From Leptolyngbyaceae cyanobacterium (GTDB lineage Bacteria; Cyanobacteriota; Cyanobacteriia; Phormidesmidales; Phormidesmidaceae): a stretch of DNA of 64,000 bases. Where the stretch lies: NCBI GenBank assembly GCA_965263355.1, contig CBDHHL010000032.1, positions 3,456,001-3,520,000 on the forward strand. The letters run 5' to 3'. Shown piece by piece: positions 1 to 64,000 of the stretch. Under the pieces are notes generated by a model. That model saw only the letters and a list, made by a program, of their open reading frames with translations. It ran no database searches and was not told the DNA's origin. Both the position numbers and the translations under genes were made by a program. How positions within the stretch are numbered: position 1 is the stretch's first letter; each line of letters begins with the position of its first letter.

Positions 1-461
1 CGGGACAGATTTGCCAGGCATTACCTGATACGAAGGTGTTAATTTTAACCACATCAACTGAGGATAGTCATTTGTATGCTGCTATCCAACAAGGGGCGTC
101 AGGTTATTTGCTCAAAAACATCCCCCCTGAAGATTTTATTCGTATTATTCAAAGCGCCTACAAGGGATATATGCAGTTTGATCCAACCATGGGGCAGACA
201 TTACATCAGCGACTGCAGCCACCAACGTCTCTAAATCACGCCGTTGGTGACTGGAAAGGGGTAACCCCCAGAGAACAAGAGGTTTTACAACTGATTGCTG
301 AGGGGGCTAATAATCGCGAAATTTCTCAAAAATTGCATATCGCTGAAAAAACCGTAAAAAATCATGTCAGCAACATTTTGAATCGAGTAGGCTTAAGAAA
401 TCGAACACAGCTTGCCATCTGGATTAATAATACTAATTTCGAAACGCTACAGACTGTGTAG
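1..461 (+). CDS. NarL/LuxR-family response regulator (5'-partial, begins before window)
   Basis: Receiver-domain tail (VLILTT...GASGYLLK) plus LuxR HTH (TPREQEVLQLIAEGANNREIS...TVKNHVSNIL); frame open back to the window edge. Confidence 0.9.
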   Translation, partial: GQICQALPDTKVLILTTSTEDSHLYAAIQQGASGYLLKNIPPEDFIRIIQSAYKGYMQFDPTMGQTLHQRLQPPTSLNHAVGDWKGVTPREQEVLQLIAEGANNREISQKLHIAEKTVKNHVSNILNRVGLRNRTQLAIWINNTNFETLQTV

Positions 462-548
462 CATAAAAATCTGGCCAATAGTCTCTGGTATCCTAGGGGT
501 AACATGAGACATAGCCCTAAACAGTGATTCTGACAAGATGATTAACAA

Positions 549-2279
549 GTGAACTGGACCGGGTCCTTAATGATACGTTGGAACCTTTGGGCAAAATTTA
601 GTTTGTTTCTTTTTCTGGTATGGCTGTTGGTCAGTGCCATAACCATCGGTTTGCTCTCGCAGCATCTCAATAGTCAAGCAGAGCAGGCTGTGAAAGAACG
701 GGCGGACATTGTGTTGACCTCAATGCAGGCGGTGCGCAACTATACGCGCGATCATGTACAACCCTTGTTAAGGGATAGCAGTGAAGTAGGGTATTTTGTG
801 CAAGAGAGTATACCCAACTTTGCGGCACGAACTATATTTGCAGATTTTCAACAACAGGATGTGCTGCTGAAAGATTTTTTGTACAAAGAGGCAACACCAA
901 ATCCCACCAATCCGTCGGATTTGGCGGATGCATTTGAGACTCGCATTTTTCGTCAGTTGCAACAGTTTATCAATGCTCAACCCCAAGGTTTGTCTGGCTA
1001 TCGCTCTCTAGAGGGTAAACAGCTGTTTTACATGGCACAGCCGCTAGTGATGAACGATGTCAGTTGTTTAGAGTGCCATGGCAGTGTTAAGGATGCTCCC
1101 AGCTATTTGGTGGATATGTATGGCGATCGCAACGGATTTGGGTGGCAACTCAACGATGTGGTAGCGGCACAGATGATCTATGTGCCTGCGGATATTATTT
1201 TTGATCGCGGACGTCAAAATCTGGTGACAGTGGCCAAAACGCTTTTGAGTATTTTAGGGGCGTTTTTTGTGGTGATTAACTTATTGTTATGGCGAACGGT
1301 GGTCAGACCCCTCAAAACCCTGACAACCATAGCTAAGTCCATCAGTAGCTGTGCTATTCAACCGCAACAAAATGCTGAAGTTCGAGACAAACATTTGGAA
1401 AAGTTAACGCTGCGCCAAGATGAGCCAGGACAGCTGGCACGTTCGTTTCATTACATGATCGATGTATTGAGTCGCCGGGAACAAGACCTACAGCAGGCGG
1501 TGCAAGAGCGGACCCAATCCCTGGAGCAGGAAATGCGCGATCGCAAAACGGCCCAGGATGCCCTACAGACCTATTCCCATGCCATGAACCATGACCTGCG
1601 CAACTTGGTCATGGGCATTTCTAATCTAGTGCAGGGGATGCTCTTTCGGTCATCCAGACAGGCTGCAGGAGCAAAACTCCCCCTAGAGCAGGTCCCGGTA
1701 ACGATAGAGCCTAAGGCATTGACAATGATTCAGCAGAGTTGCCAACGCCAGCTAAAACTCATGAGTGCGTTGATGAACGTTCAGGCTGCAGATATTTGGC
1801 ATATATCACTGCAGAAAGATAGCGTTAACCTCAGACAATTGACTGAAGACCTCAAGTTCTTCTACGCCCATAAGCAAGATTACTCAACCGTCAGAATAGA
1901 TAACCAAGTACTGGCAAATTTACCGCCAATTTATGGAGATTTTAGCCAACTCAGACGGGTATTCGAAAACTTAATTGGCAATGCCTTGAAATATAATCCC
2001 CAGGGAGTTGTCATCACCATGACTGCAAGCATATGGGAGCATAACCCAGCGATGATCCGGTGCGCAGTAATTGACAATGGCGTTGGCATTGATCCCACCA
2101 GCTGCCCCAACCTCTTTAAAATCTATACCCGTGGAAATACCCATTGTTCAGTAGCAGGCTATGGCCTTGGGCTTTACATTTGTCGAAAAATTGTTGAAGC
2201 TCATGATGGTACTATTGGTTTGGAGAGACCTGTTAGTGGCGGTGTCGAGTTCTGGTTTACGCTGCCCATCGTTGATTAG
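549..2279 (+). CDS. Sensor histidine kinase with DUF3365-like haem-c sensor domain, HAMP, HisKA and HATPase (start may be ATG 570)
   Basis: Two TM segments flank a domain containing CLECH; H-box HDLRN, N-box ENLIGNALKY, DNGVG and GYGLGL G-boxes. Confidence 0.85.
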   Translation: MNWTGSLMIRWNLWAKFSLFLFLVWLLVSAITIGLLSQHLNSQAEQAVKERADIVLTSMQAVRNYTRDHVQPLLRDSSEVGYFVQESIPNFAARTIFADFQQQDVLLKDFLYKEATPNPTNPSDLADAFETRIFRQLQQFINAQPQGLSGYRSLEGKQLFYMAQPLVMNDVSCLECHGSVKDAPSYLVDMYGDRNGFGWQLNDVVAAQMIYVPADIIFDRGRQNLVTVAKTLLSILGAFFVVINLLLWRTVVRPLKTLTTIAKSISSCAIQPQQNAEVRDKHLEKLTLRQDEPGQLARSFHYMIDVLSRREQDLQQAVQERTQSLEQEMRDRKTAQDALQTYSHAMNHDLRNLVMGISNLVQGMLFRSSRQAAGAKLPLEQVPVTIEPKALTMIQQSCQRQLKLMSALMNVQAADIWHISLQKDSVNLRQLTEDLKFFYAHKQDYSTVRIDNQVLANLPPIYGDFSQLRRVFENLIGNALKYNPQGVVITMTASIWEHNPAMIRCAVIDNGVGIDPTSCPNLFKIYTRGNTHCSVAGYGLGLYICRKIVEAHDGTIGLERPVSGGVEFWFTLPIVD

Positions 2280-2621
2280 TCATCAATGCAAAAAATTATT
2301 CGGTACCCGAGATTACCTAAAAAATGTCAGGGGATCAGAACAACATAGTGAAGTCTTTATATCTGTAACTTGCAATACGTTTTAACACGTTGTACAACAT
2401 AGATATCAGGTAAAGCGTATAAAGCAATACTTAATACTTGTGTTAACAAATTAAGACATGTTTAGGTTTTTAGCGTTTGAGACTTAGCGTTGTCGATAAA
2501 GAAATCACTTCAGTTCTTGAATTTACACCCTTATTACAATTAGATCAGCAACATAACGTTTGAAATTAGAGAGAGGTATTGCCTCTGACTATTTTCTTGT
2601 CCCTGTTTATAACTACCCATC

Positions 2622-3233
2622 ATGCTCCACTTACGTCATCCTTGCTTTATTGCACTCCATAGTCAACATGCTATCCAAAGCCATGATGTTTTGAAAATTT
2701 CTGATTTAGCCAACGCTGAAGGTATAGTGAACAATATCGAAGCCTACAGCTTTGATGAATTTCTTGGATTAACAATTTATCTATTTGTAACAACTCAGTC
2801 ACAATCGATCCGGGAAGAACTGTCATTTTATTTGTCAAAGTTTGGGAGTGCAGCTGTCTTGCCTCTGATACAAATCTTGTGTCGTATACAATTACCTGCA
2901 AATGTGCGACAGTTAGCACGGCAAAGTTTAGATGATATGGAGCTATATCCATTAATTATTGGGTTAAGCCACATCCTCGAACGTGAGATTGATAATATTT
3001 TGAGAACAGCAGCGATGGAGGTTTTGGTAAAGATTAGTCAAGAAAATAATCAATCAATTCTTTTGTTATTACCAAAGGTGCTTTCCAAAAAAACCTGGCA
3101 GGCATTGAAGGATAAGCTTTCAATGCTGTCGCCATCACCAAAAAATCATCAATCATGTCCTGACAGAAAAGTCTCCTTTAAATTAGAATCTTATTCAAAG
3201 GATGACAAACAACACTATGCTTTTATGCTTTAA
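2622..3233 (+). CDS. Hypothetical protein, possibly HEAT-like helical repeats
   Basis: 203-aa ORF with FGSAAVLPLIQIL and LRTAAMEVLVKI helix patterns. Confidence 0.5.
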   Translation: MLHLRHPCFIALHSQHAIQSHDVLKISDLANAEGIVNNIEAYSFDEFLGLTIYLFVTTQSQSIREELSFYLSKFGSAAVLPLIQILCRIQLPANVRQLARQSLDDMELYPLIIGLSHILEREIDNILRTAAMEVLVKISQENNQSILLLLPKVLSKKTWQALKDKLSMLSPSPKNHQSCPDRKVSFKLESYSKDDKQHYAFML

Positions 3234-3465
3234 TTAAAAGGTCAATCACCTTGGCAAGGTGACTCCATAGAGTGTTTAACGGACAATATATGGACAAATT
3301 TGATGACTTTTGTCTATAGTTAACATTGTTTTGCAACGTAAAGCTTAAAACTCAATAAAACTGTGACTTAAACGACACTGTTTTGTTGGTTTTTCTGATC
3401 TTATTAAAGAAGTAACAACAACCCTAGAAGGAAGCTTGCTATTGCGGCAGCTTTTTTAAACTCCC

Positions 3466-6033
3466 ATGAGCGATTCTCTACAAGCTAAAGCTACCAAAGA
3501 CACGACAGGACTTTCAGGAAATCGCACAGGTGTCACGATTGAATCAATAAAACAAGCATTGCTGGACAATCTCTTTTTTGTCCAGGGAAAGCCAGTGGCT
3601 CTGGCGACTCAGCATGATTACTACATGGCCTTAGCACACTTGGTGCGCGATCGCATGCTTGGCCGTTGGAACAGCACGGCGGAAAGCTACACCCAGACTC
3701 GGGCACGTACGGTTTGCTATTTTTCCGCTGAGTTTTTGATGGGTCCTCATCTGGGTAATAACCTGATCAATATGGGGATTTATGATCAGGTTAAGCAAGC
3801 TATAGGGGAGCTGGGCTTAGACTTTGATACATTATTGTCCCAGGAACCAGAACCAGGCTTAGGTAATGGTGGGCTAGGGCGTTTAGCCGCCTGCTATTTA
3901 GATTCCTTGGCATCGCTTGAAGTCCCTTCCTTGGGCTACGGCATTCGCTATGAGTTTGGCATTTTCCAGCAAGAAATTTGTGATGGCTGGCAGGTAGAGC
4001 GCACGGATAAATGGTTGCGCTATGGCAATCCTTGGGAAGTGGTCCGCCCAGAATGGGCGATGAAAGTAAAATTTGGTGGCCACACTGAATCCTCTGTTGA
4101 TAGTGAAGATCGGTATCGAGTTCATTGGATTCCAGACCGAGAAGTATTGGGAATTCCTTACGATACTCCGATTCTTGGGTATCAGGTCAACACAGCTAAT
4201 ACATTACGTCTATGGAAGGCTGCAGCAATTGAACCATTTGACTTTGCTGTCTTTAATCAGAGTGATTACTACGGCGCTGTTGACGAAAAGATTGCCTCGG
4301 AGAATATCACTAAAGTTCTCTATCCCAATGATGAAACGTTAGCTGGTAAACAGCTTCGTTTAGAACAGCAATATTTCTTTGTATCCTGTTCATTGCAGGA
4401 TATGTTCCGCATTTTGCAGGGGCAAAATATTCCGGTTGAGAAATTTCACGAAAAGTTCGCAATTCAGTTAAATGATACGCATCCTGCGATCGCATCTGCA
4501 GAACTCATGCGTTTGCTAATGGATGACTATGGGCTGGATTGGAGCTTGGCCTGGGAAATTACCCAGAAAACCTTAGCCTATACCAACCATACCCTGATGC
4601 CTGAGGCGCTTGAAAAGTGGCCCGTTAGCCTATTTGATAGGCTACTGCCTCGTCATCTAGAAATTATTTACGAAATTAACGCCAGGTTCCTGGAGCTTGT
4701 CCGTATGCGGTTCCCCAAGGATTCTGAGCGTCTGGCTCGACTATCCCTGATTGATGAAACGGGTGAGCGTTATATTCGCATGGCTAACTTAGCCTGTGTC
4801 AGTAGTCATACCATTAATGGCGTTGCCGCACTCCATAGCGAATTGTTAAAGCAGACAGTCCTGAAAGACTTTTACGACTTGTTCCCAGAGAAGTTTGCCA
4901 ACGTAACTAATGGTGTGACCCCTCGCCGTTGGATTGCCCTGAGTAATACCCGCCTGACTCAAGCGATCACCCAACGCATTGGCGATACCTGGCTGAAAAA
5001 CTTGGAAGAGTTGAAGCAACTTGAGTCGTTGGCCCATGATGCAACATTTCAAGACGAATGGCGACAAATCAAACAAACTGCTAAGCGAAACCTGGCCAGT
5101 CGCATTCATGACCAATTGGGTATCTTGGTGGATCCTGCATCCTTGTTCGATGTACAGGTAAAACGCATTCACGAATATAAGCGTCAGCATTTGAATGTGC
5201 TACACATTGTCACCCTTTACAGTCAGCTAAAGCAAAATCCTAATCTGGATATTACACCGCGCACATTCATCTTTGGCGGTAAAGCAGCCCCTGGTTATCA
5301 CATGGCAAAGTTGATCATCAAGCTGATTACGTCAGTCGGCGATATGATCAACAAGGATCCTGATCTGTGTAATAAGTTGCGGGTCATTTTCTTACCCAAT
5401 TATAATGTCACCAATAGTCAGAGAATTTATCCAGCCTCTGATTTGTCGGAACAAATTTCGACTGCTGGATATGAGGCATCTGGCACAGGCAACATGAAGT
5501 TTGCCATGAATGGAGCCCTTACCATTGGTACGTTAGATGGCGCTAATGTAGAAATTCGCCAAGCTGTTGGAGACGATAACTTCTTCCTATTTGGTTTGAC
5601 TGTCGATCAAGTTACTGACCTCAAAGCTCGGGGTTATAATCCCCGTGATTACTATGAGGCTAATTCTTCCTTAAAGGATGTCATTGACCTGATTTCATCA
5701 GGACATTTTTCCCAGGGAGATACCGACTTGTTTAAACCACTTTTGGATAAACTGCTTCAAGAAGATCCATTTATGTTGTTAGCCGATTATCAATCATATG
5801 TTGATTGGCAACAGATTGTTGGTCAAGCCTATTGCGAAACCCATGATTGGACCTATATGTCTATTCTTAATTCTATTCGCATGGGCCATTTCTCTTCTGA
5901 TCGGTCGATCCAAGACTATTGTCAACGCATCTGGAAAGTATCACCGTCTCCGATCAATTTAGACCACCATGCTAAATCGGGGTCTGATATTGGCGGAGAA
6001 CTTGCCTGTAAGCTGAGAAACCAGCAAGCATAA
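3466..6033 (+). CDS. glgP: Glycogen/starch phosphorylase
   Basis: GLGNGGLGRLAAC, QLNDTHP, VKRIHEYKRQ and EASGTGNMK (PLP lysine) motifs. Confidence 0.97.
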   Translation: MSDSLQAKATKDTTGLSGNRTGVTIESIKQALLDNLFFVQGKPVALATQHDYYMALAHLVRDRMLGRWNSTAESYTQTRARTVCYFSAEFLMGPHLGNNLINMGIYDQVKQAIGELGLDFDTLLSQEPEPGLGNGGLGRLAACYLDSLASLEVPSLGYGIRYEFGIFQQEICDGWQVERTDKWLRYGNPWEVVRPEWAMKVKFGGHTESSVDSEDRYRVHWIPDREVLGIPYDTPILGYQVNTANTLRLWKAAAIEPFDFAVFNQSDYYGAVDEKIASENITKVLYPNDETLAGKQLRLEQQYFFVSCSLQDMFRILQGQNIPVEKFHEKFAIQLNDTHPAIASAELMRLLMDDYGLDWSLAWEITQKTLAYTNHTLMPEALEKWPVSLFDRLLPRHLEIIYEINARFLELVRMRFPKDSERLARLSLIDETGERYIRMANLACVSSHTINGVAALHSELLKQTVLKDFYDLFPEKFANVTNGVTPRRWIALSNTRLTQAITQRIGDTWLKNLEELKQLESLAHDATFQDEWRQIKQTAKRNLASRIHDQLGILVDPASLFDVQVKRIHEYKRQHLNVLHIVTLYSQLKQNPNLDITPRTFIFGGKAAPGYHMAKLIIKLITSVGDMINKDPDLCNKLRVIFLPNYNVTNSQRIYPASDLSEQISTAGYEASGTGNMKFAMNGALTIGTLDGANVEIRQAVGDDNFFLFGLTVDQVTDLKARGYNPRDYYEANSSLKDVIDLISSGHFSQGDTDLFKPLLDKLLQEDPFMLLADYQSYVDWQQIVGQAYCETHDWTYMSILNSIRMGHFSSDRSIQDYCQRIWKVSPSPINLDHHAKSGSDIGGELACKLRNQQA

Positions 6034-6081
6034 GCGAACCGACTATTTTTCAACTCTTTTGCTTGTAAAACGTTTTGCCAC

Positions 6082-6112
6082 ACAGCCCTGGTATATTTCC
6101 AGGGCTGTTTTC
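6082..6112 (+). terminator. Intrinsic terminator between convergent glgP and TAXI genes
   Basis: ACAGCCCTGG/CCAGGGCTGT 10-bp stem followed by a T-rich tract. Confidence 0.7.
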
Positions 6113-6120
6113 TGTTTAGA

Positions 6121-7881
6121 CTAAAACCTTTGTTCACGTTTCTTGCGCTCAACGGTCTCACGGGCAATATCATAGGCTTCTGAAAACGTTTGGAAAGATT
6201 CTCGTGAGAAAATATCTTCTTTTGTTAGAGTTTCACCTGCCTCAAAAAAGAGTGTATCTAAGCGATTAGAGAGTGTATTGAGATCGCTGCCCTCTGACTC
6301 AATTTTCGTCATTAGCTCAACCACCTCATCGACATAAATTGACGAAAACCGACGCTGCCTTTCTTCAATTTCACGTTCGATCATTTCGCGGGCTGACTTA
6401 TACGCCTCACTAAACGCACGAAAACCCTCATGGTCAAGGCTAGAACTAGCAAATTGAAACGCTTTATCCAGTTCTGCATGTTGATCAGAAAGATAGACCA
6501 ACCGCGAAGTGAGCCAGTTTTTATCATCCGCCTGACGTGGCTGGTCGTAGATATTGAGTTTTTTCATCAACTCCACAAGCACCTTGATCTGCTTATTAGC
6601 TTGGGTCTTTCTAAAGCTGGTGTAGCCTGAATAGGCTAAAAGTGCCAGGGTAATAATCAACGCAAGAAAGTCCGCGTTTTCAATTACAAACGGTACCTGA
6701 AACGGAGTAAAGAAAGCCGTTGCCCCCCGATGGGCCGGAATGACGGTCTCGGTTGTCGGTGCAGTTATATTGCTGACTAAAGGCACCACAGACTCTGGGT
6801 TAAAATCAGCTGCTGTAAATTCCTCTGACTTCACCAATGTTGCCAGGGCATCCCGCAGTTCTTGCTGGTGCTCAAAGAGAATTCTGGTCAGCGTCTTAGC
6901 ATGGCCCTTAGGCAAGGATTTATGGGCCACCAGCAATCGTTCGATCGCAATCGTATCTAAATCAGTAGGCGGTACAGGGGGAGAACCTTGGTAGGTACCT
7001 TGGGGAATAGAGGACGCTTGATAGGCCGGATAAGTGGTCCCTTCCAGGGCCTTTGCCTGGGGAATCGCAACAGGTACCCAACCTTGGGCAATCAGCTGTT
7101 GAATTCTGCGATTCCCCAATCGCCGCACTCTAAAGACAGCAGCCACATCATTTCTGGCTAGCGTTTCTTTCAGTTCTTGAGGCCCATCCTGTCTACTCAG
7201 TCCAAGATGAATATCTAAGTAGAACGGAAAATTAAAGTGCTCGGCCAAGGTTTTGAGAGAGGGACGCTGTCCGCCTGCTTCTGGTGTGGCAATCTTTTGC
7301 CCATTTAGCTGATTTGGCCCAATGGTTAGTTTAGACAGGTCGGCCATTTCTGGACTTGTGAGGTTGATTTTTTCAGGATCTACCAGCAGTTGAAAATGGT
7401 CTTGGTAAAGAATAGCCAGTGCTCTAGCTGAGGCAGCCGACGGTAAACCAGCAGGGCTATCATCAGCCCGTTGAGGAATCAGCGAATAATAAAGCCGGTC
7501 AGCCTGGGCCGTAATTAGATTGACCTTGAGATTGGCAATTGAACGTCCTGATGTGCAGCTGGCTGGGTTGACTAAAGATTTTCTCTCAAGCGCACGGATA
7601 TTATCATCTGTGCCATCGGTCGCACATACGTCTAGCCGAATGGACGAGTTAGCTTCTACCACGTCTTTAAAGGCACGACTAAACAGATAGCTTTCTCCCG
7701 TTTTATTGCCCGCCGCCAGAACTAGGTATGAACCACTCAAGCCGAAAAATCGTAGCAAAAACCAGATCAGACCAATAAATAATCCACCACCGAGAAGAAA
7801 CAGTGGATATATAGCTTTGGCCGGTTGCTCAGATAGGGCAGCTGAAATAGCTGAGGGCTTTTTTCGAAAACTCGTCGACAT
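6121..7881 (-). CDS. TAXI-family (TRAP-associated) solute-binding protein with membrane anchors and C-terminal helical extension
   Basis: LAAGNKTGESY, TDGTDDNI, IPQGTYQGSPPVP and PAHRGA TAXI-like motifs; TM segments at both ends of the domain. Confidence 0.75.
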   Translation of the reverse strand: MSTSFRKKPSAISAALSEQPAKAIYPLFLLGGGLFIGLIWFLLRFFGLSGSYLVLAAGNKTGESYLFSRAFKDVVEANSSIRLDVCATDGTDDNIRALERKSLVNPASCTSGRSIANLKVNLITAQADRLYYSLIPQRADDSPAGLPSAASARALAILYQDHFQLLVDPEKINLTSPEMADLSKLTIGPNQLNGQKIATPEAGGQRPSLKTLAEHFNFPFYLDIHLGLSRQDGPQELKETLARNDVAAVFRVRRLGNRRIQQLIAQGWVPVAIPQAKALEGTTYPAYQASSIPQGTYQGSPPVPPTDLDTIAIERLLVAHKSLPKGHAKTLTRILFEHQQELRDALATLVKSEEFTAADFNPESVVPLVSNITAPTTETVIPAHRGATAFFTPFQVPFVIENADFLALIITLALLAYSGYTSFRKTQANKQIKVLVELMKKLNIYDQPRQADDKNWLTSRLVYLSDQHAELDKAFQFASSSLDHEGFRAFSEAYKSAREMIEREIEERQRRFSSIYVDEVVELMTKIESEGSDLNTLSNRLDTLFFEAGETLTKEDIFSRESFQTFSEAYDIARETVERKKREQRF

Positions 7882-8116
7882 GGTGCTAACAACACACTAA
7901 TAAAAAGAACATCAAGCCGGGTAAGGGGCTAAACCTACTGTTTACCTTTTTCTTTCAGGAGCCGCCCAGGCAATTCCTGTACCCGGTTTTATTAACAAAA
8001 GTTAAAATATCGATGTATCCTACCCGGCAAATCTGCTCTGTCAGGTTGCGTCTTTGGATACGTAGCACGCCCCCAAAGCTCCCTAGAATTAGGTTTGGGA
8101 ACTCAAGGAATAGCCC

Positions 8117-9397
8117 ATGACCATCTGGCATACAGGACTGCACCACAGTATTAAGTTGATTGCCGGATTAGGGCTACTGCTGCTGCCTGGTTGCGGTTTT
8201 TTTACCCCCAGTGAAGCCCAAGTAGGTCGTCCAGGTAAGCCTGAACGTTCAGAAAATCAGCCCGTTGCTGTAGAAACCGCTCGCGCCCAAACTAGCACTC
8301 TCATAGCAGCACTGGACTACACTGGCACGACCCAACCCCAGCAACAGATAGCCCTACGAGCCCAGACGGCTGGGGAGATAGTGGCACTCAACGTAGACGT
8401 AAGCGATGCGGTACAGCCAGGGATGATATTAGCCCAAATCGATAGTGGCTTATTAACCGCTCGGGTGAATGAAGCCCAGGCAGAGCTATCCGTCAGACAG
8501 TCAGAAGTAGTCCAGGATCAGGTCTCGATTGCCGATGCCCAGGCAGTTGTCGCCCAAGCCAAAGCGACTAGAGACCAGGCAAAAATCGATGCCGACCGCC
8601 TGCGGCAATTAGCCAACCAAGGAGCCATTTCTCACCAAGCCGCTGAAGCCGCCGAGTTAGCGTTGGCCAATGCCAAAGAGACCGTTAATGCAGCTGAGGC
8701 CCAGGTACAGGCAAGGCAGCAAGCCATTGCCGCCGCCACCAGTCGAGTAGATGCTCAGCAAGCCGTCGTTGCAGAAGCCAAGGAACAGCTACGGTGGGTG
8801 AATTTAAAGGCCCAAAGGTCTGCCACTGTGCTTGCTCGCCTGGTTGACCCTGGTGACTACGTTCAGCCAGGAACGACTCTATTAGAACTTGGCGACCTCA
8901 GTACATTAAAAATCGCGGTTCAAGTGTCCGAGCTAGACTTTGGGCAACTCACCATGGGTCAACCGGCCCAGATTCGACTTGATGCATTTCCAGAGATCGA
9001 CGATCTCACCGGTCGTATCACTCGCATTTCACCAGTGGCCGATGCCACATCGCGGTTAGTGACGGTGGAGGTGACGGTGACGAACCCTGATAACCGGCTT
9101 GGCAGTGGTTTATTGGCTCGGGTGCGGTTTATCCCACCGGGCGGTGAGCGTATCGTTGTGCCGATAACGGCTTTGGAGCTTGGGGTAAACGAGAATACTG
9201 TTTTTGTGGTGAAGCAAGAGAATGATCAATCTACGGTGGTAGAACGGTCAGTAAACGTAGGAGAGCGCCATCAAGGGCAGGTAGAAATTCTCTCAGGGCT
9301 GGAGAGCAATGAACCCTATGTAGTGAACAGTGATGCCCCCTTAGAGACAGGGCAGGCAGTGCGGTTGAGTATTTTGTCTGACGGAGTAGGTGAGTGA
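8117..9397 (+). CDS. RND efflux periplasmic adaptor (membrane fusion protein)
   Basis: Lipobox-like LPGC, long coiled coil, GRITRISPVAD; directly upstream of an RND permease. Confidence 0.92.
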   Translation: MTIWHTGLHHSIKLIAGLGLLLLPGCGFFTPSEAQVGRPGKPERSENQPVAVETARAQTSTLIAALDYTGTTQPQQQIALRAQTAGEIVALNVDVSDAVQPGMILAQIDSGLLTARVNEAQAELSVRQSEVVQDQVSIADAQAVVAQAKATRDQAKIDADRLRQLANQGAISHQAAEAAELALANAKETVNAAEAQVQARQQAIAAATSRVDAQQAVVAEAKEQLRWVNLKAQRSATVLARLVDPGDYVQPGTTLLELGDLSTLKIAVQVSELDFGQLTMGQPAQIRLDAFPEIDDLTGRITRISPVADATSRLVTVEVTVTNPDNRLGSGLLARVRFIPPGGERIVVPITALELGVNENTVFVVKQENDQSTVVERSVNVGERHQGQVEILSGLESNEPYVVNSDAPLETGQAVRLSILSDGVGE

Positions 9398-9400
9398 ACC

Positions 9401-12400
9401 ATGGGCCTCAGCAAACTTGCCATTCGTCGCCATATTGCCACGCTGATGCTGTCCGTGGCCGTCATCGTCTTGGGGCTATTTTTTACCTCGCAACTGCCGG
9501 TAGACCTGCTGCCCTCCATTACCTACCCACGCATCGGTGTGCGGGCCGATGCCCCAGGGGTATCTCCAGAGGTCGCCGTTGATGAAGTTACCCGCCCTTT
9601 GGAGCAAGCGTTGGCAGCAACAGAAGGCGTTATCCAGGTCGTCTCTAAAACACGGGAGGGGCGAGTCAGTGTTGACCTATATTTTGAACCAGGAGGAGAC
9701 ATTGATCAGGCCTTGAATGACGCGACAGCAACATTAAACCGGGCTCGGAACCGACTGCCCGACAACATTGACCAGCCACGCTTATTTAAGTTTGATCCGT
9801 CTCAGCTGCCAGTCTATGAAATCGCGCTCACCTCAGAATCATTGCAGGGCATGGAGCTACGGGTATTTGCCGATGAGGAACTGGCACGGGAACTAAATAC
9901 TGTAAAAGGGGTGGCCAGTGTAGATGTGTCAGGGGGTGTACAGGAAGAGGTTCAGGTAAATCTGGACCCGACACGGATGCAGGCTTTGGGGTTAGGAATT
10001 ACCGATGTGTTGGATGCCTTAGAAGAACGCAATCAAGACACCGCTGGGGGACGCATAAAAGGCTTAAACAGCGAGCCGCTAACCAGGGTAAACGGTCAGT
10101 TTCAAGAGGCTGAGGAGATTCGTAATCTCATTTTTGAAGTGGGCGACCAGCAGGTATATCTGCGAGACTTTGCTGACGTGGTAGATGGCACCGAAGAACA
10201 ACGGATTTTTGTCAGTCTAAATGGTCAGCCAGCGGTGAAGGTAAGTGTCCAAAAGCAACCGACGGCTAACACCATTGCTGTGGTAGATGGGGTTAAACAG
10301 CGTCTGGAGCAGATGAAAGCATCGGGTCTTGTCCCCGAGGATATGGTGCTCAACGTCACCTTAGATGAATCGATATTTATTCAAAATGCTATTCGCAATG
10401 TCGCCACAGCCGGTCTAACGGGAACAGGTCTAGCAGCTATTGCCGTACTGTTGTTTCTAGGCTCCCTACGACAGACGTTTATTATTGTTTTAGCCATTCC
10501 CCTCGCCAGTCTAGTCACCCTGTTACTGTCGGGTGTATTTGGGCTATCGCTCAATGTGTTTAGTCTGGGGGGATTGGCCCTCGGTGTGGGCATCGTGGTA
10601 GATAACGCCATTGTCATGTTGGAGAACATTGCCGAAGGGGTGGCACGCAGTTCTCGACCAGCAATTCGTCAGGCGGAAACCAGCAGCCAGGAATTAGAAT
10701 CAGCCCTGGTGGCATCGACAACCACAAATTTGGTGGCAGTGCTACCGTTTTTGTTAATGGGTGGGTTTATCTCGCTGTTGTTTAGTGAGCTGGTGGTGAC
10801 CATTAGTCTAGCAGTGGCAGCATCGCTGGTGGTGGCCCTGACGGTGGTCCCCACTTTGGCAGCACGGTTACTAACCGTCAAAGCATCTAGTGGCATAGGA
10901 AAATTTTGGCCGATTCGGTGGTTTGGTCAGGGTCTACAGGGGCTCACCCTGAGCTATGGTAGAACGCTGAGCTGGGTGTTGCAGCGGAGAGTGGTGGTGA
11001 TTGCTGCTGCTATTCTCATATTTGGTGGGGGGAGCTGGGCTATGTATCAAACCATTCCCCAGGAGATTTTGCCCAAGATCAGCAATGGTCAGGCCAGGGT
11101 GTGGGTCAGTCTGCCCCCTGGCACTACCTTAGATGAAAATCGCCAGGTGATGACTGCGATAGATGAGCTGCTTATAGCTCAGCCAGAAACTGACTATGTG
11201 TTTAGCACCTCAGGGGGCTTTCTCTTTGGAAATATCAGCATCGACAATGCGCTGCGTGGGTCTAGTACTCTCACATTAAAACCTGGCACCGATGTGGAAG
11301 CCTTTACTGACCGGATGAACCAAGCGCTGAGGAAGCTAAATTTGGTCAAAACGCGGATGCGAGTATCTCCTGGCTCGGTTCGGGGTTTGATTTTAAGTAA
11401 CTCTCCTGTGCGCAGCGATGTGGATATTGTTTTGCAAAGTAGTAATTTAGCGCTGCTAGATCAAGCTGGGGAGCAGGTACTGGATGCCCTGGCAGAACAG
11501 GCCACTTTGGCTAGCTATCTACCTGACGCGGATCCACCACAGCCGGAAATTCAGATTCGGCCTGATTGGGAGCGGGCGGCGGATGTGGGTATCTCGGCGG
11601 AGGAGATTGGTCGGACGGTGGAGACGATTTTGTCAGGGGCGGTGCCGACGCAGCTACAGCGGGGAGATCGGCTGGTGGATGTGCGGGTGCAGACACCGGA
11701 TAGTTTTGTACAGAATTCGGCTCAGTTGAGTCAGCTGCCGTTGTTGAGTAGTAATCAACAAGTCCGACTAGGAGACATTGCAAGGATTGAGCAGGGTCGG
11801 TCTCCTGGAGAAATTCAGCGGATTGATCAGCGGCAGGTATTTATTATCGAGGGGCGTTTGGCGGATGAAGCTAGCTTGGGTGAGGCACTGGATGAGGTAG
11901 AGCAGGTGATGGCGCAGGTAATGCTACCAGAGGGGGTGACGCGGTTGCCTAGCTTTAGTGCCCAGAGTAATGCAGCGATTCAGCAGGGGCTGGGTTTATT
12001 GGGTGGGCTGGCGGTCTTTTTGGTATTTACGGTGATGGCGGTGCAGTACAACTCGCTGATCGATCCGTTGGTGATTATGCTAACGGTGCCGTTGGCGTTG
12101 GCTGGGGGGATTTTGGGGCTGTATGTGACGGCGACGGCGATTGGGGCAACGGTGGTAGTGGGGGCGGTGCTACTGGTGGGCATTGTGGTAAACAATGGGA
12201 TTATTTTAGTGGAGCTGGCAAATCAGATTTATGTGACCGAAAACTGTAGTCGCATGGTTGCCATGCTCAAAGCAGCTCCGCAACGGTTACGACCGATTTT
12301 GATGACGACGGTGACGACGGTGTTGGGGATGTTGCCGTTGGCGTTGGGACTAGGAGAAGGGTCGGAGTTTTTGCAGCCGTTGGGGGTAGTGATTTTTTGG

Positions 12401-12544
12401 GGATTGTCGTTGGCGACGGTGTTGACGTTATTTGTGATTCCTTGTTTTTATACGTTGTTGCATGGGTTCGGCTCCGCTCACCCAGCAGCGCAACCTGTTG
12501 CCCAGCCTCTGGCTGAGCACAGCAACCCCAGGCTCCGCCTGTAG
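9401..12544 (+). CDS. RND efflux permease, AcrB/AcrD/AcrF family
   Basis: 1047 aa; LPVDLLP, GIVVDNAIV and RLRPILMT motifs. Confidence 0.95.
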   Translation: MGLSKLAIRRHIATLMLSVAVIVLGLFFTSQLPVDLLPSITYPRIGVRADAPGVSPEVAVDEVTRPLEQALAATEGVIQVVSKTREGRVSVDLYFEPGGDIDQALNDATATLNRARNRLPDNIDQPRLFKFDPSQLPVYEIALTSESLQGMELRVFADEELARELNTVKGVASVDVSGGVQEEVQVNLDPTRMQALGLGITDVLDALEERNQDTAGGRIKGLNSEPLTRVNGQFQEAEEIRNLIFEVGDQQVYLRDFADVVDGTEEQRIFVSLNGQPAVKVSVQKQPTANTIAVVDGVKQRLEQMKASGLVPEDMVLNVTLDESIFIQNAIRNVATAGLTGTGLAAIAVLLFLGSLRQTFIIVLAIPLASLVTLLLSGVFGLSLNVFSLGGLALGVGIVVDNAIVMLENIAEGVARSSRPAIRQAETSSQELESALVASTTTNLVAVLPFLLMGGFISLLFSELVVTISLAVAASLVVALTVVPTLAARLLTVKASSGIGKFWPIRWFGQGLQGLTLSYGRTLSWVLQRRVVVIAAAILIFGGGSWAMYQTIPQEILPKISNGQARVWVSLPPGTTLDENRQVMTAIDELLIAQPETDYVFSTSGGFLFGNISIDNALRGSSTLTLKPGTDVEAFTDRMNQALRKLNLVKTRMRVSPGSVRGLILSNSPVRSDVDIVLQSSNLALLDQAGEQVLDALAEQATLASYLPDADPPQPEIQIRPDWERAADVGISAEEIGRTVETILSGAVPTQLQRGDRLVDVRVQTPDSFVQNSAQLSQLPLLSSNQQVRLGDIARIEQGRSPGEIQRIDQRQVFIIEGRLADEASLGEALDEVEQVMAQVMLPEGVTRLPSFSAQSNAAIQQGLGLLGGLAVFLVFTVMAVQYNSLIDPLVIMLTVPLALAGGILGLYVTATAIGATVVVGAVLLVGIVVNNGIILVELANQIYVTENCSRMVAMLKAAPQRLRPILMTTVTTVLGMLPLALGLGEGSEFLQPLGVVIFWGLSLATVLTLFVIPCFYTLLHGFGSAHPAAQPVAQPLAEHSNPRLRL

Positions 12545-12591
12545 GAGAGATTTCTATCGGGGTGGGCACAAGGCACCACCCCTACGGATGT

Positions 12592-12849
12592 TTACAATCG
12601 TCTGACCAACATGCTGATCACCTCCTCAGGGTCTGGTCTTAAAATTAGCCGCTGATCGGGCACTTCGATCAGCGGGCTCCATTGGCTGGTTTCCACATAG
12701 CGGAGGTTATGGAGCAGGTGGATGGTTTGGCGGATGTTGCTGGGATGGCCGAGCAGGATATGGCGGATGGTACTGCCAGGGTGGGGGCTGCTGGAAAAGT
12801 CGGCAGGCAGATTTGGTGGCACCAGGGGTGCCTGATCGTGAAAGGTCAT
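12592..12849 (-). CDS. Small conserved-type cyanobacterial hypothetical protein (85 aa from ATG 12849)
   Basis: IRHILLG...TIHLLHNLRYVE..QWSPL...EVISMLVRR pattern recalled from cyanobacterial hypotheticals; AAGGA upstream of the ATG. Confidence 0.65.
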   Translation of the reverse strand: MTFHDQAPLVPPNLPADFSSSPHPGSTIRHILLGHPSNIRQTIHLLHNLRYVETSQWSPLIEVPDQRLILRPDPEEVISMLVRRL

Positions 12850-12912
12850 AGGGGCGTTTTCCTTGGCGGGGTTGACCCGCGAAACGACAGGGAGGAAAGC
12901 GCCCAAAAAAGC

Positions 12913-13032
12913 TAGCCACCCTGCAACTAAAATCAGGGTGGCTGTAAAATGCTCACAGCTCACCAACTGGGCCGATCAGTTGGAGGGTTAGCGGGGTGGT
13001 TGTGTTGGCGCACTTCCATCTCGCGCAGCTAA
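12913..13032 (+). ncRNA. Putative structured RNA element (three adjacent stems)
   Basis: AGCCACCCTG/CAGGGTGGCT (12914-12943), CCAACTG/CAGTTGG (12963-12983), GCGGGGTGG/CCATCTCGC (12991-13024). G-U pairs are valid only on the + strand. Confidence 0.4.
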
Positions 13033-13240
13033 TTTTTTTGGGTGCGAAAAACAACTGAGGTCAGTTGCTTATTGTGTAGGCTATCAGGCCCAGATCGATG
13101 AGTCAAGCGGGCGTTTGAGGGGCTGTCATCGGTGGGTGTCATCGTTACAAACGGGTTTGATTTTCTGATTTTATTAACCTGCCACTAGAGCCAAAACCGA
13201 GCAAGTTTTGCCAATATGGAGTTTGAGCTGGGGTTAGGCG

Positions 13241-16200
13241 ATGGCAATGACCAAGGATGAGCTGCTGGCGTTGATTGACCAGGCGGCGGCGGAAGGGTGG
13301 ACGGAGTTGGACCTGGCGGGGCAGGGGCTGAGCGAACTGCCAGAGGAGATTGGCAAGCTGACGCAGCTGGAGCGGTTGATATTGGGAAAGGGGAAAAAGG
13401 ATAAGGATGGGAAGCAGCAATGGAGATTCGAATTCATTGATGGTAAACATCGCTCAGTTGCTCTGACAATCGGTAATAAGCTGACAGCTTTGCCAGCTTG
13501 CTTGAAACAGCTATCTGAGCTGCGTCACTTAGATATTAGCGGTAATCCAATTAGTCTAATACCTGAGAATATTAGTGAGTTATCTCAACTAAAAACATTT
13601 ATTGCTCTTAAGAGTAAATTAACCCAAATTCCGGATTCCATCGCCCAGCTAGCCTCTCTACAACAGCTCTACCTTAACCAAATTACAGAGATTCCGGATT
13701 CCATCGCCCAGCTAGCCTCTCTACAACAGCTCGACCTCAGCTCTAACCAAATTACAGAGATTCCGGATTCCATCGCCCAGCTAGCCTCTCTACAACAGCT
13801 CGACCTCAGCTCTAACCAAATTACAGAGATTCCGGATTCCATCGCCCAGCTAGCCTCTCTACAACAGCTCGACCTCAGCTCTAACCAAATTACAGAGATT
13901 CCGGATTCCATCGCCCAGCTAGCCTCTCTACAACAGCTCGACCTCAGCTCTAACCAAATTACAGAGATTCCGGATTCCATCGCCCAGCTAGCCTCTCTAC
14001 AACAGCTCGACCTCAGCGATAACCAAATTACAGAGATTCCGGATTCCATCGCCCAGCTAGCCTCTCTACAACAGCTCGACCTCAGCTCTAACCAAATTAC
14101 AGAGATTCCGGATTCCATCGCCCAGCTAGCCTCTCTACAACAGCTCGACCTCCGCTCTAACCAAATTACAGAGATTCCGGATTCCATCGCCCAGCTAGCC
14201 TCTCTACAACAGCTCTACCTCAGCTCTAACCAAATTACAGAGATTCCGGATTCCATCGCCCAGCTAGCCTCTCTACAACAGCTCGACCTCAGCTCTAACC
14301 AAATTACAGAGATTCCGGATTCCATCGCCCAGCTAGCCTCTCTACAACAGCTCGACCTCAGCGATAACCAAATTACAGAGATTCCGGATTCCATCGCCCA
14401 GCTAGCCTCTCTACAACAGCTCTACCTCAGCTCTAACCAAATTACAGAGATTCCGGATTCCATCGCCCAGCTAGCCTCTCTACAACAGCTCTACCTCCGC
14501 TATAACCAAATTACAGAGATTCCGGATTCCATCGCCCAGCTAGCCTCTCTACAACAGCTCTACCTCAGCTCTAACCAAATTACAGAGATTCCGGATTCCA
14601 TCGCCCAGCTAGCCTCTCTACAACAGCTCGACCTCAGCGATAACCAAATTACAGAGATTCCGGATTCCATCGCCCAGCTAGCCTCTCTACAACAGCTCTA
14701 CCTCAGCTCTAACCAAATTACAGAGATTCCGGATTCCATCGCCCAGCTAGCCTCTCTACAACAGCTCGACCTCAGCTCTAACCAAATTACAGAGATTCCG
14801 GATTCCATCGCCCAGCTAGCCTCTCTACAACAGCTCTACCTCCGCTATAACCAAATTACAGAGATTCCGGATTCCATCGCCCAGCTAGCCTCTCTACAAC
14901 AGCTCTACCTCCGCTATAACCAAATTACAGAGATTCCGGATTCCATCGCCCAGCTAGCCTCTCTACAACAGCTCTACCTCAGCTATAACCAAATTACAGA
15001 GATTCCGGATTCCATCGCCCAGCTAGCCTCTCTACAACAGCTCTACCTCCGCTATAACCAAATTACAGAGATTCCGGATTCCATCGCCCAGCTAGCCTCT
15101 CTACAACAGCTCGACCTCCGCTCTAACCAAATTACAGAGATTCCGGATTCCATCGCCCAGCTAGCCTCTCTACAACAGCTCGACCTCCGCTCTAACCAAA
15201 TTACAGAGATTCCGGATTCCATCGCCCAGCTAGCCTCTCTACAACAGCTCGACCTCCGCTATAACCAAATTACAGAGATTCCAGGCAGTTTAGAAAGCTT
15301 AGAACAACTACAAAGACTCGATGTTCGTCATAATCCACTACCCATTGCACCAGAAATCCTGGGTCCTCCAGAAGACTATGAAGAACCAGGGCCAGTTTCC
15401 GGCATCTTCAACTACTGCCGCCAGCTCCGCAGCGGCGAAGTCCGCCCCCTTAATGAAGCCAAACTTATCCTGGTTGGCCAGGGCAGCGTCGGCAAAACAT
15501 CCCTGATCAACCGACTGATCGAAGATTCCTTTAACCCCAACGAAGCACAAACCGACGGTCTCAATGTGTCCAACTGGGCCATCAACGTCAACACCAAAGA
15601 CGTGCGCCTCAACGTCTGGGACTTTGGCGGTCAAGAAATCTATCATGCCACTCACCAATTCTTTCTGACTAAGCGCAGCCTTTATCTACTCGTCTGCAAC
15701 TGCCGCACCAGCGAAGAAGAAAACCGCCTCGACTACTGGCTCAAACTGATCAAAAGTTTCGGTGACGATGCCCCCGTCATTATCGTTGGCAACAAGCGTG
15801 ACGAACAACCCCTCGATATCAACCGAAAAGCTTTACGGAGCAAATACCCCAACATTAAAGACATTATTGAAACTTCCTGTCAAACTGGCGATGGCATCAA
15901 AGAACTGAACCAAGCAATTAATAAAGAGGTAGGACAGCTTAAAGAAGTGTACGATCTGCTTCCTCTTTCTTGGTTTGAAGTCAAAGAACACCTAGAAAAT
16001 TTAGACAAAGACTTTATCAAATACTCCAAATACGAAAGCATTTGTGACCAGCAAGGCATCGAAGAAGAAAAAGATCAAACCCAGTAATAATTGGGCTGCT
16101 TCACAACCTGGGTCTGGTACTCAACTACAGCCGACCATCCTCTTTTAAAATACACTAACGTCCTAAATCCAGACTGGGTTACCACAGGCATTTATACGTT

Positions 16201-17026
16201 GCTGAGTGATGAGAACTTAAAGACAAAATCTAAAGGTCAACTAACCCTTGATGACCTTAGTCGGGTACTAAATCCCCAACGCTATCCAGTACATCGCCAT
16301 CATTACCTCATCGAACTGATGAAAGAATTCAAGCTATGCTTTGAACTGCCAGACTGCAAGCCTGCTCGATATCTTATTCCTGGCATCCTACCCAAAGAAG
16401 AACCAGAAGAGACTGACTTAGAAGGAGAAACTCTAAATTTCCAATATCATTACAGCGTATTGCCAGATAGTGTTATCTCGCGTTTCATCGTATACATGCA
16501 CGAAAAAATCCATAAGGAAACCTACTGGCGCAGCGGAGTAATGCTTGCTCACACTGAAGGCAATGAGGTTTACAATATTGCCCGCATCAAAGCCGACCCT
16601 GCCGACAATAAAATCTTTATCGCTGTTAGTGGCAAGGAATCTACCCGACGTACCTTTCTCGGAATGATCCGTGATGTATTCAACAAAAAAGTACACATCA
16701 ATTTGACTAAACCTACTGAGTGGGTTCCTGTCCCTGATCATCCCGATCATCCACCACTCGATTACCAAGAACTGCTTGGTCTAGAAGACATGAACGAACA
16801 AAACGTAGTCATCGGCAAACTCAAACTCAAACTAAACCTACGCCAACTCCTCGACGGCTACGAACCCATCGAAATCCGCAGACTCAAACAAAAAGGAGTA
16901 GACATAGATAGTACTGGCGACGGAATCAATATTTCCGTCACCGATGCCCGCACCAAAATCATCCAACAAGGCGATGGCGACAATGTTGCCGGAGACTTAA
17001 TAGAAGGGAATAAAACAATCACATAA
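13241..17026 (+). CDS. LRR-Roc-COR (Roco) protein, interrupted by two compensating frameshifts at about 16085-16129 (ORF track splits it into 13241-16087 and 16091-17026)
   Basis: LRRs, Roc GTPase motifs GQGSVGKT, WDFGGQE and NKRD; COR motifs LLHNLGLVLNY (shifted frame), VLNPDWVTTGIY and YWRSGV. Confidence 0.9.
13676..15262 (+). repeat. 23 x 69-bp coding tandem repeat (23-aa LRR units), with partial units at 13628-13675 and 15263-15282
   Basis: Unit AACCAAATTACAGAGATTCCGGATTCCATCGCCCAGCTAGCCTCTCTACAACAGCTC[G/T]ACCTC[A/C]GC[TC/GA/TA]T. Confidence 0.97.
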
Positions 17027-17069
17027 CCATGAAATTTAACGCTATCCTGAGAGTAATTCATGACTCCCA

Positions 17070-17639
17070 ATGACCTCATTAGTCCGCCTACAGCTACTCG
17101 ACGTCGTCGCCCTCAAAGCCGACCTACCAGACCATAATCTCACCGCAGGCCAGGTCGGCACCCTGGTCGAAGAATTAGCCCCTAACGTCTACGAAGTCGA
17201 ATTCAGCGACGACCATGGCCAAACCTACGCCATGCTACCCCTCCACACCGACCAAGTCCTTAAACTAAGCTACACACCAGGAGAACCAACCATGGGCAAC
17301 ACTATCAATCAATACGGCTCTGGCGACAACATCGCAGGCGACAAAGTCATGGGCGACAAAATCAATACCCAAATCAACAACAGCCAGGACTTAGCCCAGG
17401 CCGCTAAAGCCATCAAAGACCTCCTCACCCAACTCGAAACCGACTACGACCCCACCACCCCCGTCGGTCAAACCATGATGACCGCCAAACTCATCGAATC
17501 CGTCGATAACAACCCCACCCTCAAAGCCCGAGTCGTCAACGCCCTCAAAGAAGGCGGTAGCACGGCCCTTGAAGAAGCCATTGATCATCCGATAGTAAAA
17601 CCTGTGGTCGCTGCTCTCAAAGGCTTTATGGATGCATGA
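17070..17639 (+). CDS. DUF4926-like domain + Gly/Asn/Asp-rich motif + C-terminal helical domain
   Basis: LLDVVAL..DLP...GQVGTLVE...YEVEFSD..GQTYA N-terminus, then INQYGSGDNIAGDKVMGDK and a helical DLAQAAKAIKDLL...NPTLKARVVNALKEGG domain. Confidence 0.8.
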   Translation: MTSLVRLQLLDVVALKADLPDHNLTAGQVGTLVEELAPNVYEVEFSDDHGQTYAMLPLHTDQVLKLSYTPGEPTMGNTINQYGSGDNIAGDKVMGDKINTQINNSQDLAQAAKAIKDLLTQLETDYDPTTPVGQTMMTAKLIESVDNNPTLKARVVNALKEGGSTALEEAIDHPIVKPVVAALKGFMDA

Positions 17640-17735
17640 TGGATAAAACCACCCACCATTTAAAGAGCTCAAACAAAGCTTCCACACCCCCATAATATTC
17701 TAGAATAGGACTGACTCAAACTGTCTGAGCTTCCT

Positions 17736-18185
17736 ATGTCAACGCCCTATTCTCCCCAGGCCGCAGCCCAAGAACCCTTTCTCGCAACGATCAGGGAACT
17801 AGTGCGTGCCTATCAAGCATTTTCAGCCTATTCCGAAGCCTTCGTGCGGCAGCATGACCTAACCCCAGCGCAATTTGATGTCATCGCCACTTTAGGCAAT
17901 ACCCAAGGCATGAGCATGGGTGATATCGGCGAAAAGACGTTGATCACCAAAGGTACGTTAACAGGTGTGGTTGATCGTCTGATCAAAAAAGGACTCGTGA
18001 CCCGTGAGGTCCCCCCCGAAAACCGTCGTAGTGTTATCGTCAAACTTACGGCTGAGGGAGACGCCCTGTTTGAGCAAGTATTCCCGGCCCACATTGCCGA
18101 CATGAAACAGCATTTTGACTCCTTTAACCCGTCAGAATTGGAACTACTCAAAGTGCTACTAGGCCGACTCCGCCAGGCATTTTAG
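17736..18185 (+). CDS. MarR-family transcriptional regulator
   Basis: LTPAQFDVI, TLTGVVDRL..KGLV.R and NRRSVIVKLTAEG winged-helix motifs. Confidence 0.92.
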   Translation: MSTPYSPQAAAQEPFLATIRELVRAYQAFSAYSEAFVRQHDLTPAQFDVIATLGNTQGMSMGDIGEKTLITKGTLTGVVDRLIKKGLVTREVPPENRRSVIVKLTAEGDALFEQVFPAHIADMKQHFDSFNPSELELLKVLLGRLRQAF

Positions 18186-18249
18186 CAATACTGACAAAAT
18201 TTTGACGCTACCCCGTTGTCACCCCCAAACGAGATGCTATCTTTGATGT

Positions 18250-18275
18250 CAGATAGTTTTAATTAGAACTGTTTG
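18250..18275. promoter_or_regulatory. Imperfect palindrome, candidate MarR operator
   Basis: CAGATAGTTTTAA|TTAGAACTGTTTG (10 of 13 pairs); a similar half-site AAACTGTCTG lies just upstream of marR. Confidence 0.35.
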
Positions 18276-18411
18276 GTTTCAGATTAAATTACCCCTATGT
18301 ATCAGCAACCCTCTCCAACCGTAGTCACCCTGGAAGTCGGCACTCACTGGCACAGTGCCTACGCCCTTAGTCATCAGTTCAGCAAGCGCCATTCACCAAA
18401 CACCTAAAGCC

Positions 18412-19542
18412 ATGTCATCTCTGCCATCCCTATTTGTCTCCCACGGAGCACCCGATTTACCAATTCGGACAGGGTCAACCCAAACATTTCTGCAACAGTT
18501 GGCCAGCACAATGCCCACACCACAGGCCATCTTGATTATCTCGGCCCACTGGCTTACAGCTGTCCCTACCGTCAGCACCCACCCAAACCCTAAAACGGTC
18601 TATGACTTTGGCGGTTTTTCACCTGAGTTATATCAGCTTAGGTATCCAGCTGCTGGTGCTCCAGATGTCGCCAACCGGGTGGCAGAGTTACTTACCGCAG
18701 CCAACCTACCAGCCCAGACCAATGCTACTCGGGGATTTGATCACGGTATTTGGACTCCCTTGATCTTGATCTATCCAGATGCTGAAATACCGGTTGTCCA
18801 AATGTCACTCCAACCGACTCAAGGACCGGAATATCATCTAAAGCTCGGTCAACTATTAGCCCCATTGCGGTCAGAAGGCATTGCTGACACCAACTATACG
18901 GGTCGGGTCACCGTTCCTGTTCTTTGGGACAAAAAGACCCAGACCATTGTTAATAATGAGTCTCGTCAGATCATTCAAATGTTGAACTCAGAGTTTAATG
19001 AATTTGCAACATTTCCAGCACGAGACTTCTACCCTGAGAATTTACGCCCTGAAATTGATCGGGTGATGGATAGTATTTATCAGCCCATTAACAATGGTGT
19101 TTATCGGAGTGGGTTTGCTGCTTCCCAAACGGCTTATAACGCAGCCGTCACAGAACTATTCGCGGCCCTAGACCATTGGGAAGATATTTTAGCAAAACAG
19201 CGCTACCTATGCGGCGATCAGCTGACGTTAGCAGATTGGTGTTTATTTACTACCCTTTTTCGCTTTGATTTGGCTTATTACGGTTTGTTTAAGTGCAATC
19301 TCAAACGACTCGTTGACTATCCTAATCTGTGGGCCTATTGCCGCGAACTGTACCAACTAGAGAGAAACTGGTGCAACATCGACCATGTTAAACAGCTTTA
19401 CTATGCTGGTCTACCTGAACTTAATCCTGGTGGCATTATCCCGGTGGGGCCAAAAATTGATTTTGAGCAGGCCCATGGTCGCGAGAGTGATAAGTTCTCT
19501 GAAATCGGCAATTTACTGGCCGATTGTTTGGCCACTCAGTAG
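18412..19542 (+). pseudogene. In-frame chimera: N-terminal part of LigB/DODA-type extradiol dioxygenase fused to C-terminal part of glutathionyl-hydroquinone reductase (YqjG/ECM4-like GST)
   Basis: SHGAP, ISAHW and RGFDHG motifs end at LAPLRSEGI, then abruptly ADTNYTGRVTVPVLWD...NNGVYRSGF. Both halves are incomplete. Confidence 0.8.
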
Positions 19543-19811
19543 CCTAACCCCCAGGAATACTGAGTCTTATAGGGCACATTCAACGCATCCTCAATATCAC
19601 GGATTTTTGCCAAGAAACAACTTGGTAAATTTACTTAGAATCCGCATTTTTCTCTGACGGTTTATCTAAGCAGTCAAGACGGCTATTAAATTTTCTGGCC
19701 ACTGTACAAAGTTTTGAAGGTCCTCTTTCATCAGGCAGCATGAGCAACTGACTATGTGCAAACTTGTTGTATAGGGGGCGTTTTTGACCAGTCGCCACAA
19801 AATAATTAGCC

Positions 19812-21353
19812 ATGAAAAAAAATGAAGGTTTCAGGCGTTTAGCTCAAGCGTCTATTCTTAGTTCGACTATAGTGCTGGGTACCGTTGCCCCTGATGCTAA
19901 AGCACTCACAATCGTACGAAATTATATTGGTGGTACTCCTGGCGATGTAGCGGGAGGGGGTGATCTAGACACTATTTTTAATGCCGCCGCTGATCTATGG
20001 GAAGAGACTATTCAAGATGAGTATACACTTACGATCAACTATGGCTGGGCACCACGTTCAGGGAATACGTTAGCTAATATTTCACTCATACAATCTCCTA
20101 CCGTTCCTGTACGTGTTACATCAGGTACCGCGTTGTTTGACAATGACACATTTAGTTGGTTCGCTGATGCTACACCTTTCGACAATGTTGAGTATGGAAG
20201 TTTTATAGAATCCACACTTGACTTAGGCGGAGGTGCCATTAACCAACAACGGGACTATATAAACCCATCAGGAGATGCTATTGGGAGATTTGACCTGTTT
20301 ACAGTGGCACTTCATGAAATTGGTCATGGTGTGAACGTTTGGAGTGGTAATCCCATCTTTCAGGTTGATTCTGCACCAGATAGAGACTTAGATATTCCCG
20401 TTCCTTACCCGTTTGCTGGCTCGGAAATTCCTACTACAGATGTGGGCGGCGGGCATATTAATCTGTCATCCCCTGTTATGTATCCGTTTATCCCCTCAGG
20501 TCGACGTAAGCTGCTGACAGAAATTGACATTGTTTCAAGTGCCTACCTGAGTGATTTTCAATCCTTTAATCTCAATCCACAACAGCAAGAACCCGAAGCC
20601 CCTGAACCGCCATCAGGTGAACTCACGGAAAATGGTAGTTTTGAGCAGGGTACATTCGAAAGTTGGCAAACGATTGGTAATACTAGCCTGGAAACTGCAG
20701 CATTTGGGTTCCCTCCTACAGATGGGCAATTCCAGGCATTACTGTCTACAGACGGAACATTTGTCTCTGATACTGAGTTGGAAAGTTTTCTAGAACTATC
20801 CGATGGCCAATTAGATCAGCTCTCGGATCAATTATTAGGGTTCTATCCAGAGGAAGACCATCATCATGGCATTGAAGCTCTAGATATCGCTGATTCAGGG
20901 AATATTCTCGACTCTTTAGGGAATGGGAATGCTACCTTTGGTTCGGCCATCAAGCAAACGTTTACTGCCAATGTTGGAGATATTCTGTCATTTGACTGGA
21001 ACTTTTTGACCAACGAAGGAACACCCAGCATATTTAATGATTTTGGGTTTGTTTCTATTGGTCCATTGGAAACCTTGGCAGATACCAATGCAACGTTTGT
21101 AAATTCATTATCTGCCTTTGGAGAGGAAACGGGCTACCAAAAGTTCTCATTTGCATTACCAGAGACGGGTGAATACACCTTAGGTCTGGGTGTTGTTGAT
21201 GTGCAGGATAGTCTCGTTGCTTCTGGTTTATTGGTTGACAATGTTCGGCTAACTCGATCAAGGTCAGTACCGGAACCATCCATCATCTCTGCTCTAGCTG
21301 CGCTTGGCTTACTGGGTTTGGGCAAACGTATGCAGAAGCGTCGCTCAGTATAG
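19812..21353 (+). CDS. PEP-CTERM surface protein with Zn-metalloprotease-like HExxH domain
   Basis: Signal peptide, TVALHEIGH, and C-terminal VPEPS + TM + KRMQKRR. Confidence 0.85.
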   Translation: MKKNEGFRRLAQASILSSTIVLGTVAPDAKALTIVRNYIGGTPGDVAGGGDLDTIFNAAADLWEETIQDEYTLTINYGWAPRSGNTLANISLIQSPTVPVRVTSGTALFDNDTFSWFADATPFDNVEYGSFIESTLDLGGGAINQQRDYINPSGDAIGRFDLFTVALHEIGHGVNVWSGNPIFQVDSAPDRDLDIPVPYPFAGSEIPTTDVGGGHINLSSPVMYPFIPSGRRKLLTEIDIVSSAYLSDFQSFNLNPQQQEPEAPEPPSGELTENGSFEQGTFESWQTIGNTSLETAAFGFPPTDGQFQALLSTDGTFVSDTELESFLELSDGQLDQLSDQLLGFYPEEDHHHGIEALDIADSGNILDSLGNGNATFGSAIKQTFTANVGDILSFDWNFLTNEGTPSIFNDFGFVSIGPLETLADTNATFVNSLSAFGEETGYQKFSFALPETGEYTLGLGVVDVQDSLVASGLLVDNVRLTRSRSVPEPSIISALAALGLLGLGKRMQKRRSV

Positions 21354-21524
21354 TTTTCTTTTTGAGAATCTACTGCAAACGCCTACGAATAGAGGTCTAA
21401 GGGTGATCATGGGGCATTCACAAGGGAATGCCCCTACAGACCGATGCATTTTATCGCGGTTAATGAGTTCGGATTTGCTATGAGACTTCTATTGACGTAA
21501 TAAAATGCTTTTTTAACAGATCTT

Positions 21525-22802
21525 TTATCCTTGACTGGCAGTAGCTTTCACGGCTTTTGCAGCCTCTTCTGGCTTACCTTCGGCGGGAAACACTAAGATA
21601 TTCTTGACCTTTGGATTATTAATTAGTGACTGCAGGCGGTGCAGCTGATTGTCAGCGATGGACACGCCACCATATTTTTCAACATAGGGCAGCTCTTCAG
21701 CAAAATTGTCGTCGTTATACACCTGAATAAAGGCTCGATCCACAGGCCAATTTTCCCAATCTGCTGCAAAATAGCGTTTGCCCCAGTAGGGATTATGGTG
21801 ACACAAGTCAAAACTTACGTTGGGGTTAGCCGCTTTCATATTGGCCTGGAGCTGCGTCACAAACTCTGTCAGTTCAGTGGTCCGATCTACCTTGCCGGGT
21901 AATTCGTCATGATAGCCCAGATAGTCATCCCACTGCACTGCGTCAATCTCTGGGTAGCGGGTGACAAATTCTGCTAAGACCTGCTTAAAAAACTGGGCCA
22001 TCTCTGGATTTTCCACATCCAGCACATAGTGATCTATCCCAGGATAGGTTTTATCCACACCAGGGACTATCCAGCGTTGCTTGATGGCCTGGTCAAAAAT
22101 CGGGCTGTTTTCATCTAGCTTAATGCCCTTTTCAAAGTAGGCATGAACTTCCATCCCCTGCTTATGGGCTTCGTCAATCAGCCAGTCTAGCCATGGATCT
22201 TGAAATTTGTTGGGACAGCTTTGATAGCCAAATGTTTTCTGCATCACCTCACTATTGTACATGGTGCATCCATTGCCCCAGACACCGTGGATGATGGTAT
22301 TAATGCCCTGATCGCGATAGTAGCGGACGCGATCGCGAATCATTTGTTCACTGGCATTATTGGTAATCTGATACCGGCTCAGATAAATTCCTCGGATCTG
22401 CTTTTGCTGCCAGGGGTTTGACGCATTGCGCGAAGCAGCAGGCTTAATATCAACTGTTTCAGGCTGTACAGGTGCAGTCTTTACCGAAGTAGTTGTTGGC
22501 TCGGGAACTGGCTCGGAAACAGCATCAGCCTGAGATGCCGTAGAAAATGTAGGCGTAATGGGATAACTGGGTTCAGTCACAGGAGCCTGAGCTGCACCAG
22601 GCTGACCAATAGTGCCCTCCTCCTGCTCTGACCAGGGTAGGGCTTCAGCAATATTGTCAGGCAATGCATTGGTAAAGGAACCTGTCAAACTATTGAAATC
22701 AATCTGGCGACTGCCCCAATAGCCCACACCAAGTAACACCAAAATAAGTGAAATAGGAATACTGGTACAGCCACAGCCAGTTGCTTTTTGCTTCGATGCC
22801 AT
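21525..22802 (-). CDS. Glycoside hydrolase family 10-like (DUF187/YddW-type) protein
   Basis: IRGIYLS, LIDEAHKQGMEVHAYFE, RYPEIDAVQWDDY; N-terminal TM and low-complexity linker. Confidence 0.8.
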   Translation of the reverse strand: MASKQKATGCGCTSIPISLILVLLGVGYWGSRQIDFNSLTGSFTNALPDNIAEALPWSEQEEGTIGQPGAAQAPVTEPSYPITPTFSTASQADAVSEPVPEPTTTSVKTAPVQPETVDIKPAASRNASNPWQQKQIRGIYLSRYQITNNASEQMIRDRVRYYRDQGINTIIHGVWGNGCTMYNSEVMQKTFGYQSCPNKFQDPWLDWLIDEAHKQGMEVHAYFEKGIKLDENSPIFDQAIKQRWIVPGVDKTYPGIDHYVLDVENPEMAQFFKQVLAEFVTRYPEIDAVQWDDYLGYHDELPGKVDRTTELTEFVTQLQANMKAANPNVSFDLCHHNPYWGKRYFAADWENWPVDRAFIQVYNDDNFAEELPYVEKYGGVSIADNQLHRLQSLINNPKVKNILVFPAEGKPEEAAKAVKATASQG

Positions 22803-22909
22803 AGTTATAGGAATAGTGACGACCGTATCATCGTGTCTACACCTATATATTTCACGGTAACGTTAAATCATTTCGTATGGTTGGTTGTTCGGTTATTGCC
22901 ATTGGTTAT

Positions 22910-22984
22910 TAAACCTTGTCCACGTCCAGAACTGTAGTTTTGCCGTAGAGGAAATGACTCTGGGTGCAACTTGGATGTGATTTA
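22910..22984 (+). repeat. ~73-bp dispersed MITE-like repeat, copy 1 of 5
   Basis: TAAACCTTGTCCACGTCCAGAACTGTAGTTTTGCCG...CAACTTGGATGTGATTTA. Confidence 0.8.
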
Positions 22985-23084
22985 TTATTCAATGCGTTTT
23001 GAGACGTGTGGTGAATAACAGAACTGAGGGTGCCTTTGGGATAGGTTAAGGATAAGTCTGCCTATCTATTGACAAAAAATCCCT

Positions 23085-23525
23085 ATGACAACAAATGACA
23101 AAGTGGAAGTTGCGATCGCAATCATTCATCAGAATGGCAAATTTCTCATGCAGCTCCGAGATGATTTTCCCAACATTCTGTTTCCTGGCCACTGGGGTTT
23201 TTTTGGCGGGCATATAGAACCCGGTGAAGATGCTGAAACCGGAATGCGACGAGAACTCCATGAGGAGATCGGCCACGTCCCTACAACAATCACCTTATTT
23301 CAAAGAACCGAAGATACAAAGGTTATTCGCCACTTCTACCAGGCCGAATTGACTGTCCCCATCTCAGACCTGGAACTCAATGAAGGGCAAGATATAGACT
23401 TATGTAGCATTGAGGATATCCAACGTGGCTATAAATACTCCTCTAAATTAGGTGAAGACAGACCGTTGGGCAGCCCCCACCAACAAGCCCTACTGGCATT
23501 TATCGCTCATCATACCAAGGCTTAG
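23085..23525 (+). CDS. NUDIX hydrolase
   Basis: Nudix box GGHIEPGEDAETGMRRELHEEIG. Confidence 0.92.
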   Translation: MTTNDKVEVAIAIIHQNGKFLMQLRDDFPNILFPGHWGFFGGHIEPGEDAETGMRRELHEEIGHVPTTITLFQRTEDTKVIRHFYQAELTVPISDLELNEGQDIDLCSIEDIQRGYKYSSKLGEDRPLGSPHQQALLAFIAHHTKA

Positions 23526-23683
23526 GGCACAGGATTGAGCGGGAAGTGGGGGTATTGAACACCGAACACCATTCTGTTGATGGAGGTGACATCGGCCAAC
23601 AACCCTAAAAACAAAACCATAATTTAACCAGACCCCACCAAGATGCTTTACCCTGTGAAGAGCGCAAAAATCGATAAACGACT

Positions 23684-25342
23684 ATGGCCGAAGTGCCACC
23701 CAAAACTCAACCCAACCCTGTATCAACGTCGGATGACGCTCCACCGGTTCGAGCACAAGCTGGACCACCAAAGTTACGCCCCTATCAGGTAGACCTGGTC
23801 AACGCCCTGTACCGTAAACTCAACGAAGGCCACAGCCGCATTGCCATTATTGCTGGTACAGGTGCAGGCAAAACCATCATCAGTGGTCAAATCTGTGCCC
23901 ATGCTGAATCAGCCGGTCGCAGACTGATGTTTCTCGTACACTTAGACGTTCTGGTGGGGCAAACCTATGAAAAAATGCAGTCCTTTGGCCTGGACTGCGG
24001 TTTTATTAAAGCTGGCTGGCCTGAAAATCCCGATGCCCCTATCCAAATCGCCAGTATTCAAACCATGGCCAAGCGTCGCTGGTGGAAAACCTGGCCCGCT
24101 GATGTCGTGTTCTACGATGAAGGCCACATTACGATGTTTAGCCAAATTGGTAAACAGGTAATGAACAAAACCCATCCAAATGCGGTACACCTGGTGATGA
24201 CCGCTACACCGCTACGTTTGGGGCGAGAACAGCTGGGGGACGTGCTAGATACGCTGGTGGCTTCGCCAGTCCCCAGTGAACTACAACAGATGGGCTATCT
24301 AGCTCCCCTGAAGTATTTCAGCATGCCCATGGATAGTATGGCTAACCTGGAAAAAGTAGGGACTAAGGGCGGTGACTATGATGAGAAAGATTTGAAAACA
24401 GCTTGCGATCGCCCCGAACTGGTAGAGCGCATTGTCGAAGAATGGCAACGGCTAGTACCTGGCAAACGCACCATTGCCTTCTGTGTCGATGTGGAACATG
24501 CCCGTAATGTGGCAAAAGAGTTTCGCAAAGCTGGGATTACCGCTGACACTGTCGACGGCAACACCCCCATCAAAGAACGAAAGCGACTTTATGAAGCCCT
24601 AGGCAATGCAGAATTGCTGGTGCTCACCTCCTGCAACGTGATTAGCATTGGCTTTGACGAACCCAGTGTTGAAGTGGGTTTGATGCTACGTCCAACCAAG
24701 TCCAGTGCTCTACACTTTCAACAGCTGGGTCGAGTCATGCGGATTTCTCCCCATACCGGTAAACACTATGGCATTATCCTGGACCAGGCAGGCAATTTAG
24801 AACGACTCGGGTTTCCCGAAGATATTCGAGAATATACCCTACCTACCCGCAGTCAGTCGTCCGGCCAAGGTGGGCCTGCACCGACAAAGCCCTGTCCGAC
24901 CTGTGGTTTAATTGTGTATTCCTTTATCGTAAAATGTCCTGAATGCGGCCATCAGTGGGTCAGCGATCGCCCCATTTTATTAGAAGATATGGTGCAGATT
25001 TACTCGTCTCAGCAAGCTCACCAAATCAATGACATTCCTACCCTGGTTCAGCTATTCCATGGCCATCGACGGCGGGCATTTAAGGGAAACTATGCCCCCA
25101 CCTGGGCGGAGCGCTCCTTCTTCGAACATACGGGACGTAAAGCCCAAACAGAATGGTGTCGTGGGTCGATTTATGGCCATCGTCCTAGCTGGGAACAACA
25201 GCTCACCATTCTCGACTATCTGCGTAAAAGTGCACGACGGTTAGGCCGACGGGATGACTGGGTGGCCCACGAGTTCGAAAAAGAAGTCGGTCCTGGCAGT
25301 TGGAAACAATTAGCTATTCATGAAGGTATCGCCCAGGCTTAA
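23684..25342 (+). CDS. SF2 DExH helicase with C-terminal Zn ribbon (RadD/YejH-like)
   Basis: LRPYQ, TGAGKT, DEGH, TATP, QQLGRVMR and CPTC-x9-CPEC-type cysteine pairs. Confidence 0.88.
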   Translation: MAEVPPKTQPNPVSTSDDAPPVRAQAGPPKLRPYQVDLVNALYRKLNEGHSRIAIIAGTGAGKTIISGQICAHAESAGRRLMFLVHLDVLVGQTYEKMQSFGLDCGFIKAGWPENPDAPIQIASIQTMAKRRWWKTWPADVVFYDEGHITMFSQIGKQVMNKTHPNAVHLVMTATPLRLGREQLGDVLDTLVASPVPSELQQMGYLAPLKYFSMPMDSMANLEKVGTKGGDYDEKDLKTACDRPELVERIVEEWQRLVPGKRTIAFCVDVEHARNVAKEFRKAGITADTVDGNTPIKERKRLYEALGNAELLVLTSCNVISIGFDEPSVEVGLMLRPTKSSALHFQQLGRVMRISPHTGKHYGIILDQAGNLERLGFPEDIREYTLPTRSQSSGQGGPAPTKPCPTCGLIVYSFIVKCPECGHQWVSDRPILLEDMVQIYSSQQAHQINDIPTLVQLFHGHRRRAFKGNYAPTWAERSFFEHTGRKAQTEWCRGSIYGHRPSWEQQLTILDYLRKSARRLGRRDDWVAHEFEKEVGPGSWKQLAIHEGIAQA

Positions 25343-25782
25343 ATCACCCCATAGCTCTATCATGAGGCATGCTCCCATCACGCCCCTCTCAGGGTACGGC
25401 GGGGGCAATTAGGTATATCCTGAAGTGTATATCCTGAAATGGTTTCTGTAAAAGATTTAAGGTGGTGAGACTGCAATCATGACATTATTGCTTAACAAGT
25501 CCTAGGTCACAGCCAAAGCTCCTTCCAAACAAGGGCCAAACGACTGACTAGCTAAAGCAATTTAGCTGAAGTTAGGCTATGACAATTCAACCTCTGGAAA
25601 GCGCAATATATCTATCTTTCAGGAAGAGTATATCTTGAAGAAACTGGGACATTCAAGTTCATTCCGGATTCTACCGTATAACTATAGCTGTATAAAAAGT
25701 AATCCTCTGTTCCAGCCCCCTTGCTCATCCTCTCTGACTCCGCCTACTGCTTTCTAAGCATACGACAACACTTTTTAGAACA

Positions 25783-26664
25783 ATGAAATTTCCTCTTCCC
25801 AAGCAGTCGAGTATTTCCAGCCGTCTGGCCCTCGGTTCTCTCCTGGCGACAACAACAGTTGGTATCGCCTTAGGATCAACTATAGCAGTTGACTCTGCTA
25901 CCCAGCGTGCACTCCATATACAACGCTTGTCGGGCAGGGTTACAACGTTGGCAGGCGGTAGAAAAAACGCTCAACTGGGCGATCGTCTCACGACCGCAGG
26001 CCATGGCATTATTACGGGCCGACGTTCTAGCGCCAATCTATCAATTGATGGTGGTAGTGGCTCTATCGCGGTAGCTCAAAATACCCGTATGACGGTCCAG
26101 CAACTCTCCGTCTCATCGACTGGGGGGTACGTTACTGTTCTCGATGTACCACGGGGACAAGCACGGGTCCAGGTGCCTCCCTTTACCAATCCTAGCTCTC
26201 GCTTAGAACTTCACACACCCAGTGGTGTAACAGCCGTTCGGGGGACCACTTTTGGTGTGTCAGTCTCAGAAGAGGGCAAGACTAGTGTGGCCACAGTCGA
26301 AGGCAAAGTAGATGCCATTGCCCAGTCTGTTACCGTACCGGTAGAGGCTGGGATGGTCTCGATTATTCGTCCAGGGGAAACCCCCACCCCTGCACAACCC
26401 TTGGATAGAGAACTCGATATCCAATGGACCGCCTATGAGTGGCGAGACAATCAACTACTGCATATTGAAGGGAAAATTAATCCTGCCAATGCTTTATTGG
26501 TGGCAGACGAGGAAATTACCACGGATCGTACCGGTTACTTTAAGACTGATATTTCCTTAAAGAAGCGCACTCATCTAGTCATTGCCACCGTCAAGAACCC
26601 GATGGGAGAAACACGGCATCATCGTCTATTTCGTTGGCTCGCTCATCGGGATTCTAGTTCATAG
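25783..26664 (+). CDS. FecR-domain protein
   Basis: HTPSGVTAVRGTTFGV...TVEGKV FecR signature; upstream of a CHASE2 cyclase, a common pairing. Confidence 0.85.
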   Translation: MKFPLPKQSSISSRLALGSLLATTTVGIALGSTIAVDSATQRALHIQRLSGRVTTLAGGRKNAQLGDRLTTAGHGIITGRRSSANLSIDGGSGSIAVAQNTRMTVQQLSVSSTGGYVTVLDVPRGQARVQVPPFTNPSSRLELHTPSGVTAVRGTTFGVSVSEEGKTSVATVEGKVDAIAQSVTVPVEAGMVSIIRPGETPTPAQPLDRELDIQWTAYEWRDNQLLHIEGKINPANALLVADEEITTDRTGYFKTDISLKKRTHLVIATVKNPMGETRHHRLFRWLAHRDSSS

Positions 26665-26716
26665 TAAAGGGAGGAACATAGGCATGAGTAGCAGAGATAG
26701 TTGGGGCAGGTAGGTT

Positions 26717-28663
26717 ATGGGACAGTGGCTGAAACCATTTAGAAATAAGGATCGAGCTGTGCGATCGCAAAAGCAGTGGCTCGATATGTTTCTAGGTCCT
26801 GGTCTAGCAGCAGCGGGGCTGGGCATGGCCCTCACCCTCTTGGGTGTCTGGAATCCACTGGAGCGCAGTGTCTACAACCGACTATTTTATACCCGTGAAC
26901 AACTCCATCCCCTAACATGGGACGATACCATCGTAGTTGTTGCCATTGATGAGATCAGTTTAGGACAATACGGCAGCTACCCCTGGAAACGGGATATCTA
27001 CGCTGATTTGCTGTATCAGCTTGCACTTGTGCAACCAGCAGCGGTCGGGTTCGACATTCTGATGCCTGAGACGACGCCAGAAGATGCAGAATTTGCCGAA
27101 GCTCTCACCTTTAACCCCAACGTTGTCCTGGCCGTTGGGGGCGACAGTCAAGGAAATTTTATCAATATTGCTAACACCATTGACCAGCAAGCCAAGGGTG
27201 CCTTCACGACCGGTCATGTAAAACACATTACCGATGTCGATAGTATTAGTCGTCGTGCATTTCTCTACGAACGACAAGATGGTCAGGTTGCCGATAGTCT
27301 AGCCATTGCCCTCATAAGGCAATATCAAACCAGCTTAGAAAACACACTAAACCCTAATCTGACCAACAACTTAGAGACCCTGACAGCACTGCTAAAGAGA
27401 CTAGAAAAATTTGACCAAAACAACCCCATCTGGATTAACTGGCCAGGACCTATACATCCAAACCAATCAGGCCCTTTAAACCAGAATAGCAATCAACACG
27501 ATGGCGTCACCACCTTGTCGTTTCAAGCGGTGATGAACAACGATAATATATTGGATCAGTTACAAAATAAAATTATATTAATAGGCTACACCGCAACAGG
27601 CGTGGTCGGAAATGCAGAAGATCCGCTTAAAACACCCTTTTCAAGAACCATCCCCGATTCCGGCGTCTTTCTGCATGCAGCCATCCTAGACAACCTGCTC
27701 AACAATCGTTTTCTCAAGGTTCTTCCCCAATACTGGACCTTCGCCCTCGTGATCTTAAGTGGTTTTGGTAGTAGCTTAGTTCTCCGACCTCTCAAATTAA
27801 GAGGTCGTTTAATCTTCTTAGTTGCCTTAATTCCAGTTTGGTTTGCAGTCACCTACGGATGTTTCGTGACAGCCAATCTTCTGATCCCAATGGCCGCCCC
27901 CATTGGCACCACTCTGTTGGGCATGATGCTCTTTCAAATCGCCGAGCAGCGGGAGCGTCAGGCCCTTACCGATCTCTTTGCCATTAGCCTCTCTCCTGAA
28001 ATGGCTGATTTTGTTTGGCAACATAAGGACGAACTACTCATAGAGGGACAAATTCATGCTCAAGAGCTAACTGCAACCGTTCTGTTCACCGACATTCGAG
28101 GGTTTACATCGATCACCGAGAAACTGCCCTCAAAGGATTTACTGACCTGGCTTAATCGTTACTTTGAGGTGATGACCGAGTGCATTATGGACAATGGTGG
28201 AGTCGTCGATAAATATATCGGTGATGCCATTATGGCCGCCTTTGGTTCCCCTGTTGCCCGCATTAATGAACAAGGTATTCAGGCCGATGCCATTGCTGCT
28301 GTGCGCGCCAGTATAGCAATGCTAGAACGGCTAGAAGATTTGAATAAAGAGTTTATTGCCAGCGGCCTTCCCACCGTAAAATTTGGCGTGGGGCTACACA
28401 CAGGTTCTTTGGTAGCTGGGACCGTTGGCGGTCGTAACCGGGCTAGTTATTCCATGTTTGGTGATACGGTCAACATCGCTGCCCGTCTACAGGATATGAC
28501 CAAAAAACTGACACAACACTCTCCATATCCTATTTTAATGAGTGAAACGACCTATCAATATGTCAGGGAAGAGTATCAAATTGTTGCGGAAAAGGCGCAA
28601 ATTCAATTGCGGGGACGCACAGCCCAAACCACCGTATATACCTTGAGCAAAGTAAGCGCTTAA
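26717..28663 (+). CDS. CHASE2-domain class III adenylate/guanylate cyclase
   Basis: IVVVAIDE..YPWKR CHASE2, three TMs, LFTDIRGFT, DKYIGDAIM and GDTVNIAARL. Confidence 0.93.
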   Translation: MGQWLKPFRNKDRAVRSQKQWLDMFLGPGLAAAGLGMALTLLGVWNPLERSVYNRLFYTREQLHPLTWDDTIVVVAIDEISLGQYGSYPWKRDIYADLLYQLALVQPAAVGFDILMPETTPEDAEFAEALTFNPNVVLAVGGDSQGNFINIANTIDQQAKGAFTTGHVKHITDVDSISRRAFLYERQDGQVADSLAIALIRQYQTSLENTLNPNLTNNLETLTALLKRLEKFDQNNPIWINWPGPIHPNQSGPLNQNSNQHDGVTTLSFQAVMNNDNILDQLQNKIILIGYTATGVVGNAEDPLKTPFSRTIPDSGVFLHAAILDNLLNNRFLKVLPQYWTFALVILSGFGSSLVLRPLKLRGRLIFLVALIPVWFAVTYGCFVTANLLIPMAAPIGTTLLGMMLFQIAEQRERQALTDLFAISLSPEMADFVWQHKDELLIEGQIHAQELTATVLFTDIRGFTSITEKLPSKDLLTWLNRYFEVMTECIMDNGGVVDKYIGDAIMAAFGSPVARINEQGIQADAIAAVRASIAMLERLEDLNKEFIASGLPTVKFGVGLHTGSLVAGTVGGRNRASYSMFGDTVNIAARLQDMTKKLTQHSPYPILMSETTYQYVREEYQIVAEKAQIQLRGRTAQTTVYTLSKVSA

Positions 28664-28713
28664 TTTACCATAGGGTAAAGATTCAGGGGTTCAAGTCTCC
28701 TTGAGGGATCAAT

Positions 28714-29346
28714 TCAGTCAAGGTCTGGAAGGTTATCTTTTTGCAGTTTATTTTTGCGCTGCTGGTTTATTCTTGCCTGAATCAAGAAAACAATCACAAA
28801 ACCTAGATCTACCGTTATTTCCCAGCTTCCAGGTGCTAACCAGCCTAACCCAATTGCCAACAGGTAAATGATTGGCTCACTATAGCTCTCTTGACGAATA
28901 TGGCGAATTGTTTCGTCAGATAAGGTTGGTGCCACTAATCGTCGCTTATGTGCGCCATAAATCCATGCAGCTGTTGAGAAAGTGCCTATCCCTATCGCTG
29001 TTAAGCTATAAAACACATCAATAGACAATACATTATCATAGGACTCCTGGAGGTCAGTGGCATAGGGCAACAGCACCACAAATAGGAGGGCGAATAAACT
29101 CAAGAAAGTATGAACCGCATCGGTCTTTTGATAATGCTTAAACTGATTCACATGAGTGAACCAATAAAAAGCTATGGTGACAAAACTGGTAGCATAGATG
29201 CCAAGACCTGGTAATTCTTGCAAAAGCAACTGAGTTACCGCTTCGGGCGATAGATCGGACGGTATTGGATCGGAGACCAGGGCCAAGATGGTCATGGCCA
29301 CCGCAAAAATAATATCACTGACTCGAATTAGACGTTGAAGAGGCAT
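28714..29346 (-). CDS. TMEM175/DUF1211-family membrane protein (K+ channel-like)
   Basis: RLIRVSDIIFAVAMTIL (variant of the RxxxFSD motif) and SFVTIAFYWFTH. Confidence 0.75.
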   Translation of the reverse strand: MPLQRLIRVSDIIFAVAMTILALVSDPIPSDLSPEAVTQLLLQELPGLGIYATSFVTIAFYWFTHVNQFKHYQKTDAVHTFLSLFALLFVVLLPYATDLQESYDNVLSIDVFYSLTAIGIGTFSTAAWIYGAHKRRLVAPTLSDETIRHIRQESYSEPIIYLLAIGLGWLAPGSWEITVDLGFVIVFLIQARINQQRKNKLQKDNLPDLD

Positions 29347-29644
29347 CAGGTTAGACGTTATTGACTGCTGGCTAAGGGCGTGACCTCAGAGAAAAACCTC
29401 CAGTCACTATAAGTTGAGACATTTCACGGATGGTTTCTGGATAAGCCTCCTACCTTCAACAGGATAAGCCATCTCCAGGGTACTGAACTATTTTCCATAC
29501 AACAACGATTCGATTTTGCTCCGCTGCGTATCCACAAAACCGAAGCATCTGAAGCTTTTGGTTGGCCGTCGATAGTCGGGGGCATTGAGTAAGTCCCCAG
29601 ATACGATGCTCTGTTGGATGGAGCAAGACCATACCTCAGAGTAA

Positions 29645-30283
29645 CTAGTCATTTAAGGGATTGGAAATTCTGGGAGCACGACGCATAAACCAAATAGGTG
29701 GCCCTCCATTAGGCGTGTTCTTTTTCTCCATAACGGTGAAACCGTACTTCTCATAGAGAGGGAGATTGAGTTCATTTGAGTTTTCAAGATAAGCAGGCAA
29801 CTGCTCATTATCAGCCATGTTAAGGACATGAGCTAATAAACCGCTGCCAGCGCCCTTTCCACGGAAAGAGTTCTTCACTCCGATGGCGTGCAAGTAATAG
29901 TGAGGCTCTTGAAGATGATTTCGATCTAGGAACTCAGCGAGTTCGATAAAGCGCTTGAGGGATTGAACTCCTGCACGATTCAAAATTGTCCAACCTATCA
30001 TGGTCATGGTTAGTAGAGAGAAGTTGAGCTTTTTTCCAGGTTCTGCCCAGAGTGCGCAGCCCATAATATTTTTGTTCTCATCAATGATGCAGAATGAGCA
30101 ATCTAGCGGAGCATAAATATTCCGAAACTCTAACTCGAAAAGATCTCGAGCAATGCCTGCCCGTCCTGCTGCATGGCAAATAATGGGATCATTATAAAAG
30201 GCTTCCCCAAGAATGTCTGCGATGATACTTGTGTCGTTTAAACTAGCTTTAATTATCTTTTTGCTATCACTCATATCCATCAA
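29645..30283 (-). CDS. GNAT N-acetyltransferase
   Basis: HYYLHAIGV...FRGKGAGS, AYLENS and NLPLYEKYGF. Confidence 0.88.
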   Translation of the reverse strand: MMDMSDSKKIIKASLNDTSIIADILGEAFYNDPIICHAAGRAGIARDLFELEFRNIYAPLDCSFCIIDENKNIMGCALWAEPGKKLNFSLLTMTMIGWTILNRAGVQSLKRFIELAEFLDRNHLQEPHYYLHAIGVKNSFRGKGAGSGLLAHVLNMADNEQLPAYLENSNELNLPLYEKYGFTVMEKKNTPNGGPPIWFMRRAPRISNPLND

Positions 30284-30490
30284 AAAGTAACTTGAAAACC
30301 CTTATTGATGATACGTGAATTTGGCAGATGGAGCGAATGGTTCACTGCTGTGCGATCAGCGGTACGACAAGGCTCTCTAGATAATACAGCTGAGCAGTAG
30401 AGAAAAACTTATACTAAAGACCGCAGCCAGGTCTCTACTAGAATCCTAGCTGTGGTCTTACATTGTTAATTGGTTTTCGCAGACATCGGC

Positions 30491-32383
30491 CTATTCAACC
30501 GTTACTGATTTCGCCAAATTACGGGGCTGATCTACATCAAGGCCACGTCGAGCAGCAATGTGATAAGACAATAACTGTAAGGGTAACACCGTCAGCATTG
30601 GCGAGAGCAGTTCGTCAACAACTGGCACAGGCAATAGCGTATCAAAGGTGTGCTCGGCTTCCGGATCGTTGGCTGGAGCGACACCGATCAGCTGGGCATC
30701 ACGGGCCTTAGCTTCCTGCGCATTGGAGAGAACTTTATCGTAAACAGAGCCAGGGACGGCTATGGCCACCACCGGCACCTTCGCATCCAACAACGCAATC
30801 GGTCCATGCTTCATCTCCCCCGCCGGATATCCCTCCGCATGGATATAGCTAATCTCTTTTAGCTTCAACGCCCCTTCTAATGCGATGGGATAATTCACAC
30901 CGCGACCAATAAAGATAAAGTCTTGGGTTTCCGTAAAGCTATGGGCCAACTCCTCGGTGTAGCCCTCTTGCTTCTCAATTACATGCTCCATTTGTGTAGG
31001 TAGCTGTCGCATCGCTGCAATAATGTCAGCCAACTGTTGCCCTGAGAGAGTCTTCCGCTGATGGGCCAGTTCCAATGCCAGGAAGTAAAACGCCATCAGT
31101 TGCGCCACAAACGTCTTAGTGGCCGCCACCCCAATTTCAATGCCTGCATGGGTAGCCATAACATTGGGAACCAGACGTCCCAGAGAACTCTCCGGACGGT
31201 TGGTAATACCCAACATTCGAGGCGTAAACGCCGCATCTCCTTTTTCCGTACGTCGGGTTTGCTCCATCTCCAACGCCGCTAGCGTATCAGCGGTTTCACC
31301 TGACTGAGTCACACCAATGGTCAGCGCATTCGCAATCAGCGGCGTAGGGGAGTAACGAAACTCTGACGCATAGTGCACCACCGTAGGAATGCCAGCTAAC
31401 TGCTCTAACAGATGCTTGCCCACTAAACTCGCATGCCAGCTAGTACCACAGGCCACAATTTGCACATGCTCTAACCCTGCCAGTACTTCAGTATCTAACC
31501 CCAAATTCACAGGGGATTGAACGCTCTCAGGGGTCCAATCACTGGTCAGGTATTTCTCCAGGCTCGTCCGCACCACCCCAGGCTGCTCGTGGATTTCCTT
31601 CAGCATAAAGTGCTTGAACCCCTGCTTCTCCACCATGGTGGGGCTAATGCTGAGGGTGATAGGATGCTTCTTCAAGCGTCGACCGTTGAAGTCATAAATA
31701 GCCGCCCCCAGCGGTGTGAGCATCGCTAGCTCACCATTATCTAAGGGCAGCACAGCACTAGTATGGGGCACAATGGCAGGCGTATCAGAAGCACAGAAAA
31801 ATTCACCCTGGCCAAAACCAATGGCCAACGGTGCCTGTTGCCGCACCACAATCAGCTCGTCAGGAAAATCAGCACTGATCACAGCCAGGGCAAACGCACC
31901 TTCTAATTCATTCACAGCTTGGCGTACCGCTTCTAGCAGATCTGATTCATAGACCAACGGTCCTTCCACACCCTTGGCCAGATAATCAGAAATCAAATGG
32001 GGAATAACTTCGGTATCGGTTTCAGACTGAAATTCATAGCCCTTAGCAATTAACCCTTCCCGCAGTTCTCGATAGTTTTCAACAATGCCATTTTGTACAA
32101 CAGCAATGCGACCGCTGATATGGGGATGGGCATTATGTTCCTCGGGCTTGCCATGGGTAGCCCAGCGCGTATGACCAATACCCATACGCGCTGGATCTTC
32201 CAGCCCGTCCAGCTTATCTTGTAAATTTTGTAGCTTACCCTTGGCCCGCACTCGATTTAGCTGGCCTTCGCTAATAGTCGCAACACCCGCTGAGTCATAG
32301 CCGCGATATTCTAGCTTGCGCAACCCTTCAATCAGAATATTGCTAGCAGCCCGAGTGCCTATATAACCAACGATTCCGCACAT
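30491..32383 (-). CDS. glmS: Glutamine--fructose-6-phosphate aminotransferase
   Basis: MCGIVG, LEYRGYDSAG, GHTRWATHG and C-terminal PRNLAKSVTVE. Confidence 0.98.
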   Translation of the reverse strand: MCGIVGYIGTRAASNILIEGLRKLEYRGYDSAGVATISEGQLNRVRAKGKLQNLQDKLDGLEDPARMGIGHTRWATHGKPEEHNAHPHISGRIAVVQNGIVENYRELREGLIAKGYEFQSETDTEVIPHLISDYLAKGVEGPLVYESDLLEAVRQAVNELEGAFALAVISADFPDELIVVRQQAPLAIGFGQGEFFCASDTPAIVPHTSAVLPLDNGELAMLTPLGAAIYDFNGRRLKKHPITLSISPTMVEKQGFKHFMLKEIHEQPGVVRTSLEKYLTSDWTPESVQSPVNLGLDTEVLAGLEHVQIVACGTSWHASLVGKHLLEQLAGIPTVVHYASEFRYSPTPLIANALTIGVTQSGETADTLAALEMEQTRRTEKGDAAFTPRMLGITNRPESSLGRLVPNVMATHAGIEIGVAATKTFVAQLMAFYFLALELAHQRKTLSGQQLADIIAAMRQLPTQMEHVIEKQEGYTEELAHSFTETQDFIFIGRGVNYPIALEGALKLKEISYIHAEGYPAGEMKHGPIALLDAKVPVVAIAVPGSVYDKVLSNAQEAKARDAQLIGVAPANDPEAEHTFDTLLPVPVVDELLSPMLTVLPLQLLSYHIAARRGLDVDQPRNLAKSVTVE

Positions 32384-32721
32384 ATGATGTCTCCTTTAGA
32401 TGCTAGCCGCATAACGACAATTATCAATTTTGTTTAGCTGAGATAGATTAATTTGCCTGAAATACAGACGTCATTGGACTACGTAAACTTAAATTTTTGT
32501 AGCCGTCAACAGTAATCCGATTTTCTAGGTCAGGCCTTTTAATACTTGTTTTAATGACTACCATTGGCATTAAATAGCCTTAAATTTGATGGAAAAGCCA
32601 ACGTTATCAAACTTTGATGAAGTGAAAATACCCACCAAAGTTCCTAGTAGCGGCAATGTCTGGCTACCAGGGGAATAACGTAAAATGCCAGCAGGCCGTT
32701 ATATATTTCTCGTCACCTCCT

Positions 32722-33516
32722 ATGGTTGCCACGTTACCCTCCAAAAATGCCAAAAAGTTAGAAGCGCGTCTGCGAGGGCTAGTGGGCAAAGCGATTTACG
32801 ACTATGCCATGATCCAAGCGGGCGACAGGGTCATGGTATGTCTATCAGGGGGCAAAGACTCCTACACCATGCTGTCTCTGCTGATGTCATTGCAGCGCAG
32901 TGCGCCAGTCAAGTTTGACTTACTAGCAGTCAACCTGGATCAAAAGCAGCCAGATTTTCCAGAACATGTGCTGCCAAACTATTTGGAATCGGTGGGTGTG
33001 CCCTATCGCATCGTTGAGGAGGACACCTACAGCACCGTTACCCGCATTATCCCTGAGGGAAAGACCATGTGTGGTTTGTGCTCTCGCTTGCGACGGGGGA
33101 TTTTGTACCGTGTGGCCAGTGAAGAAGGGGCCACCAAAATTGCCTTAGGTCACCACCGTGACGATATCGTAGAAACCCTATTTCTCAACATGTTCCATGG
33201 CGGTCGTCTCAAGGCCATGCCTCCCAAGCTGCGCACCGATGATGGCCAACACATTGTCATTCGTCCCCTGGCCTACTGCCCTGAGCATGACATTGCCCGC
33301 TATGCCCGCTATCGTGAGTTCCCAATTATTCCCTGCAATTTATGCGGTTCTCAAGAAAATCTGCAGCGCGCCAATATCAAACGCATGCTGCAACAATGGG
33401 AGACTGAATTTCCAGGACGCACAGAAAGCCTGTTTCGCAGCATTCAGAATGTGTCACCCTCCCAATTAGCAGACACTGACTTGTTCGACTTCATTGGACT
33501 AAGTACCAAAAAATGA
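32722..33516 (+). CDS. ttcA: tRNA 2-thiocytidine(32) synthetase (start probably ATG 32722; ORF opens at 32656)
   Basis: SGGKDS PP-loop, [16 protein letters not shown] and PCNLCGSQ. Confidence 0.92.
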
Positions 33517-33549
33517 GAGAGCTATTGATTTTGTAACAGCTCTCTCATT
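33512..33549. terminator. Hairpin between convergent ttcA and DoxX genes
   Basis: AATGAGAGAGCT/AGCTCTCTCATT 12-bp perfect stem. Confidence 0.65.
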
Positions 33550-33577
33550 CTTAAAAGTTCCCTGAACTTGACACAAA

Positions 33578-34114
33578 TCAGGAGTTTATGAGTGCTTCCT
33601 CAGATGAAGATGCAGCTAGGCTCTTTTCCAGCTTCATAATCTGCCTTGCCTTAGTGGAAAGCACATTGTCGTTTAACCACTGTGTAATCAATGCATCGAT
33701 TGAAAACAGACCAGCACCATTGATGGTAAAGAACAAGAAAATTGCAGCGTAAATGGCAGACAGTTCAAGATAAGGCAAGCTTAGACCGGCGACCTTAATA
33801 TGGTGATACATAGCCACACACATAGTGCCAAATAGGCCTAAAGCAGCAGGGCGCGTTAGCAGACCAAACGCAACCAGTGGTGCACCGATTAATTCTGTGT
33901 AAGCCGCAATGTAGCTGAGCAATACAGGAAAGGGCAATCCCAAATAAGCCACATAGGCCTGAGCGAAGCTATTGATATCAGCTAATTTATCAAAGCCGTT
34001 GTGTACCATCATGATACCAACGGTTACTCTGACAATTGCCAGGGTGGTTTGTGCTGCTAGGTTGAGATTAACGTTGGGCTTAAATAGGGAAACAGGAGAG
34101 ACATTTATGGCCAT
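33578..34114 (-). CDS. DoxX-family membrane protein
   Basis: RVTVGIMMVHNGFDKL, ELIG...GLLTR and GAGLFSID. Confidence 0.88.
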   Translation of the reverse strand: MAINVSPVSLFKPNVNLNLAAQTTLAIVRVTVGIMMVHNGFDKLADINSFAQAYVAYLGLPFPVLLSYIAAYTELIGAPLVAFGLLTRPAALGLFGTMCVAMYHHIKVAGLSLPYLELSAIYAAIFLFFTINGAGLFSIDALITQWLNDNVLSTKARQIMKLEKSLAASSSEEALINS

Positions 34115-34256
34115 AACCAGGGATCAAAATTAATTATTGAGTATGCTTATATTAAAAATTGTAACCAATTAATTAAGAAAAGTAATGATGCTAAGTAAAA
34201 AAATCCTCTCAATTTGGAGGATGCCATCCTCAACTCTGTAGACAGACGCACTAGTA

Positions 34257-34988
34257 TTAAATTTCTAGCGATTGGCTCAAGACTTGCATAAATGCCTGAG
34301 GCTGTTCCCAAGGAACTCGATGCCCAGCATCGTAAATTTCAATATGGGTGAGGTTTGTGCCGGTTGCCATCAAGGTTTGTCCAATATGGCTATAACGATG
34401 GTCATCACTACCGGTAATGTAAGCCATCGGTAGTGATAAACGATTGAGTTGCGGTGCTAGGTGATCCATGCGCCCCTTGGAATAGGCTTCAAACCCATGG
34501 GCAATTTTTTGACGGTCAAAGTTAGCTTCTAGCCGGGATGTGAGGCAGGGCCGCCCATAAAAAACGGGCAGGGCATCCCACTCACGTAATAACTTGTCCC
34601 AAGGTTCTGTTAAAAAACGGTTAGCCCAGGTGCGATCGCGTCTCAAACAGTCCTCTTTTAGTTGTGGATCAGCTATCCCTGGATCGGCACTGACAATAAT
34701 GGCCCCAGCCCATAACCCAGGATCGGCCAGCAGCGCATGCATAGCCAGTCTACCGCCGAGAGAATAGCCAAGTAAATAATGCTGAGTAGAAGCCACCACC
34801 TGAGATGATAAACGAACACGGTTACAGAAGTCATAGCCCCACTGCCAACAATCACTCGCCAGGGTTTCCCAAAGATTGACAGGTTGAACAACAACGTCCT
34901 TTCCCGTCTCTAGTAGAGAACAGAAAAGGACGTCCCAAACCGCAGGTTGTTGTAAGTTACCGTGCAGGCTCCATAGAATGCGCATCAA
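34257..34988 (-). CDS. Alpha/beta hydrolase, MenH (SHCHC synthase)-like
   Basis: LHG oxyanion motif, GYSLGGRLA nucleophile elbow, AGHRVPWEQP. Confidence 0.75.
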   Translation of the reverse strand: MMRILWSLHGNLQQPAVWDVLFCSLLETGKDVVVQPVNLWETLASDCWQWGYDFCNRVRLSSQVVASTQHYLLGYSLGGRLAMHALLADPGLWAGAIIVSADPGIADPQLKEDCLRRDRTWANRFLTEPWDKLLREWDALPVFYGRPCLTSRLEANFDRQKIAHGFEAYSKGRMDHLAPQLNRLSLPMAYITGSDDHRYSHIGQTLMATGTNLTHIEIYDAGHRVPWEQPQAFMQVLSQSLEI

Positions 34989-35041
34989 TGTTAGTCATCA
35001 CAAACCGACTCGGTTTATTGTAAGACTAAACACAGATGGTT

Positions 35042-36115
35042 CTATTTGACCGCATACACACTGTCATAGTAAGCCCGATACTCTTCTGAGAGTAAAGGAC
35101 GCCACCAGCTTTGGTGGGTTAGATACCATTCCACCGTTTGTCTCAGGCCTTGCTCAACGGTAATGCTGGGTGTCCAGCCTAGTTCTTGTTGCAGCTTACT
35201 CGAATTAATCGCATAGCGACGATCATGGCCCTGGCGATCCTGAACAAACGTAATCAGCTGTTTAGACGGTTTGACAGGAATCTCTGGAGCTAGCTCGTCC
35301 AAAATGTCACAAAGTAGATGAACAAGATCCAGATTTTTTACTTCGTTGTTGCCACCAACATTGTAAACCTCACCCGGTTTACTCTCTAGTAAGACCTTAG
35401 CTACGGCGCTACAGTGATCGCTCACATGCAACCAGTCACGGATATTTTGACCATCCCCATAAATGGGCAAATTTTTACCCGTCAAAATGTTAATGCACAT
35501 CAAGGGGATCAGCTTTTCTGGAAACTGATACGGGCCATAGTTGTTGGAACAGTTGGTGATTAATGTGGGTAATCCATAGGTATGGAAATAAGACCGCACT
35601 AGATGATCGCTACCCGCTTTTGATGCCGAATAAGGGCTGTTGGGCGCGTAGGGAGTGGTTTCAGAAAATGCTGGATCTGTCGGACTCAAGCTACCGTAGA
35701 CTTCATCGGTCGAAATATGGTGAAATCGGTAGTAGGCAGGCTTATCCTGAGCTTGCCAATGCATGCGAAAACTCTCTAGCAGGGTAAATGTACCGACCAC
35801 ATTGGTTTGGACAAATGCTCCAGGTCCCAGAATTGAGCGATCAACGTGGGATTCTGCGGCAAAGTGAACAAGGGTATCGATCGCTTCTTCGGCTAAGAGG
35901 GTATCAACGAGGGTGCGATCGCAAATATCACCCTGCACAAAACGGAACGTTGGAGCCTTATCCAGATCAGATAACGTAGAACGATTTCCCGCATAGGTAA
36001 GCGCATCAAGCACAATTAACCGATCATTCGGGTAATGTTGATGCCAGTGGTAAACAAAATTAGCACCAATAAAACCAGCGCCACCAGTTACTAATAGGTT
36101 TCTAGATTGTGTCAT
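35042..36115 (-). CDS. rfbB: dTDP-glucose 4,6-dehydratase
   Basis: TGGAGFIG, HFAAESHVDRSI, STDEVYG and YSASK. Confidence 0.97.
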   Translation of the reverse strand: MTQSRNLLVTGGAGFIGANFVYHWHQHYPNDRLIVLDALTYAGNRSTLSDLDKAPTFRFVQGDICDRTLVDTLLAEEAIDTLVHFAAESHVDRSILGPGAFVQTNVVGTFTLLESFRMHWQAQDKPAYYRFHHISTDEVYGSLSPTDPAFSETTPYAPNSPYSASKAGSDHLVRSYFHTYGLPTLITNCSNNYGPYQFPEKLIPLMCINILTGKNLPIYGDGQNIRDWLHVSDHCSAVAKVLLESKPGEVYNVGGNNEVKNLDLVHLLCDILDELAPEIPVKPSKQLITFVQDRQGHDRRYAINSSKLQQELGWTPSITVEQGLRQTVEWYLTHQSWWRPLLSEEYRAYYDSVYAVK

Positions 36116-36128
36116 TGTTGATAGCTCC

Positions 36129-37205
36129 CTAAGTCAATTGAATTTGGCTATCATCACCAAGCATGAGCTTTAGGGCCTTAGGACGCTGCTCAGAATTCGT
36201 CAGATGGACACGCTGGCCAATCAAGCTATCAACGATACGCTGATCAACGGCTTCGATCTTCGTACCTTCGAGAATCACACTATGACTAATGTCCGCATCT
36301 ATCAATGTGACATTGTCAGCGATGCTACTGTGAGGGCCAATAAAACTGTTTTCAATATGACAGTTCTCACCAATCATAACCGGCCCTCGAATCATACAAT
36401 TGCCAATCTTGCTGCCCTTACCAATGGATACTCGCCCAGCTATTTTACTTTGCTCATCAATCTCTCCATCGAGCAGACCACCTTGCAAATAGGTATCCAA
36501 GATAATCCGATTGGCTTCTAGCAAATCGTCCTTTTTACCTGTATCTAACCACCAACCTGACAAGCGTTCCGATATAACGCCCTTCTGAGTATCAATCAGG
36601 TTTTGGATAGCGTCAGTAATCTCTAACTCGCCCCGAGGTGACGGCTGAATATTAGAAATTGCCCCATGAATTTCAGGAGAAAACAAATAAACACCGACTA
36701 AAGCCAGGTTAGAGGGTGGATTCTTCGGTTTTTCTACCAGGGCCTCAACTTCCCCACTAGCAGTAACCTTAGCCACACCAAAAGCCCTGGGATCTTCCAC
36801 CTCTCGCAATAAAATCAGTGAGTTAGCATCACTATTTTTGAACTGATTGACAAACCCTGACAACTCATCCTGAATCAAGTTATCCCCCAAATACATCACA
36901 AATGGAGAATCTGCCAAAAAGGGTTGAGCAACTTTAACCGCATGGGCAAGGCCAGCAGGTTCAGATTGCAGAATGTAAGTAATATTTGCCCCAAACCGCT
37001 CTCCATTACCCGTCTTTTCACGAATCTCGCCACCTGTTTCAGGGCTAATAATAATACCAATATCAACAATGCCGGCAGCAACAATACTTTCAATCCCGTA
37101 CCAGAGAATTGGCTTATTAGCGACTGGAACCAGTTGCTTTGCGCCTGTATGGGTAAGAGGCCTTAATCGTGTACCTCTACCCCCTGAGAGAATAAGTGCT
37201 TTCAT
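36129..37205 (-). CDS. rfbA: Glucose-1-phosphate thymidylyltransferase (long form)
   Basis: LSGGRGTRLRPLT..KQLVPV and RGELEITDA; inside the rfb operon. Confidence 0.93.
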   Translation of the reverse strand: MKALILSGGRGTRLRPLTHTGAKQLVPVANKPILWYGIESIVAAGIVDIGIIISPETGGEIREKTGNGERFGANITYILQSEPAGLAHAVKVAQPFLADSPFVMYLGDNLIQDELSGFVNQFKNSDANSLILLREVEDPRAFGVAKVTASGEVEALVEKPKNPPSNLALVGVYLFSPEIHGAISNIQPSPRGELEITDAIQNLIDTQKGVISERLSGWWLDTGKKDDLLEANRIILDTYLQGGLLDGEIDEQSKIAGRVSIGKGSKIGNCMIRGPVMIGENCHIENSFIGPHSSIADNVTLIDADISHSVILEGTKIEAVDQRIVDSLIGQRVHLTNSEQRPKALKLMLGDDSQIQLT

Positions 37206-37211
37206 GGTTAA

Positions 37212-38090
37212 TTAATTTACTTTGTATAGTTCAGCTAACATTTGTTTGAGTGAACTCCGCCAATGGGGAGGAGTGATGCCAATAAGCTCCCTAAGCTTAA
37301 CATTGGACATAGCAGAGTAAGCCGGTCGCGGCGCTGGCAACGGATACTCTGGAGTAGTAATGGGCTGAATTTCCTTTACTTTTAGCTCAAATCCTAGCTC
37401 CATCACCTCTTCCACGGTAGCCACCGCCAAGTCATACCAACTAGCAACGCCACTATTCGTAAAATGATAGATGCCATAGGTCGTCTCATTGAGCTGCGGG
37501 ATTAATCGGGCAATCGTCTGAGCAATATCCCTAGACCATGTAGGGGTACTAACCTGGTCTTCGACAATCTTTAAAATCTCTCTTTCCTTTGCCAAACGAA
37601 TGATCGTTTTGACAAAGTTTCCTTTACCCAAAGCCCCGTAAACCCAGGCAGTGCGCAAAACCGCATATTTTCCACCGACGGCACGAATAGCCTCTTCACC
37701 GGCTAATTTGGAAGCACCATAAACACTTTGGGGGTTTGTTGCGTCTGTCTCTACATATGGCACCCCCTGTAAACCATCAAACACATAATCAGTAGAAATA
37801 TGCACCAATGTGGCACCACAGGACTGGGCGGCTAGAGCCATTTGCTCAGGGGCAGCCTGATTGACTTTATAGGCTAATTCAACCTCAGACTCTGCCTTAT
37901 CAACAGCTGTATAGGCAGCTGCATTGACAATGACATCAGGGCTCAGCGCAATTATTTTGGCATGGAGATCGTCAAGGCAAGTGAGGTTAATATCATGACG
38001 ACTCCAGCAAGAAATATCACCTAACCCGCTCAAACTCAAGCTCAGTTCTTGACCTACCTGTCCCTGCGCACCGATCAAAAGCACGTTCAT
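37212..38090 (-). CDS. rfbD: dTDP-4-dehydrorhamnose reductase
   Basis: GAQGQVG, NAAAYTAVDKAE, STDYVFDG and YGASK. Confidence 0.96.
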   Translation of the reverse strand: MNVLLIGAQGQVGQELSLSLSGLGDISCWSRHDINLTCLDDLHAKIIALSPDVIVNAAAYTAVDKAESEVELAYKVNQAAPEQMALAAQSCGATLVHISTDYVFDGLQGVPYVETDATNPQSVYGASKLAGEEAIRAVGGKYAVLRTAWVYGALGKGNFVKTIIRLAKEREILKIVEDQVSTPTWSRDIAQTIARLIPQLNETTYGIYHFTNSGVASWYDLAVATVEEVMELGFELKVKEIQPITTPEYPLPAPRPAYSAMSNVKLRELIGITPPHWRSSLKQMLAELYKVN

Positions 38091-38635
38091 TGATAGACCT
38101 CCGCATCACCAAAAGCAACTCCAGCACGATCCTTATCAGACAGAACAGGGCTTATACCATTAAGGGGCCAGTCAATGGCTAAATCCGGATCATCCCACCG
38201 AATACTCCGTTCATACTCTGGAGCATAGTAGTCTGTTGTTTTATACAACACTTCAGCAATGTCAGATAACACCAAAAAACCATGGGCAAATCCAGGCGGA
38301 ATCCATAGCTGATGTTTATCATCAGCATTTAAAGTTACGCCAACCCATTGACCAAATGTGGGAGAACTTGCACGAATATCAACAGCGACGTCAAAAATCT
38401 TACCAGCCACCACCCGCACTAATTTACCTTGGGCCTGCTGAATTTGATAATGCAATCCTCGTAAAATTCCTTGTTTAGAGCGGGAATGATTATCCTGAAC
38501 AAACGCAAGAGAGTCATCAATTTTGTCTTCGAAAGTCTTCTGATTAAAGCTTTCAAAAAAAAATCCACGATGATCGCCATATACTCGTGGTTCTATAAGA
38601 ACGACATCTGAGACCTTAGTAGGTTGAATTTTCAT
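38087..38635 (-). CDS. rfbC: dTDP-4-dehydrorhamnose 3,5-epimerase
   Basis: DHRGFFFE, QDNHSRS, LRGLHYQ and GFAHGF. Confidence 0.97.
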   Translation of the reverse strand: MKIQPTKVSDVVLIEPRVYGDHRGFFFESFNQKTFEDKIDDSLAFVQDNHSRSKQGILRGLHYQIQQAQGKLVRVVAGKIFDVAVDIRASSPTFGQWVGVTLNADDKHQLWIPPGFAHGFLVLSDIAEVLYKTTDYYAPEYERSIRWDDPDLAIDWPLNGISPVLSDKDRAGVAFGDAEVYQ

Positions 38636-38867
38636 TTTTCATTGATTTTATGATTTTCAACAATGGACATTGCAACACTTCTCAGCAGCTCTGCCAACCT
38701 CAAGAACTCAACACAAAAGATACTAATGCAATCAGACTAAAGGATTTGGTGGCTTTAATCTAGCGCTCAAGTGGAAAAAACGTTATCGTGGATTTGCCCC
38801 AGACGAGGCCTGGTTCATCCTGACTAACTTTGGCAAATTGACACGGCTATCAACGGATACACTAAAA

Positions 38868-39365
38868 CCCGCATTTCTCACATGCTTCTCGAAGCGAGTG
38901 CCAAAATGAATTTTGCGAAGACTTTTGAGGGCGCTTGAGGCGGAGATGGATAACCAATGGGATTTCGCCTCAAGAATATAGAAATTCGCGTTGAGCCTAA
39001 TCAATGTGTCTGGAGATGAGAGGGGTTTGGCGACAGTCAGTCAGCCCAATATCTCAGATACCCAAGAGGCACCTGAAAGTCTGTATTGCTTAGTTCAGTT
39101 GAGCGTGTTAGGGGGTATCGGGTAACGCCTCCAAACGTTGATGGGCTAAGACGAACAGGTGCTGTAGTGGGAAAGCCGAGTGTAACGCCACGTGAATGCG
39201 ACGCGCACTGATGCGAATCAAGGTGCCGACTTTCAACAACCGAGTCCGCAGAGTCCCGACGCGAGCATTGGCTAACTCAGTATGGTGCAAGGCCTGTTGA
39301 CGCAGGGCATTGAGCAAGACATAGGCGAATGATGAAAACCACAGTCGTAATTGATTGTCATCAAA
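38868..39365 (-). mobile_element. IS1380-family remnant: last ~85 codons of transposase (39108-39365) plus probable downstream element end
   Basis: FDDNQLRLWFSSFAYVLLNALR...TLRTRLLKVG..IRISARRI matches IS1380-type C-termini; in-frame stop immediately upstream; CCCGCATTTCTCA at 38868 resembles an IS1380 terminus (from recall). Confidence 0.75.
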
Positions 39366-39579
39366 TTAAAGTGGGGAAAATTTGGTCCTAAGAACGGCTG
39401 AAACTCTTATGTGCTGGAACCGTTTCCCTAGAAGGTTTCCCGCCTTAAAATATAAGCCTATTCCGGCTTAAAATATAGGCCATATCCTCCACGTTATGAA
39501 TACTGGCTGTTAAAATTCGCGTTGAACTTTTCACTACTGAGCATTTCATAAGTGAGCAAAAGTAGAGGATAGGTCAGTT

Positions 39580-41127
39580 TTAGGTATTTAGTAAGCCTAT
39601 TGCTTGCAGCATTTCCCGGTGTTTATGGACAGGGGCTAGGGTATTTGCCAGAACCATGCCACTGGCAGCTACAGCAGGTAACCCAATGCCTGGAAACGTA
39701 GAATCACCACAGCACCAGAGATTTCCTACGGGTGTACGCGGTCCTGGAAATATACCTTGGCCTGCACGAATGGCAGGACCGTAAGAACCATGATGGCGGC
39801 GGAGAAAACGCCCATGGGTTAAAGGGGTGCCCGCCAAGGTGATGTCACAGCGCGATCGCACATCCGAAATCACCCGCTCTAGCGCCTGCCACATCACCTC
39901 AGCCCGCTGCTGTTTAAGTTGAGCATAGTCGGCACTACGACGATCCAGTCCAGCCCATAGAGCATAGGGCTCATTACCCGGCGTATAAGCATGGACTGTA
40001 TGTTTGCCCGTCGGCGCTAACCCCGGATCCAACACCGATGGAATCGATATCAGCACCAAATTTTGGGCAGCATCTATACCCCGTTCCCAATCATTTACAA
40101 TGATATAGTGACAGGCTAGATCATTCAAACCAGCTGCATCAATCCCTAAATGTAAATGCATAAAGCTATGGCACTCTGGGGTAGCCTGTCGGCGTTGGGC
40201 AAACCGCTTTAGCGTTGATGGCAGCCGTGGTAGAAGTTTGAGAGTATCCCAAACCGACGCATTGGATATTACAGCTTTTGTCGCTCTTATCTCATGACCA
40301 TTACGCAAACGTACTCCAACCGCTTGGTCACCATCTAATAAAATTTCCTCAATGTGAGCATTTAACTTAATTTCCCCACCATACTTGTTCAAACCACGCT
40401 CAAGAGCATTCACCAAAGCGGCACTGCCTCCCTGAGGATAGTCAAGCTGGACGTCGGGACGGTACCAGTCAGCAAACATAAAGGCCACTTCTGCCGCAAT
40501 CGTTCCCGTGGCAGGCAAACCGGAGAGCAAAAAGCACAGCATGTCTAACCAATGGCGAGCAAAGTCGTCATGCACTACGCCATCCATAATGCGGCTAAAA
40601 GGCCCTGTCAGCTTTGCTACCTGTAAACCGTTTTGCAGCAACGACGGCAAAAAGTGAGGAACTGTTTGCAAGGCTCTCCAATCAAAGCGCATGGCAGCAG
40701 GTGGCAAGGCAACGGCTGCTGCTCCCAAGGGCTGCATAATCTGTTGTAGATGCCGCCACTCTTGAACGGCATATTCTCCTCGCAAGTTGTTCAACACAGT
40801 GCAAAACTGGTCAACTCCAACAGTGGTGTTAAAATCTCCTTCTGGCAAACGGCAGCCCCAAGTATCGTAATTGAGCCAGGTGGCATCTTCTCCGATGGCG
40901 TCTAATACCTGACGTAGGGGATTAGGCGATGGGCTATAGGACAGGCCAGAATACAGTGACGGACCGGAATCAAATAAAAATCCATCGCGCTCAAACCCAT
41001 GGGCAGCTCCTCCTGGAATGCTATGACTTTCGCACACTAAAACGTCATAACCATAGCGGGCTAATAAGGCAGCACACGAAAGGCCACCAATACCACTACC
41101 AATTACAACAATTTCTGTTTGGTGCAT
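39580..41127 (-). CDS. Phytoene desaturase/carotenoid isomerase (CrtH-like) FAD oxidoreductase
   Basis: IGSGIGGL, FDSGPSL, GTPLTH and CGDSTFPGIGLPAVAASG. Confidence 0.85.
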   Translation of the reverse strand: MHQTEIVVIGSGIGGLSCAALLARYGYDVLVCESHSIPGGAAHGFERDGFLFDSGPSLYSGLSYSPSPNPLRQVLDAIGEDATWLNYDTWGCRLPEGDFNTTVGVDQFCTVLNNLRGEYAVQEWRHLQQIMQPLGAAAVALPPAAMRFDWRALQTVPHFLPSLLQNGLQVAKLTGPFSRIMDGVVHDDFARHWLDMLCFLLSGLPATGTIAAEVAFMFADWYRPDVQLDYPQGGSAALVNALERGLNKYGGEIKLNAHIEEILLDGDQAVGVRLRNGHEIRATKAVISNASVWDTLKLLPRLPSTLKRFAQRRQATPECHSFMHLHLGIDAAGLNDLACHYIIVNDWERGIDAAQNLVLISIPSVLDPGLAPTGKHTVHAYTPGNEPYALWAGLDRRSADYAQLKQQRAEVMWQALERVISDVRSRCDITLAGTPLTHGRFLRRHHGSYGPAIRAGQGIFPGPRTPVGNLWCCGDSTFPGIGLPAVAASGMVLANTLAPVHKHREMLQAIGLLNT

Positions 41128-41215
41128 TGTTTATTTGAAGAGTTGTTGGGTTTATGGGGATTGGTTATACGGTGAGAATGTTGGCAATGCAAAAATCCAA
41201 CCTACGAAAACTTTT

Positions 41216-43165
41216 TTATTGGGGGAGACCGCAGCCGTCACCTTGGGGCACCAACACAACTGCATGGGGTACTATACGAGACTCAAAAACAATCAGAGAT
41301 TCTCCTTGGTATACTAGAGAGGTGCTAGCACCAGAATCTAGCATGACCGCATTATAAAAACCCGCTTTAGCTAACAACTCACCTAAGCCAACGGAATCAA
41401 TCTGAGCATGGGTGGCACCAACAACAGGTTGGCCCTCCATATTGATACCCCAAAATGCGCGAAAGCGATGTTCCTCATAGGCGAACAAGTTTTTAAATGT
41501 GCGGGCCGACTGGGGTTCTTGTTCTCGCACCAACCAACCGGCACCGACAAATGCATCGGTGACATCTGGCATTTCTTGTTGAATGCCCTCTAGGGTATTG
41601 TGTAACTCTGGATCGAAAGCGATAAATTTTACTTCTTCAGGACTCATTAAAACGAGAGGACGGCCTCTGAGTTTATAGATATCACCCGAGCTTCCAGGAA
41701 TAAATTCTCCCGTATTTTGCCCCATGACTGGCCCAATCATAACGTTGGAGTCCAGAAATTCTAACGAAAAGAAGGTACCATCGACCGCAGCAACAGCGTC
41801 GGACTGGGCCACAATTTCAGTCAAGGGATAACGACTGTCCGCATGGATTGTTTTGGGTTGACCACCACTGATCAAGGTCATCGGCAGGTCATCAATCTCT
41901 ACATCCAGCCGCTGAATCGGTGCCTCAAAGTTAAGGGCAGGCTTAACTCCTGGCAAGGGTGGTCCGCCCCAGGCGGATTCAATTACCTCATAGAAACGGG
42001 ACTCGCCAAAGCGCTCAATGGTTAACAGGTCCTCTGACTCCCCCGCAAACTTGCCTGAATCATTGCGCATAATCAGACCAGCCCTGTAACCTGCTGCTTC
42101 GGTCGCTTCTACCACCCGCTCGTCGTGGTTGCCTTCTGGATAGGTAAAGTAATGAATTGGGATACCTAATTTATCTTCTAGACGCTCTTTAGCGACTTCT
42201 AACTCATAGCGCAATTCTGCATCCGACAGTTCTCGTAAGTCTCTAGGATGGGTGACACTGTGGGATACGATGGTAACCAATGGATCTTGGGCCATCTCTT
42301 CCACCTGTTCCCAATCGACGGTAGAGCGGCCAATAATATTACCGTCAACCTTGTCAGTAAAGATCGACAAGGCAACAGGGTAGTTATAGTACTTTGCTAG
42401 TTGATAAACATAGTCATAGTGACCAACATAGCCATCATCAAAGGTTAAAACAACAGGTTTTTCTGGCAACGGTACCCCTGTCCTGAGATGGTTAACCAAC
42501 TGGTCAAGACTAATCGGTGTTAGGTTCTTGGCTTGAATCGCTCGAAAGTCCTCGTTTAAGCGAGAAGGAGTGATATCGAAGAAAACCTCTGTTTCTTCTA
42601 AGACATCGTGATACATGATCACAGGCACCCTGGCCAACTGAGCCCGTTCATGGAGTTGAGGCCATCGAACAGACTCTAGCTGTGCGTTTAGATGGGCCAC
42701 CCACTGGGAAATTTGACTCTGACTACCCTGGTTTGCTTGGGTACCCCAAGCAGATAGGGTCTGCCCCAGACTATCAATAGAGTTGGAAGCCGGTAGTGCC
42801 GGGAAACAATAATAATCGTCAGCAGAGACGGCTGGAGATTGTAGCGTATCTACAGGTGTATCTATAAAAGAGACTAATTCTCCGTCTAAGTCGGTATCGG
42901 CAATCGTATTGAAAACAATGGGTGCGATCGCAGCCGACGGCAAACTAGCCGTAGCTCGCCCAAGACTGTTCGTCAGGCCATCCCCAAACGCCAGGGAAGA
43001 AACAACTCTGACATCTCCGCTACCAGACCCTCTGGCCCCATACAGGAGCCCACCCCCAAACGCTAATAACAGACTCGCCCCCAGGGCAAACCTTCTGCGT
43101 AACAAACGTGACAACATTGCTTGTGACTTAGCTTGGGAAGAAATGGTTAGATCACAAGCCTCCAT
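41216..43165 (-). CDS. Polysaccharide deacetylase with C-terminal phosphodiester-glycosidase-like domain
   Basis: PVIMYH, LTFDDGY, SHSVTH and FTYPEG; C-terminal VDGTFF and AVMLDSGAST. Confidence 0.85.
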   Translation of the reverse strand: MEACDLTISSQAKSQAMLSRLLRRRFALGASLLLAFGGGLLYGARGSGSGDVRVVSSLAFGDGLTNSLGRATASLPSAAIAPIVFNTIADTDLDGELVSFIDTPVDTLQSPAVSADDYYCFPALPASNSIDSLGQTLSAWGTQANQGSQSQISQWVAHLNAQLESVRWPQLHERAQLARVPVIMYHDVLEETEVFFDITPSRLNEDFRAIQAKNLTPISLDQLVNHLRTGVPLPEKPVVLTFDDGYVGHYDYVYQLAKYYNYPVALSIFTDKVDGNIIGRSTVDWEQVEEMAQDPLVTIVSHSVTHPRDLRELSDAELRYELEVAKERLEDKLGIPIHYFTYPEGNHDERVVEATEAAGYRAGLIMRNDSGKFAGESEDLLTIERFGESRFYEVIESAWGGPPLPGVKPALNFEAPIQRLDVEIDDLPMTLISGGQPKTIHADSRYPLTEIVAQSDAVAAVDGTFFSLEFLDSNVMIGPVMGQNTGEFIPGSSGDIYKLRGRPLVLMSPEEVKFIAFDPELHNTLEGIQQEMPDVTDAFVGAGWLVREQEPQSARTFKNLFAYEEHRFRAFWGINMEGQPVVGATHAQIDSVGLGELLAKAGFYNAVMLDSGASTSLVYQGESLIVFESRIVPHAVVLVPQGDGCGLPQ

Positions 43166-43484
43166 CTGAGGATTCCTTACTATCTAGGGTTAAATTCATG
43201 CAATGTAAGCTACTACGTTTAAGCTAAGAAAACCTCAGCAAAAGATTAAGAAAAAATAAAGAACATGCCAATACCACTCCAACTAGCAGGGTAGCTTGGC
43301 TGGAGTGGCATTAGTATAGGTGCTTTTAAATGAACCGGTTCGGTATTGAACTTCAGAGGGTCCTAAGCTCCGAAGACTAAGCATAAGTTTATCGGAGGAG
43401 TGGGACAGATTTATCTGCCCATTAATAAAACGCCAACGTCGATTGCAAAACTTCAAAAATGCACAAAAATGCAAACTTAAGTAT

Positions 43485-44279
43485 TTACCAAGGCAATCGA
43501 CTACCATCCCAGGAGAAAAATGAGCCGTTATCGTCTAAGGTGACGTTTTCTAAAACCCCCATCAGTAGTCTTACCGTTTTTTCCACTGGAAAAAGTTTGC
43601 CTGGCGGAACGCCCCGTTGAAATGGCTCCGACAATTGGGTATTCGTCGTGCCAGGATGCAACAGCACAATCGCCGTTTGCTTACTGCGGCGACTGTATTC
43701 AATTGCTGCTGTCTTCAAGAACATATTCAAAGCAGCTTTAGATGCGCGGTAACCGTACCAGCCACCGAGACGATTGTCTTCAATGCTGCCAATTTTGGCA
43801 GAGATAGTGGCAAACACATTAGGGGTTGTATGGTTTAGCAACGGTAGTAAATGTTTGGCTAAGAGGGCCGCTCCAATGCTATTCACCTGAAAGTAGCGCA
43901 TGAGGTGCTCAGCATTGAGCTGTCGCAACGCCTTTTCTGGGGTGATGTCCCCCTCGTGCAAAAAACCCACACAATTAATCACAAAATGAAGTTCAGGTGT
44001 ACTAGTTTTGATCGCAGCGATACCGGCTTCAATTTGGGTTTCATGGGTTAAATCCATGGCCATGCAATGGAGCCTGCCATGGGTCTGAGCTAACTGCAGT
44101 AGCTCTGCTGCAGACGCGGCACTACGGTACGTAGCAAAAATTTGGTCAAACCGAACGTCGTTGAGTAACTGCTTGACAAAGCCTAGACCAATTCCTCGAC
44201 TCCCTCCAACCACCAGGGCATGCCCAGATTTTAGGTGCGAAAATATCGGCATTGCAGGGGGCATGGATGGATGGGACAT
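43485..44279 (-). CDS. Short-chain dehydrogenase/reductase, CsgA/C-factor-like
   Basis: GGSRGIG, GGWYGYRASKAALNM and LHPGT. Confidence 0.9.
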   Translation of the reverse strand: MSHPSMPPAMPIFSHLKSGHALVVGGSRGIGLGFVKQLLNDVRFDQIFATYRSAASAAELLQLAQTHGRLHCMAMDLTHETQIEAGIAAIKTSTPELHFVINCVGFLHEGDITPEKALRQLNAEHLMRYFQVNSIGAALLAKHLLPLLNHTTPNVFATISAKIGSIEDNRLGGWYGYRASKAALNMFLKTAAIEYSRRSKQTAIVLLHPGTTNTQLSEPFQRGVPPGKLFPVEKTVRLLMGVLENVTLDDNGSFFSWDGSRLPW

Positions 44280-44358
44280 AAAATCGGTGGCGGGGGCAAT
44301 CGGACATTGGCGTAAGATAGCGCAGGCAGTTTGTACACGCTATATAAAGGAATAGACC

Positions 44359-45243
44359 GTGTCTGATATAAAGCCATCGATGAATCCATTTGCGGCATCC
44401 ACGGACTTTATTGCCGGGGTAGATCCAACCACTGCACCGGAGGGGGTGGGATGGTGGTTTGGATTTTGTGGATCGCGGCTGTTGGTGACCGTGGAAAGTG
44501 ATGGTGGGGAACAGGAGGAGATTAGCATTCCTCAGGAAGAGAGTTTAGATGCCCTAGGAATTCAGGTGTTGCGATCGCAATATCTGGGCACCTTAACCGA
44601 CATCCCTTGCTATGGAGCAGAACTCCCCAAAGATCTAGAACTACCGCCTGGGCTAGCGCTGCAACCACTCCGGGGACTATACGGCCAACTAGACGATCAG
44701 CTGTTTGCATTAGCAGGCCGTGCTACCCAACTCGTCGAGTGGGACCGCACCCACCAGTACTGTGGCTGTTGCGCCACACCGATGGAGCAATCACGGCAAG
44801 AACGGGTCAAACGTTGCCCAAACTGTGGTCTTAGCCAATATCCCCGCCTCTCGCCTGCGGTGATTATGTTGGTATCCCGTGGCTCTGAGGTGTTATTGGC
44901 CCGTGCCCCCCGGTTTCGCGCAGGCATGTATAGCGTGTTGGCAGGCTTTGTAGAACCCGGTGAATCGCTGGAAGAAACCGTAGTGCGGGAGGTCCAAGAA
45001 GAAGTGGGCATTGAAATCACAGATATCCGCTACTTTGGGTCCCAACCCTGGCCCTTTCCCAATTCACTTATGATTGGATTTACAGCCCGTTATGCCAGGG
45101 GTGACATCGTCATTGATCCAAAGGAAATTGAAGCTGCCGACTGGTTTACCAAAGAATCTCTACCCCCCGTACCTGGAAAACTCAGCATCGCCAGAAAGCT
45201 AATTGATTGGTTTATCGAAACAGGCAATCATGAATACTCCTAG
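44359..45243 (+). CDS. nudC: NAD(H) diphosphatase
   Basis: Zn-finger cysteines, YPRLSPAVI, AGFVEPGESLE...REVQEE and SQPWPFPNS. Confidence 0.95.
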   Translation: MSDIKPSMNPFAASTDFIAGVDPTTAPEGVGWWFGFCGSRLLVTVESDGGEQEEISIPQEESLDALGIQVLRSQYLGTLTDIPCYGAELPKDLELPPGLALQPLRGLYGQLDDQLFALAGRATQLVEWDRTHQYCGCCATPMEQSRQERVKRCPNCGLSQYPRLSPAVIMLVSRGSEVLLARAPRFRAGMYSVLAGFVEPGESLEETVVREVQEEVGIEITDIRYFGSQPWPFPNSLMIGFTARYARGDIVIDPKEIEAADWFTKESLPPVPGKLSIARKLIDWFIETGNHEYS

Positions 45244-45820
45244 CCACGTCATTTTTAACCTTGCATTGCTGGGTCGCCGGTCGCAACCACACCTCAACAG
45301 CCCCATTTTTTGGGGGGCCATGGTGCCAGATTTAGCCATGTTTGGCTTCTATGGGTGGGCCAAATTGATCGCCCAGATGGATGAAGCCACCATTTGGGAC
45401 CAAGCCTACTATGACCCCTTTTGGCAAAATATTTTTGATGTCGGCAACTCGATTCCTCTGGCGTTAGTAGCAATTGCGATCGCACTTTGGCTCGGCAAAC
45501 GCTATCCCACTTGGCAGCCAGTGACCACGGGCACTATTTTTTTATCCATTAGCGTTATTTTTCACTGTCTGGGCGATTTACCCGTGCATGTGGACGACGG
45601 TCATCGACATTTTTGGCCCCTGACTAATTTCCGGTTCGAGAGTCCTGTTTCCTATTGGGATCCTGAGCACCATGGCGGTATCGTTGCCCTGATTGAATTT
45701 TTTCTCGTCATGGTAGCCAGTGTACGGGTTTGGCGATTATTAAAATCACCCTGGCTAAGAGGCTTCCTGCTACTCAGCAATGGTCTGATGTGGGTCATTT
45801 ATGCTGGGTTTTACCTGTAA
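45230..45820 (+). CDS. Membrane protein, putative metal-dependent hydrolase
   Basis: MNTPSH, GAMVPD, HCLGDLPVH.DDGHRHFWP and SYWDP; overlaps the nudC stop. Confidence 0.7.
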   Translation: MNTPSHVIFNLALLGRRSQPHLNSPIFWGAMVPDLAMFGFYGWAKLIAQMDEATIWDQAYYDPFWQNIFDVGNSIPLALVAIAIALWLGKRYPTWQPVTTGTIFLSISVIFHCLGDLPVHVDDGHRHFWPLTNFRFESPVSYWDPEHHGGIVALIEFFLVMVASVRVWRLLKSPWLRGFLLLSNGLMWVIYAGFYL

Positions 45821-45890
45821 ACCTTATCCACGTTCAGAACGGTCGTTTTCACGGTGAAGCCTCTCAAGGTTTCAAATTGATCGTGGTTTA
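45818..45890 (+). repeat. ~73-bp dispersed MITE-like repeat, copy 2
   Basis: TAAACCTTATCCACGTTCAGAAC...TTGATCGTGGTTTA; its TAA is the upstream gene's stop codon. Confidence 0.7.
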
Positions 45891-45958
45891 GTCCAAGCCC
45901 ATCACGGTACCGTAGCAGTGTGATGGCCATTCAAGCTTGGAGTGTCTGATTAAAACCT

Positions 45959-46543
45959 ATGGGGCCAATCGAATCTTGGGAAGGCACGACGTCATCTGAT
46001 GTCGTATCTGCCGATGCCGATCTGCTGGCATCCTTGCAAGCAGGTCAAGTAGAGGCTCTGCGTACACTGTATCAACGTTATGGACGGTTAGTGTATACGC
46101 TGTCCCGTCGCATTCTCCACAGTGATGAAGAAGCTGAAGAAGTTACCCAGGATGTCTTTCTGACGCTGTGGCATAAAAACACCTATCAAGCCAAACGAGG
46201 CTCCCTCAGCCGCTACTTGGTAGTGTTAGCTCGCTCCCGCTCGATTGATAAGCTGCGATCGCAAACTTCCCATCGTCAGCGTTTACAAAAATGGCACATG
46301 ATCATGGCTGACGACGCGTCTACCCCTCTAGATATCGCCACCCTAACCGAGCGAGGAGAGCTGACCCGCCAGGCCCTCAGTAAGTTGTCAGACAAAGAAC
46401 GTCAGGTGATTGAAATTGCCTATTACGAAGGCCTCAGTCAATCAGAAATTGCCCAGCGTCTCAACATTCCCTTAGGCACCGTTAAATCACGCTCCCGTCA
46501 GGCCCTCCGCAAACTTCGCCAGGCCTTACAAAATCACCTCTAA
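45959..46543 (+). CDS. ECF sigma-70 factor
   Basis: AEEVTQDVFLTLW and YYEGLSQSEIA..LNIPLGTVKSR. Confidence 0.93.
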   Translation: MGPIESWEGTTSSDVVSADADLLASLQAGQVEALRTLYQRYGRLVYTLSRRILHSDEEAEEVTQDVFLTLWHKNTYQAKRGSLSRYLVVLARSRSIDKLRSQTSHRQRLQKWHMIMADDASTPLDIATLTERGELTRQALSKLSDKERQVIEIAYYEGLSQSEIAQRLNIPLGTVKSRSRQALRKLRQALQNHL

Positions 46544-46582
46544 CCCCTACCGAACTTATACGTCTTCCCTCTTTGCCAGATT

Positions 46583-47449
46583 ATGCCGTTCGATTCTTTA
46601 TCCACTTCAGACCCGCATCCCGATTGGCATGACTTACTTGCAGGCTATGCTCTTGGTAACTTGTCACCTGAAGAACAAGCAACACTCCAGCAAATTTTGA
46701 CCGAGCAGCCTGAACTTAAAGCCGACGTTCAGACATACCAGGAAACCCTGGCCCTTGTGCCCTATGCCCTAGAGCCACAGGCGCTACCCATGGCATTAGA
46801 GGAAACAATTGTCGCCGCCGCCCAAGCCGGTCAATCCCTCTCCCACCAAACCCACCGCACAACTCGCCCCAACTCCAGACAAATTCCTAGACAACCATCC
46901 TGGTATAGTGGTGCGATCGCCGCTGCCCTATTAGTTGCAATGTTCATGGGGTTTGATAACTATCGCCTACGCCAACAGCAGAGAAGCCTGCAAGCCCAAC
47001 TAGAAACCACACAAAACCAGTTACAAAAACAATTGAAAGCCTTGGCGCAAGCCGACGCTAAAGCCAATCAAACTACAGCCAGCTTTGAGCCAGTCATCGA
47101 CATTCTGCGCCAACCCAATGCGTTGGTGTATTCCTTAAAAGGCACCGATGAAGCATTAACGTCATCTGGTAGCCTGCTCACTCTCCCTGATCATTCAGAA
47201 GTACAACTGGTATCCCACAATTTGCCTGTTTTGCCAGCGGACAAAGTCTACCGCCTCTGGTCCGTCGTTACCGAGGAATCAGCCCCCTTATTTTGCGGCC
47301 AGTTCAACAACACTGAAATCGGTAATGTCCAATGGACAGTGCCCGATACCCTGTGTAATGCCAAACCAGTCAAGGTGATTATTACCATTGATGCCGTTGT
47401 CGATCCACCGGTACCCAAAGGCCCAGCTGTCCTTACCGGTAATATTTAA
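46583..47449 (+). CDS. Anti-sigma factor, RskA-like
   Basis: LLAGYALGNLSPEE, TM, coiled coil and LPVLPADKVYRLW; follows the ECF sigma. Confidence 0.85.
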   Translation: MPFDSLSTSDPHPDWHDLLAGYALGNLSPEEQATLQQILTEQPELKADVQTYQETLALVPYALEPQALPMALEETIVAAAQAGQSLSHQTHRTTRPNSRQIPRQPSWYSGAIAAALLVAMFMGFDNYRLRQQQRSLQAQLETTQNQLQKQLKALAQADAKANQTTASFEPVIDILRQPNALVYSLKGTDEALTSSGSLLTLPDHSEVQLVSHNLPVLPADKVYRLWSVVTEESAPLFCGQFNNTEIGNVQWTVPDTLCNAKPVKVIITIDAVVDPPVPKGPAVLTGNI

Positions 47450-47556
47450 AGCTGAGCCATTTTTTTATCCTTGGTTTAGGGGAACCTCAGTAAAATCTCA
47501 GACTTGATGCTCATTCTGGTAATCAAAACAGTCTAGTTTGATACCAGGAGGTCTCT

Positions 47557-47733
47557 ATGCAAAGCTTTGACGCTTCAAGTAGGCTTTCGAGTGGAGCCCT
47601 GGCAGCAATGATAGTACTCGCAATCCCAATGCAGACCCTTGCTGCTATGTCTGTCCAGCAACAGCTCAAAACTGATACCCCCCAGGCTCAGACCACCATT
47701 AAGGAATGGCACTGGCGTGATATGGCATTTTGA
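47557..47733 (+). CDS. 58-aa small ORF not in the ORF track
   Basis: AGGAGG 5 nt before the ATG; MQSFDASSRLSSGALAAMIVLAIPMQTLAA signal-peptide-like start. Confidence 0.4.
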   Translation: MQSFDASSRLSSGALAAMIVLAIPMQTLAAMSVQQQLKTDTPQAQTTIKEWHWRDMAF

Positions 47734-47759
47734 GGTTAGTCCGAACAGAACAATGTTCT

Positions 47760-50303
47760 CTAACTGAGATTGAGTGGATCAACATCGATGGTTAGCCTGA
47801 CTGATTTGGGGAGGTGCGATCTCAGCACAGTTAAATCAGGAACAGCCATATCCAGGGGCAGTTTCAGCAACACATGCCAGCGATAGCGTCGGGCTACCCG
47901 CACTATAGGGGCTGGTGTCGGGCCTAATACACTGGCCCCCAATAGACCATCGGCCCAATCCATCGGCTGCTCTCCCTCAACGGCAACTAGCCCTGGAAGC
48001 TGTTGAGTACAGAGGTCCGCACAACATTGGGCAGCGGTTTCTGCCTCTGCCTCTACAGGACTGGTCAGCCTCAATAGCACTAGACGACCATAGGGGGGAT
48101 AGCCTAGCAACTGCCGGTGTTTGATTTCATGGTCGATAAATGCTGAGTAACTATGGTCTTTAGCCGCACCAACCACTGGATGCTCTGGTGTATAGGTCTG
48201 TAAAATCACCTGGCCAGGTCGTTCTCCTCGCCCTGCTCGCCCTGCTACCTGGGTCAATGTTTGAAACGCTCGCTCTCCTGACCAATAGTCAGGCATATGC
48301 AACAACCCATCGGCAGCCACCACACCCACCACTGTAATTTGGGGCAGATCAATGCCCTTAGTGAGCATTTGAGTCCCGACCAAAACATCAGCTTCACCAC
48401 CGGCAAACCGTTCCAGCAAAGCCCGATGCGCTCCCTTAGCCCGAGTTGTATCACTATCAAACCGCAGACAGCTTAGCCCTGGGAACTGGCTCTTTAACTC
48501 ATGGACAATACGTTGGGTGCCGCTACCAAAGAACTTTAAGTAGGGCGACTTACAATTAGGGCACACCTCGGGATGTCTCTGGCCATAGCCACAATAGTGA
48601 CAGCGGAGGTGAGCCGAACCACCATCCTCCTGCGGCTGATGATAGGCCAGGGACACATCACAATCCGGGCAGTCCATCACATGACCACAGTTGCGACAGG
48701 AAACAAAGCGACTATGGCCCCGCCGATGAATAAACAACAGGCCCTGTTCCCCCTTAGCCTGCATTTGCTCCAGGGCTGTTTGAAGCGAACGACTAAAAAC
48801 AGAGCGGTTCCCTGCCTGCAGCTCCAGACGCATATCGACCACGTTAACGGGGGGTAAGGGACGTTGATGCACCCGATTAGGCAGAGATAGATATAACCGC
48901 TGGTGTAGGGGCGTCGCATGCAACGCCCCTACACCAGCGGTAGCTTTAACCCCAACCCACGTCTCCAATGCAGGGGTCGCCGATCCTAAAATCAGAGGAC
49001 AGTCAGCCATTTCCGCTCGCCACTGGGCTACGGTGCGGGCATGGTAACAGGGGGCAGGCTGATCTTGCTTAAAACTACTGTCATGCTCCTCATCCAAAAT
49101 AATCAGCCCCAGATTTGGCAATGGCGAGAAAATAGCGGAACGAGTCCCGATCACCACCTGAGGGTAGCCAGCTAGCATTTGTCGCCAGGTATCATAGCGT
49201 TCCCCTTGGGATAAACCACTGTGATAAACACAGACTTGCTCACCAAAACGGGCCTGAAATCGATCGGTAAGTTGGGGGGTCAATCCAATTTCAGGCACCA
49301 ATACTAAAACAGAGTTACCGGCCCGTAATCGCGACACAATCGCTTGCAAATACACCTCTGTTTTACCGGACCCCGTCACCCCATGGAGCAATACCTGAGC
49401 ATAACCAATTAGTTGATTTAAGCGGCTGAGTACCTGACTTTGGTCAGGAGTCAGCGTCTTTGGCTGGTCTGCCTGAGCTTGTGAATGACTACTGACCCGT
49501 AGCTGCTCTCGGGGCTCAATGGTGAGATAGCCTTTGCTCGCCAATCGCTGTAGCGTCGCGCTGGTAGTACGCAGTCTTTGCAGAGCATCACTGAGCCAGA
49601 GATCACTCCCATAACGCTGCAACGTGATTAAAATTTCCCGCTGACGACTAGTTAGGCTCCCTGCTGCGGGAACACCATGGGAAATTAAGCTAACGGCCTG
49701 ACGCTGCTGAGGACGAGGTGGCCTGGGAACCGTTAAATAACTTTCTACCCAACCATGGCTTAGCAGCTGACTTAGTCCGGCTTGTGCCTGTCGATGCTGA
49801 CCCTGCAAATAACGCCACGTGTAATCACCTCTGGGACAACGGCATAGGGCCTCTAACAAAGCTCGGGCTGGCGGATTAAGACCAGGTAACGTAGCCAATA
49901 AATCTGGATTCTGGGGGGATTTTTTTAATCGAATCCTGCGTTGAGAACGGCCTAATAAACCCGGTGGCAATGCTGTTCGAATCACCTGAATTAGAGCTGT
50001 CTGATAATAGTCAGCCACCCGTTGCAATAATTTCCAATAATCTTTAGAAAAAAAGCCTCGGCTAACAATGGTTTCAATGTTTCGAAGCTGATAATCGATG
50101 TCAGCTATTGATGAGGTCGATAATAATCGAATTGCGATCGCACCTAGCTGCCGCCCTCCAAATGGGACACTGACAATATCGCCTGGCTCAACTGCAAACT
50201 CTTTAGATATTCTGTATGTATAAAGTCCCTGAACACCAGGACAGTCCACCAATACTTCAACAGCATCAAAAGGCCTCCCAGCAGTAGTTTTAGAACAAGA
50301 CAT
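47760..50303 (-). CDS. priA: Primosomal protein N'
   Basis: GVTGSGKTEVY, DEEH, GSATP, four CxxC pairs and QVAGRAGR. Confidence 0.96.
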   Translation of the reverse strand: MSCSKTTAGRPFDAVEVLVDCPGVQGLYTYRISKEFAVEPGDIVSVPFGGRQLGAIAIRLLSTSSIADIDYQLRNIETIVSRGFFSKDYWKLLQRVADYYQTALIQVIRTALPPGLLGRSQRRIRLKKSPQNPDLLATLPGLNPPARALLEALCRCPRGDYTWRYLQGQHRQAQAGLSQLLSHGWVESYLTVPRPPRPQQRQAVSLISHGVPAAGSLTSRQREILITLQRYGSDLWLSDALQRLRTTSATLQRLASKGYLTIEPREQLRVSSHSQAQADQPKTLTPDQSQVLSRLNQLIGYAQVLLHGVTGSGKTEVYLQAIVSRLRAGNSVLVLVPEIGLTPQLTDRFQARFGEQVCVYHSGLSQGERYDTWRQMLAGYPQVVIGTRSAIFSPLPNLGLIILDEEHDSSFKQDQPAPCYHARTVAQWRAEMADCPLILGSATPALETWVGVKATAGVGALHATPLHQRLYLSLPNRVHQRPLPPVNVVDMRLELQAGNRSVFSRSLQTALEQMQAKGEQGLLFIHRRGHSRFVSCRNCGHVMDCPDCDVSLAYHQPQEDGGSAHLRCHYCGYGQRHPEVCPNCKSPYLKFFGSGTQRIVHELKSQFPGLSCLRFDSDTTRAKGAHRALLERFAGGEADVLVGTQMLTKGIDLPQITVVGVVAADGLLHMPDYWSGERAFQTLTQVAGRAGRGERPGQVILQTYTPEHPVVGAAKDHSYSAFIDHEIKHRQLLGYPPYGRLVLLRLTSPVEAEAETAAQCCADLCTQQLPGLVAVEGEQPMDWADGLLGASVLGPTPAPIVRVARRYRWHVLLKLPLDMAVPDLTVLRSHLPKSVRLTIDVDPLNLS
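48896..48941. repeat. 46-bp GTAG/REP-like palindrome inside priA
   Basis: ACCGCTGGTGTAGGGGCGT-CGCATGCA-ACGCCCCTACACCAGCGGT, 19-bp perfect arms. Confidence 0.85.
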
Positions 50304-50659
50304 TCAATTTAAACTAGGGATAAACGTAGACGTCTATAGACGTCTATCCAACAAAAAATAGCGCTCTCAAACTATTAGATACCAGGCAAAAAATAGGTGT
50401 TTTTACACAAGCTTTCAAAGCTAAATGTCATGAAAACTTTACATGTCGCAAAGAATAGAATTAAACGTTACAAAAGCTACAAGAACCTTGATAAATAAGA
50501 GTTTTCATCCTCCAAAAAATATCATGGTGGACAGTGCTCCAGAATGATATTGGTATAGTGGAATTAGGGCTAAATGTAGTCCTAACTTAAATGATAGCTA
50601 GCTGCATCCTTCAGCTAACTTTTCAGACCCCTTCAGGCACAGAATTTTCTTGCGGAACT

Positions 50660-51838
50660 ATGGCTCCTTCTGTTAATTCCCCAGAAACAGCAGTAATTGA
50701 CGCTTGGACCGAGATGGAGCAAGCGCCCCAATCTAAGAAGAGCAATAATCGTCAAGGTAGTCAGTTTAGCGAAGAATCGCAGGGTCCTAGTTGGGACCGG
50801 TCAGACAGTAACGGACAAGACGATGATTTAGGTGGTGATCCAACCGCTGAATTGACCGCAGAAGTGGCCTCTGCCTATAAAAAGACCTTGGCTGATGATG
50901 CAGTGGGAGCTTTCTTCAAGGAAATGGCTCGATATCCATTGCTCAAAGCGGACGAAGAGATAGAGTTAGCTCGCCAAGTCAAATTTCTAGCCGATGTAGA
51001 AGCGTTATCGAAACAACTAGGTGAACAGCTCAAGCGCACCCCCAGCCGTTTGGAAATGGCTAATGCACTGGACTGTAATGAAGATGAGTTTCAGCATCGT
51101 TTAAAGTATGCCCGCACTGCCAAGCGGAAGATGATCCGCTCTAATCTTCGACTGGTTGTTTCAATTGCCAAGCGCTATCTAAACCGGGGTGTGCCTTTCC
51201 TGGATTTGATTCAGGAGGGCGCGTTAGGTCTCAATCGTGCCGCTGAAAAGTTTGATCCCGACAAGGGGTATAAGTTTTCTACTTACGCTTATTGGTGGAT
51301 TCGCCAGGGTATTACCCGGACCATTGCTAATGATGCCCGGACGATTCGATTACCTATCCACATTGTCGAAAAGCTGAATAAACTCAAAAAGACCCAGCGA
51401 GAGCTGCGCAAACAGCTTAACCGTGCACCAACTGAGACTGAACTAGCCGCAGAGTTAGACCTTACCCCTGAGCAGTTGCGCAGTCTACAACAGGTGCGAC
51501 GCAAGTCTCTTTCCCTAAATCATCGAGTGGGCAAAGGTGAAGATACAGAACTGATGGAGTTACTAGAGGATGGGAGTACTCTGTCACCTGAGTCTCGGAT
51601 GAATGAGTCGATGATGCGTCAGGAGATTTCCGACGTATTGACAGAGGTATTAACTGAGCGTGAGAAGGATATTATTTCCCTGCGCTACGGTTTAACTACT
51701 GGAGAACCCCACACCCTCGAAGAAGTAGGTGGCATCTTTAATCTATCGCGGGAGCGTGTGCGGCAAATCCAAACGAAAGCGATGCGCAAATTACGTCGCC
51801 CTCAAGTTGCCTCTCGCCTAAAAAACTGGCTCCGATAG
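50660..51838 (+). CDS. Group 2 sigma-70 factor (RpoD/SigA family; ORF opens at 50591)
   Basis: NLRLVVSIAKRY, DLIQEG, GYKFSTYAYWWIRQ and SRERVRQI. Confidence 0.93.
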   Translation: MAPSVNSPETAVIDAWTEMEQAPQSKKSNNRQGSQFSEESQGPSWDRSDSNGQDDDLGGDPTAELTAEVASAYKKTLADDAVGAFFKEMARYPLLKADEEIELARQVKFLADVEALSKQLGEQLKRTPSRLEMANALDCNEDEFQHRLKYARTAKRKMIRSNLRLVVSIAKRYLNRGVPFLDLIQEGALGLNRAAEKFDPDKGYKFSTYAYWWIRQGITRTIANDARTIRLPIHIVEKLNKLKKTQRELRKQLNRAPTETELAAELDLTPEQLRSLQQVRRKSLSLNHRVGKGEDTELMELLEDGSTLSPESRMNESMMRQEISDVLTEVLTEREKDIISLRYGLTTGEPHTLEEVGGIFNLSRERVRQIQTKAMRKLRRPQVASRLKNWLR

Positions 51839-51991
51839 CTATTTAACCTAAATCAACTGCTAAAGCCCTCTGATAGCGTTTGCATCGGAGGGCTATATAT
51901 GCTGCCTAAATTTGCTTATGGGTATCAGCAGAAGAACATGCCGCTTTGAGTTGGCATCCGACCTATTTAGAAAATCAGGTAAATAAAACAT

Positions 51992-52057
51992 GTAGCCAAT
52001 GTTACGAAATACGCTGTAACGTTGGGGACACATTTTTTTAAATATTTTTCGTATGAT
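51992..52057 (+). promoter_or_regulatory. Candidate NtcA-dependent promoter of gpgS
   Basis: GTA-N8-TAC at 51992-52005; GTA-N8-GAC at 52016-52029 followed 22 nt later by TATGAT. Confidence 0.55.
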
Positions 52058-52089
52058 TATGTCTGAATATCAGTGGTGTAAGGGACTTT

Positions 52090-53385
52090 ATGGACTATAA
52101 ACAGGAACGAATCACGACGATTCATGACTTTGGTTGTGATTTGTCACGATTAGAAGAGCGATCTTTGGAACTAATCCGTGAAACGCCAACCGCTGTTTTA
52201 ATTCCATCCCTCTATGAAGAACTAGAACGACCTGCCCTCACGCGTATTCGTGACCACCTTAAAGCTTGCGCCTTTGTCAATACCATTGTAGTCAGCCTCT
52301 ATGCGGATACGGCAGAACAGTATGCTAGCGCGGTCGAATTTTTTGCTCCTTTACCCCAAAAGACCCATATCATTTGGGAAAATGGCCCACGAGTGATTGC
52401 CTTGCTCAAAGAACTCCAAAGCATGGGGCTTGATTTGTTAGTTCATCGCGGTAAAGGACGAGCGGTATGGCTGGGGTTAGGTCTGGCTACATTGCATGCA
52501 GGTGCGATCGCACTCCACGATGCTGACATCACTACCTATGATCGCTCCTATCCCTTAAAGCTGCTCTTTCCCATACTAGAGCCTGAGTTTGGCATTGCCT
52601 TTACCAAAGCCTACTATGCTCGCATTAGCAACGAACCTCATAAAATCAATGGTCGTGTCACTCGGTTATTTGTAGCCCCACTCTTGCACTCCTTGATGGA
52701 TGTGTGGGGCCATCGGGACTACATATCGTATCTATCAGCCTATCGATATCCACTTTCTGGTGAGTTTGCCCTTACCAGTGATCTAGCCCTAACCACTCGT
52801 ATTCCTGCCAACTGGGGATTAGAGGTGGGACTGCTGGCTGAGGTGTATCGTAATATTGCCCTCAAACGTATTGCCCAAGTAGATTTAGGCACATTTGACC
52901 ATAAACATCAAGATATCGGGCAATCTCCAAGCCAGGGACTACAAAAAATGTGTCGAGATATTTTGCAATCCCTGCTACGCACCCTAACCGAAACTGAGCA
53001 GGTGGTGATTGGGAAAGATCAGTTAAGGTCGCTGCGCATTAAGTTTCGCCGTGAAGCCCAAGATCTGGCACGACAGTATTTTGTTGACGCTAAATTCAAT
53101 GGCCTACAATATGATCGCCATCAGGAAGAAAACATCCTTGAACGGTTTGAAGAGGTAATTGTTAAAGCTGGAGAACAGTATCTAGAAGATCCCACAGGCA
53201 CTGAAATTCCAGATTGGACCCGTGCTCTGGCAGTGATACCTGATTTACGTCAGCGTTTGGGTCAGGCCGTTATCACAGATATGCAGGAGGCGCTAGAGCA
53301 TCGGGTAATCAATCCCTTTAATGAACTTGGCACAACCAACAGTCAAGTCATCAACCCTAGTAGCGAAGATTTAGTTTTGACCTAA
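52090..53385 (+). CDS. gpgS: Glucosyl-3-phosphoglycerate synthase
   Basis: MDYKQERITTIH, GKGRAVW, HDADI, GRVTRLFV, YPLSGEF, WGLEVG and DHKHQ. Confidence 0.85.
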   Translation: MDYKQERITTIHDFGCDLSRLEERSLELIRETPTAVLIPSLYEELERPALTRIRDHLKACAFVNTIVVSLYADTAEQYASAVEFFAPLPQKTHIIWENGPRVIALLKELQSMGLDLLVHRGKGRAVWLGLGLATLHAGAIALHDADITTYDRSYPLKLLFPILEPEFGIAFTKAYYARISNEPHKINGRVTRLFVAPLLHSLMDVWGHRDYISYLSAYRYPLSGEFALTSDLALTTRIPANWGLEVGLLAEVYRNIALKRIAQVDLGTFDHKHQDIGQSPSQGLQKMCRDILQSLLRTLTETEQVVIGKDQLRSLRIKFRREAQDLARQYFVDAKFNGLQYDRHQEENILERFEEVIVKAGEQYLEDPTGTEIPDWTRALAVIPDLRQRLGQAVITDMQEALEHRVINPFNELGTTNSQVINPSSEDLVLT

Positions 53386-53428
53386 ACATTTTGTCGAGGC
53401 ATTGCATGCAATGCCTCGACAAAATGTT
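53385..53428. repeat. Perfect 44-bp palindrome between convergent genes (REP-like, possibly a terminator)
   Basis: AACATTTTGTCGAGGCATTGCA|TGCAATGCCTCGACAAAATGTT. Confidence 0.85.
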
Positions 53429-53433
53429 GTCCT

Positions 53434-54183
53434 TTAGAGTGCAACTCGACTACTAGAACTTCGGAAGGTAACATTCACCCCTTCGCTCGTTTGCTCTAGC
53501 ACAAGCAAGGGAGTTGGTTTGGCTTTTTGATCCCAATGCATGGTGGCCAAGCGACCTAGCAAAGTAGGTTGCCAAAACTTATCATCCCGCTCGGGGCTGA
53601 GAAAGTTCTCAATGCAATCAATAATCTCTTGGACTGTAATAGAAGTCGCCTGGGTAGGCAGTTTTACCAGCTTAATTTGAATGCGGAACAAGACTCGTTT
53701 TTTCTGTTGTCCATCCTGGACGGTTTGATAGTCCACATCAAAGATTTGATCCACAACCCGTGGTTTAGATGCAATGCCAACTACACCTTGCTGCGCCTGC
53801 TGCGGTCGAAGTGCAAGGGTAATTCGCTGTTTTACCTTAACTTTCAGCTGGTTTAGAACAGAGAAATGGAACTGTTTTTCTTCCATTCTCATTCTGAGAT
53901 AATCCAGATTGAAATCTCGAGAGTGAACCAGGTCTGGATTTTTCTCCATCTTACTGATGGTAGAAAGCGCCAGCTTAACGCGCTTTTGTAGCTCCTTATT
54001 CTTATAGGCCTCAAATTTTAGCTTTTTGCGGACTCGTGCAAACTGTAGCTGAGAAACCACGCCCAAAATCAGTAATAATGCTGCTAAACCAATTGAAGTA
54101 TACAGCCATGGATTCTTGGGCTGAGCAACAGCTACAGGTGTCTGAGCCACTGAGGGCTTAAGCCCAATAACAGAATAAGACAT
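53434..54183 (-). CDS. Hypothetical single-TM protein
   Basis: 249-aa ORF with N-terminal TM and coiled coil. Confidence 0.7.
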   Translation of the reverse strand: MSYSVIGLKPSVAQTPVAVAQPKNPWLYTSIGLAALLLILGVVSQLQFARVRKKLKFEAYKNKELQKRVKLALSTISKMEKNPDLVHSRDFNLDYLRMRMEEKQFHFSVLNQLKVKVKQRITLALRPQQAQQGVVGIASKPRVVDQIFDVDYQTVQDGQQKKRVLFRIQIKLVKLPTQATSITVQEIIDCIENFLSPERDDKFWQPTLLGRLATMHWDQKAKPTPLLVLEQTSEGVNVTFRSSSSRVAL

Positions 54184-54303
54184 AGCTAAGGAATAATGCT
54201 ATCCGGTTACATTTAGCATGCCCTATGCCCTGGTTTCCGGACTAAGAGGATATATCTAAACACATGTGAAACCTGTGTAAAATCTCGATAGCCATGGGTA
54301 CAA

Positions 54304-55965
54304 TTAATGACGCCATCTTGCGCGATATCCCCGAGCATCCAAATGGCTTAAGCTCGGAAATCTACGATAACGCCCTAGACCACCAGGCCACCAAGGATCG
54401 AGTGCCCAGTAAATCTGGTCTCCAGAGAGCCCATCGACATAAAAGTCGATGGCATCTCCCACAATGTGACGACTGTTGGAGGCTCCACCCACCTGACGGT
54501 TGATATCCGGTGGACGATACCAGCTAGTAATCCGGAAAGGACGACCAATGCGATCGCGAGCTTGCTGGGCTAGCTTAGCAATGCGCACCATCCCGTCGAC
54601 AGTGGCCTGATTAGGCGGCATCCGCGTACCACCACGGGTCGCCTCGGACCAAGTAAAGTTGCCATTGGGAATAATGGAGGCCCCCAGCTGAATATTGTAG
54701 GGAGTCCAGCGAGTCGGTCGGGGTGGCAACGGTGGCGGTTTTGGTGCTGGCGGTGCTTCCACCGAATCACGGTTCGCACGGGTCATCCGACGCACATCCT
54801 CAAACAACGACTGAATCGCATCCATGCGTCGGTCGAGTTTACGCCAGATCTGCACCAGGCGAATCAATGATTCTCGCTGTTCCTCTGTTTCCTTATAAAC
54901 ATTAGGCACACTTTCAATAAACGCCAGCAGTGACTGATCCACCTTTTGAGCCGCTTCAGCCAGGGCAGCAGGATTATCCTTATTGGCCGTCAGAAACTGG
55001 GGTGTGGCCCCTAGTTGACTTAAGGCCGTTGGCCGTGAATCCAATCCCTTCCACATGCGGTAGGTCTCGGTAAGCGCAAATCGATGATAGCCATCCCCTT
55101 TATAGTTATCAGGGACCCTCTGAACAAATGCAATCAGGGCTGGATCGACAATTTGCAAATTGGTTTCTGCAGCCCGTGGGTCGCTGCTATGTAACCATTC
55201 GATGGCTTCCTCACGAGAATCGAGCTGCTTCCATAGCTGGGTCAACCGCAACAGCGCTTCCCGCTGATGGGGATAGCCCGAATAAAACCGAGACACCTGC
55301 CGAATAAAGTCTGTCAACCCCTGATCCAGGGCAACTTCATCCACCACATCATTGGTAATTGCCACATTCATGGCCTGAATGGTGCTGCGATGGGAGTCAA
55401 GCTTGCGCCAGATACGAGCCGCTTCTAACAGAGACTCTCGCTGGAAATCTAAATGGCCATAATTGGGTGCAATCCGCTCTGAAAATGCCAGCAACTCATC
55501 ATCTAACTCCACCAGATTGTGGGGTAGTTGCTGTGCCCCATAGTCATAGCCAATATCTTCCAGATAGGCCGCTAAAAGCTTTTCAGCATTACTACTTTCC
55601 AGACGCGCCGCATTGTTCTCAGATGCCGATGGCATATATCCTTCAGCAATACGTTCGATAAAGCGATCGCTATAGCGCCCCTTAGCAGCATCCCATAAAT
55701 CACTGCCACGCCAGCCGCTTGCCGTCAGCGAACTGGTCAGACTACGCAATGTATTGGCCGCATACTGAACCTGCTCAGGAAATGTGTTGACCTGATCAAC
55801 AGGCACTTGATGGGCAGCGGATATGCCAAGACCGGTCTCACCATCCATCAACCGTGGAGAGTGATGCACCGCATAAAGCCCCGCCAAAATAGGTTTATGG
55901 ATGCCGGCTCTTTCAGCCTCTAGAAGATAGTAGTAGTTGCGCTGATCGGGTACGAGTTCTGCCAT
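54304..55965 (-). CDS. Protein with C-terminal peptidase M15A (D-Ala-D-Ala carboxypeptidase-like) domain
   Basis: ITSWYRP..NRQVGGASNSRHIVGDAID...GLGRY..HLDAR. Confidence 0.88.
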   Translation of the reverse strand: MAELVPDQRNYYYLLEAERAGIHKPILAGLYAVHHSPRLMDGETGLGISAAHQVPVDQVNTFPEQVQYAANTLRSLTSSLTASGWRGSDLWDAAKGRYSDRFIERIAEGYMPSASENNAARLESSNAEKLLAAYLEDIGYDYGAQQLPHNLVELDDELLAFSERIAPNYGHLDFQRESLLEAARIWRKLDSHRSTIQAMNVAITNDVVDEVALDQGLTDFIRQVSRFYSGYPHQREALLRLTQLWKQLDSREEAIEWLHSSDPRAAETNLQIVDPALIAFVQRVPDNYKGDGYHRFALTETYRMWKGLDSRPTALSQLGATPQFLTANKDNPAALAEAAQKVDQSLLAFIESVPNVYKETEEQRESLIRLVQIWRKLDRRMDAIQSLFEDVRRMTRANRDSVEAPPAPKPPPLPPRPTRWTPYNIQLGASIIPNGNFTWSEATRGGTRMPPNQATVDGMVRIAKLAQQARDRIGRPFRITSWYRPPDINRQVGGASNSRHIVGDAIDFYVDGLSGDQIYWALDPWWPGGLGRYRRFPSLSHLDARGYRARWRH

Positions 55966-56142
55966 AGTTCACTGGGCTAAAACGTTTTACCTTGACAAGG
56001 GCAAGTGCCTGATTATAGGACGTCTTTGCCCATTACATCTGTTATCTGCATGCATTACTGCTAAGCTGTGGCTTCTAACGTATATCAGTTTCTTGATCAC
56101 AAGGGAATTCCTTAATCAAAATCTAGTGCTTATCTGACAAGA

Positions 56143-56214
56143 TAAACTTTGTTCACGTACAAATCCGTAGTTTTACCGTTGAGGAACCTCCAGGTTGCAA
56201 CTTGGAAATGTTTA
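56143..56214 (+). repeat. ~73-bp dispersed MITE-like repeat, copy 3
   Basis: TAAACTTTGTTCACGTACAAATCCGTAGTTTTACCG...CAACTTGGAAATGTTTA. Confidence 0.7.
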
Positions 56215-56253
56215 ATCATTGGCAAACTAGCGCCACGGGCCACGAGCAAGGGG

Positions 56254-57042
56254 ATGACGAGCATGACAGGCAATCGATTACAGGCGTTAACCACACCACT
56301 CGCTCGTCAGGTATTGGCTCAGATTCGTCTAGTAGCAACGGATATGGACGGTACTATCACCCAAAAGGAGGAGTTTAAAGACTCGCTACTGGTGATGTTA
56401 GACCAGTTGAGAGTGGCGGGAATGCCGGTGCTGATTACCACTGGCCGTTCAGCGGGTTGGGTGCATGGATTGCTGCATTATTTGCCTGTCGTACTTGCGA
56501 TCGCAGAAAATGGTGGTCTCTACTTTACTAAAGAGAACCGCTATCCTACCTTCCTGCAGCCAATTCCAAGTAATCACAGACAATTGTTGGCAGATCAATT
56601 TAACAGGCTACGCCAAAAATATCCCCACTTAACCGAGTCCAATGATAATGCCTTTCGCCTAACCGACTGGACCTTTGAAGTTACTGGGTTAAGTCTGACA
56701 GACCTGGCATGGATGACCCAAAATTGTCACGATAACGGCTGGGGCTTTACCTACAGCACCGTTCAATGCCACATCAAACCCTTCCCCCAAGACAAAGCCA
56801 GTGGCCTAACCCAAGTGATCGCCCAGCAGTTTCCAGATTTAGCACACCATCAGGTGTTAACCATCGGCGACAGCCCCAACGATGAAAGCATGTTTAACCC
56901 TGACCAGTTTCCCCATTCGGTCGGTGTTGCTAATGTGCGTCATTATTTAGACAGTCTGGCCCATCATCCGGCCTTTATCACCCAGGCCGAAGAAGGCAAA
57001 GGATTTGGCGAATTGATGGAGGCATTGTTGCAATCTCGTTAA
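56254..57042 (+). CDS. HAD-superfamily IIB hydrolase (start ATG 56254 or 56263)
   Basis: DMDGT, TGRS, AENGG and GDSPND. Confidence 0.9.
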   Translation: MTSMTGNRLQALTTPLARQVLAQIRLVATDMDGTITQKEEFKDSLLVMLDQLRVAGMPVLITTGRSAGWVHGLLHYLPVVLAIAENGGLYFTKENRYPTFLQPIPSNHRQLLADQFNRLRQKYPHLTESNDNAFRLTDWTFEVTGLSLTDLAWMTQNCHDNGWGFTYSTVQCHIKPFPQDKASGLTQVIAQQFPDLAHHQVLTIGDSPNDESMFNPDQFPHSVGVANVRHYLDSLAHHPAFITQAEEGKGFGELMEALLQSR

Positions 57043-57164
57043 TCCATCTTCATCTCTGTAGGGTAATTATATGCAATGCCCTTACAGAGAGAATTCTATA
57101 GGGGTCAATATTTTTCTTTCCCATCTGGCCTCGCCATTAGACAATAATATCCAGCTTTATTCTG

Positions 57165-58031
57165 ATGGCTATGGCAAACAATCTGCGATCGCGGCGTTGG
57201 ACTATTTCTCAAGTACTGATGTGGGTGGGCATTGTCATTACCTTACTGTTTGTACTGGTTGCCCTATTTACACCGTTAATGCAGCAATGGGGATGGATTC
57301 AAGATCCCCTAGTCACTCTGGAAAACCCCATCCATGTGCCCCCGTCTAGTGAGTATTGGTTTGGCACTAGCCGTCAGGGCTACGACGTCTTTGCCCGCAC
57401 CCTGTTTGGAGCCAGAGCCGCATGGCAGGTAGTGCTTTTAGCCACTGCTATGAGTGTAGTGGTGGGGGTCCCCCTCGGCATGGTCAGTGGTTACCTGGGT
57501 GGCAAGTTAGATCGCGGTTTGCTGTTTTTTATGGATACGATCTACACCCTGCCAGTATTGTTGTTGGCGGTCACGCTAGCATTTATTTTAGGCAAAGGGG
57601 TGGTAAATGCCGCTGCAGCGTTGAGTATTGCCTATGTACCTCAGTATTACCGAGTGGTGCGAAACCATACGGTTAGCCTTAAAACAGAGCTATTTGTAGA
57701 AGCGGCCCAAGCGATGGGAGCCTCTACCTGGGCAGTGCTCTCCCGTTATTTATTCTTAAACGTAGTACAGAGTGTACCGGTACTTTTTACGCTTAACACG
57801 GCGGATGCGGTCCTAATTTTGGGGGGACTGGGTTTCCTGGGCTTAGGACTACCGGATGAGGTACCTGAGTGGGGTAGTTCTTTGCGCCAGGCATTGGATG
57901 CACTGCCTACCGGTATTTGGTGGACAGCGTTGTTTCCTGGATTGGCGATTACCGGTATGGTCACCGGATTATCTCTAATCGGCGAAGGCCTAAATGATTT
58001 AGTAAACCCACTAGTACGCAAAGAAAATTGA
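57165..58031 (+). CDS. ABC peptide/nickel transporter permease (DppC-like)
   Basis: WFGT..GYDVFAR, EAAQAMGA loop, PEWG and GEGLND. Confidence 0.92.
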   Translation: MAMANNLRSRRWTISQVLMWVGIVITLLFVLVALFTPLMQQWGWIQDPLVTLENPIHVPPSSEYWFGTSRQGYDVFARTLFGARAAWQVVLLATAMSVVVGVPLGMVSGYLGGKLDRGLLFFMDTIYTLPVLLLAVTLAFILGKGVVNAAAALSIAYVPQYYRVVRNHTVSLKTELFVEAAQAMGASTWAVLSRYLFLNVVQSVPVLFTLNTADAVLILGGLGFLGLGLPDEVPEWGSSLRQALDALPTGIWWTALFPGLAITGMVTGLSLIGEGLNDLVNPLVRKEN

Positions 58032-58318
58032 GACAAATCCGGTAGAAGGATTGTATGCAATGCTTCTACGGTGTGATCTGCATCACCCCAAAAACTCAGT
58101 CTCGTTTAACGAGCTTTCATACCCCACTCAGTTGGGGGTCAGACATCTGTTAGGCAACCCGTTGATAGTTAAGGCAATCGTTCATTCGCTCTGATTGGAA
58201 GCTATCACTATGAAAAAAGTACTCACCACACTTTTTATGACAGGATTAACGGCTAGTACACTCGGTTCAGTTTTGGCAACATACACACAAGTCATCGAAA
58301 ATAGCGTTTACGGTTACC

Positions 58319-58395
58319 TAACCCCCTCTAACTCCCCCTTCGTAAGGGGGAAAACTGGAATTTCCCTCCTTGCGAAGGAGGGATTGAGAGAGGTA
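58319..58395. repeat. Double-hairpin small dispersed repeat
   Basis: TCCCCCTT-CGT-AAGGGGGA and TCCCTCCTT-GCG-AAGGAGGGA hairpins inside C-rich and G-rich outer arms. Confidence 0.6.
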
Positions 58396-58465
58396 ATGCA
58401 GGATTTTGGGCCTCTTACGAGATGTCTGTACACCGTAGCGTCTTAGGGCATTACGCTCAATCTTC

Positions 58466-59743
58466 CTAAGAGGATTCCAGACGTTTGCGCCATTCTGCGT
58501 CGATTTTGTCGCGGTTAGCAATTTCCTGGTCAATTAAATCAGTTTCAGTCGTGTAAGCCAGGTTATCTTTGCCCACAATTGTCTCGATAGCAAACTGTTT
58601 TGCGTAGTCTAGCTTACGCTGAACCGTCTTACCGACTAGACTTTGACGCTGAAGGTTACGGGCATCAATGTTTTTGTTTTGTTGCTGCATTCTAAAGTAG
58701 CGCAACATCGGAATGCCCAGAAAGGCAATGCCATAGGCAAGAAATAGATCACACAGGGAATAAACCAAACCGATAAAGCCACCAGCTGTCCAACCAGCGG
58801 CAACATAGGCAAGATAAATGGACCCGACCACCAGCAACGTCCCCAAGCCAATGGCGATCGCAATTTGATTTGAACTCGCACTGGAAAAGCGACGTCTGGT
58901 TTCTTTGAGAAATGCTGGCACCGACTGGGGTTTATAGTTGTTGGCGGTGACTTGTAGCTCTGGGAAGAAATAGACTAAATCACCCTGGGGACTGACTTTA
59001 GGACGACCGTTAAAGCGGCTAAGGGCAGGGATCACATAGTCTTCCAGGTCATCATCCAGGTTGGCATTATCGAGGTAAGGAGCTAACTCTTCGGCGGAAA
59101 CAGCCCCCCGTTTGTTACGAATGACAGTTGCGATCGATCCCCAGCGCCGTTCATCTAAATCCTTATTGGGGTCACCATCACCAAACAAAAACGAAAACAC
59201 CGCTTCTAGAAAATTCAGATCGTGACGGTTGCGATCGCGACCGCCCCCCACCTCACCATAGCGATCATACCGACGGCGTGGCCCATAGCTAAACCAGTAA
59301 AACCAATCATTACCAATCCATAGCCAAGGATTAAACCCTATGCCGCCGCTGTAGCCACCACGATTATCCTCATCCCGCTGGGACTGCATACTAATCTGGA
59401 TAGCAATAATCGCCGCAAACACCAGCACCACCGCCAGGATAAGCATGATGCCAAAGGAAATTCGAATCAGGTAAAACAAAACCGCCCAAATCTTGGCCCA
59501 GGTTTCCTGCCAACGCAGCTGCCAGTATTGATTACGTAAAATCGCCCGAAACTGACGAGGAAACTCATAGGCAATATCCCCCGTCTCAGACACCTGCATA
59601 TGGGCTTGAGTCTGAGATGCCAGGGCCAACACCCCAGCTTCTGCCTGACTAATATTCAATCCAGTTTTAGCGGCTACATCACCGGCAGTCACCCTATATT
59701 CGAGGGTTTCAACCGCTGTCATGATGTCCTGATTTAGCTCCAT
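58466..59743 (-). CDS. Conserved cyanobacterial membrane protein of unknown function
   Basis: 425 aa; YRVTAGDVAA, FLEAVFSFLFGDGDPN and VYFFPELQ; several TMs. Confidence 0.8.
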   Translation of the reverse strand: MELNQDIMTAVETLEYRVTAGDVAAKTGLNISQAEAGVLALASQTQAHMQVSETGDIAYEFPRQFRAILRNQYWQLRWQETWAKIWAVLFYLIRISFGIMLILAVVLVFAAIIAIQISMQSQRDEDNRGGYSGGIGFNPWLWIGNDWFYWFSYGPRRRYDRYGEVGGGRDRNRHDLNFLEAVFSFLFGDGDPNKDLDERRWGSIATVIRNKRGAVSAEELAPYLDNANLDDDLEDYVIPALSRFNGRPKVSPQGDLVYFFPELQVTANNYKPQSVPAFLKETRRRFSSASSNQIAIAIGLGTLLVVGSIYLAYVAAGWTAGGFIGLVYSLCDLFLAYGIAFLGIPMLRYFRMQQQNKNIDARNLQRQSLVGKTVQRKLDYAKQFAIETIVGKDNLAYTTETDLIDQEIANRDKIDAEWRKRLESS

Positions 59744-59845
59744 AGGTTCCTTTGAAGGGGCTTGCTCATAGCGATTCTCCTAGTATAAGAAGCCCAATCC
59801 AGCATTTGCCATGACGGTACAAGTGTGGGTTTCCGAGAAGCCAAT

Positions 59846-59879
59846 AAAAAAGCTGGACGTCCTAGCTTGTCCAGCTTTT
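59846..59879 (-). terminator. Intrinsic terminator downstream of curT
   Basis: AAAAGCTGGAC/GTCCAGCTTTT stem with U-tract on the minus strand. Confidence 0.65.
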
Positions 59880-59980
59880 CAATTTAGTTTCAGACTGACT
59901 GAAAACACTAAATTTATTTAAGTCAAGCAAAACACCTAATGCCTGAGTTGCTGACCAATACATACAGGTAACTCAAGCAA

Positions 59981-60391
59981 TTAATTATTACCTGTAATTT
60001 GATCCTTGATGTCGCCCAGAGTACTCAGCAACTCACTCCGATTACTCGCTTTAAATAGGTAACGATAGATAAACCAGCCCGTGTAAATCAGACCAATCAA
60101 CTCCATGGTTGGAGCGAGGACCGGAATCTCATTAATCGCCGCCAAGATAGCAAACATTATCTTAATGCCAATGAGACCACCAAATACAAGACCAATTACA
60201 GTAATAGGGCGTTTGTACTCATCAAAGGTCTGAACCACGTATTCTGGGGCATCCCCTAGGACACTGGCGACTTTAGACAGCACTTCCTTAGCTGGGTCAT
60301 TGCTTTCAGCAACAGCAGTATCAGTGCTTTCAGCAGCAGTAGTGCTTTCAGGCGTCACGTTTTCTTCTGGGGAATTAATATCAGTACTCAT
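59981..60391 (-). CDS. curT: CAAD-domain thylakoid curvature protein (CURT1 homologue)
   Basis: AINEIPVLAPTMELIGLIYTGWFIYRYL...RSEL signature. Confidence 0.85.
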   Translation of the reverse strand: MSTDINSPEENVTPESTTAAESTDTAVAESNDPAKEVLSKVASVLGDAPEYVVQTFDEYKRPITVIGLVFGGLIGIKIMFAILAAINEIPVLAPTMELIGLIYTGWFIYRYLFKASNRSELLSTLGDIKDQITGNN

Positions 60392-60668
60392 GTTTATATT
60401 GAGAATTAACAACCTAGGAGCGGATTGCCTACGCTCACCTACCATGTCAGGGGATGGCTGGTGACTTAGTTATCAACTTCTGAAATTAAGTCACCATTGG
60501 CACAAATGCAAGCGACCAACCGTGCACTCTTGGTCATGCAGACATGCATGATCGAACCAAGGGCTATTGCATGAAGCCAGCACACCTTAAATAGTTTATT
60601 CTGACTTGGTAGAAGAATAATATCGTTCACTGATACATAGTCAATTTCAATCATTAACCCAGTTAAGT

Positions 60669-60741
60669 TAAATCACATCTAAGTAGAAACTTGAAGTTTC
60701 CTCGACGGCAAAACTACAGTTCTGGACGTGAACAAGGGTTA
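60669..60741 (-). repeat. ~73-bp dispersed MITE-like repeat, copy 4
   Basis: Reverse complement reads TAACCCTTGTTCACGTCCAGAACTGTAGTTTTGCCGTCGAGGAAAC...TTAGATGTGATTTA. Confidence 0.8.
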
Positions 60742-60827
60742 AGATAAAACGTTTCAATTTGAGTCTGCCTTGCCATAGATATTGAAGTCATGACTACAAT
60801 TAGAGCTACTGCATTCTCCAAGCGCTT

Positions 60828-62513
60828 ATCGAAACCATCTATGGTGAGCTAAAGGGTCTCAAACCTAGTCAGCTCAAACAACTACGTCGTCTATACCATC
60901 AGCGCATTCCCGGTAGCCAAATCACTAACCGTGAATTTGCTCAGCGTTTGGCGGCCATCAGCACTGATATCAATCAACCGGTGTGTGCCTACATTGACCG
61001 GCGGGGCCATGTGCTCCGTGTTGGTGTTGGTTCCCCTCGGCAAACACAGATTCCTGCAATGGAGCTGCCGCGCTATGGTGCCGAACGTCTGTGTGGTATT
61101 CGCTGCATTGCCACTCAGCTAAAGTTGGAAAAACCTGATAATGCTGCTTTGACAGCCATGGCCCTACAACGGTTAGATGCCTTGGTAATGCTGACACTTA
61201 CTGGCAGCGGTTTTCAACGAAAAGGGGGGGGCGCAACCGGGTACATTCGTGATGCCTACCTGGCTCATTTGGTACCGGACGAAACCCAACGTTGGTCAGT
61301 GTCTGATCCGATGGACCTGGAGAGTATCAGCCTTGAAGACTTTGCCGCTCTGACTGAAGGCCTAGAGGAAGAATTTCGGCGACTATTTGTGGCACAGCAG
61401 GTGGATGCTAGCCATGATCGGGTACTACTAGTGGGGTTACAAACAGATCGCATTTCGGCACGGCGGTTTAAAAGTGGCCTGGAAGAAATCGTGCGTTTGG
61501 TGGAAACTGCTGGGGGAGAGGTTTTAGAAACACTAAAACAAAAGCGGTCAAAACCTCACCCTCAAACTGTACTGGGGGCGGGTAAAGTCGATGAGGTGGC
61601 CTTAGAAGCGCAAACCCTAGGGGCGAGCCTAGTGGTATTTGATCGAGATCTCTCTCCGGCGCAAGTACGCAGTTTGGAGCAACGGATTGGGGTACGGGTG
61701 GTAGATCGTACAGAACTGATTTTGGATATTTTTGCGCAGCGGGCGCGGACGGGTGAGGGAAAGTTACAGGTGGAACTGGCTCAGTTGGAGTATCAGTTAC
61801 CAAAGTTAACCGGTCGGGGACAGGCAATGTCTCGACTAGGGGGTGGTATTGGTACTCGGGGGCCTGGTGAGACAAAGCTAGAAACTGAGCGACGGGCTAT
61901 TCAAAAACGGATTACGCGGCTGCAGCGGGAGGTGACTCAGCTCCAGGCTCACCGATCCCGTTTACGACAAAATCGTCAACACCATGAGGTCCCCTCGGTG
62001 GCGGTGGTGGGATATACAAATGCGGGTAAGTCAACGTTGTTGAATACACTGACCAATGCCGAGATTTATGCGGCGGATCAGTTGTTTGCGACGTTAGATC
62101 CGACAACAAAGAGATTGTCGGTGATAGACCGTGAGACCCATGAGAAGAGATCGATGGTCCTCACTGACACGGTAGGGTTTATTCAGGATTTACCGTCATC
62201 TCTGATGGATGCGTTTCGGGCCACGTTAGAGGAAGTAACAGAAGCGGATGCGTTAATGCATGTGGTGGATTTGTCCCACCCGGCCTGGCAGGACCATATT
62301 CGGTCAGTGATGGGAATTTTGGGACAGATGCCAACAACTCCGGGGCCAATTTTGTTGGTGTTTAATAAGTTGGATGCGGTAGATAGTGATACCCTCGCTG
62401 TTGCGAAAGATGAGTATCCACAGGCGTTGTTTATTTCGGCGGCACAGAAACTGGGGTTGGAGACGCTGCGACAGCGGTTGGTGCAGTTAGTGGATTATGC
62501 GATCGCACGCTAA
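60828..62513 (+). CDS. hflX: Ribosome-splitting GTPase HflX, long cyanobacterial form; probable non-canonical ATC start at 60828
   Basis: GIGTRGPGE, GYTNAGKS, LFATLD, DTVGF and NKLD; 40 extra in-frame codons (IETIYGELKGLKPSQLKQL...) upstream of TTG 60948. Confidence 0.93.
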   Translation: METIYGELKGLKPSQLKQLRRLYHQRIPGSQITNREFAQRLAAISTDINQPVCAYIDRRGHVLRVGVGSPRQTQIPAMELPRYGAERLCGIRCIATQLKLEKPDNAALTAMALQRLDALVMLTLTGSGFQRKGGGATGYIRDAYLAHLVPDETQRWSVSDPMDLESISLEDFAALTEGLEEEFRRLFVAQQVDASHDRVLLVGLQTDRISARRFKSGLEEIVRLVETAGGEVLETLKQKRSKPHPQTVLGAGKVDEVALEAQTLGASLVVFDRDLSPAQVRSLEQRIGVRVVDRTELILDIFAQRARTGEGKLQVELAQLEYQLPKLTGRGQAMSRLGGGIGTRGPGETKLETERRAIQKRITRLQREVTQLQAHRSRLRQNRQHHEVPSVAVVGYTNAGKSTLLNTLTNAEIYAADQLFATLDPTTKRLSVIDRETHEKRSMVLTDTVGFIQDLPSSLMDAFRATLEEVTEADALMHVVDLSHPAWQDHIRSVMGILGQMPTTPGPILLVFNKLDAVDSDTLAVAKDEYPQALFISAAQKLGLETLRQRLVQLVDYAIAR

Positions 62514-62586
62514 TAAACCTTTTCCACGTCCAGAAATGGATTGTCTTCAGCAAGAAACTTCCAGATTTTAACTTGGACGTGGTTTA
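62514..62586 (+). repeat. ~73-bp dispersed MITE-like repeat, copy 5
   Basis: TAAACCTTTTCCACGTCCAGAA...AACTTGGACGTGGTTTA. Confidence 0.75.
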
Positions 62587-62602
62587 CCCTTCTTGCCTAC
62601 GA

Positions 62603-62914
62603 TCAAACTCTAAATGGTTCTGATTTGTCATCAAAGTGTAAGGGTAAGACACTTTCAATATTTTCAGTTGGGTGAGGAACGATGTAGTGGGAGGTGGCTT
62701 TTCCATTATTAGGGCAGTTATTAGCAGCGGTTATCCCTGCCTCCATGGCCCTATTGACCTCACCCACACGCCCGCGAATCCTAACAAACTGATGCCCACT
62801 ATCGGCTTGACTAATCCCTAAAAGGGAAACCCGACCTGCTTTAACCATGGCATCTGCCGCTGCTAGTGAAGCTGGATATCCGTGGGTTTCGATTACACCG
62901 ATAGCGTAAAGCAT
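62603..62914 (-). CDS. ccmK: Carboxysome shell BMC-H protein, CcmK3-like
   Basis: AIGVIET.GYPA.LAAADAMVKAGRV...RG.VGEV...HYIVPHP.EN...LP...EPFR. Confidence 0.85.
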   Translation of the reverse strand: MLYAIGVIETHGYPASLAAADAMVKAGRVSLLGISQADSGHQFVRIRGRVGEVNRAMEAGITAANNCPNNGKATSHYIVPHPTENIESVLPLHFDDKSEPFRV

Positions 62915-63157
62915 GGGAAAGGGTCCTAGTATAAAGCTGCCTTTCCCAATATACCTGAGACTCGACACCTGACACTCCACCTTGGCATGTTTATTGCGGC
63001 AGCTCAGAAGCAAAGATTAGAGAGGTTGCGACAGCATTTGGTGAAGCTGATTGATGCTGCTGTGACAGGCTAATAGCGTCAGATTTTAGGCAACCTAGAT
63101 AAAATAGGCAGTAGACCATCATTTCAGTCGAACCCTACGGTGACTCAGACTGCACGC

Positions 63158-63271
63158 TCAGTGGTAACGCTGGTCGACAAGTTGAGCAGAAGTCAGCAAA
63201 AGTTTTTCAGCACCTAAATCAGCATAGAGTCGTACACCTTCAAATTCGATTGTGACTTGGCTATAAATCAT
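63158..63271 (-). pseudogene. Short XisH-like fragment
   Basis: TIEFEGVRLYADLGAEKLL resembles the DLGAEK motif of XisH proteins; only 37 codons. Confidence 0.5.
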
Positions 63272-63563
63272 TTTGATAGATATTTCTCTCAAAACTTATC
63301 TCAACTACTGTTGAGGCAAAAATCAAGTTTCATTATGTCTGGCTAACCGTTGCTCATCACCCGCCGCAGATAACCGTTGAATTCCAACAGAAAACTTCTC
63401 TGCGGTCAGTGTGCATGGGCTTTGTTAGGTTTCGATCGCTTGTTTCAAAACTGTGTATAAAAATGATAACTTCCAATCAATTGATTCATGTAATGACATT
63501 AACTTCCTCCAGAAACGTACCCTACAACAGCTTGCTTGAGTAACGCTTCTATTCGGCCTTTTT

Positions 63564-64000
63564 CTATGACAACAAGCTCCCTAACCGACTTAAAACAGCC
63601 TGGGCTGCCAACCGTCCTGATTGCGCCGCACCTTCCATATAGCCCTGATATTCATCGCTGGTGTGTTCTCCAGCGAAAATCAAGTTCCCGACGGCAAATT
63701 CCTGCTCGTAGTCTCCTTCGAGGTAAACATAGTCTTCCATAAACCCAGTATATTGTCCCGGTTTCCAGCAAGCGTAGCTACCTAGGGCATAATTATGAGT
63801 CGGCCAGTGTAGACGAGTCGCTTTTCCATTCAGGCTTCGGTTAAACCGGGAATCAGGTCATCGAGCATTTGCGTATAGACTCGGGCATTCTCTCGAACAC
63901 TATAACGCTTGCTGTCAAACCCAATATCTCCTCCTAGATAAAAGGTAAGGGATCCAATTTCTGTTTCTTGCAATTGCGTGGTTTCAAAGAAGGTTTGGTA
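63564..64000 (-). pseudogene. 3' part of flavin monoamine-oxidase-family gene with a 1-nt frameshift near 63831
   Basis: Frame 1 ends ...DDLIPGLTEA*; the shifted frame continues NGKATRLHWPTHNYALGSY...IFAGEHTS..QGYMEGAAQSGRLAA. Confidence 0.8.

Follow-up and report, generated by a model that had tools for sequence, protein, structure and literature searches.

A putative two-gene LRR-Roc-COR conflict system in a cyanobacterium, with a shared 25-residue motif on the sensor and its candidate effector

Comparison with described systems

Prokaryotic conflict systems that combine LRRs with an AP-GTPase (Roc) and a COR were described by Kaur et al. 2021 (PMC8195603; eLife 10:e70394), according to whom the C-terminus bears TIR, caspase or another effector, or else “different EADs”. 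The locus studied here, two adjacent genes within a 64,000-nucleotide stretch of cyanobacterial DNA (the window), resembles these systems, as there described, in its rapidly evolving LRRs, its Roc-COR switch, the C-terminal position that TIR, caspase or CHAT may take, and the many paralogues per genome. It is unlike them in that gene 1 ends in a 25-residue motif instead of a domain, and in that the effector is a separate gene. A preliminary description had held this architecture to be undescribed, which stands only in part: LRR-Roc-COR systems with C-terminal effectors are known from that study, while the motif and the partner appear there without annotation. A motif-tailed Roco belonging to the family of gene 1, ESA37051.1 (818 aa), is listed in its Figure 6 source data as “LRR-repeats+AP-GTPase+COR*->?->?->?”, and this plain entry with its “?” neighbours indicates that motif and partner were left unannotated. 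Furthermore, a search through 12 of its 13 supplementary files found no DUF4926.

In the BASS1-10 Bell/NLR pairs, as presented in the text of Dyrka et al. 2020 (bioRxiv 10.1101/2020.01.06.895854), a motif of ~25 residues is likewise found at a terminus of the sensor and on an adjacent effector, the genes are collinear with a short spacer and enriched in filamentous cyanobacteria, and the motifs are rich in G, N and Q and poor in P and L. Both families also include “all-in-one” relatives that carry the effector as a direct fusion, here without the motif core in 30 of 32 cases. However, the sensor here is a Roco GTPase and not an NB-ARC or NACHT protein (“roc” and “gtpase” occur 0 times in the Dyrka text), and the topology is reversed: the motif sits at the sensor C-terminus and N-terminal to the effector module, as opposed to the sensor N-terminus and effector C-terminus in BASS. 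Moreover, no Bell domain serves as the effector, DUF4926 precedes the motif, and where published BASS motifs are said to be depleted in K, the present one is D/K-rich (K 7.9%).

Bab/Agp, an anti-phage abortive-infection pair whose sensor and effector share a motif of ~20 residues (BASS11), establishes by experiment that motifs of this kind can pass on activation in bacteria (Ibarlosa et al. 2024, bioRxiv 10.1101/2024.11.07.622273). Going by that preprint's description, the present pair has in common with it a non-NLR sensor, a small helical effector and adjacent genes. In contrast, Bab/Agp has a sensor of TPR-GreA/B-C-PIN type, its motif lying N-terminally on the sensor and C-terminally on the effector, and amyloid formation has been demonstrated there, whereas it is a proposal here. 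For the helical module of the present pair, no similarity to solved structures was detected.

The EADs of Kaur et al. 2020 (eLife 9:e52696) are, in that account, similarly found as one copy on a core NTPase and one on the effector of an adjacent gene, with the same effectors directly fused in other cases. EADs, however, are globular domains of small size with an alpha or alpha+beta fold, and their adjacent-gene copies are reported to be mutual closest relatives, whereas the motif here is short and predicted disordered (pLDDT <50), with cognate copies no closer than non-cognate ones. No EAD family of Pfam was found on the gene 1 or gene 2 proteins.

In fungi, NWD2/HET-S and its kin pair a NACHT-WD sensor with an effector to which the signal is passed by demonstrated templating. 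The likeness to the present locus lies in hypervariable, near-identical sensor repeats, a short motif, and an adjacent effector that carries the motif beside a helical domain; the difference lies in another kingdom, in motif families that are unrelated, and in templating, which is here inferred.

LRR-Roc-COR conflict systems and coupling by a motif or adaptor (BASS, EAD) are therefore already known, and what is new is the Roco sensor and the reversed topology, together with a motif family that is probably new as well. That the motif is confined, across cyanobacteria, almost entirely to neighbouring pairs suggests an immune-like system of two genes, whose sensor and effector would be linked by a peptide motif they share. 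We put the probability that it is a two-gene LRR-Roc-COR (“AP-GTPase”) conflict system, its separate effector coupled through the shared 25-residue motif, at roughly 0.7.

Gene 1, its repeats and its interruption

Gene 1 (13241..17029, with all features of the locus on the + strand) is a Roco gene of LRR-Roc-COR-A-COR-B-tail organisation, delineated from Pfam matches and ORFs and interrupted in this assembly; for the Pfam run it was read through, with X placed at stops. It has 570 relatives at E<=1e-3. The LRRs match LRR_8 (E 8e-236) and are followed by the Roc GTPase (15461..15802; PF08477, residues 741-854, 113.7 bits, E 7.9e-33), in which the P-loop GQGSVGKT, DFGGQ and NKRD can be read in the translation. 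COR-A (15962..16390; PF16095, residues 908-1050, 108.5 bits), which holds the break, and COR-B (16427..16858; PF25497, residues 1063-1206, 108.5 bits) complete the core. A Roc with P-loop, DxxG and NKxD and a COR directly after it identify the protein as a Roco.

The LRR array (13628..15282) consists of 24 near-identical units of 69 nt (23 aa), for which Tandem Repeats Finder gave a period of 69, 24.1 copies and 97% matches, although in a near-perfect tandem array of 1.6 kb the assembled copy number and order are possibly wrong. Among the 23 full 23-residue units variation is confined to residues 15 (D/Y), 17 (S/R) and 18 (S/D/Y), which are x positions of LxLxxN on the concave surface. Only four nucleotide columns vary, all of them non-synonymously, with 0 synonymous differences, and gene 1 thus carries the rapidly evolving N-terminal LRRs that characterise AP-GTPase conflict systems. 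The preliminary description, which had read gene 1 as an LRR array varying only at surface positions, followed by Roc, COR and a terminal G/N/D-rich motif, is borne out on both counts by the three LxLxxN positions, Pfam and the motif HMM.

Gene 1 falls into two ORFs of the same frame (13241..16087 and 16091..17026), separated by an in-frame TAA TAA at 16085-16090. Three-frame translation shows an out-of-frame segment (16085..16129) made up of TAA TAA and then ~14 wrong-frame codons, over which the true COR-A reading continues in another frame. Aligned to two relatives, the window has 2 extra nt near 16086 and 1 extra nt near 16128, both within COR-A. Contigs from public runs (X1-X4) carry neither the 2 nt at 16086 nor the 1 nt at 16128/16129; in the three runs that contain 73-87% of the words of the locus, the contigs are free of both insertions and their frame is open throughout. 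An intact allele of gene 1 is present in the samples of those runs. Window and contigs further differ by 15-19 substitutions, all those listed falling inside one patch (15847..16129), and 3' of it X1 and X2 equal the window exactly. What interrupts the window's copy may be a variant, a patch of gene conversion or a chimera of the assembly.

It could be argued that the locus is a dead relic in this genome, with a Roco pseudogene and a gene 2 that has either been left an orphan or works with other motif-tailed sensors. Besides the double stop and the two frameshifting insertions, this would agree with the decay of such genes elsewhere, since ~7-8 of 20 motif-tailed Rocos in relatives, roughly one third, carry nonsense codons, frameshifts or internal deletions that disrupt them, and with a motif that is universal and not pair-specific, so that orphan effectors could persist. 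We nevertheless consider it unlikely, given that the contigs of the three public runs read through and that gene 2 and the tail of gene 1 are intact, with 97% identity to a database relative.

The sense codons of gene 1 end at 17026, with the stop at 17027-17029, and gene 2 starts on the same strand at 17070, leaving 40 nt from stop to ATG, or the 43 nt of the preliminary description when counted from the last sense codon. The surroundings of the pair in the window (an RND efflux pump, MarR and genes of metabolism) do not make up a defence island.

Gene 2 and the shared motif

Gene 2 (17070..17639, 189 aa; 402 relatives at E<=1e-3) encodes DUF4926, the motif and a four-helix bundle, as an ORF modelled with AlphaFold2. 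Its DUF4926 (17094..17258; PF16277, residues 9-63, 82.1 bits against a cut-off of 29.1) is an SH3-like small beta-barrel, the model of which reached Z 6-8 in VIA-align against SH3/KOW-type barrels (3fc3_A: Z 8.0, rmsd 2.3, 55 aligned). Elsewhere, DUF4926 has been proposed to be an immunity protein for DUF6883 RNases. Downstream lie a conserved Met75 and the effector-side (E) copy of the motif (together 17292..17369, motif residues 76-100; HMM 55.6 bits), and stand-alone relatives of 115 aa begin at precisely this Met75.

The C-terminal helical bundle, module B (17385..17633), is predicted by AlphaFold2 to consist of helices 106-125, 131-147, 149-171 and 176-188 (pLDDT 78 for the module model). 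It is without a Pfam family: at E<=1 nothing was found beyond one chance-level match, and a fold search gave a best Z of 5.5 and Foldseek E values of at least 0.47, none informative. The ESM Atlas offered, as a lead, a TCAD2 cluster at cosine 0.88 to module B; hmmscan at E<=1 did not return PF19971 (TCAD2), nor was PF19971 matched at E<=1e-3 in 110 Roco tails; the pentapeptide-repeat family PF00805 likewise was not among the Pfam matches of gene 2 or module B. With relatives in 1967 representative clusters at E<=1e-3, the module is nearly always C-terminal, and of 28 long carriers scanned, 20 were Roc/COR proteins and 4 pentapeptide or LRR repeat proteins. Its position makes module B a candidate effector.

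The sensor-side (R) copy occupies the last 25 residues of gene 1 (16952..17026; HMM 35.5 bits) and is conserved in 46 of the 120 Roco relatives listed. This C-terminus matched no Pfam, NCBIfam or PADLOC family, and no C-terminal effector domain or EAD was found on the same polypeptide. Both scores come from an HMM of 25 columns built without the window's own sequences, so that the claim of a motif shared by the two genes holds, as does the proposed make-up of gene 2 from a DUF4926-like domain, this motif and a helical domain (Pfam, motif HMM, AlphaFold2). The two copies are identical at ~12 of 25 positions (0.48). In composition the motif is G 18%, D 11%, N 11%, K 7.9%, Q 7%, L 1% and P 0.3%, with a period of five residues (G-D-x-[IV]-x) that spans just three or so units; on the E side these units grow to 5-6 copies in relatives, their number varying. 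Across 20 pairs, Q6, G8, D11 and N12 are invariant on both sides and G10, G15 and D16 nearly so. Other positions are side-specific: H7, E9, F13, G14, R17 and E19 on the R side, and Y7, S/K9, I/V13, A14, K17 and M19 on the E side. Conservation of both copies extends from Leptolyngbya-like genomes to Nostoc-like ones. In the monomer the motif is predicted to be disordered (gene 2 residues 70-104, pLDDT <50); AlphaFold2 drew no beta structure in it, and the module-only model renders part of it as a low-confidence helix.

Pairing across cyanobacteria

A search for COR-B (PF25497) in 401 cyanobacterial genomes yielded 112 matches in 60 genomes, and all 112 loci were examined. Of the Rocos whose tail is the motif alone, 9/9 are followed immediately downstream by a co-oriented ORF that bears the motif, against 1 of the 103 remaining Roc-COR loci with motif-like neighbours (Fisher p 1.8e-12). 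When whole genomes were searched with a degenerate DNA pattern of 32 bits, using the reversed pattern as control, a phylum sample of 401 genomes gave 25 matches in 14 genomes, 20 of which form 10 same-strand pairs 290-660 nt apart, and a second sample of 401 genomes gave 33 matches in 22 genomes; the control gave 0 in both. Of the single matches examined, each proved to be a pair whose partner motif is degenerate, a cis fusion or a contig end, with the exception of two module proteins (L130 and L132) that have no sensor-type neighbour. In all, 22 pairs were collected besides that of the window, and the motif is found almost only in adjacent pairs.

These counts bear on whether the motif is a generic low-complexity linker, or a chance similarity, with no function in pairing. 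Its biased composition (G, D and N above all) and its pentapeptide-like repeats of variable number could be read that way. Yet the motif-core regular expression occurs only twice in the six-frame translation of the 64 kb window, in gene 1 and in gene 2, over 802 genome searches the reversed control stayed at 0 where the true pattern gave 25 and 33 matches, paired in nearly every case, the neighbour test separates 9/9 from 1/103, and four residues are invariant on both sides of 20 pairs, which makes this reading very improbable indeed. The suggestions that the motif would be enriched in adjacent genes and the pair conserved are thereby supported, whereas the expected co-variation of paired motifs was not detected among 20 pairs (cognate 0.493 vs non-cognate 0.478, permutation p 0.09). 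In one genome, two pairs (L096 and L118) carry near-identical motifs, and pairs are therefore not visibly insulated from one another.

Partners consist of DUF4926, the motif, and then the helical module B, a hydrophobic module C or, in one partner, CHAT. Among 110 Roco tails, module C occurs in cis in 21 and module B in 11, and 30 of these 32 fusions have no motif-like core, which suggests that the motif is a coupling device for a sensor and an effector encoded as separate genes. DUF4926 was not found in the 12 cis tails listed in full. A few cis fusions (L025, L110, L143 and L144) retain one motif copy, and the motif may therefore also serve the module itself. In cis tails of the Nostocales type, the first residues of the R motif are joined directly to the linker and the Met that precede the partner's motif. 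Other tails of the 110 carry TIR (24) or CHAT (4). Gene 2 thus occupies the effector position, a view supported by the same modules, CHAT or TIR being fused directly to other Rocos.

We lean towards an immune or abortive role for the pair. The alternative would be ordinary physiology, such as filament development, stress response or cell-cell recognition, with the partner as a regulatory adaptor instead of a toxic effector. PADLOC matched neither the gene 1 nor the gene 2 protein, the neighbours in the window (RND efflux pump, MarR, metabolic genes) would suit such a role, module B has no recognisable toxic fold, and in the papers found by literature searches no bacterial Roco has an anti-phage role demonstrated by experiment. 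Conversely, paralogous Rocos carry TIR (24/110) or CHAT (4/110) in the same position, as does one partner with CHAT, and the LRRs are diversified only at ligand-facing positions with zero synonymous change. Many paralogues per genome (seven COR-B matches in the genome with the two near-identical pairs) and frequent pseudogenisation are moreover hallmarks of conflict genes, and Kaur et al. 2021 (PMC8195603) class proteins of this type as conflict systems. Taken together, we regard a physiological role as improbable.

How the motif may couple sensor and effector

That the motif mediates the coupling between sensor and effector we consider quite probable; what happens physically is a separate matter. 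In the proposed course of events, an invader-derived ligand would be bound by the hypervariable concave face of the LRRs, and the Roc-COR GTPase switch would alter the dimer or oligomer state and bring the C-terminal tails together. These tails would form a beta-structured nucleus that captures the disordered partner motif, upon which the C-terminal module of the partner, a helical bundle here and a hydrophobic module or CHAT protease in relatives, would oligomerise, probably resulting in growth arrest or cell death. The SH3-like DUF4926 would then be a coupling or guarding part, not the killing function. Nucleated, amyloid-like assembly as the mechanism is, by analogy, a tentative proposal.

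About as tentative is the specific reading in which the motif (G-D-N/G-D-K) would be a new bacterial family of signalling amyloids or beta-solenoids, with a Roco dimer as nucleus and a shared pool of effectors. Each motif copy would contribute about one rung, built from the pentapeptide-like G-D-x-[IV]-x units, onto a nucleus formed by the GTP-controlled dimer, on which free partners and stand-alone module proteins of 115 residues, encoded at other places in the genome, would polymerise, such that one sensing event could activate many effectors. DUF4926 would guard the motif in cis and keep it capped up to the firing of the sensor. Since the motif is universal and not pair-specific, all motif-tailed sensors of a cell, Rocos as well as a membrane protein (L137), would feed a common effector pool. 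If true, this would be the first amyloid-type signalosome with a small-GTPase switch as nucleator.

A simpler view is that of docking, where a constitutive, stoichiometric beta-zipper or heterodimer tethers the separate C-terminal domain, without polymerisation, templating or amplification. The occurrence of the same modules as cis fusions without the motif implies that covalent tethering suffices, the side-specific conservation is more in keeping with an interface that is asymmetric and heterotypic than with identical stacking, and a charged, D/K-rich motif is atypical next to the published BASS motifs. However, the motif is short, rich in G, N, Q and D and predicted disordered, the E-side units that reach 5-6 copies in relatives suit repetitive stacking, and module proteins that stand alone or have another N-terminus, away from sensors, suit the recruitment of free subunits; docking of this kind is possible, though less likely than not. 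Among the side observations, a membrane protein was found with a motif tail, and in two relatives EAD7 lies between COR-B and module B.

A Roco gene and its downstream neighbour

Two plus-strand genes, with 40 nt between the stop codon of gene 1 (17027-17029) and the ATG of gene 2 (17070), carry copies of one motif, which confirms the co-oriented, motif-sharing pair proposed in the preliminary description. When gene 1 (13241-17029) is read through with X at its stops, its translation gives Pfam matches to a long N-terminal LRR region (LRR_8, E 8e-236), Roc (residues 741-854, 113.7 bits), COR-A (908-1050, 108.5 bits) and COR-B (1063-1206, 108.5 bits), followed by a 55-residue tail that closes with a G-, D- and N-rich stretch of 25 residues. 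Gene 2 (17070-17639, 189 aa) contains a DUF4926 domain (residues 9-63; 82.1 bits, cut-off 29.1) and, directly after the conserved Met75, its own copy of the motif (residues 76-100), identical to the gene 1 tail at about 12 of 25 positions (identity 0.48). An AlphaFold2 model of gene 2, built from a 75-sequence alignment, consists of a small beta-barrel, a disordered stretch (70-104, pLDDT <50) and a four-helix bundle (106-188). While the barrel resembles SH3/KOW folds (VIA-align Z 6-8; Foldseek E about 0.03-0.1), the bundle, here termed module B, belongs to no Pfam family, and its comparison with solved folds gave nothing informative (Foldseek best E 0.47, VIA-align best Z 5.5). The VIA-align best, to TetR-type helical regions, lies within noise for helical bundles, and hmmscan did not confirm TCAD2, a lead from the ESM Atlas (0.88). 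PADLOC matched neither protein, and GapS6a, the sole NCBIfam row, stayed below threshold (15.4 bits, cut-off 90). A complex prediction of COR-B plus tail (residues 113-311) with gene 2, using their own alignments and run without controls, scored 0.02 against a mark of 0.32, which speaks neither for nor against an interaction.

Tandem Repeats Finder resolves the LRR array (13628-15282) into 69-nt units, 24.1 copies with 97% identity, although copy number and order are hard to assemble in so uniform an array. Across the 23 full units, variation is confined to residues 15 (D/Y), 17 (S/R) and 18 (S/D/Y), which occupy the x positions of LxLxxN on the ligand-facing strand of the LRR fold. Just four DNA columns differ between units, all of them non-synonymously and with zero synonymous differences. 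The earlier account of an array varying only at its surface was therefore accurate, and three-position diversification of this kind offers a compact prokaryotic case of a receptor being diversified. The minimal alphabet at the variable sites (Tyr, Ser, Asp, Arg) derives from four two-state nucleotide positions, and the first unit is shorter by 2 residues. A diversity-generating retroelement was considered as the source of the variation and rejected, since the alternating nucleotides (G/T, A/C, T/G and A/C) do not show the adenine specificity characteristic of such elements.

The motif in adjacent gene pairs

Within the window, a regular expression for the motif core, applied to the six-frame translation of all 64 kb, matches solely in genes 1 and 2. 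Database searches returned 402 relatives of gene 2 (E<=1e-3) and 570 of the Roco. Among the matches listed of these 570, 46 of 120 Roco relatives carry the motif, nearly always as the extreme end of the protein, and others end in the motif plus bundle module, a hydrophobic module (module C), TIR, or pentapeptide runs of GDK type. The motif with its helical bundle is also encoded on its own, in proteins of about 115 aa whose first residue is a conserved Met, and it is found behind DUF4926, DUF2283 and other N-termini. RTX-type or canonical pentapeptide repeats do not account for the motif, as periodicity and consensus misfit and no Pfam match was obtained.

To see how far the tail motif is matched in the neighbouring gene, we took all 112 loci (about 13 kb each) with a COR-B match (PF25497) in 401 cyanobacterial genomes, 60 of which contain such matches, and scanned all six-frame ORFs (1.42 million residues) with a 25-column motif HMM built from 116 unique database instances, window sequences left out. 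All nine Rocos whose tail consists of the motif only have a motif-bearing, co-oriented ORF immediately downstream (17-57 bits), compared with one of the 103 Rocos with another C-terminus, a rearranged variant (L117; Fisher's exact p 1.8e-12). The proposed enrichment in the neighbouring gene is thus clearly present. A census by DNA pattern points the same way: a 33-nt degenerate pattern for the motif core (about 32 bits) gave 25 matches in 14 genomes of a phylum-wide sample and 33 matches in 22 genomes of an order-wide sample (401 genomes each), the reversed control giving 0 in both. Spurious matches numbered one in the former (with stop codons inside) and two in the latter. In the phylum sample, 20 matches form ten same-strand pairs 290-660 nt apart. 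Inspection of the unpaired matches of both samples revealed mostly pairs with a deviant partner motif, fusions into one polypeptide (L143, L144) or matches at contig ends; two loci (L130, L132) have no sensor-type neighbour. Because neighbour test and census both place the motif in adjacent pairs, it is not a generic low-complexity linker.

In total we collected 23 pairs encoded as separate genes (trans pairs), in 20 of which a Roc-COR protein or its remnant lies upstream. In the other three the upstream protein ending in the motif is not a Roc-COR protein: two are unknown fragments (L131, L141). The third, L137, encodes a 417-aa non-Roco protein (6625-8213, minus strand) with a hydrophobic helix before a sensor-type motif tail; it has no Pfam family, and its gene runs into the 5' end of a free-standing module B gene. 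On the strength of L137, sensors of other types may use the motif as well.

The expectation that paired motifs co-vary was not borne out: across 20 pairs, identity is 0.493 for cognate and 0.478 for non-cognate combinations (permutation p 0.09). Sensor and effector copies share Q6, G8, D11 and N12 without exception, G10, G15 and D16 are conserved in 19 of 20 copies on each side, position 18 is close to invariant as V or I, and G20, D or N at 21, and K22 are common. The variable positions differ by side, with H7, E9, F13, G14, R17 and E19 in sensor copies against Y7, S/K9, I/V13, A14, K17 and M19 in effector copies. One genome (G001) harbors two pairs, L096 and L118, with near-identical motifs. 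As such, the alignments describe one universal motif family with asymmetric sensor and effector flavours, in which pair-specific tuning is not detectable in 20 pairs.

A second motif class is seen in Roco tails made of GDKVGNDKVG runs (P0134, P0177, P0189, P0212), with candidate partners such as P0098; the adjacency of tail and partner is itself a candidate, its sole basis being that both lie on 74638-nt contigs. A DNA pattern for this class gave 0 matches in 381 genomes.

Partner modules and the probable coupling of sensor to effector

Partners in trans pairs follow the order DUF4926, Met, motif and a variable C-terminal module. That module is either B, the type seen in the window, or C, which combines a hydrophobic segment with an acidic stretch and a basic patch; in L129 it is a CHAT protease (E 6e-13). 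DUF4926 is present in 16 of the trans pairs, mostly fused. In L134, L140 and L141 it forms an ORF of its own that immediately precedes the module gene. Genome G002 and loci L133, L135 and L136 lack it and have other small genes in the gap. The cassettes between Roco tail and module gene span 6793-7532 in L135, 6434-7176 in L136 and 1721-2486 in L133; two of the replacing ORFs may be XisH/XisI-like and one HNH endonuclease-like. In every case a Met stands before the effector-side motif (Met75 in the window, 17292-17294), and it corresponds to the start codon of the stand-alone 115-aa module proteins. This conserved Met, along with the separate DUF4926 and module ORFs in three loci, suggests an ancestral three-gene arrangement, and fused forms possibly retain an internal start. 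An SD-like AGGAG precedes Met75 in the window, but an internal Shine-Dalgarno sequence was rejected as a family feature: the window and its two closest relatives have it, but just 4 of 15 fused partners do. DUF4926 has been proposed as the immunity partner of DUF6883/BECR-Tox3 RNases in a 2026 preprint.

Module B is widespread (1967 representative clusters at E<=1e-3) and almost always C-terminal. Among 28 long carriers scanned, 20 have Roc/COR and four are pentapeptide or LRR repeat proteins; EAD7 lies between COR-B and module B in two. The same modules recur fused to the sensor: among 110 Roco tails of at least 25 aa, 21 carry module C and 11 module B in cis, next to 24 with TIR and four with CHAT. 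A motif-like core is absent in 30 of the 32 cis fusions, and the 12 cis tails printed in full contain no DUF4926, so that the natural cis and trans variants resemble a built-in genetic experiment. In Nostoc-type cis tails, which lack the G-D-N...G-D-K core, the first residues of the sensor-side motif run directly into the short linker and Met found ahead of the partner's motif when the two genes are separate. From these junctions and the missing core it follows, as far as comparison of sequences goes, that split and fused forms interconvert and that the motif core tracks the split state. No other observation argues as strongly for the motif serving to couple sensor to effector. This pattern is also the architectural signature by which fungal and bacterial amyloid signalling motifs are defined (Dyrka et al. 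2020).

Would such coupling be amyloid-like? The length of the motif, its G/N/Q/I-rich and P/L-poor composition, its disorder in the monomer model, and its expandable five-residue units are all consistent with this, as are the logic of cis and trans forms and the precedent set experimentally by Bab/Agp. Conversely, the motif is high in D and K, its sensor and effector copies are asymmetric, beta structure is not predicted for it, and a few cis fusions retain it. Amyloid-like assembly is unproven. The pairing of sensor and partner, in contrast to its mode of assembly, is strongly supported by the comparative evidence. Given this architecture and distribution, we infer that the diversified LRR face would recognise a ligand, upon which the Roc-COR switch would alter the proximity of the tails; these could then capture the disordered motif of the partner, whose C-terminal module would oligomerise. 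An immune role is plausible by family context.

Roco proteins are intensively studied owing to human LRRK2, and the pair touches on how COR-mediated dimerisation relays a signal downstream. In the literature searched we found no bacterial Roco with an experimentally shown function, and a search for antiphage Rocos in bacteria gave unrelated papers only. With its short tail recruiting a separately encoded effector, the pair would give a bacterial Roco an output open to testing. It would also carry the principle of a shared short motif, as in fungal NLR/HET-S, bacterial BASS and mammalian RHIM, beyond STAND and TGP sensors and into a GTPase sensor, with reversed topology and an extra SH3-like component.

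The architecture had been thought undescribed, which holds only in part. Prokaryotic conflict systems combining LRR, AP-GTPase and COR have been described, and their C-terminal domains, TIR, caspase and EADs among them, are of at least 24 kinds (Kaur et al. 2021, PMC8195603); the coupling principle of EADs was set out earlier (Kaur et al. 2020, PMC7159879), and amyloid coupling by short motifs is established for NLR and TGP sensors (Dyrka et al. 2020; Ibarlosa et al. 2024). A table in Kaur et al. 2021 lists a motif-tailed member of this Roco family, with unannotated neighbours. In none of these texts is such a motif connected with a Roco: that of Dyrka et al. 2020 has 0 occurrences of 'roc' or 'gtpase', the listed titles and abstracts on amyloid signaling and Roco yielded none on a bacterial Roco, and no publication tying the two was found in a search whose scope excludes the figures of Dyrka et al., bioRxiv supplements and supplementary file 13 of Kaur et al. 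2021. The novelty is therefore narrower than first thought, and consists of the motif family, the Roco sensor, the reversed topology and the SH3-like DUF4926 accessory.

Other Roco tails are also without a Pfam family, namely a large group of C-terminal domains of about 250 aa ending in RREFLWVH.QFV.EY (L095, L097, L099, L100, L105, L108, L109, L112-L116 and L121) and several TM-containing tails. The effector repertoire of cyanobacterial Rocos is largely unannotated.

Interrupted sensor genes and flanking genes

Gene 1 is broken in the window by an in-frame TAA TAA (16085-16090), and its conserved COR-A segment is shifted to another frame for about 14 codons. Compared with the closest relatives, L001 and L002 (proteins 85-86% identical), it has 2 extra nt near 16086 and 1 near 16128. 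Three public runs cover 73-87% of the locus words, and their contigs omit exactly these 3 nt; those samples therefore contain an intact gene 1 allele. Between these contigs and the window there are 15-19 substitutions, those listed falling within 15847-16129, and in two runs (X1, X2) they are identical to it downstream of this patch. Judged by contigs rather than raw reads, the window's version may be a variant, a paralogue conversion patch or an assembly chimera. Among the public runs listed for the locus there is no RNA dataset. A search for related loci with a 311-aa ORF returned only five, in part owing to a query word that falls in the frameshifted stretch.

About 7-8 of 20 motif-tailed Rocos are disrupted (L093, L096, L128, L129, L139, L062, L066 and the window), while their partner genes are mostly intact. 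In L093 a nonsense codon replaces a conserved Trp, in L096 the LRR array contains a stop, and the rest show frameshifts, internal deletions or reduction to remnants; misassembly of repeats could account for some of these breaks. The conserved COR-A segment (LLHxLGxVLNF) is where rearrangement breakpoints cluster, and the window's divergent patch ends there too. In L062 (Roco ORF start 6668, oriented coordinates) LRR units are joined straight to this segment, and in L066 (start 254, likewise oriented) the first 50 or so Roco residues are joined to residues just past it. The segment may be a recombination hotspot among Roco paralogues.

The genes flanking the pair show no obvious defence-island context: a 1047-aa ORF the size of an RND-type efflux transporter (9401-12544) lies upstream and a MarR-family regulator (17736-18185) downstream. 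Further on, in a 395-aa ORF (18355-19542, plus strand), a truncated LigB dioxygenase (profile positions 37-165 of 269) is joined to N- and C-terminal GST domains, as if a deletion had fused two genes or the assembly had joined them.

What the first reader, a model, noticed from the sequence alone, without database searches (positions are those of the whole stretch)
16958..17369. Shared 19-aa motif at the Roco C-terminus and in the next protein
Seen: IIQQGDGDNVAGDLIEGNK (16958 to the gene end) aligns without gaps to INQYGSGDNIAGDKVMGDK (from 17304) with 11 of 19 identities. The codons differ (GGCGATGGCGACAATGTTGCCGGAGAC vs GGCTCTGGCGACAACATCGCAGGCGAC), so the similarity is held at protein level and is not a recent duplication. 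The G-[D/N] pseudo-repeat with about 6-residue spacing and beta-branched residues resembles beta-arch amyloid signalling motifs. Its polarity (C-terminus of the receptor) is opposite to NLR-type systems, where the motif is N-terminal on the receptor.
Basis: partly seen in the sequence, partly recalled or inferred. Interest (0 to 1): 0.85.

Follow-up and report, generated by a model that had tools for sequence, protein, structure and literature searches.

The report
Roco tail mirrors its partner's head
A cyanobacterial LRRK2-like GTPase ends with the same conserved 19-residue peptide that begins the small protein encoded next to it, a pairing that recurs with other upstream and downstream proteins in cyanobacteria, and it likely lets the GTPase switch its partner on by stacking the two peptides into an amyloid-like fibre, the mirror image of known bacterial amyloid-signalling pairs.

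Summary
The match is real (11/19 residues; no shuffle above 9) and recurs. Of 93 loci with the downstream 84-residue helical domain, 35 have it fused to an LRR-Roc-COR (Roco) protein and 32 have Roco upstream; 29 of those 32 Rocos end in the motif. The Roco copy is under purifying selection (pN/pS 0.20). Fused genes keep an in-frame start just before the motif (31/35; with Shine-Dalgarno 27/35 against 7/1033 background), split Roco tails do not (0/21), so both layouts likely make a motif-tailed sensor and a motif-led small protein. The motif is portable: it also ends membrane proteins and leads a second helical domain and a CHAT domain, and a different motif pairs DUF6232 proteins with the same helical domain. 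The repeat period is 5, not 6. Best reading: a homotypic, probably amyloid-like coupling tag in reverse polarity to BASS/NLR pairs. Amyloid formation, binding, effector activity and defence are untested; no fine-scale co-variation within the main subtype was found. The window's Roco has two frameshifts that near-identical public contigs lack. Predicted antitoxins are often fused to the motif.

The parts
13241..16087 (+). Roco gene, first piece (948 aa): about 23 near-identical LRR units, Roc GTPase, start of COR-A
   Evidence: Pfam LRR_8, Roc (E 5e-33), COR-A; LRR units 93% identical in DNA, varying almost only at three positions
16085..16130 (+). Break in the Roco frame: a 2-base and a 1-base insertion relative to relatives, with two stops between them
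   Evidence: Three-frame translation; alignment to five relatives; both insertions absent from contigs of 4 of 4 public runs, 2 studies
16091..17026 (+). Roco gene, second piece (311 aa): COR-A, COR-B, variable linker, terminal motif
   Evidence: Pfam COR-A, COR-B
16958..17014 (+). Receptor-side motif IIQQGDGDNVAGDLIEGNK, three residues before the stop
   Evidence: pN/pS 0.20 in seven close loci
17070..17258 (+). DUF4926 domain (predicted immunity partner of DUF6883/BECR-Tox3 RNase; no DUF6883 gene in this window), fused in frame to what follows
   Evidence: Pfam E 2e-23; bioRxiv 10.64898/2026.08.28.747851 passage
17279..17294 (+). Shine-Dalgarno-like AGGAG and in-frame ATG: predicted internal start of a 115-aa protein
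   Evidence: sequence; conservation in relatives; stand-alone 112-116 aa forms
17304..17360 (+). Effector-side motif INQYGSGDNIAGDKVMGDK, 5-residue G-D-[N/K]-[I/V]-x repeats
   Evidence: 85% mean identity among 21 split loci against 60% for the helical domain
17385..17639 (+). Uncharacterised four-helix domain (84 aa) with an amphipathic last helix; candidate effector
   Evidence: AlphaFold2 model; no Pfam, NCBIfam or PADLOC family for the 115-aa form; 1,503 clusters at E<=0.001

Best explanation
The 19-residue peptide is a conserved tag shared by the tail of an LRR-Roc-COR GTPase and the head of a small four-helix protein, and it likely couples the two by stacking into a beta-solenoid or amyloid-like polymer that would switch the helical protein on in a predicted defence or cell-death response. 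Shown: the pairing, its conservation under selection, its portability between unrelated upstream and downstream domains, and a conserved start signal before the motif in fused genes. Inferred: (1) the near-identical LRRs with three variable positions sense a foreign or damage signal; (2) the nucleotide switch of Roc-COR exposes or clusters the tail; (3) the tail templates the motif of the 115-aa protein, each chain adding about one 20-residue turn of four pentamers; (4) crowding or opening of the helical domains gives the output, most likely at the membrane; (5) where a toxin gene is present, the antitoxin-motif fusion would be drawn into the polymer as a side output.
For: 29 of 32 split Rocos end in the motif; the 21 of the main subtype stop 2-11 residues after it. 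pN/pS 0.20 in the motif, 0.32 in the linker, 0.15 in COR (7 loci); 58% identity among receptor motifs against 14% for the 19 residues before them. Columns not used to pick the tails are conserved (Q3 21/21, G5 19/21, G17 20/21). A motif-only search of sampled genomes found 20 copies at a gene end, 16 with a second copy 115-891 nt downstream. Portability: second helical domain with a hydrophobic helix (447 proteins), CHAT domain (L121), membrane proteins ending in the motif (L081, L084, L125), a different motif pairing DUF6232 proteins with the same helical domain (L079, L089, L097). Start codon before the motif in 31 of 35 fused genes, with SD in 27, against 195 and 7 of 1033 background windows; 0 of 21 split tails. 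In the wider family the 30 residues before the domain are 14% G, 13% N, 8% Q, 2% L (94 proteins). Motif lies outside the confident fold in both models. Prokaryotic LRR-Roc-COR proteins are proposed counter-invader proteins with variable C-terminal effectors (PMC8195603, section read).
Against: No test of fibril formation or binding. No own-pair co-variation within the main subtype (11.14 against 11.11 identities, p 0.48). K and D are high for a BASS-type motif. The one solved bacterial Roco becomes a monomer on GTP binding (PMC11052575 abstract), which does not fit simple oligomer-driven nucleation. The window's helical domain has no long hydrophobic helix (highest mean hydrophobicity 0.34), so pore formation is unsupported for it. 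3 of 32 split Rocos lack the motif. Loci are related and 3' modules appear shuffled on the COR tree, so counts are not independent events. This copy of the Roco gene is interrupted as assembled.
Confidence: 0.52

Rival explanations
1. The motif couples the two proteins but not as a self-propagating amyloid: the Roco tail is a short beta-strand docking site or cap that binds the partner's repeats in a small complex, possibly holding the helical protein inactive until the GTPase switches and lets go.
For: All pairing and selection evidence applies equally. The receptor copy differs systematically from the effector copy at positions 14 and 16 (K 21/21 and M 19/21 on the effector side; mixed residues and E/Q on the Roco side), as a chain-ending cap might. 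GTP-driven monomerisation of a bacterial Roco fits release.
Against: Variable pentamer number (3 to 5 copies in 98 of 107 scored proteins), tandem double motifs in one protein (L106, L129) and many interchangeable G/N/Q-rich motif families before the same domain resemble amyloid-signalling motifs more than a fixed binding site. Stand-alone 112-116 aa genes exist, and some lack a Roco neighbour.
Confidence: 0.2
2. The main output is toxin release: the antitoxin or immunity protein fused to the motif is trapped when the motif polymerises on the Roco tail, freeing an RNase toxin encoded between the two genes; the helical domain is only a scaffold.
For: In-frame fusion of the second cassette gene to the motif: DUF4926 27 of 30, BrnA-like 9 of 9, DUF2283 6 of 6, against XisI 0 of 3. 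First cassette genes are DUF6883, BrnT, ParE, PBECR2-like; DUF6883/DUF4926 is a proposed toxin-immunity pair.
Against: DUF6883 was seen in only 13 of the 27 loci with a fused DUF4926 (some contigs are short), and not in this window. Loci with no insert at all keep both motifs (L005, L033, L038, L073, L077), as do 35 fused Rocos. The antitoxin role of the BrnA-like and DUF2283 domains rests on position and on my own knowledge; the BrnA-like domain had no Pfam match.
Confidence: 0.12
3. The Roco copy is a leftover: a fused Roco-motif-helical gene was split when toxin-antitoxin cassettes inserted or the tail duplicated, and the motif is only a linker or folding element of the helical domain.
For: Fused forms are common (35 of 93 loci) and intermediates exist with a fused, diverged copy plus a second free copy (L041, L043, L064, L080). 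The Roco copy is more variable than the effector copy (58% against 85%). No own-pair co-variation.
Against: Purifying selection on the Roco copy, stop codons placed just behind an intact motif in 21 of 21 main-subtype tails, loss of the internal start in 21 of 21, the same motif on unrelated membrane proteins and before unrelated domains. This history probably explains the origin, not the retention.
Confidence: 0.1
4. The motif is a DNA-level feature (recombination or insertion site) or a calcium-binding RTX-like repeat, not a protein coupling tag.
For: Several different cassettes sit at the same position; the peptide is rich in G and D.
Against: Synonymous sites are heavily changed (pS 0.60 among seven close loci, 0.85 among 21). 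The period is 5, whereas RTX repeats are nonapeptides (recalled, not from a call); Pfam gave no RTX match.
Confidence: 0.04

Closest known systems
BASS1-10 motifs of Bell/NLR gene pairs (Dyrka et al., bioRxiv 10.1101/2020.01.06.895854)
   Same: About 20-25 residue G/N/Q/I-rich motif shared by products of adjacent, collinear genes; small helical partner; filamentous cyanobacteria; also found with CHAT; pseudo-repeats; sensor with highly similar repeats.
   Different: Polarity reversed (motif ends the sensor and begins the small protein); sensor is a Roc-COR GTPase or a membrane protein, not NB-ARC/NACHT; helical domain is not a Bell domain in layout (no N-terminal hydrophobic helix); 5-residue GDK repeat not seen in the BASS sets examined; fused forms with an internal start; toxin-antitoxin-like cassettes between the genes.
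Bab/Agp (BASS11) abortive-infection system of E. coli ECOR25 (bioRxiv 10.1101/2024.11.07.622273)
   Same: Non-NLR sensor and small helical protein coupled by a shared motif; the tested model for how this locus could work.
   Different: There the motif is N-terminal on the sensor and C-terminal on the effector, amyloid and antiphage activity are shown; the BASS11 sequence itself was not visible in the passages read.
Prokaryotic LRR + AP-GTPase (Roc) + COR conflict proteins (Kaur et al. 2021, PMC8195603)
   Same: Same sensor architecture with a variable C-terminal position; their supplement lists LRR+AP-GTPase+COR+DUF4404 and +TCAD2 in cyanobacteria, labels that the Atlas feature search also returned as leads for the two helical domains here (0.88-0.89).
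   Different: No shared motif, split form or internal start is described in the passages read; an 818-aa Roco of Leptolyngbya sp. Heron Island J, the same length as that of L003, is listed without a C-terminal domain and with unnamed neighbours. Whether their 'DUF4404' is either domain here was not established.
RHIM proteins of animals (recalled: ZBP1 and TRIF carry RHIMs behind their sensing or adaptor domains) and fungal HET-S/NWD2
   Same: Homotypic motif passes a signal from sensor to effector; a motif behind the sensing domain is therefore not without precedent outside bacteria.
   Different: No G-phi-Q-phi-G core here; no sequence relationship found.
Pentapeptide-repeat beta-helix proteins (Pfam PF00805)
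   Same: Five-residue period; four pentamers would make one turn (recalled geometry); the helical domain is often fused to pentapeptide-repeat proteins.
   Different: Only 3-5 repeats, different consensus, no Pfam match for the motif itself.

Membership tests
BASS (bacterial amyloid signalling sequence) pairs | Shared 20-25 aa motif in products of adjacent collinear genes | tested here: met
BASS pairs | Motif at the N-terminus of the receptor and the C-terminus of the effector | tested here: not met
   Motif ends the Roco and begins the small protein; published polarity
BASS pairs | Receptor is an NB-ARC or NACHT NLR (or TPR-GreA/B-PIN for BASS11) | tested here: not met
   LRR-Roc-COR by Pfam; membrane proteins in L081, L084, L125
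BASS pairs | Sequence membership of BASS1-10 | tested here: inconclusive
   GDKV and AGDK first occur in the PDB negative sets of the PMC8086366 data file, not in its BASS sets; one validation fold of the ten families read by eye shows no GDK pentamer. No profile scoring; file was cut; logos not visible
BASS pairs | Composition enriched in Q, N, G, V, I; depleted in K, P, L | tested here: inconclusive
   G 20.3, N 8.8, I 8.3, Q 7.8, V 6.5, L 1.1, P 0.1, but K 8.6 and D 14.4 percent (42 motifs)
BASS pairs | Fibril formation, prion propagation, cross-seeding | not testable with these tools
   needs bench work; ArchCandy and ASM classifiers not on hand
RHIM / PP / BASS3 | Central G-phi-Q-phi-G signature | tested here: not met
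   column counts of 21 receptor and 21 effector motifs
Bell / HeLo-like death domain | N-terminal hydrophobic helix of a helical bundle, placed before the motif | tested here: not met
   Domain follows the motif; first helix amphipathic with mean hydrophobicity 0.00
Bell / HeLo-like death domain | Fold likeness to solved HeLo, MLKL or Bab domains | tested here: inconclusive
   best Z 5.5, rmsd 3.5, 86 aligned, to a TetR-type chain; Foldseek none at E<=0.001
Prokaryotic Roco (LRR + Roc + COR) conflict proteins | N-terminal LRRs, Roc GTPase, COR-A and COR-B | tested here: met
   (in two pieces in this window; intact in relatives and in public contigs)
Prokaryotic Roco conflict proteins | Variable effector at the C-terminus | tested here: met
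   fused in 35 of 93 loci, encoded separately here
DUF4404 / TCAD2 | Profile match of the helical domain | tested here: inconclusive
   no Pfam match for the window domain and not among the 25 families shown for 58 members; Atlas feature leads 0.88 (TCAD2) and 0.89 (DUF4404, second domain)

The most novel reading that the evidence does not exclude
Cyanobacteria have a large mirror-image amyloid-signalling network: Roco GTPases, membrane receptors and pentapeptide-repeat proteins end in short beta-stacking motifs, template the same motifs at the head of undescribed helical death domains made from nested internal starts, and in many loci also pull a motif-tagged antitoxin into the fibre to release an RNase toxin. 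This would give a first signalling output for bacterial LRRK2-like proteins.
Probability: 0.3. Interest if true: 0.9.

Novelty: new variant of a known kind. Interest (0 to 1): 0.74.

Why it matters
Bacterial Roco proteins are the structural models for LRRK2, yet the papers read here give no tested output for them; this locus names a partner, a contact peptide and mutations to test. Published screens for bacterial amyloid motifs looked at receptor N-termini and effector C-termini, so a reverse-polarity class would have been missed; the helical domain alone has 1,503 clusters with many motif families in front of it. One gene making both a motif-tailed sensor and a free motif-led protein from an internal start, and antitoxins fused to such a motif, would be new ways to wire a signalling switch.

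Tried and rejected
Complex prediction of three copies of the 115-aa protein with the Roco tail gave no answer (score 0.00) and is not used either way. Fold searches found no specific relative: window domain, Foldseek none at E<=0.001 and best Z 5.5; second domain, a generic four-helix bundle, best Z 11.6, rmsd 3.9, 95 aligned. The two helical domains did not align by profile (probability 2%). Own-pair co-variation within the main subtype: none. The observation that fused Rocos without an internal start have a second copy downstream (3 of 4) is not counted: all four form one clade. Subtype A-with-A and B-with-B pairing (21 and 8 split loci) is weak evidence, since most B loci carry the same BrnT cassette and L113 mixes the subtypes. 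Promoter and terminator scans were at chance level. No RNA holder listed. No whole genome is held for the window. Literature searches that found no description of this pairing; most subscription papers, the journal version of the BASS paper and bioRxiv supplements were not searchable, and they could hold the motif. Weak PADLOC and NCBIfam rows below cut-off were not used. Earlier-findings look-ups by sequence and by six words were empty.

Full report
Observation. A six-frame pattern scan of the window found the motif only at these two places. The G-[D/N] period is 5. The upstream gene is an LRR-Roc-COR (Roco) protein and the downstream ORF is DUF4926 followed by the motif and an 84-residue region with no Pfam, NCBIfam or PADLOC family. 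An AGGAG site and in-frame ATG at 17279-17294 lie four codons before the second motif. All named relatives are cyanobacteria or unnamed bacteria.

The Roco break. The gene is in two ORFs because of a 2-base and a 1-base insertion near 16086 and 16128 relative to five close relatives. Contigs of 4 of 4 public runs (at most 3 samples, 2 studies) lack both insertions, and in run X1 the contigs match the window without differences on both sides while differing at 19 letters in the contig that spans the break. The break is therefore an assembly error or a lesion of this strain; the family is intact elsewhere. The 23 core LRR units are 93% identical in DNA and vary almost only at three positions, the pattern that Dyrka et al. 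link to diversifying sensors (Discussion).

Relatives. After dropping 3 duplicates and 2 loci without a domain hit, 93 including the window carry the helical domain: 35 fused to the end of a Roco, 32 with a Roco upstream, 26 with no Roco seen. Of the 32 split Rocos, 21 end in the window's subtype, 8 in a subtype with more GDK pentamers (classed by eye), 3 in neither. The 21 stop 2-11 residues after the motif. Fused and split forms are interspersed on a COR tree in both main clades, and motif subtypes and inserts do not follow the tree, which suggests exchange of 3' modules; the counts are thus not independent events (66 sequences, FastTree).

Selection. In seven close loci pN/pS is 0.20 for the Roco motif, 0.32 for the linker before it and 0.15 for the end of COR (pooled pairwise counts). 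Six columns were used to pick the tails, but unpicked columns are conserved too (Q3 21/21, G5 19/21, G17 20/21, K19 16/21). Among the 21 loci the effector motif is 85% identical, the helical domain 60%, the Roco motif 58% and the 19 residues before it 14%. Against the reading: a Roco motif is no closer to its own partner than to others (11.14 against 11.11, p 0.48).

Internal start. In fused Roco genes an in-frame ATG or GTG lies within 10 codons before the motif in 31 of 35, with a Shine-Dalgarno-like word in 27, against 195 and 7 of 1033 background windows; split Roco tails have none (0 of 21). Ten of the 35 are closely related Nostoc loci. In the wider family, 67 of 94 long proteins have a Met 26-50 residues before the domain against 13 of 94 in a control window. 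The inference is that fused and split layouts both give a motif-tailed large protein and a free motif-led small one; a start left over from gene fusion is the alternative.

Portability. A profile of the motif alone matched 8 of 301 genomes of a phylum sample and 20 of 301 of an order sample. In the fetched loci 20 copies lay at a gene end; 16 had a second copy 115-891 nt downstream; of the other 4, two are themselves truncated downstream copies, one is near a contig end and one has a degenerate partner. Downstream domains include the window's domain, a second four-helix domain with a hydrophobic helix (447 proteins) and CHAT (L121). Upstream proteins other than Roco end in the motif: three with a transmembrane stretch just before it (L081, L084, L125) and two unassigned (L113, L144). 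A different motif (GDIINQSGSF-like) ends DUF6232 proteins and leads the same helical domain in L079, L089 and L097; L079 and L106 carry two motifs in tandem. The helical domain has 1,503 clusters at E<=0.001; among the best 150 it is nearly always C-terminal and usually preceded by a G/N/Q/I-rich stretch of several sequence families, behind Roco, pentapeptide-repeat, TIR, AbiTii, DpnII-type, nSTAND1-caspase and YpsA-SLOG domains (92 proteins scanned).

Inserted cassettes. Between Roco and the small gene lie DUF6883+DUF4926, BrnT plus a BrnA-like gene (name from position; no Pfam match), PBECR2-like+DUF2283, XisH+XisI, ParE or HNH genes, or nothing. The second gene is fused in frame to the motif for DUF4926 (27 of 30), BrnA-like (9 of 9) and DUF2283 (6 of 6) but not XisI (0 of 3). 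DUF6883/DUF4926 is a proposed RNase toxin-immunity pair (bioRxiv 10.64898/2026.08.28.747851, two passages). DUF6883 was seen in 13 of the 27 fused DUF4926 loci and not in this window, so toxin release cannot be the general output.

Structure. AlphaFold2 gives four helices at pLDDT about 75-87 and leaves residues 1-27 under 50; the second domain behaves alike. No specific fold relative was found (see Tried and rejected). The last helix of the window domain is amphipathic, not long and hydrophobic.

Mechanism. Most likely the LRRs sense a signal, the Roc-COR switch exposes or clusters the tail, and the tail templates the partner's motif into a beta-solenoid or amyloid-like stack that activates the helical domain (0.52). 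That the motif couples the two proteins in some way I put near 0.8; the amyloid state, the effector activity and the defence role are inferred from analogy with BASS pairs (bioRxiv 10.1101/2020.01.06.895854: abstract, Results parts 1-2 of 3, Discussion part 1 of 2) and Bab/Agp (bioRxiv 10.1101/2024.11.07.622273: abstract and passages). GTP-driven monomerisation of C. tepidum Roco (PMC11052575, abstract only) does not fit simple clustering and keeps a cap-and-release rival open.

Comparison with print. BASS motifs are described at receptor N-termini and effector C-termini (PMC12261475 passages; PMC13506858 passages). Kaur et al. 2021 (PMC8195603: passages, section 15, rows of supplementary file 6) describe prokaryotic LRR-AP-GTPase-COR proteins with at least 24 C-terminal domains and list a DUF4404 fusion in the supplement, without a shared motif in the text read; Kaur et al. 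2020 (PMC7159879, passages) has no hit for amyloid, TCAD or DUF4404. The BASS data file of PMC8086366 (search and part 1 of a cut file) shows no GDK pentamer in its BASS sets. Searches found no paper on this pairing; closed supplements and subscription papers may hold it.

Verdict. It works like a BASS pair but fails two defining features (polarity, receptor type), so it is not filed as one. New variant of a known kind; interest 0.74.

Noticed in passing
window 15847-16129: This stretch differs from near-identical public contigs by about 15-19 substitutions and the two insertions, while flanks match; possible chimeric assembly or recombination with a paralogue.
   Followed up: partly
window 17029-17056: Short stretch between the Roco stop and DUF4926 reads M-K...I-L-R, like the two ends of DUF6883 genes in relatives; may be the scar of a deleted toxin gene. 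Weak: the ATG is not kept in other close loci.
   Followed up: partly
L106, L109-L113, L122-L124, L128, L136: Second uncharacterised four-helix domain with a hydrophobic helix flanked by lysines, led by one or two motifs and often fused to DUF4926; better pore candidate than the window's domain.
   Followed up: partly
L079, L089, L097 (and L093): DUF6232 membrane proteins end in a different motif that also begins the next gene; a second reverse-polarity pair.
   Followed up: partly
L081, L084, L125: Proteins with an N-terminal hydrophobic segment and a transmembrane stretch followed directly by the motif; candidate membrane receptors.
   Followed up: partly
L049 2968-6321: Roc-COR fused behind an N6 DNA methylase domain instead of LRRs, ending in motif and helical domain.
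   Followed up: no
L131 1231-2430 (- strand): COR followed by EAD7, then the motif and helical domain.
   Followed up: no
proteins P0218-P0353: At least five other G/N/Q/I-rich motif families precede the same helical domain, many behind pentapeptide-repeat proteins, often with a Met 25-50 residues upstream; their partners were not looked for.
   Followed up: no
window 18355-19542: One ORF appears to join a dioxygenase-like N-terminal half to a glutathionyl-hydroquinone-reductase-like C-terminal half (by eye, no search); possible deletion fusion or assembly join.
   Followed up: no
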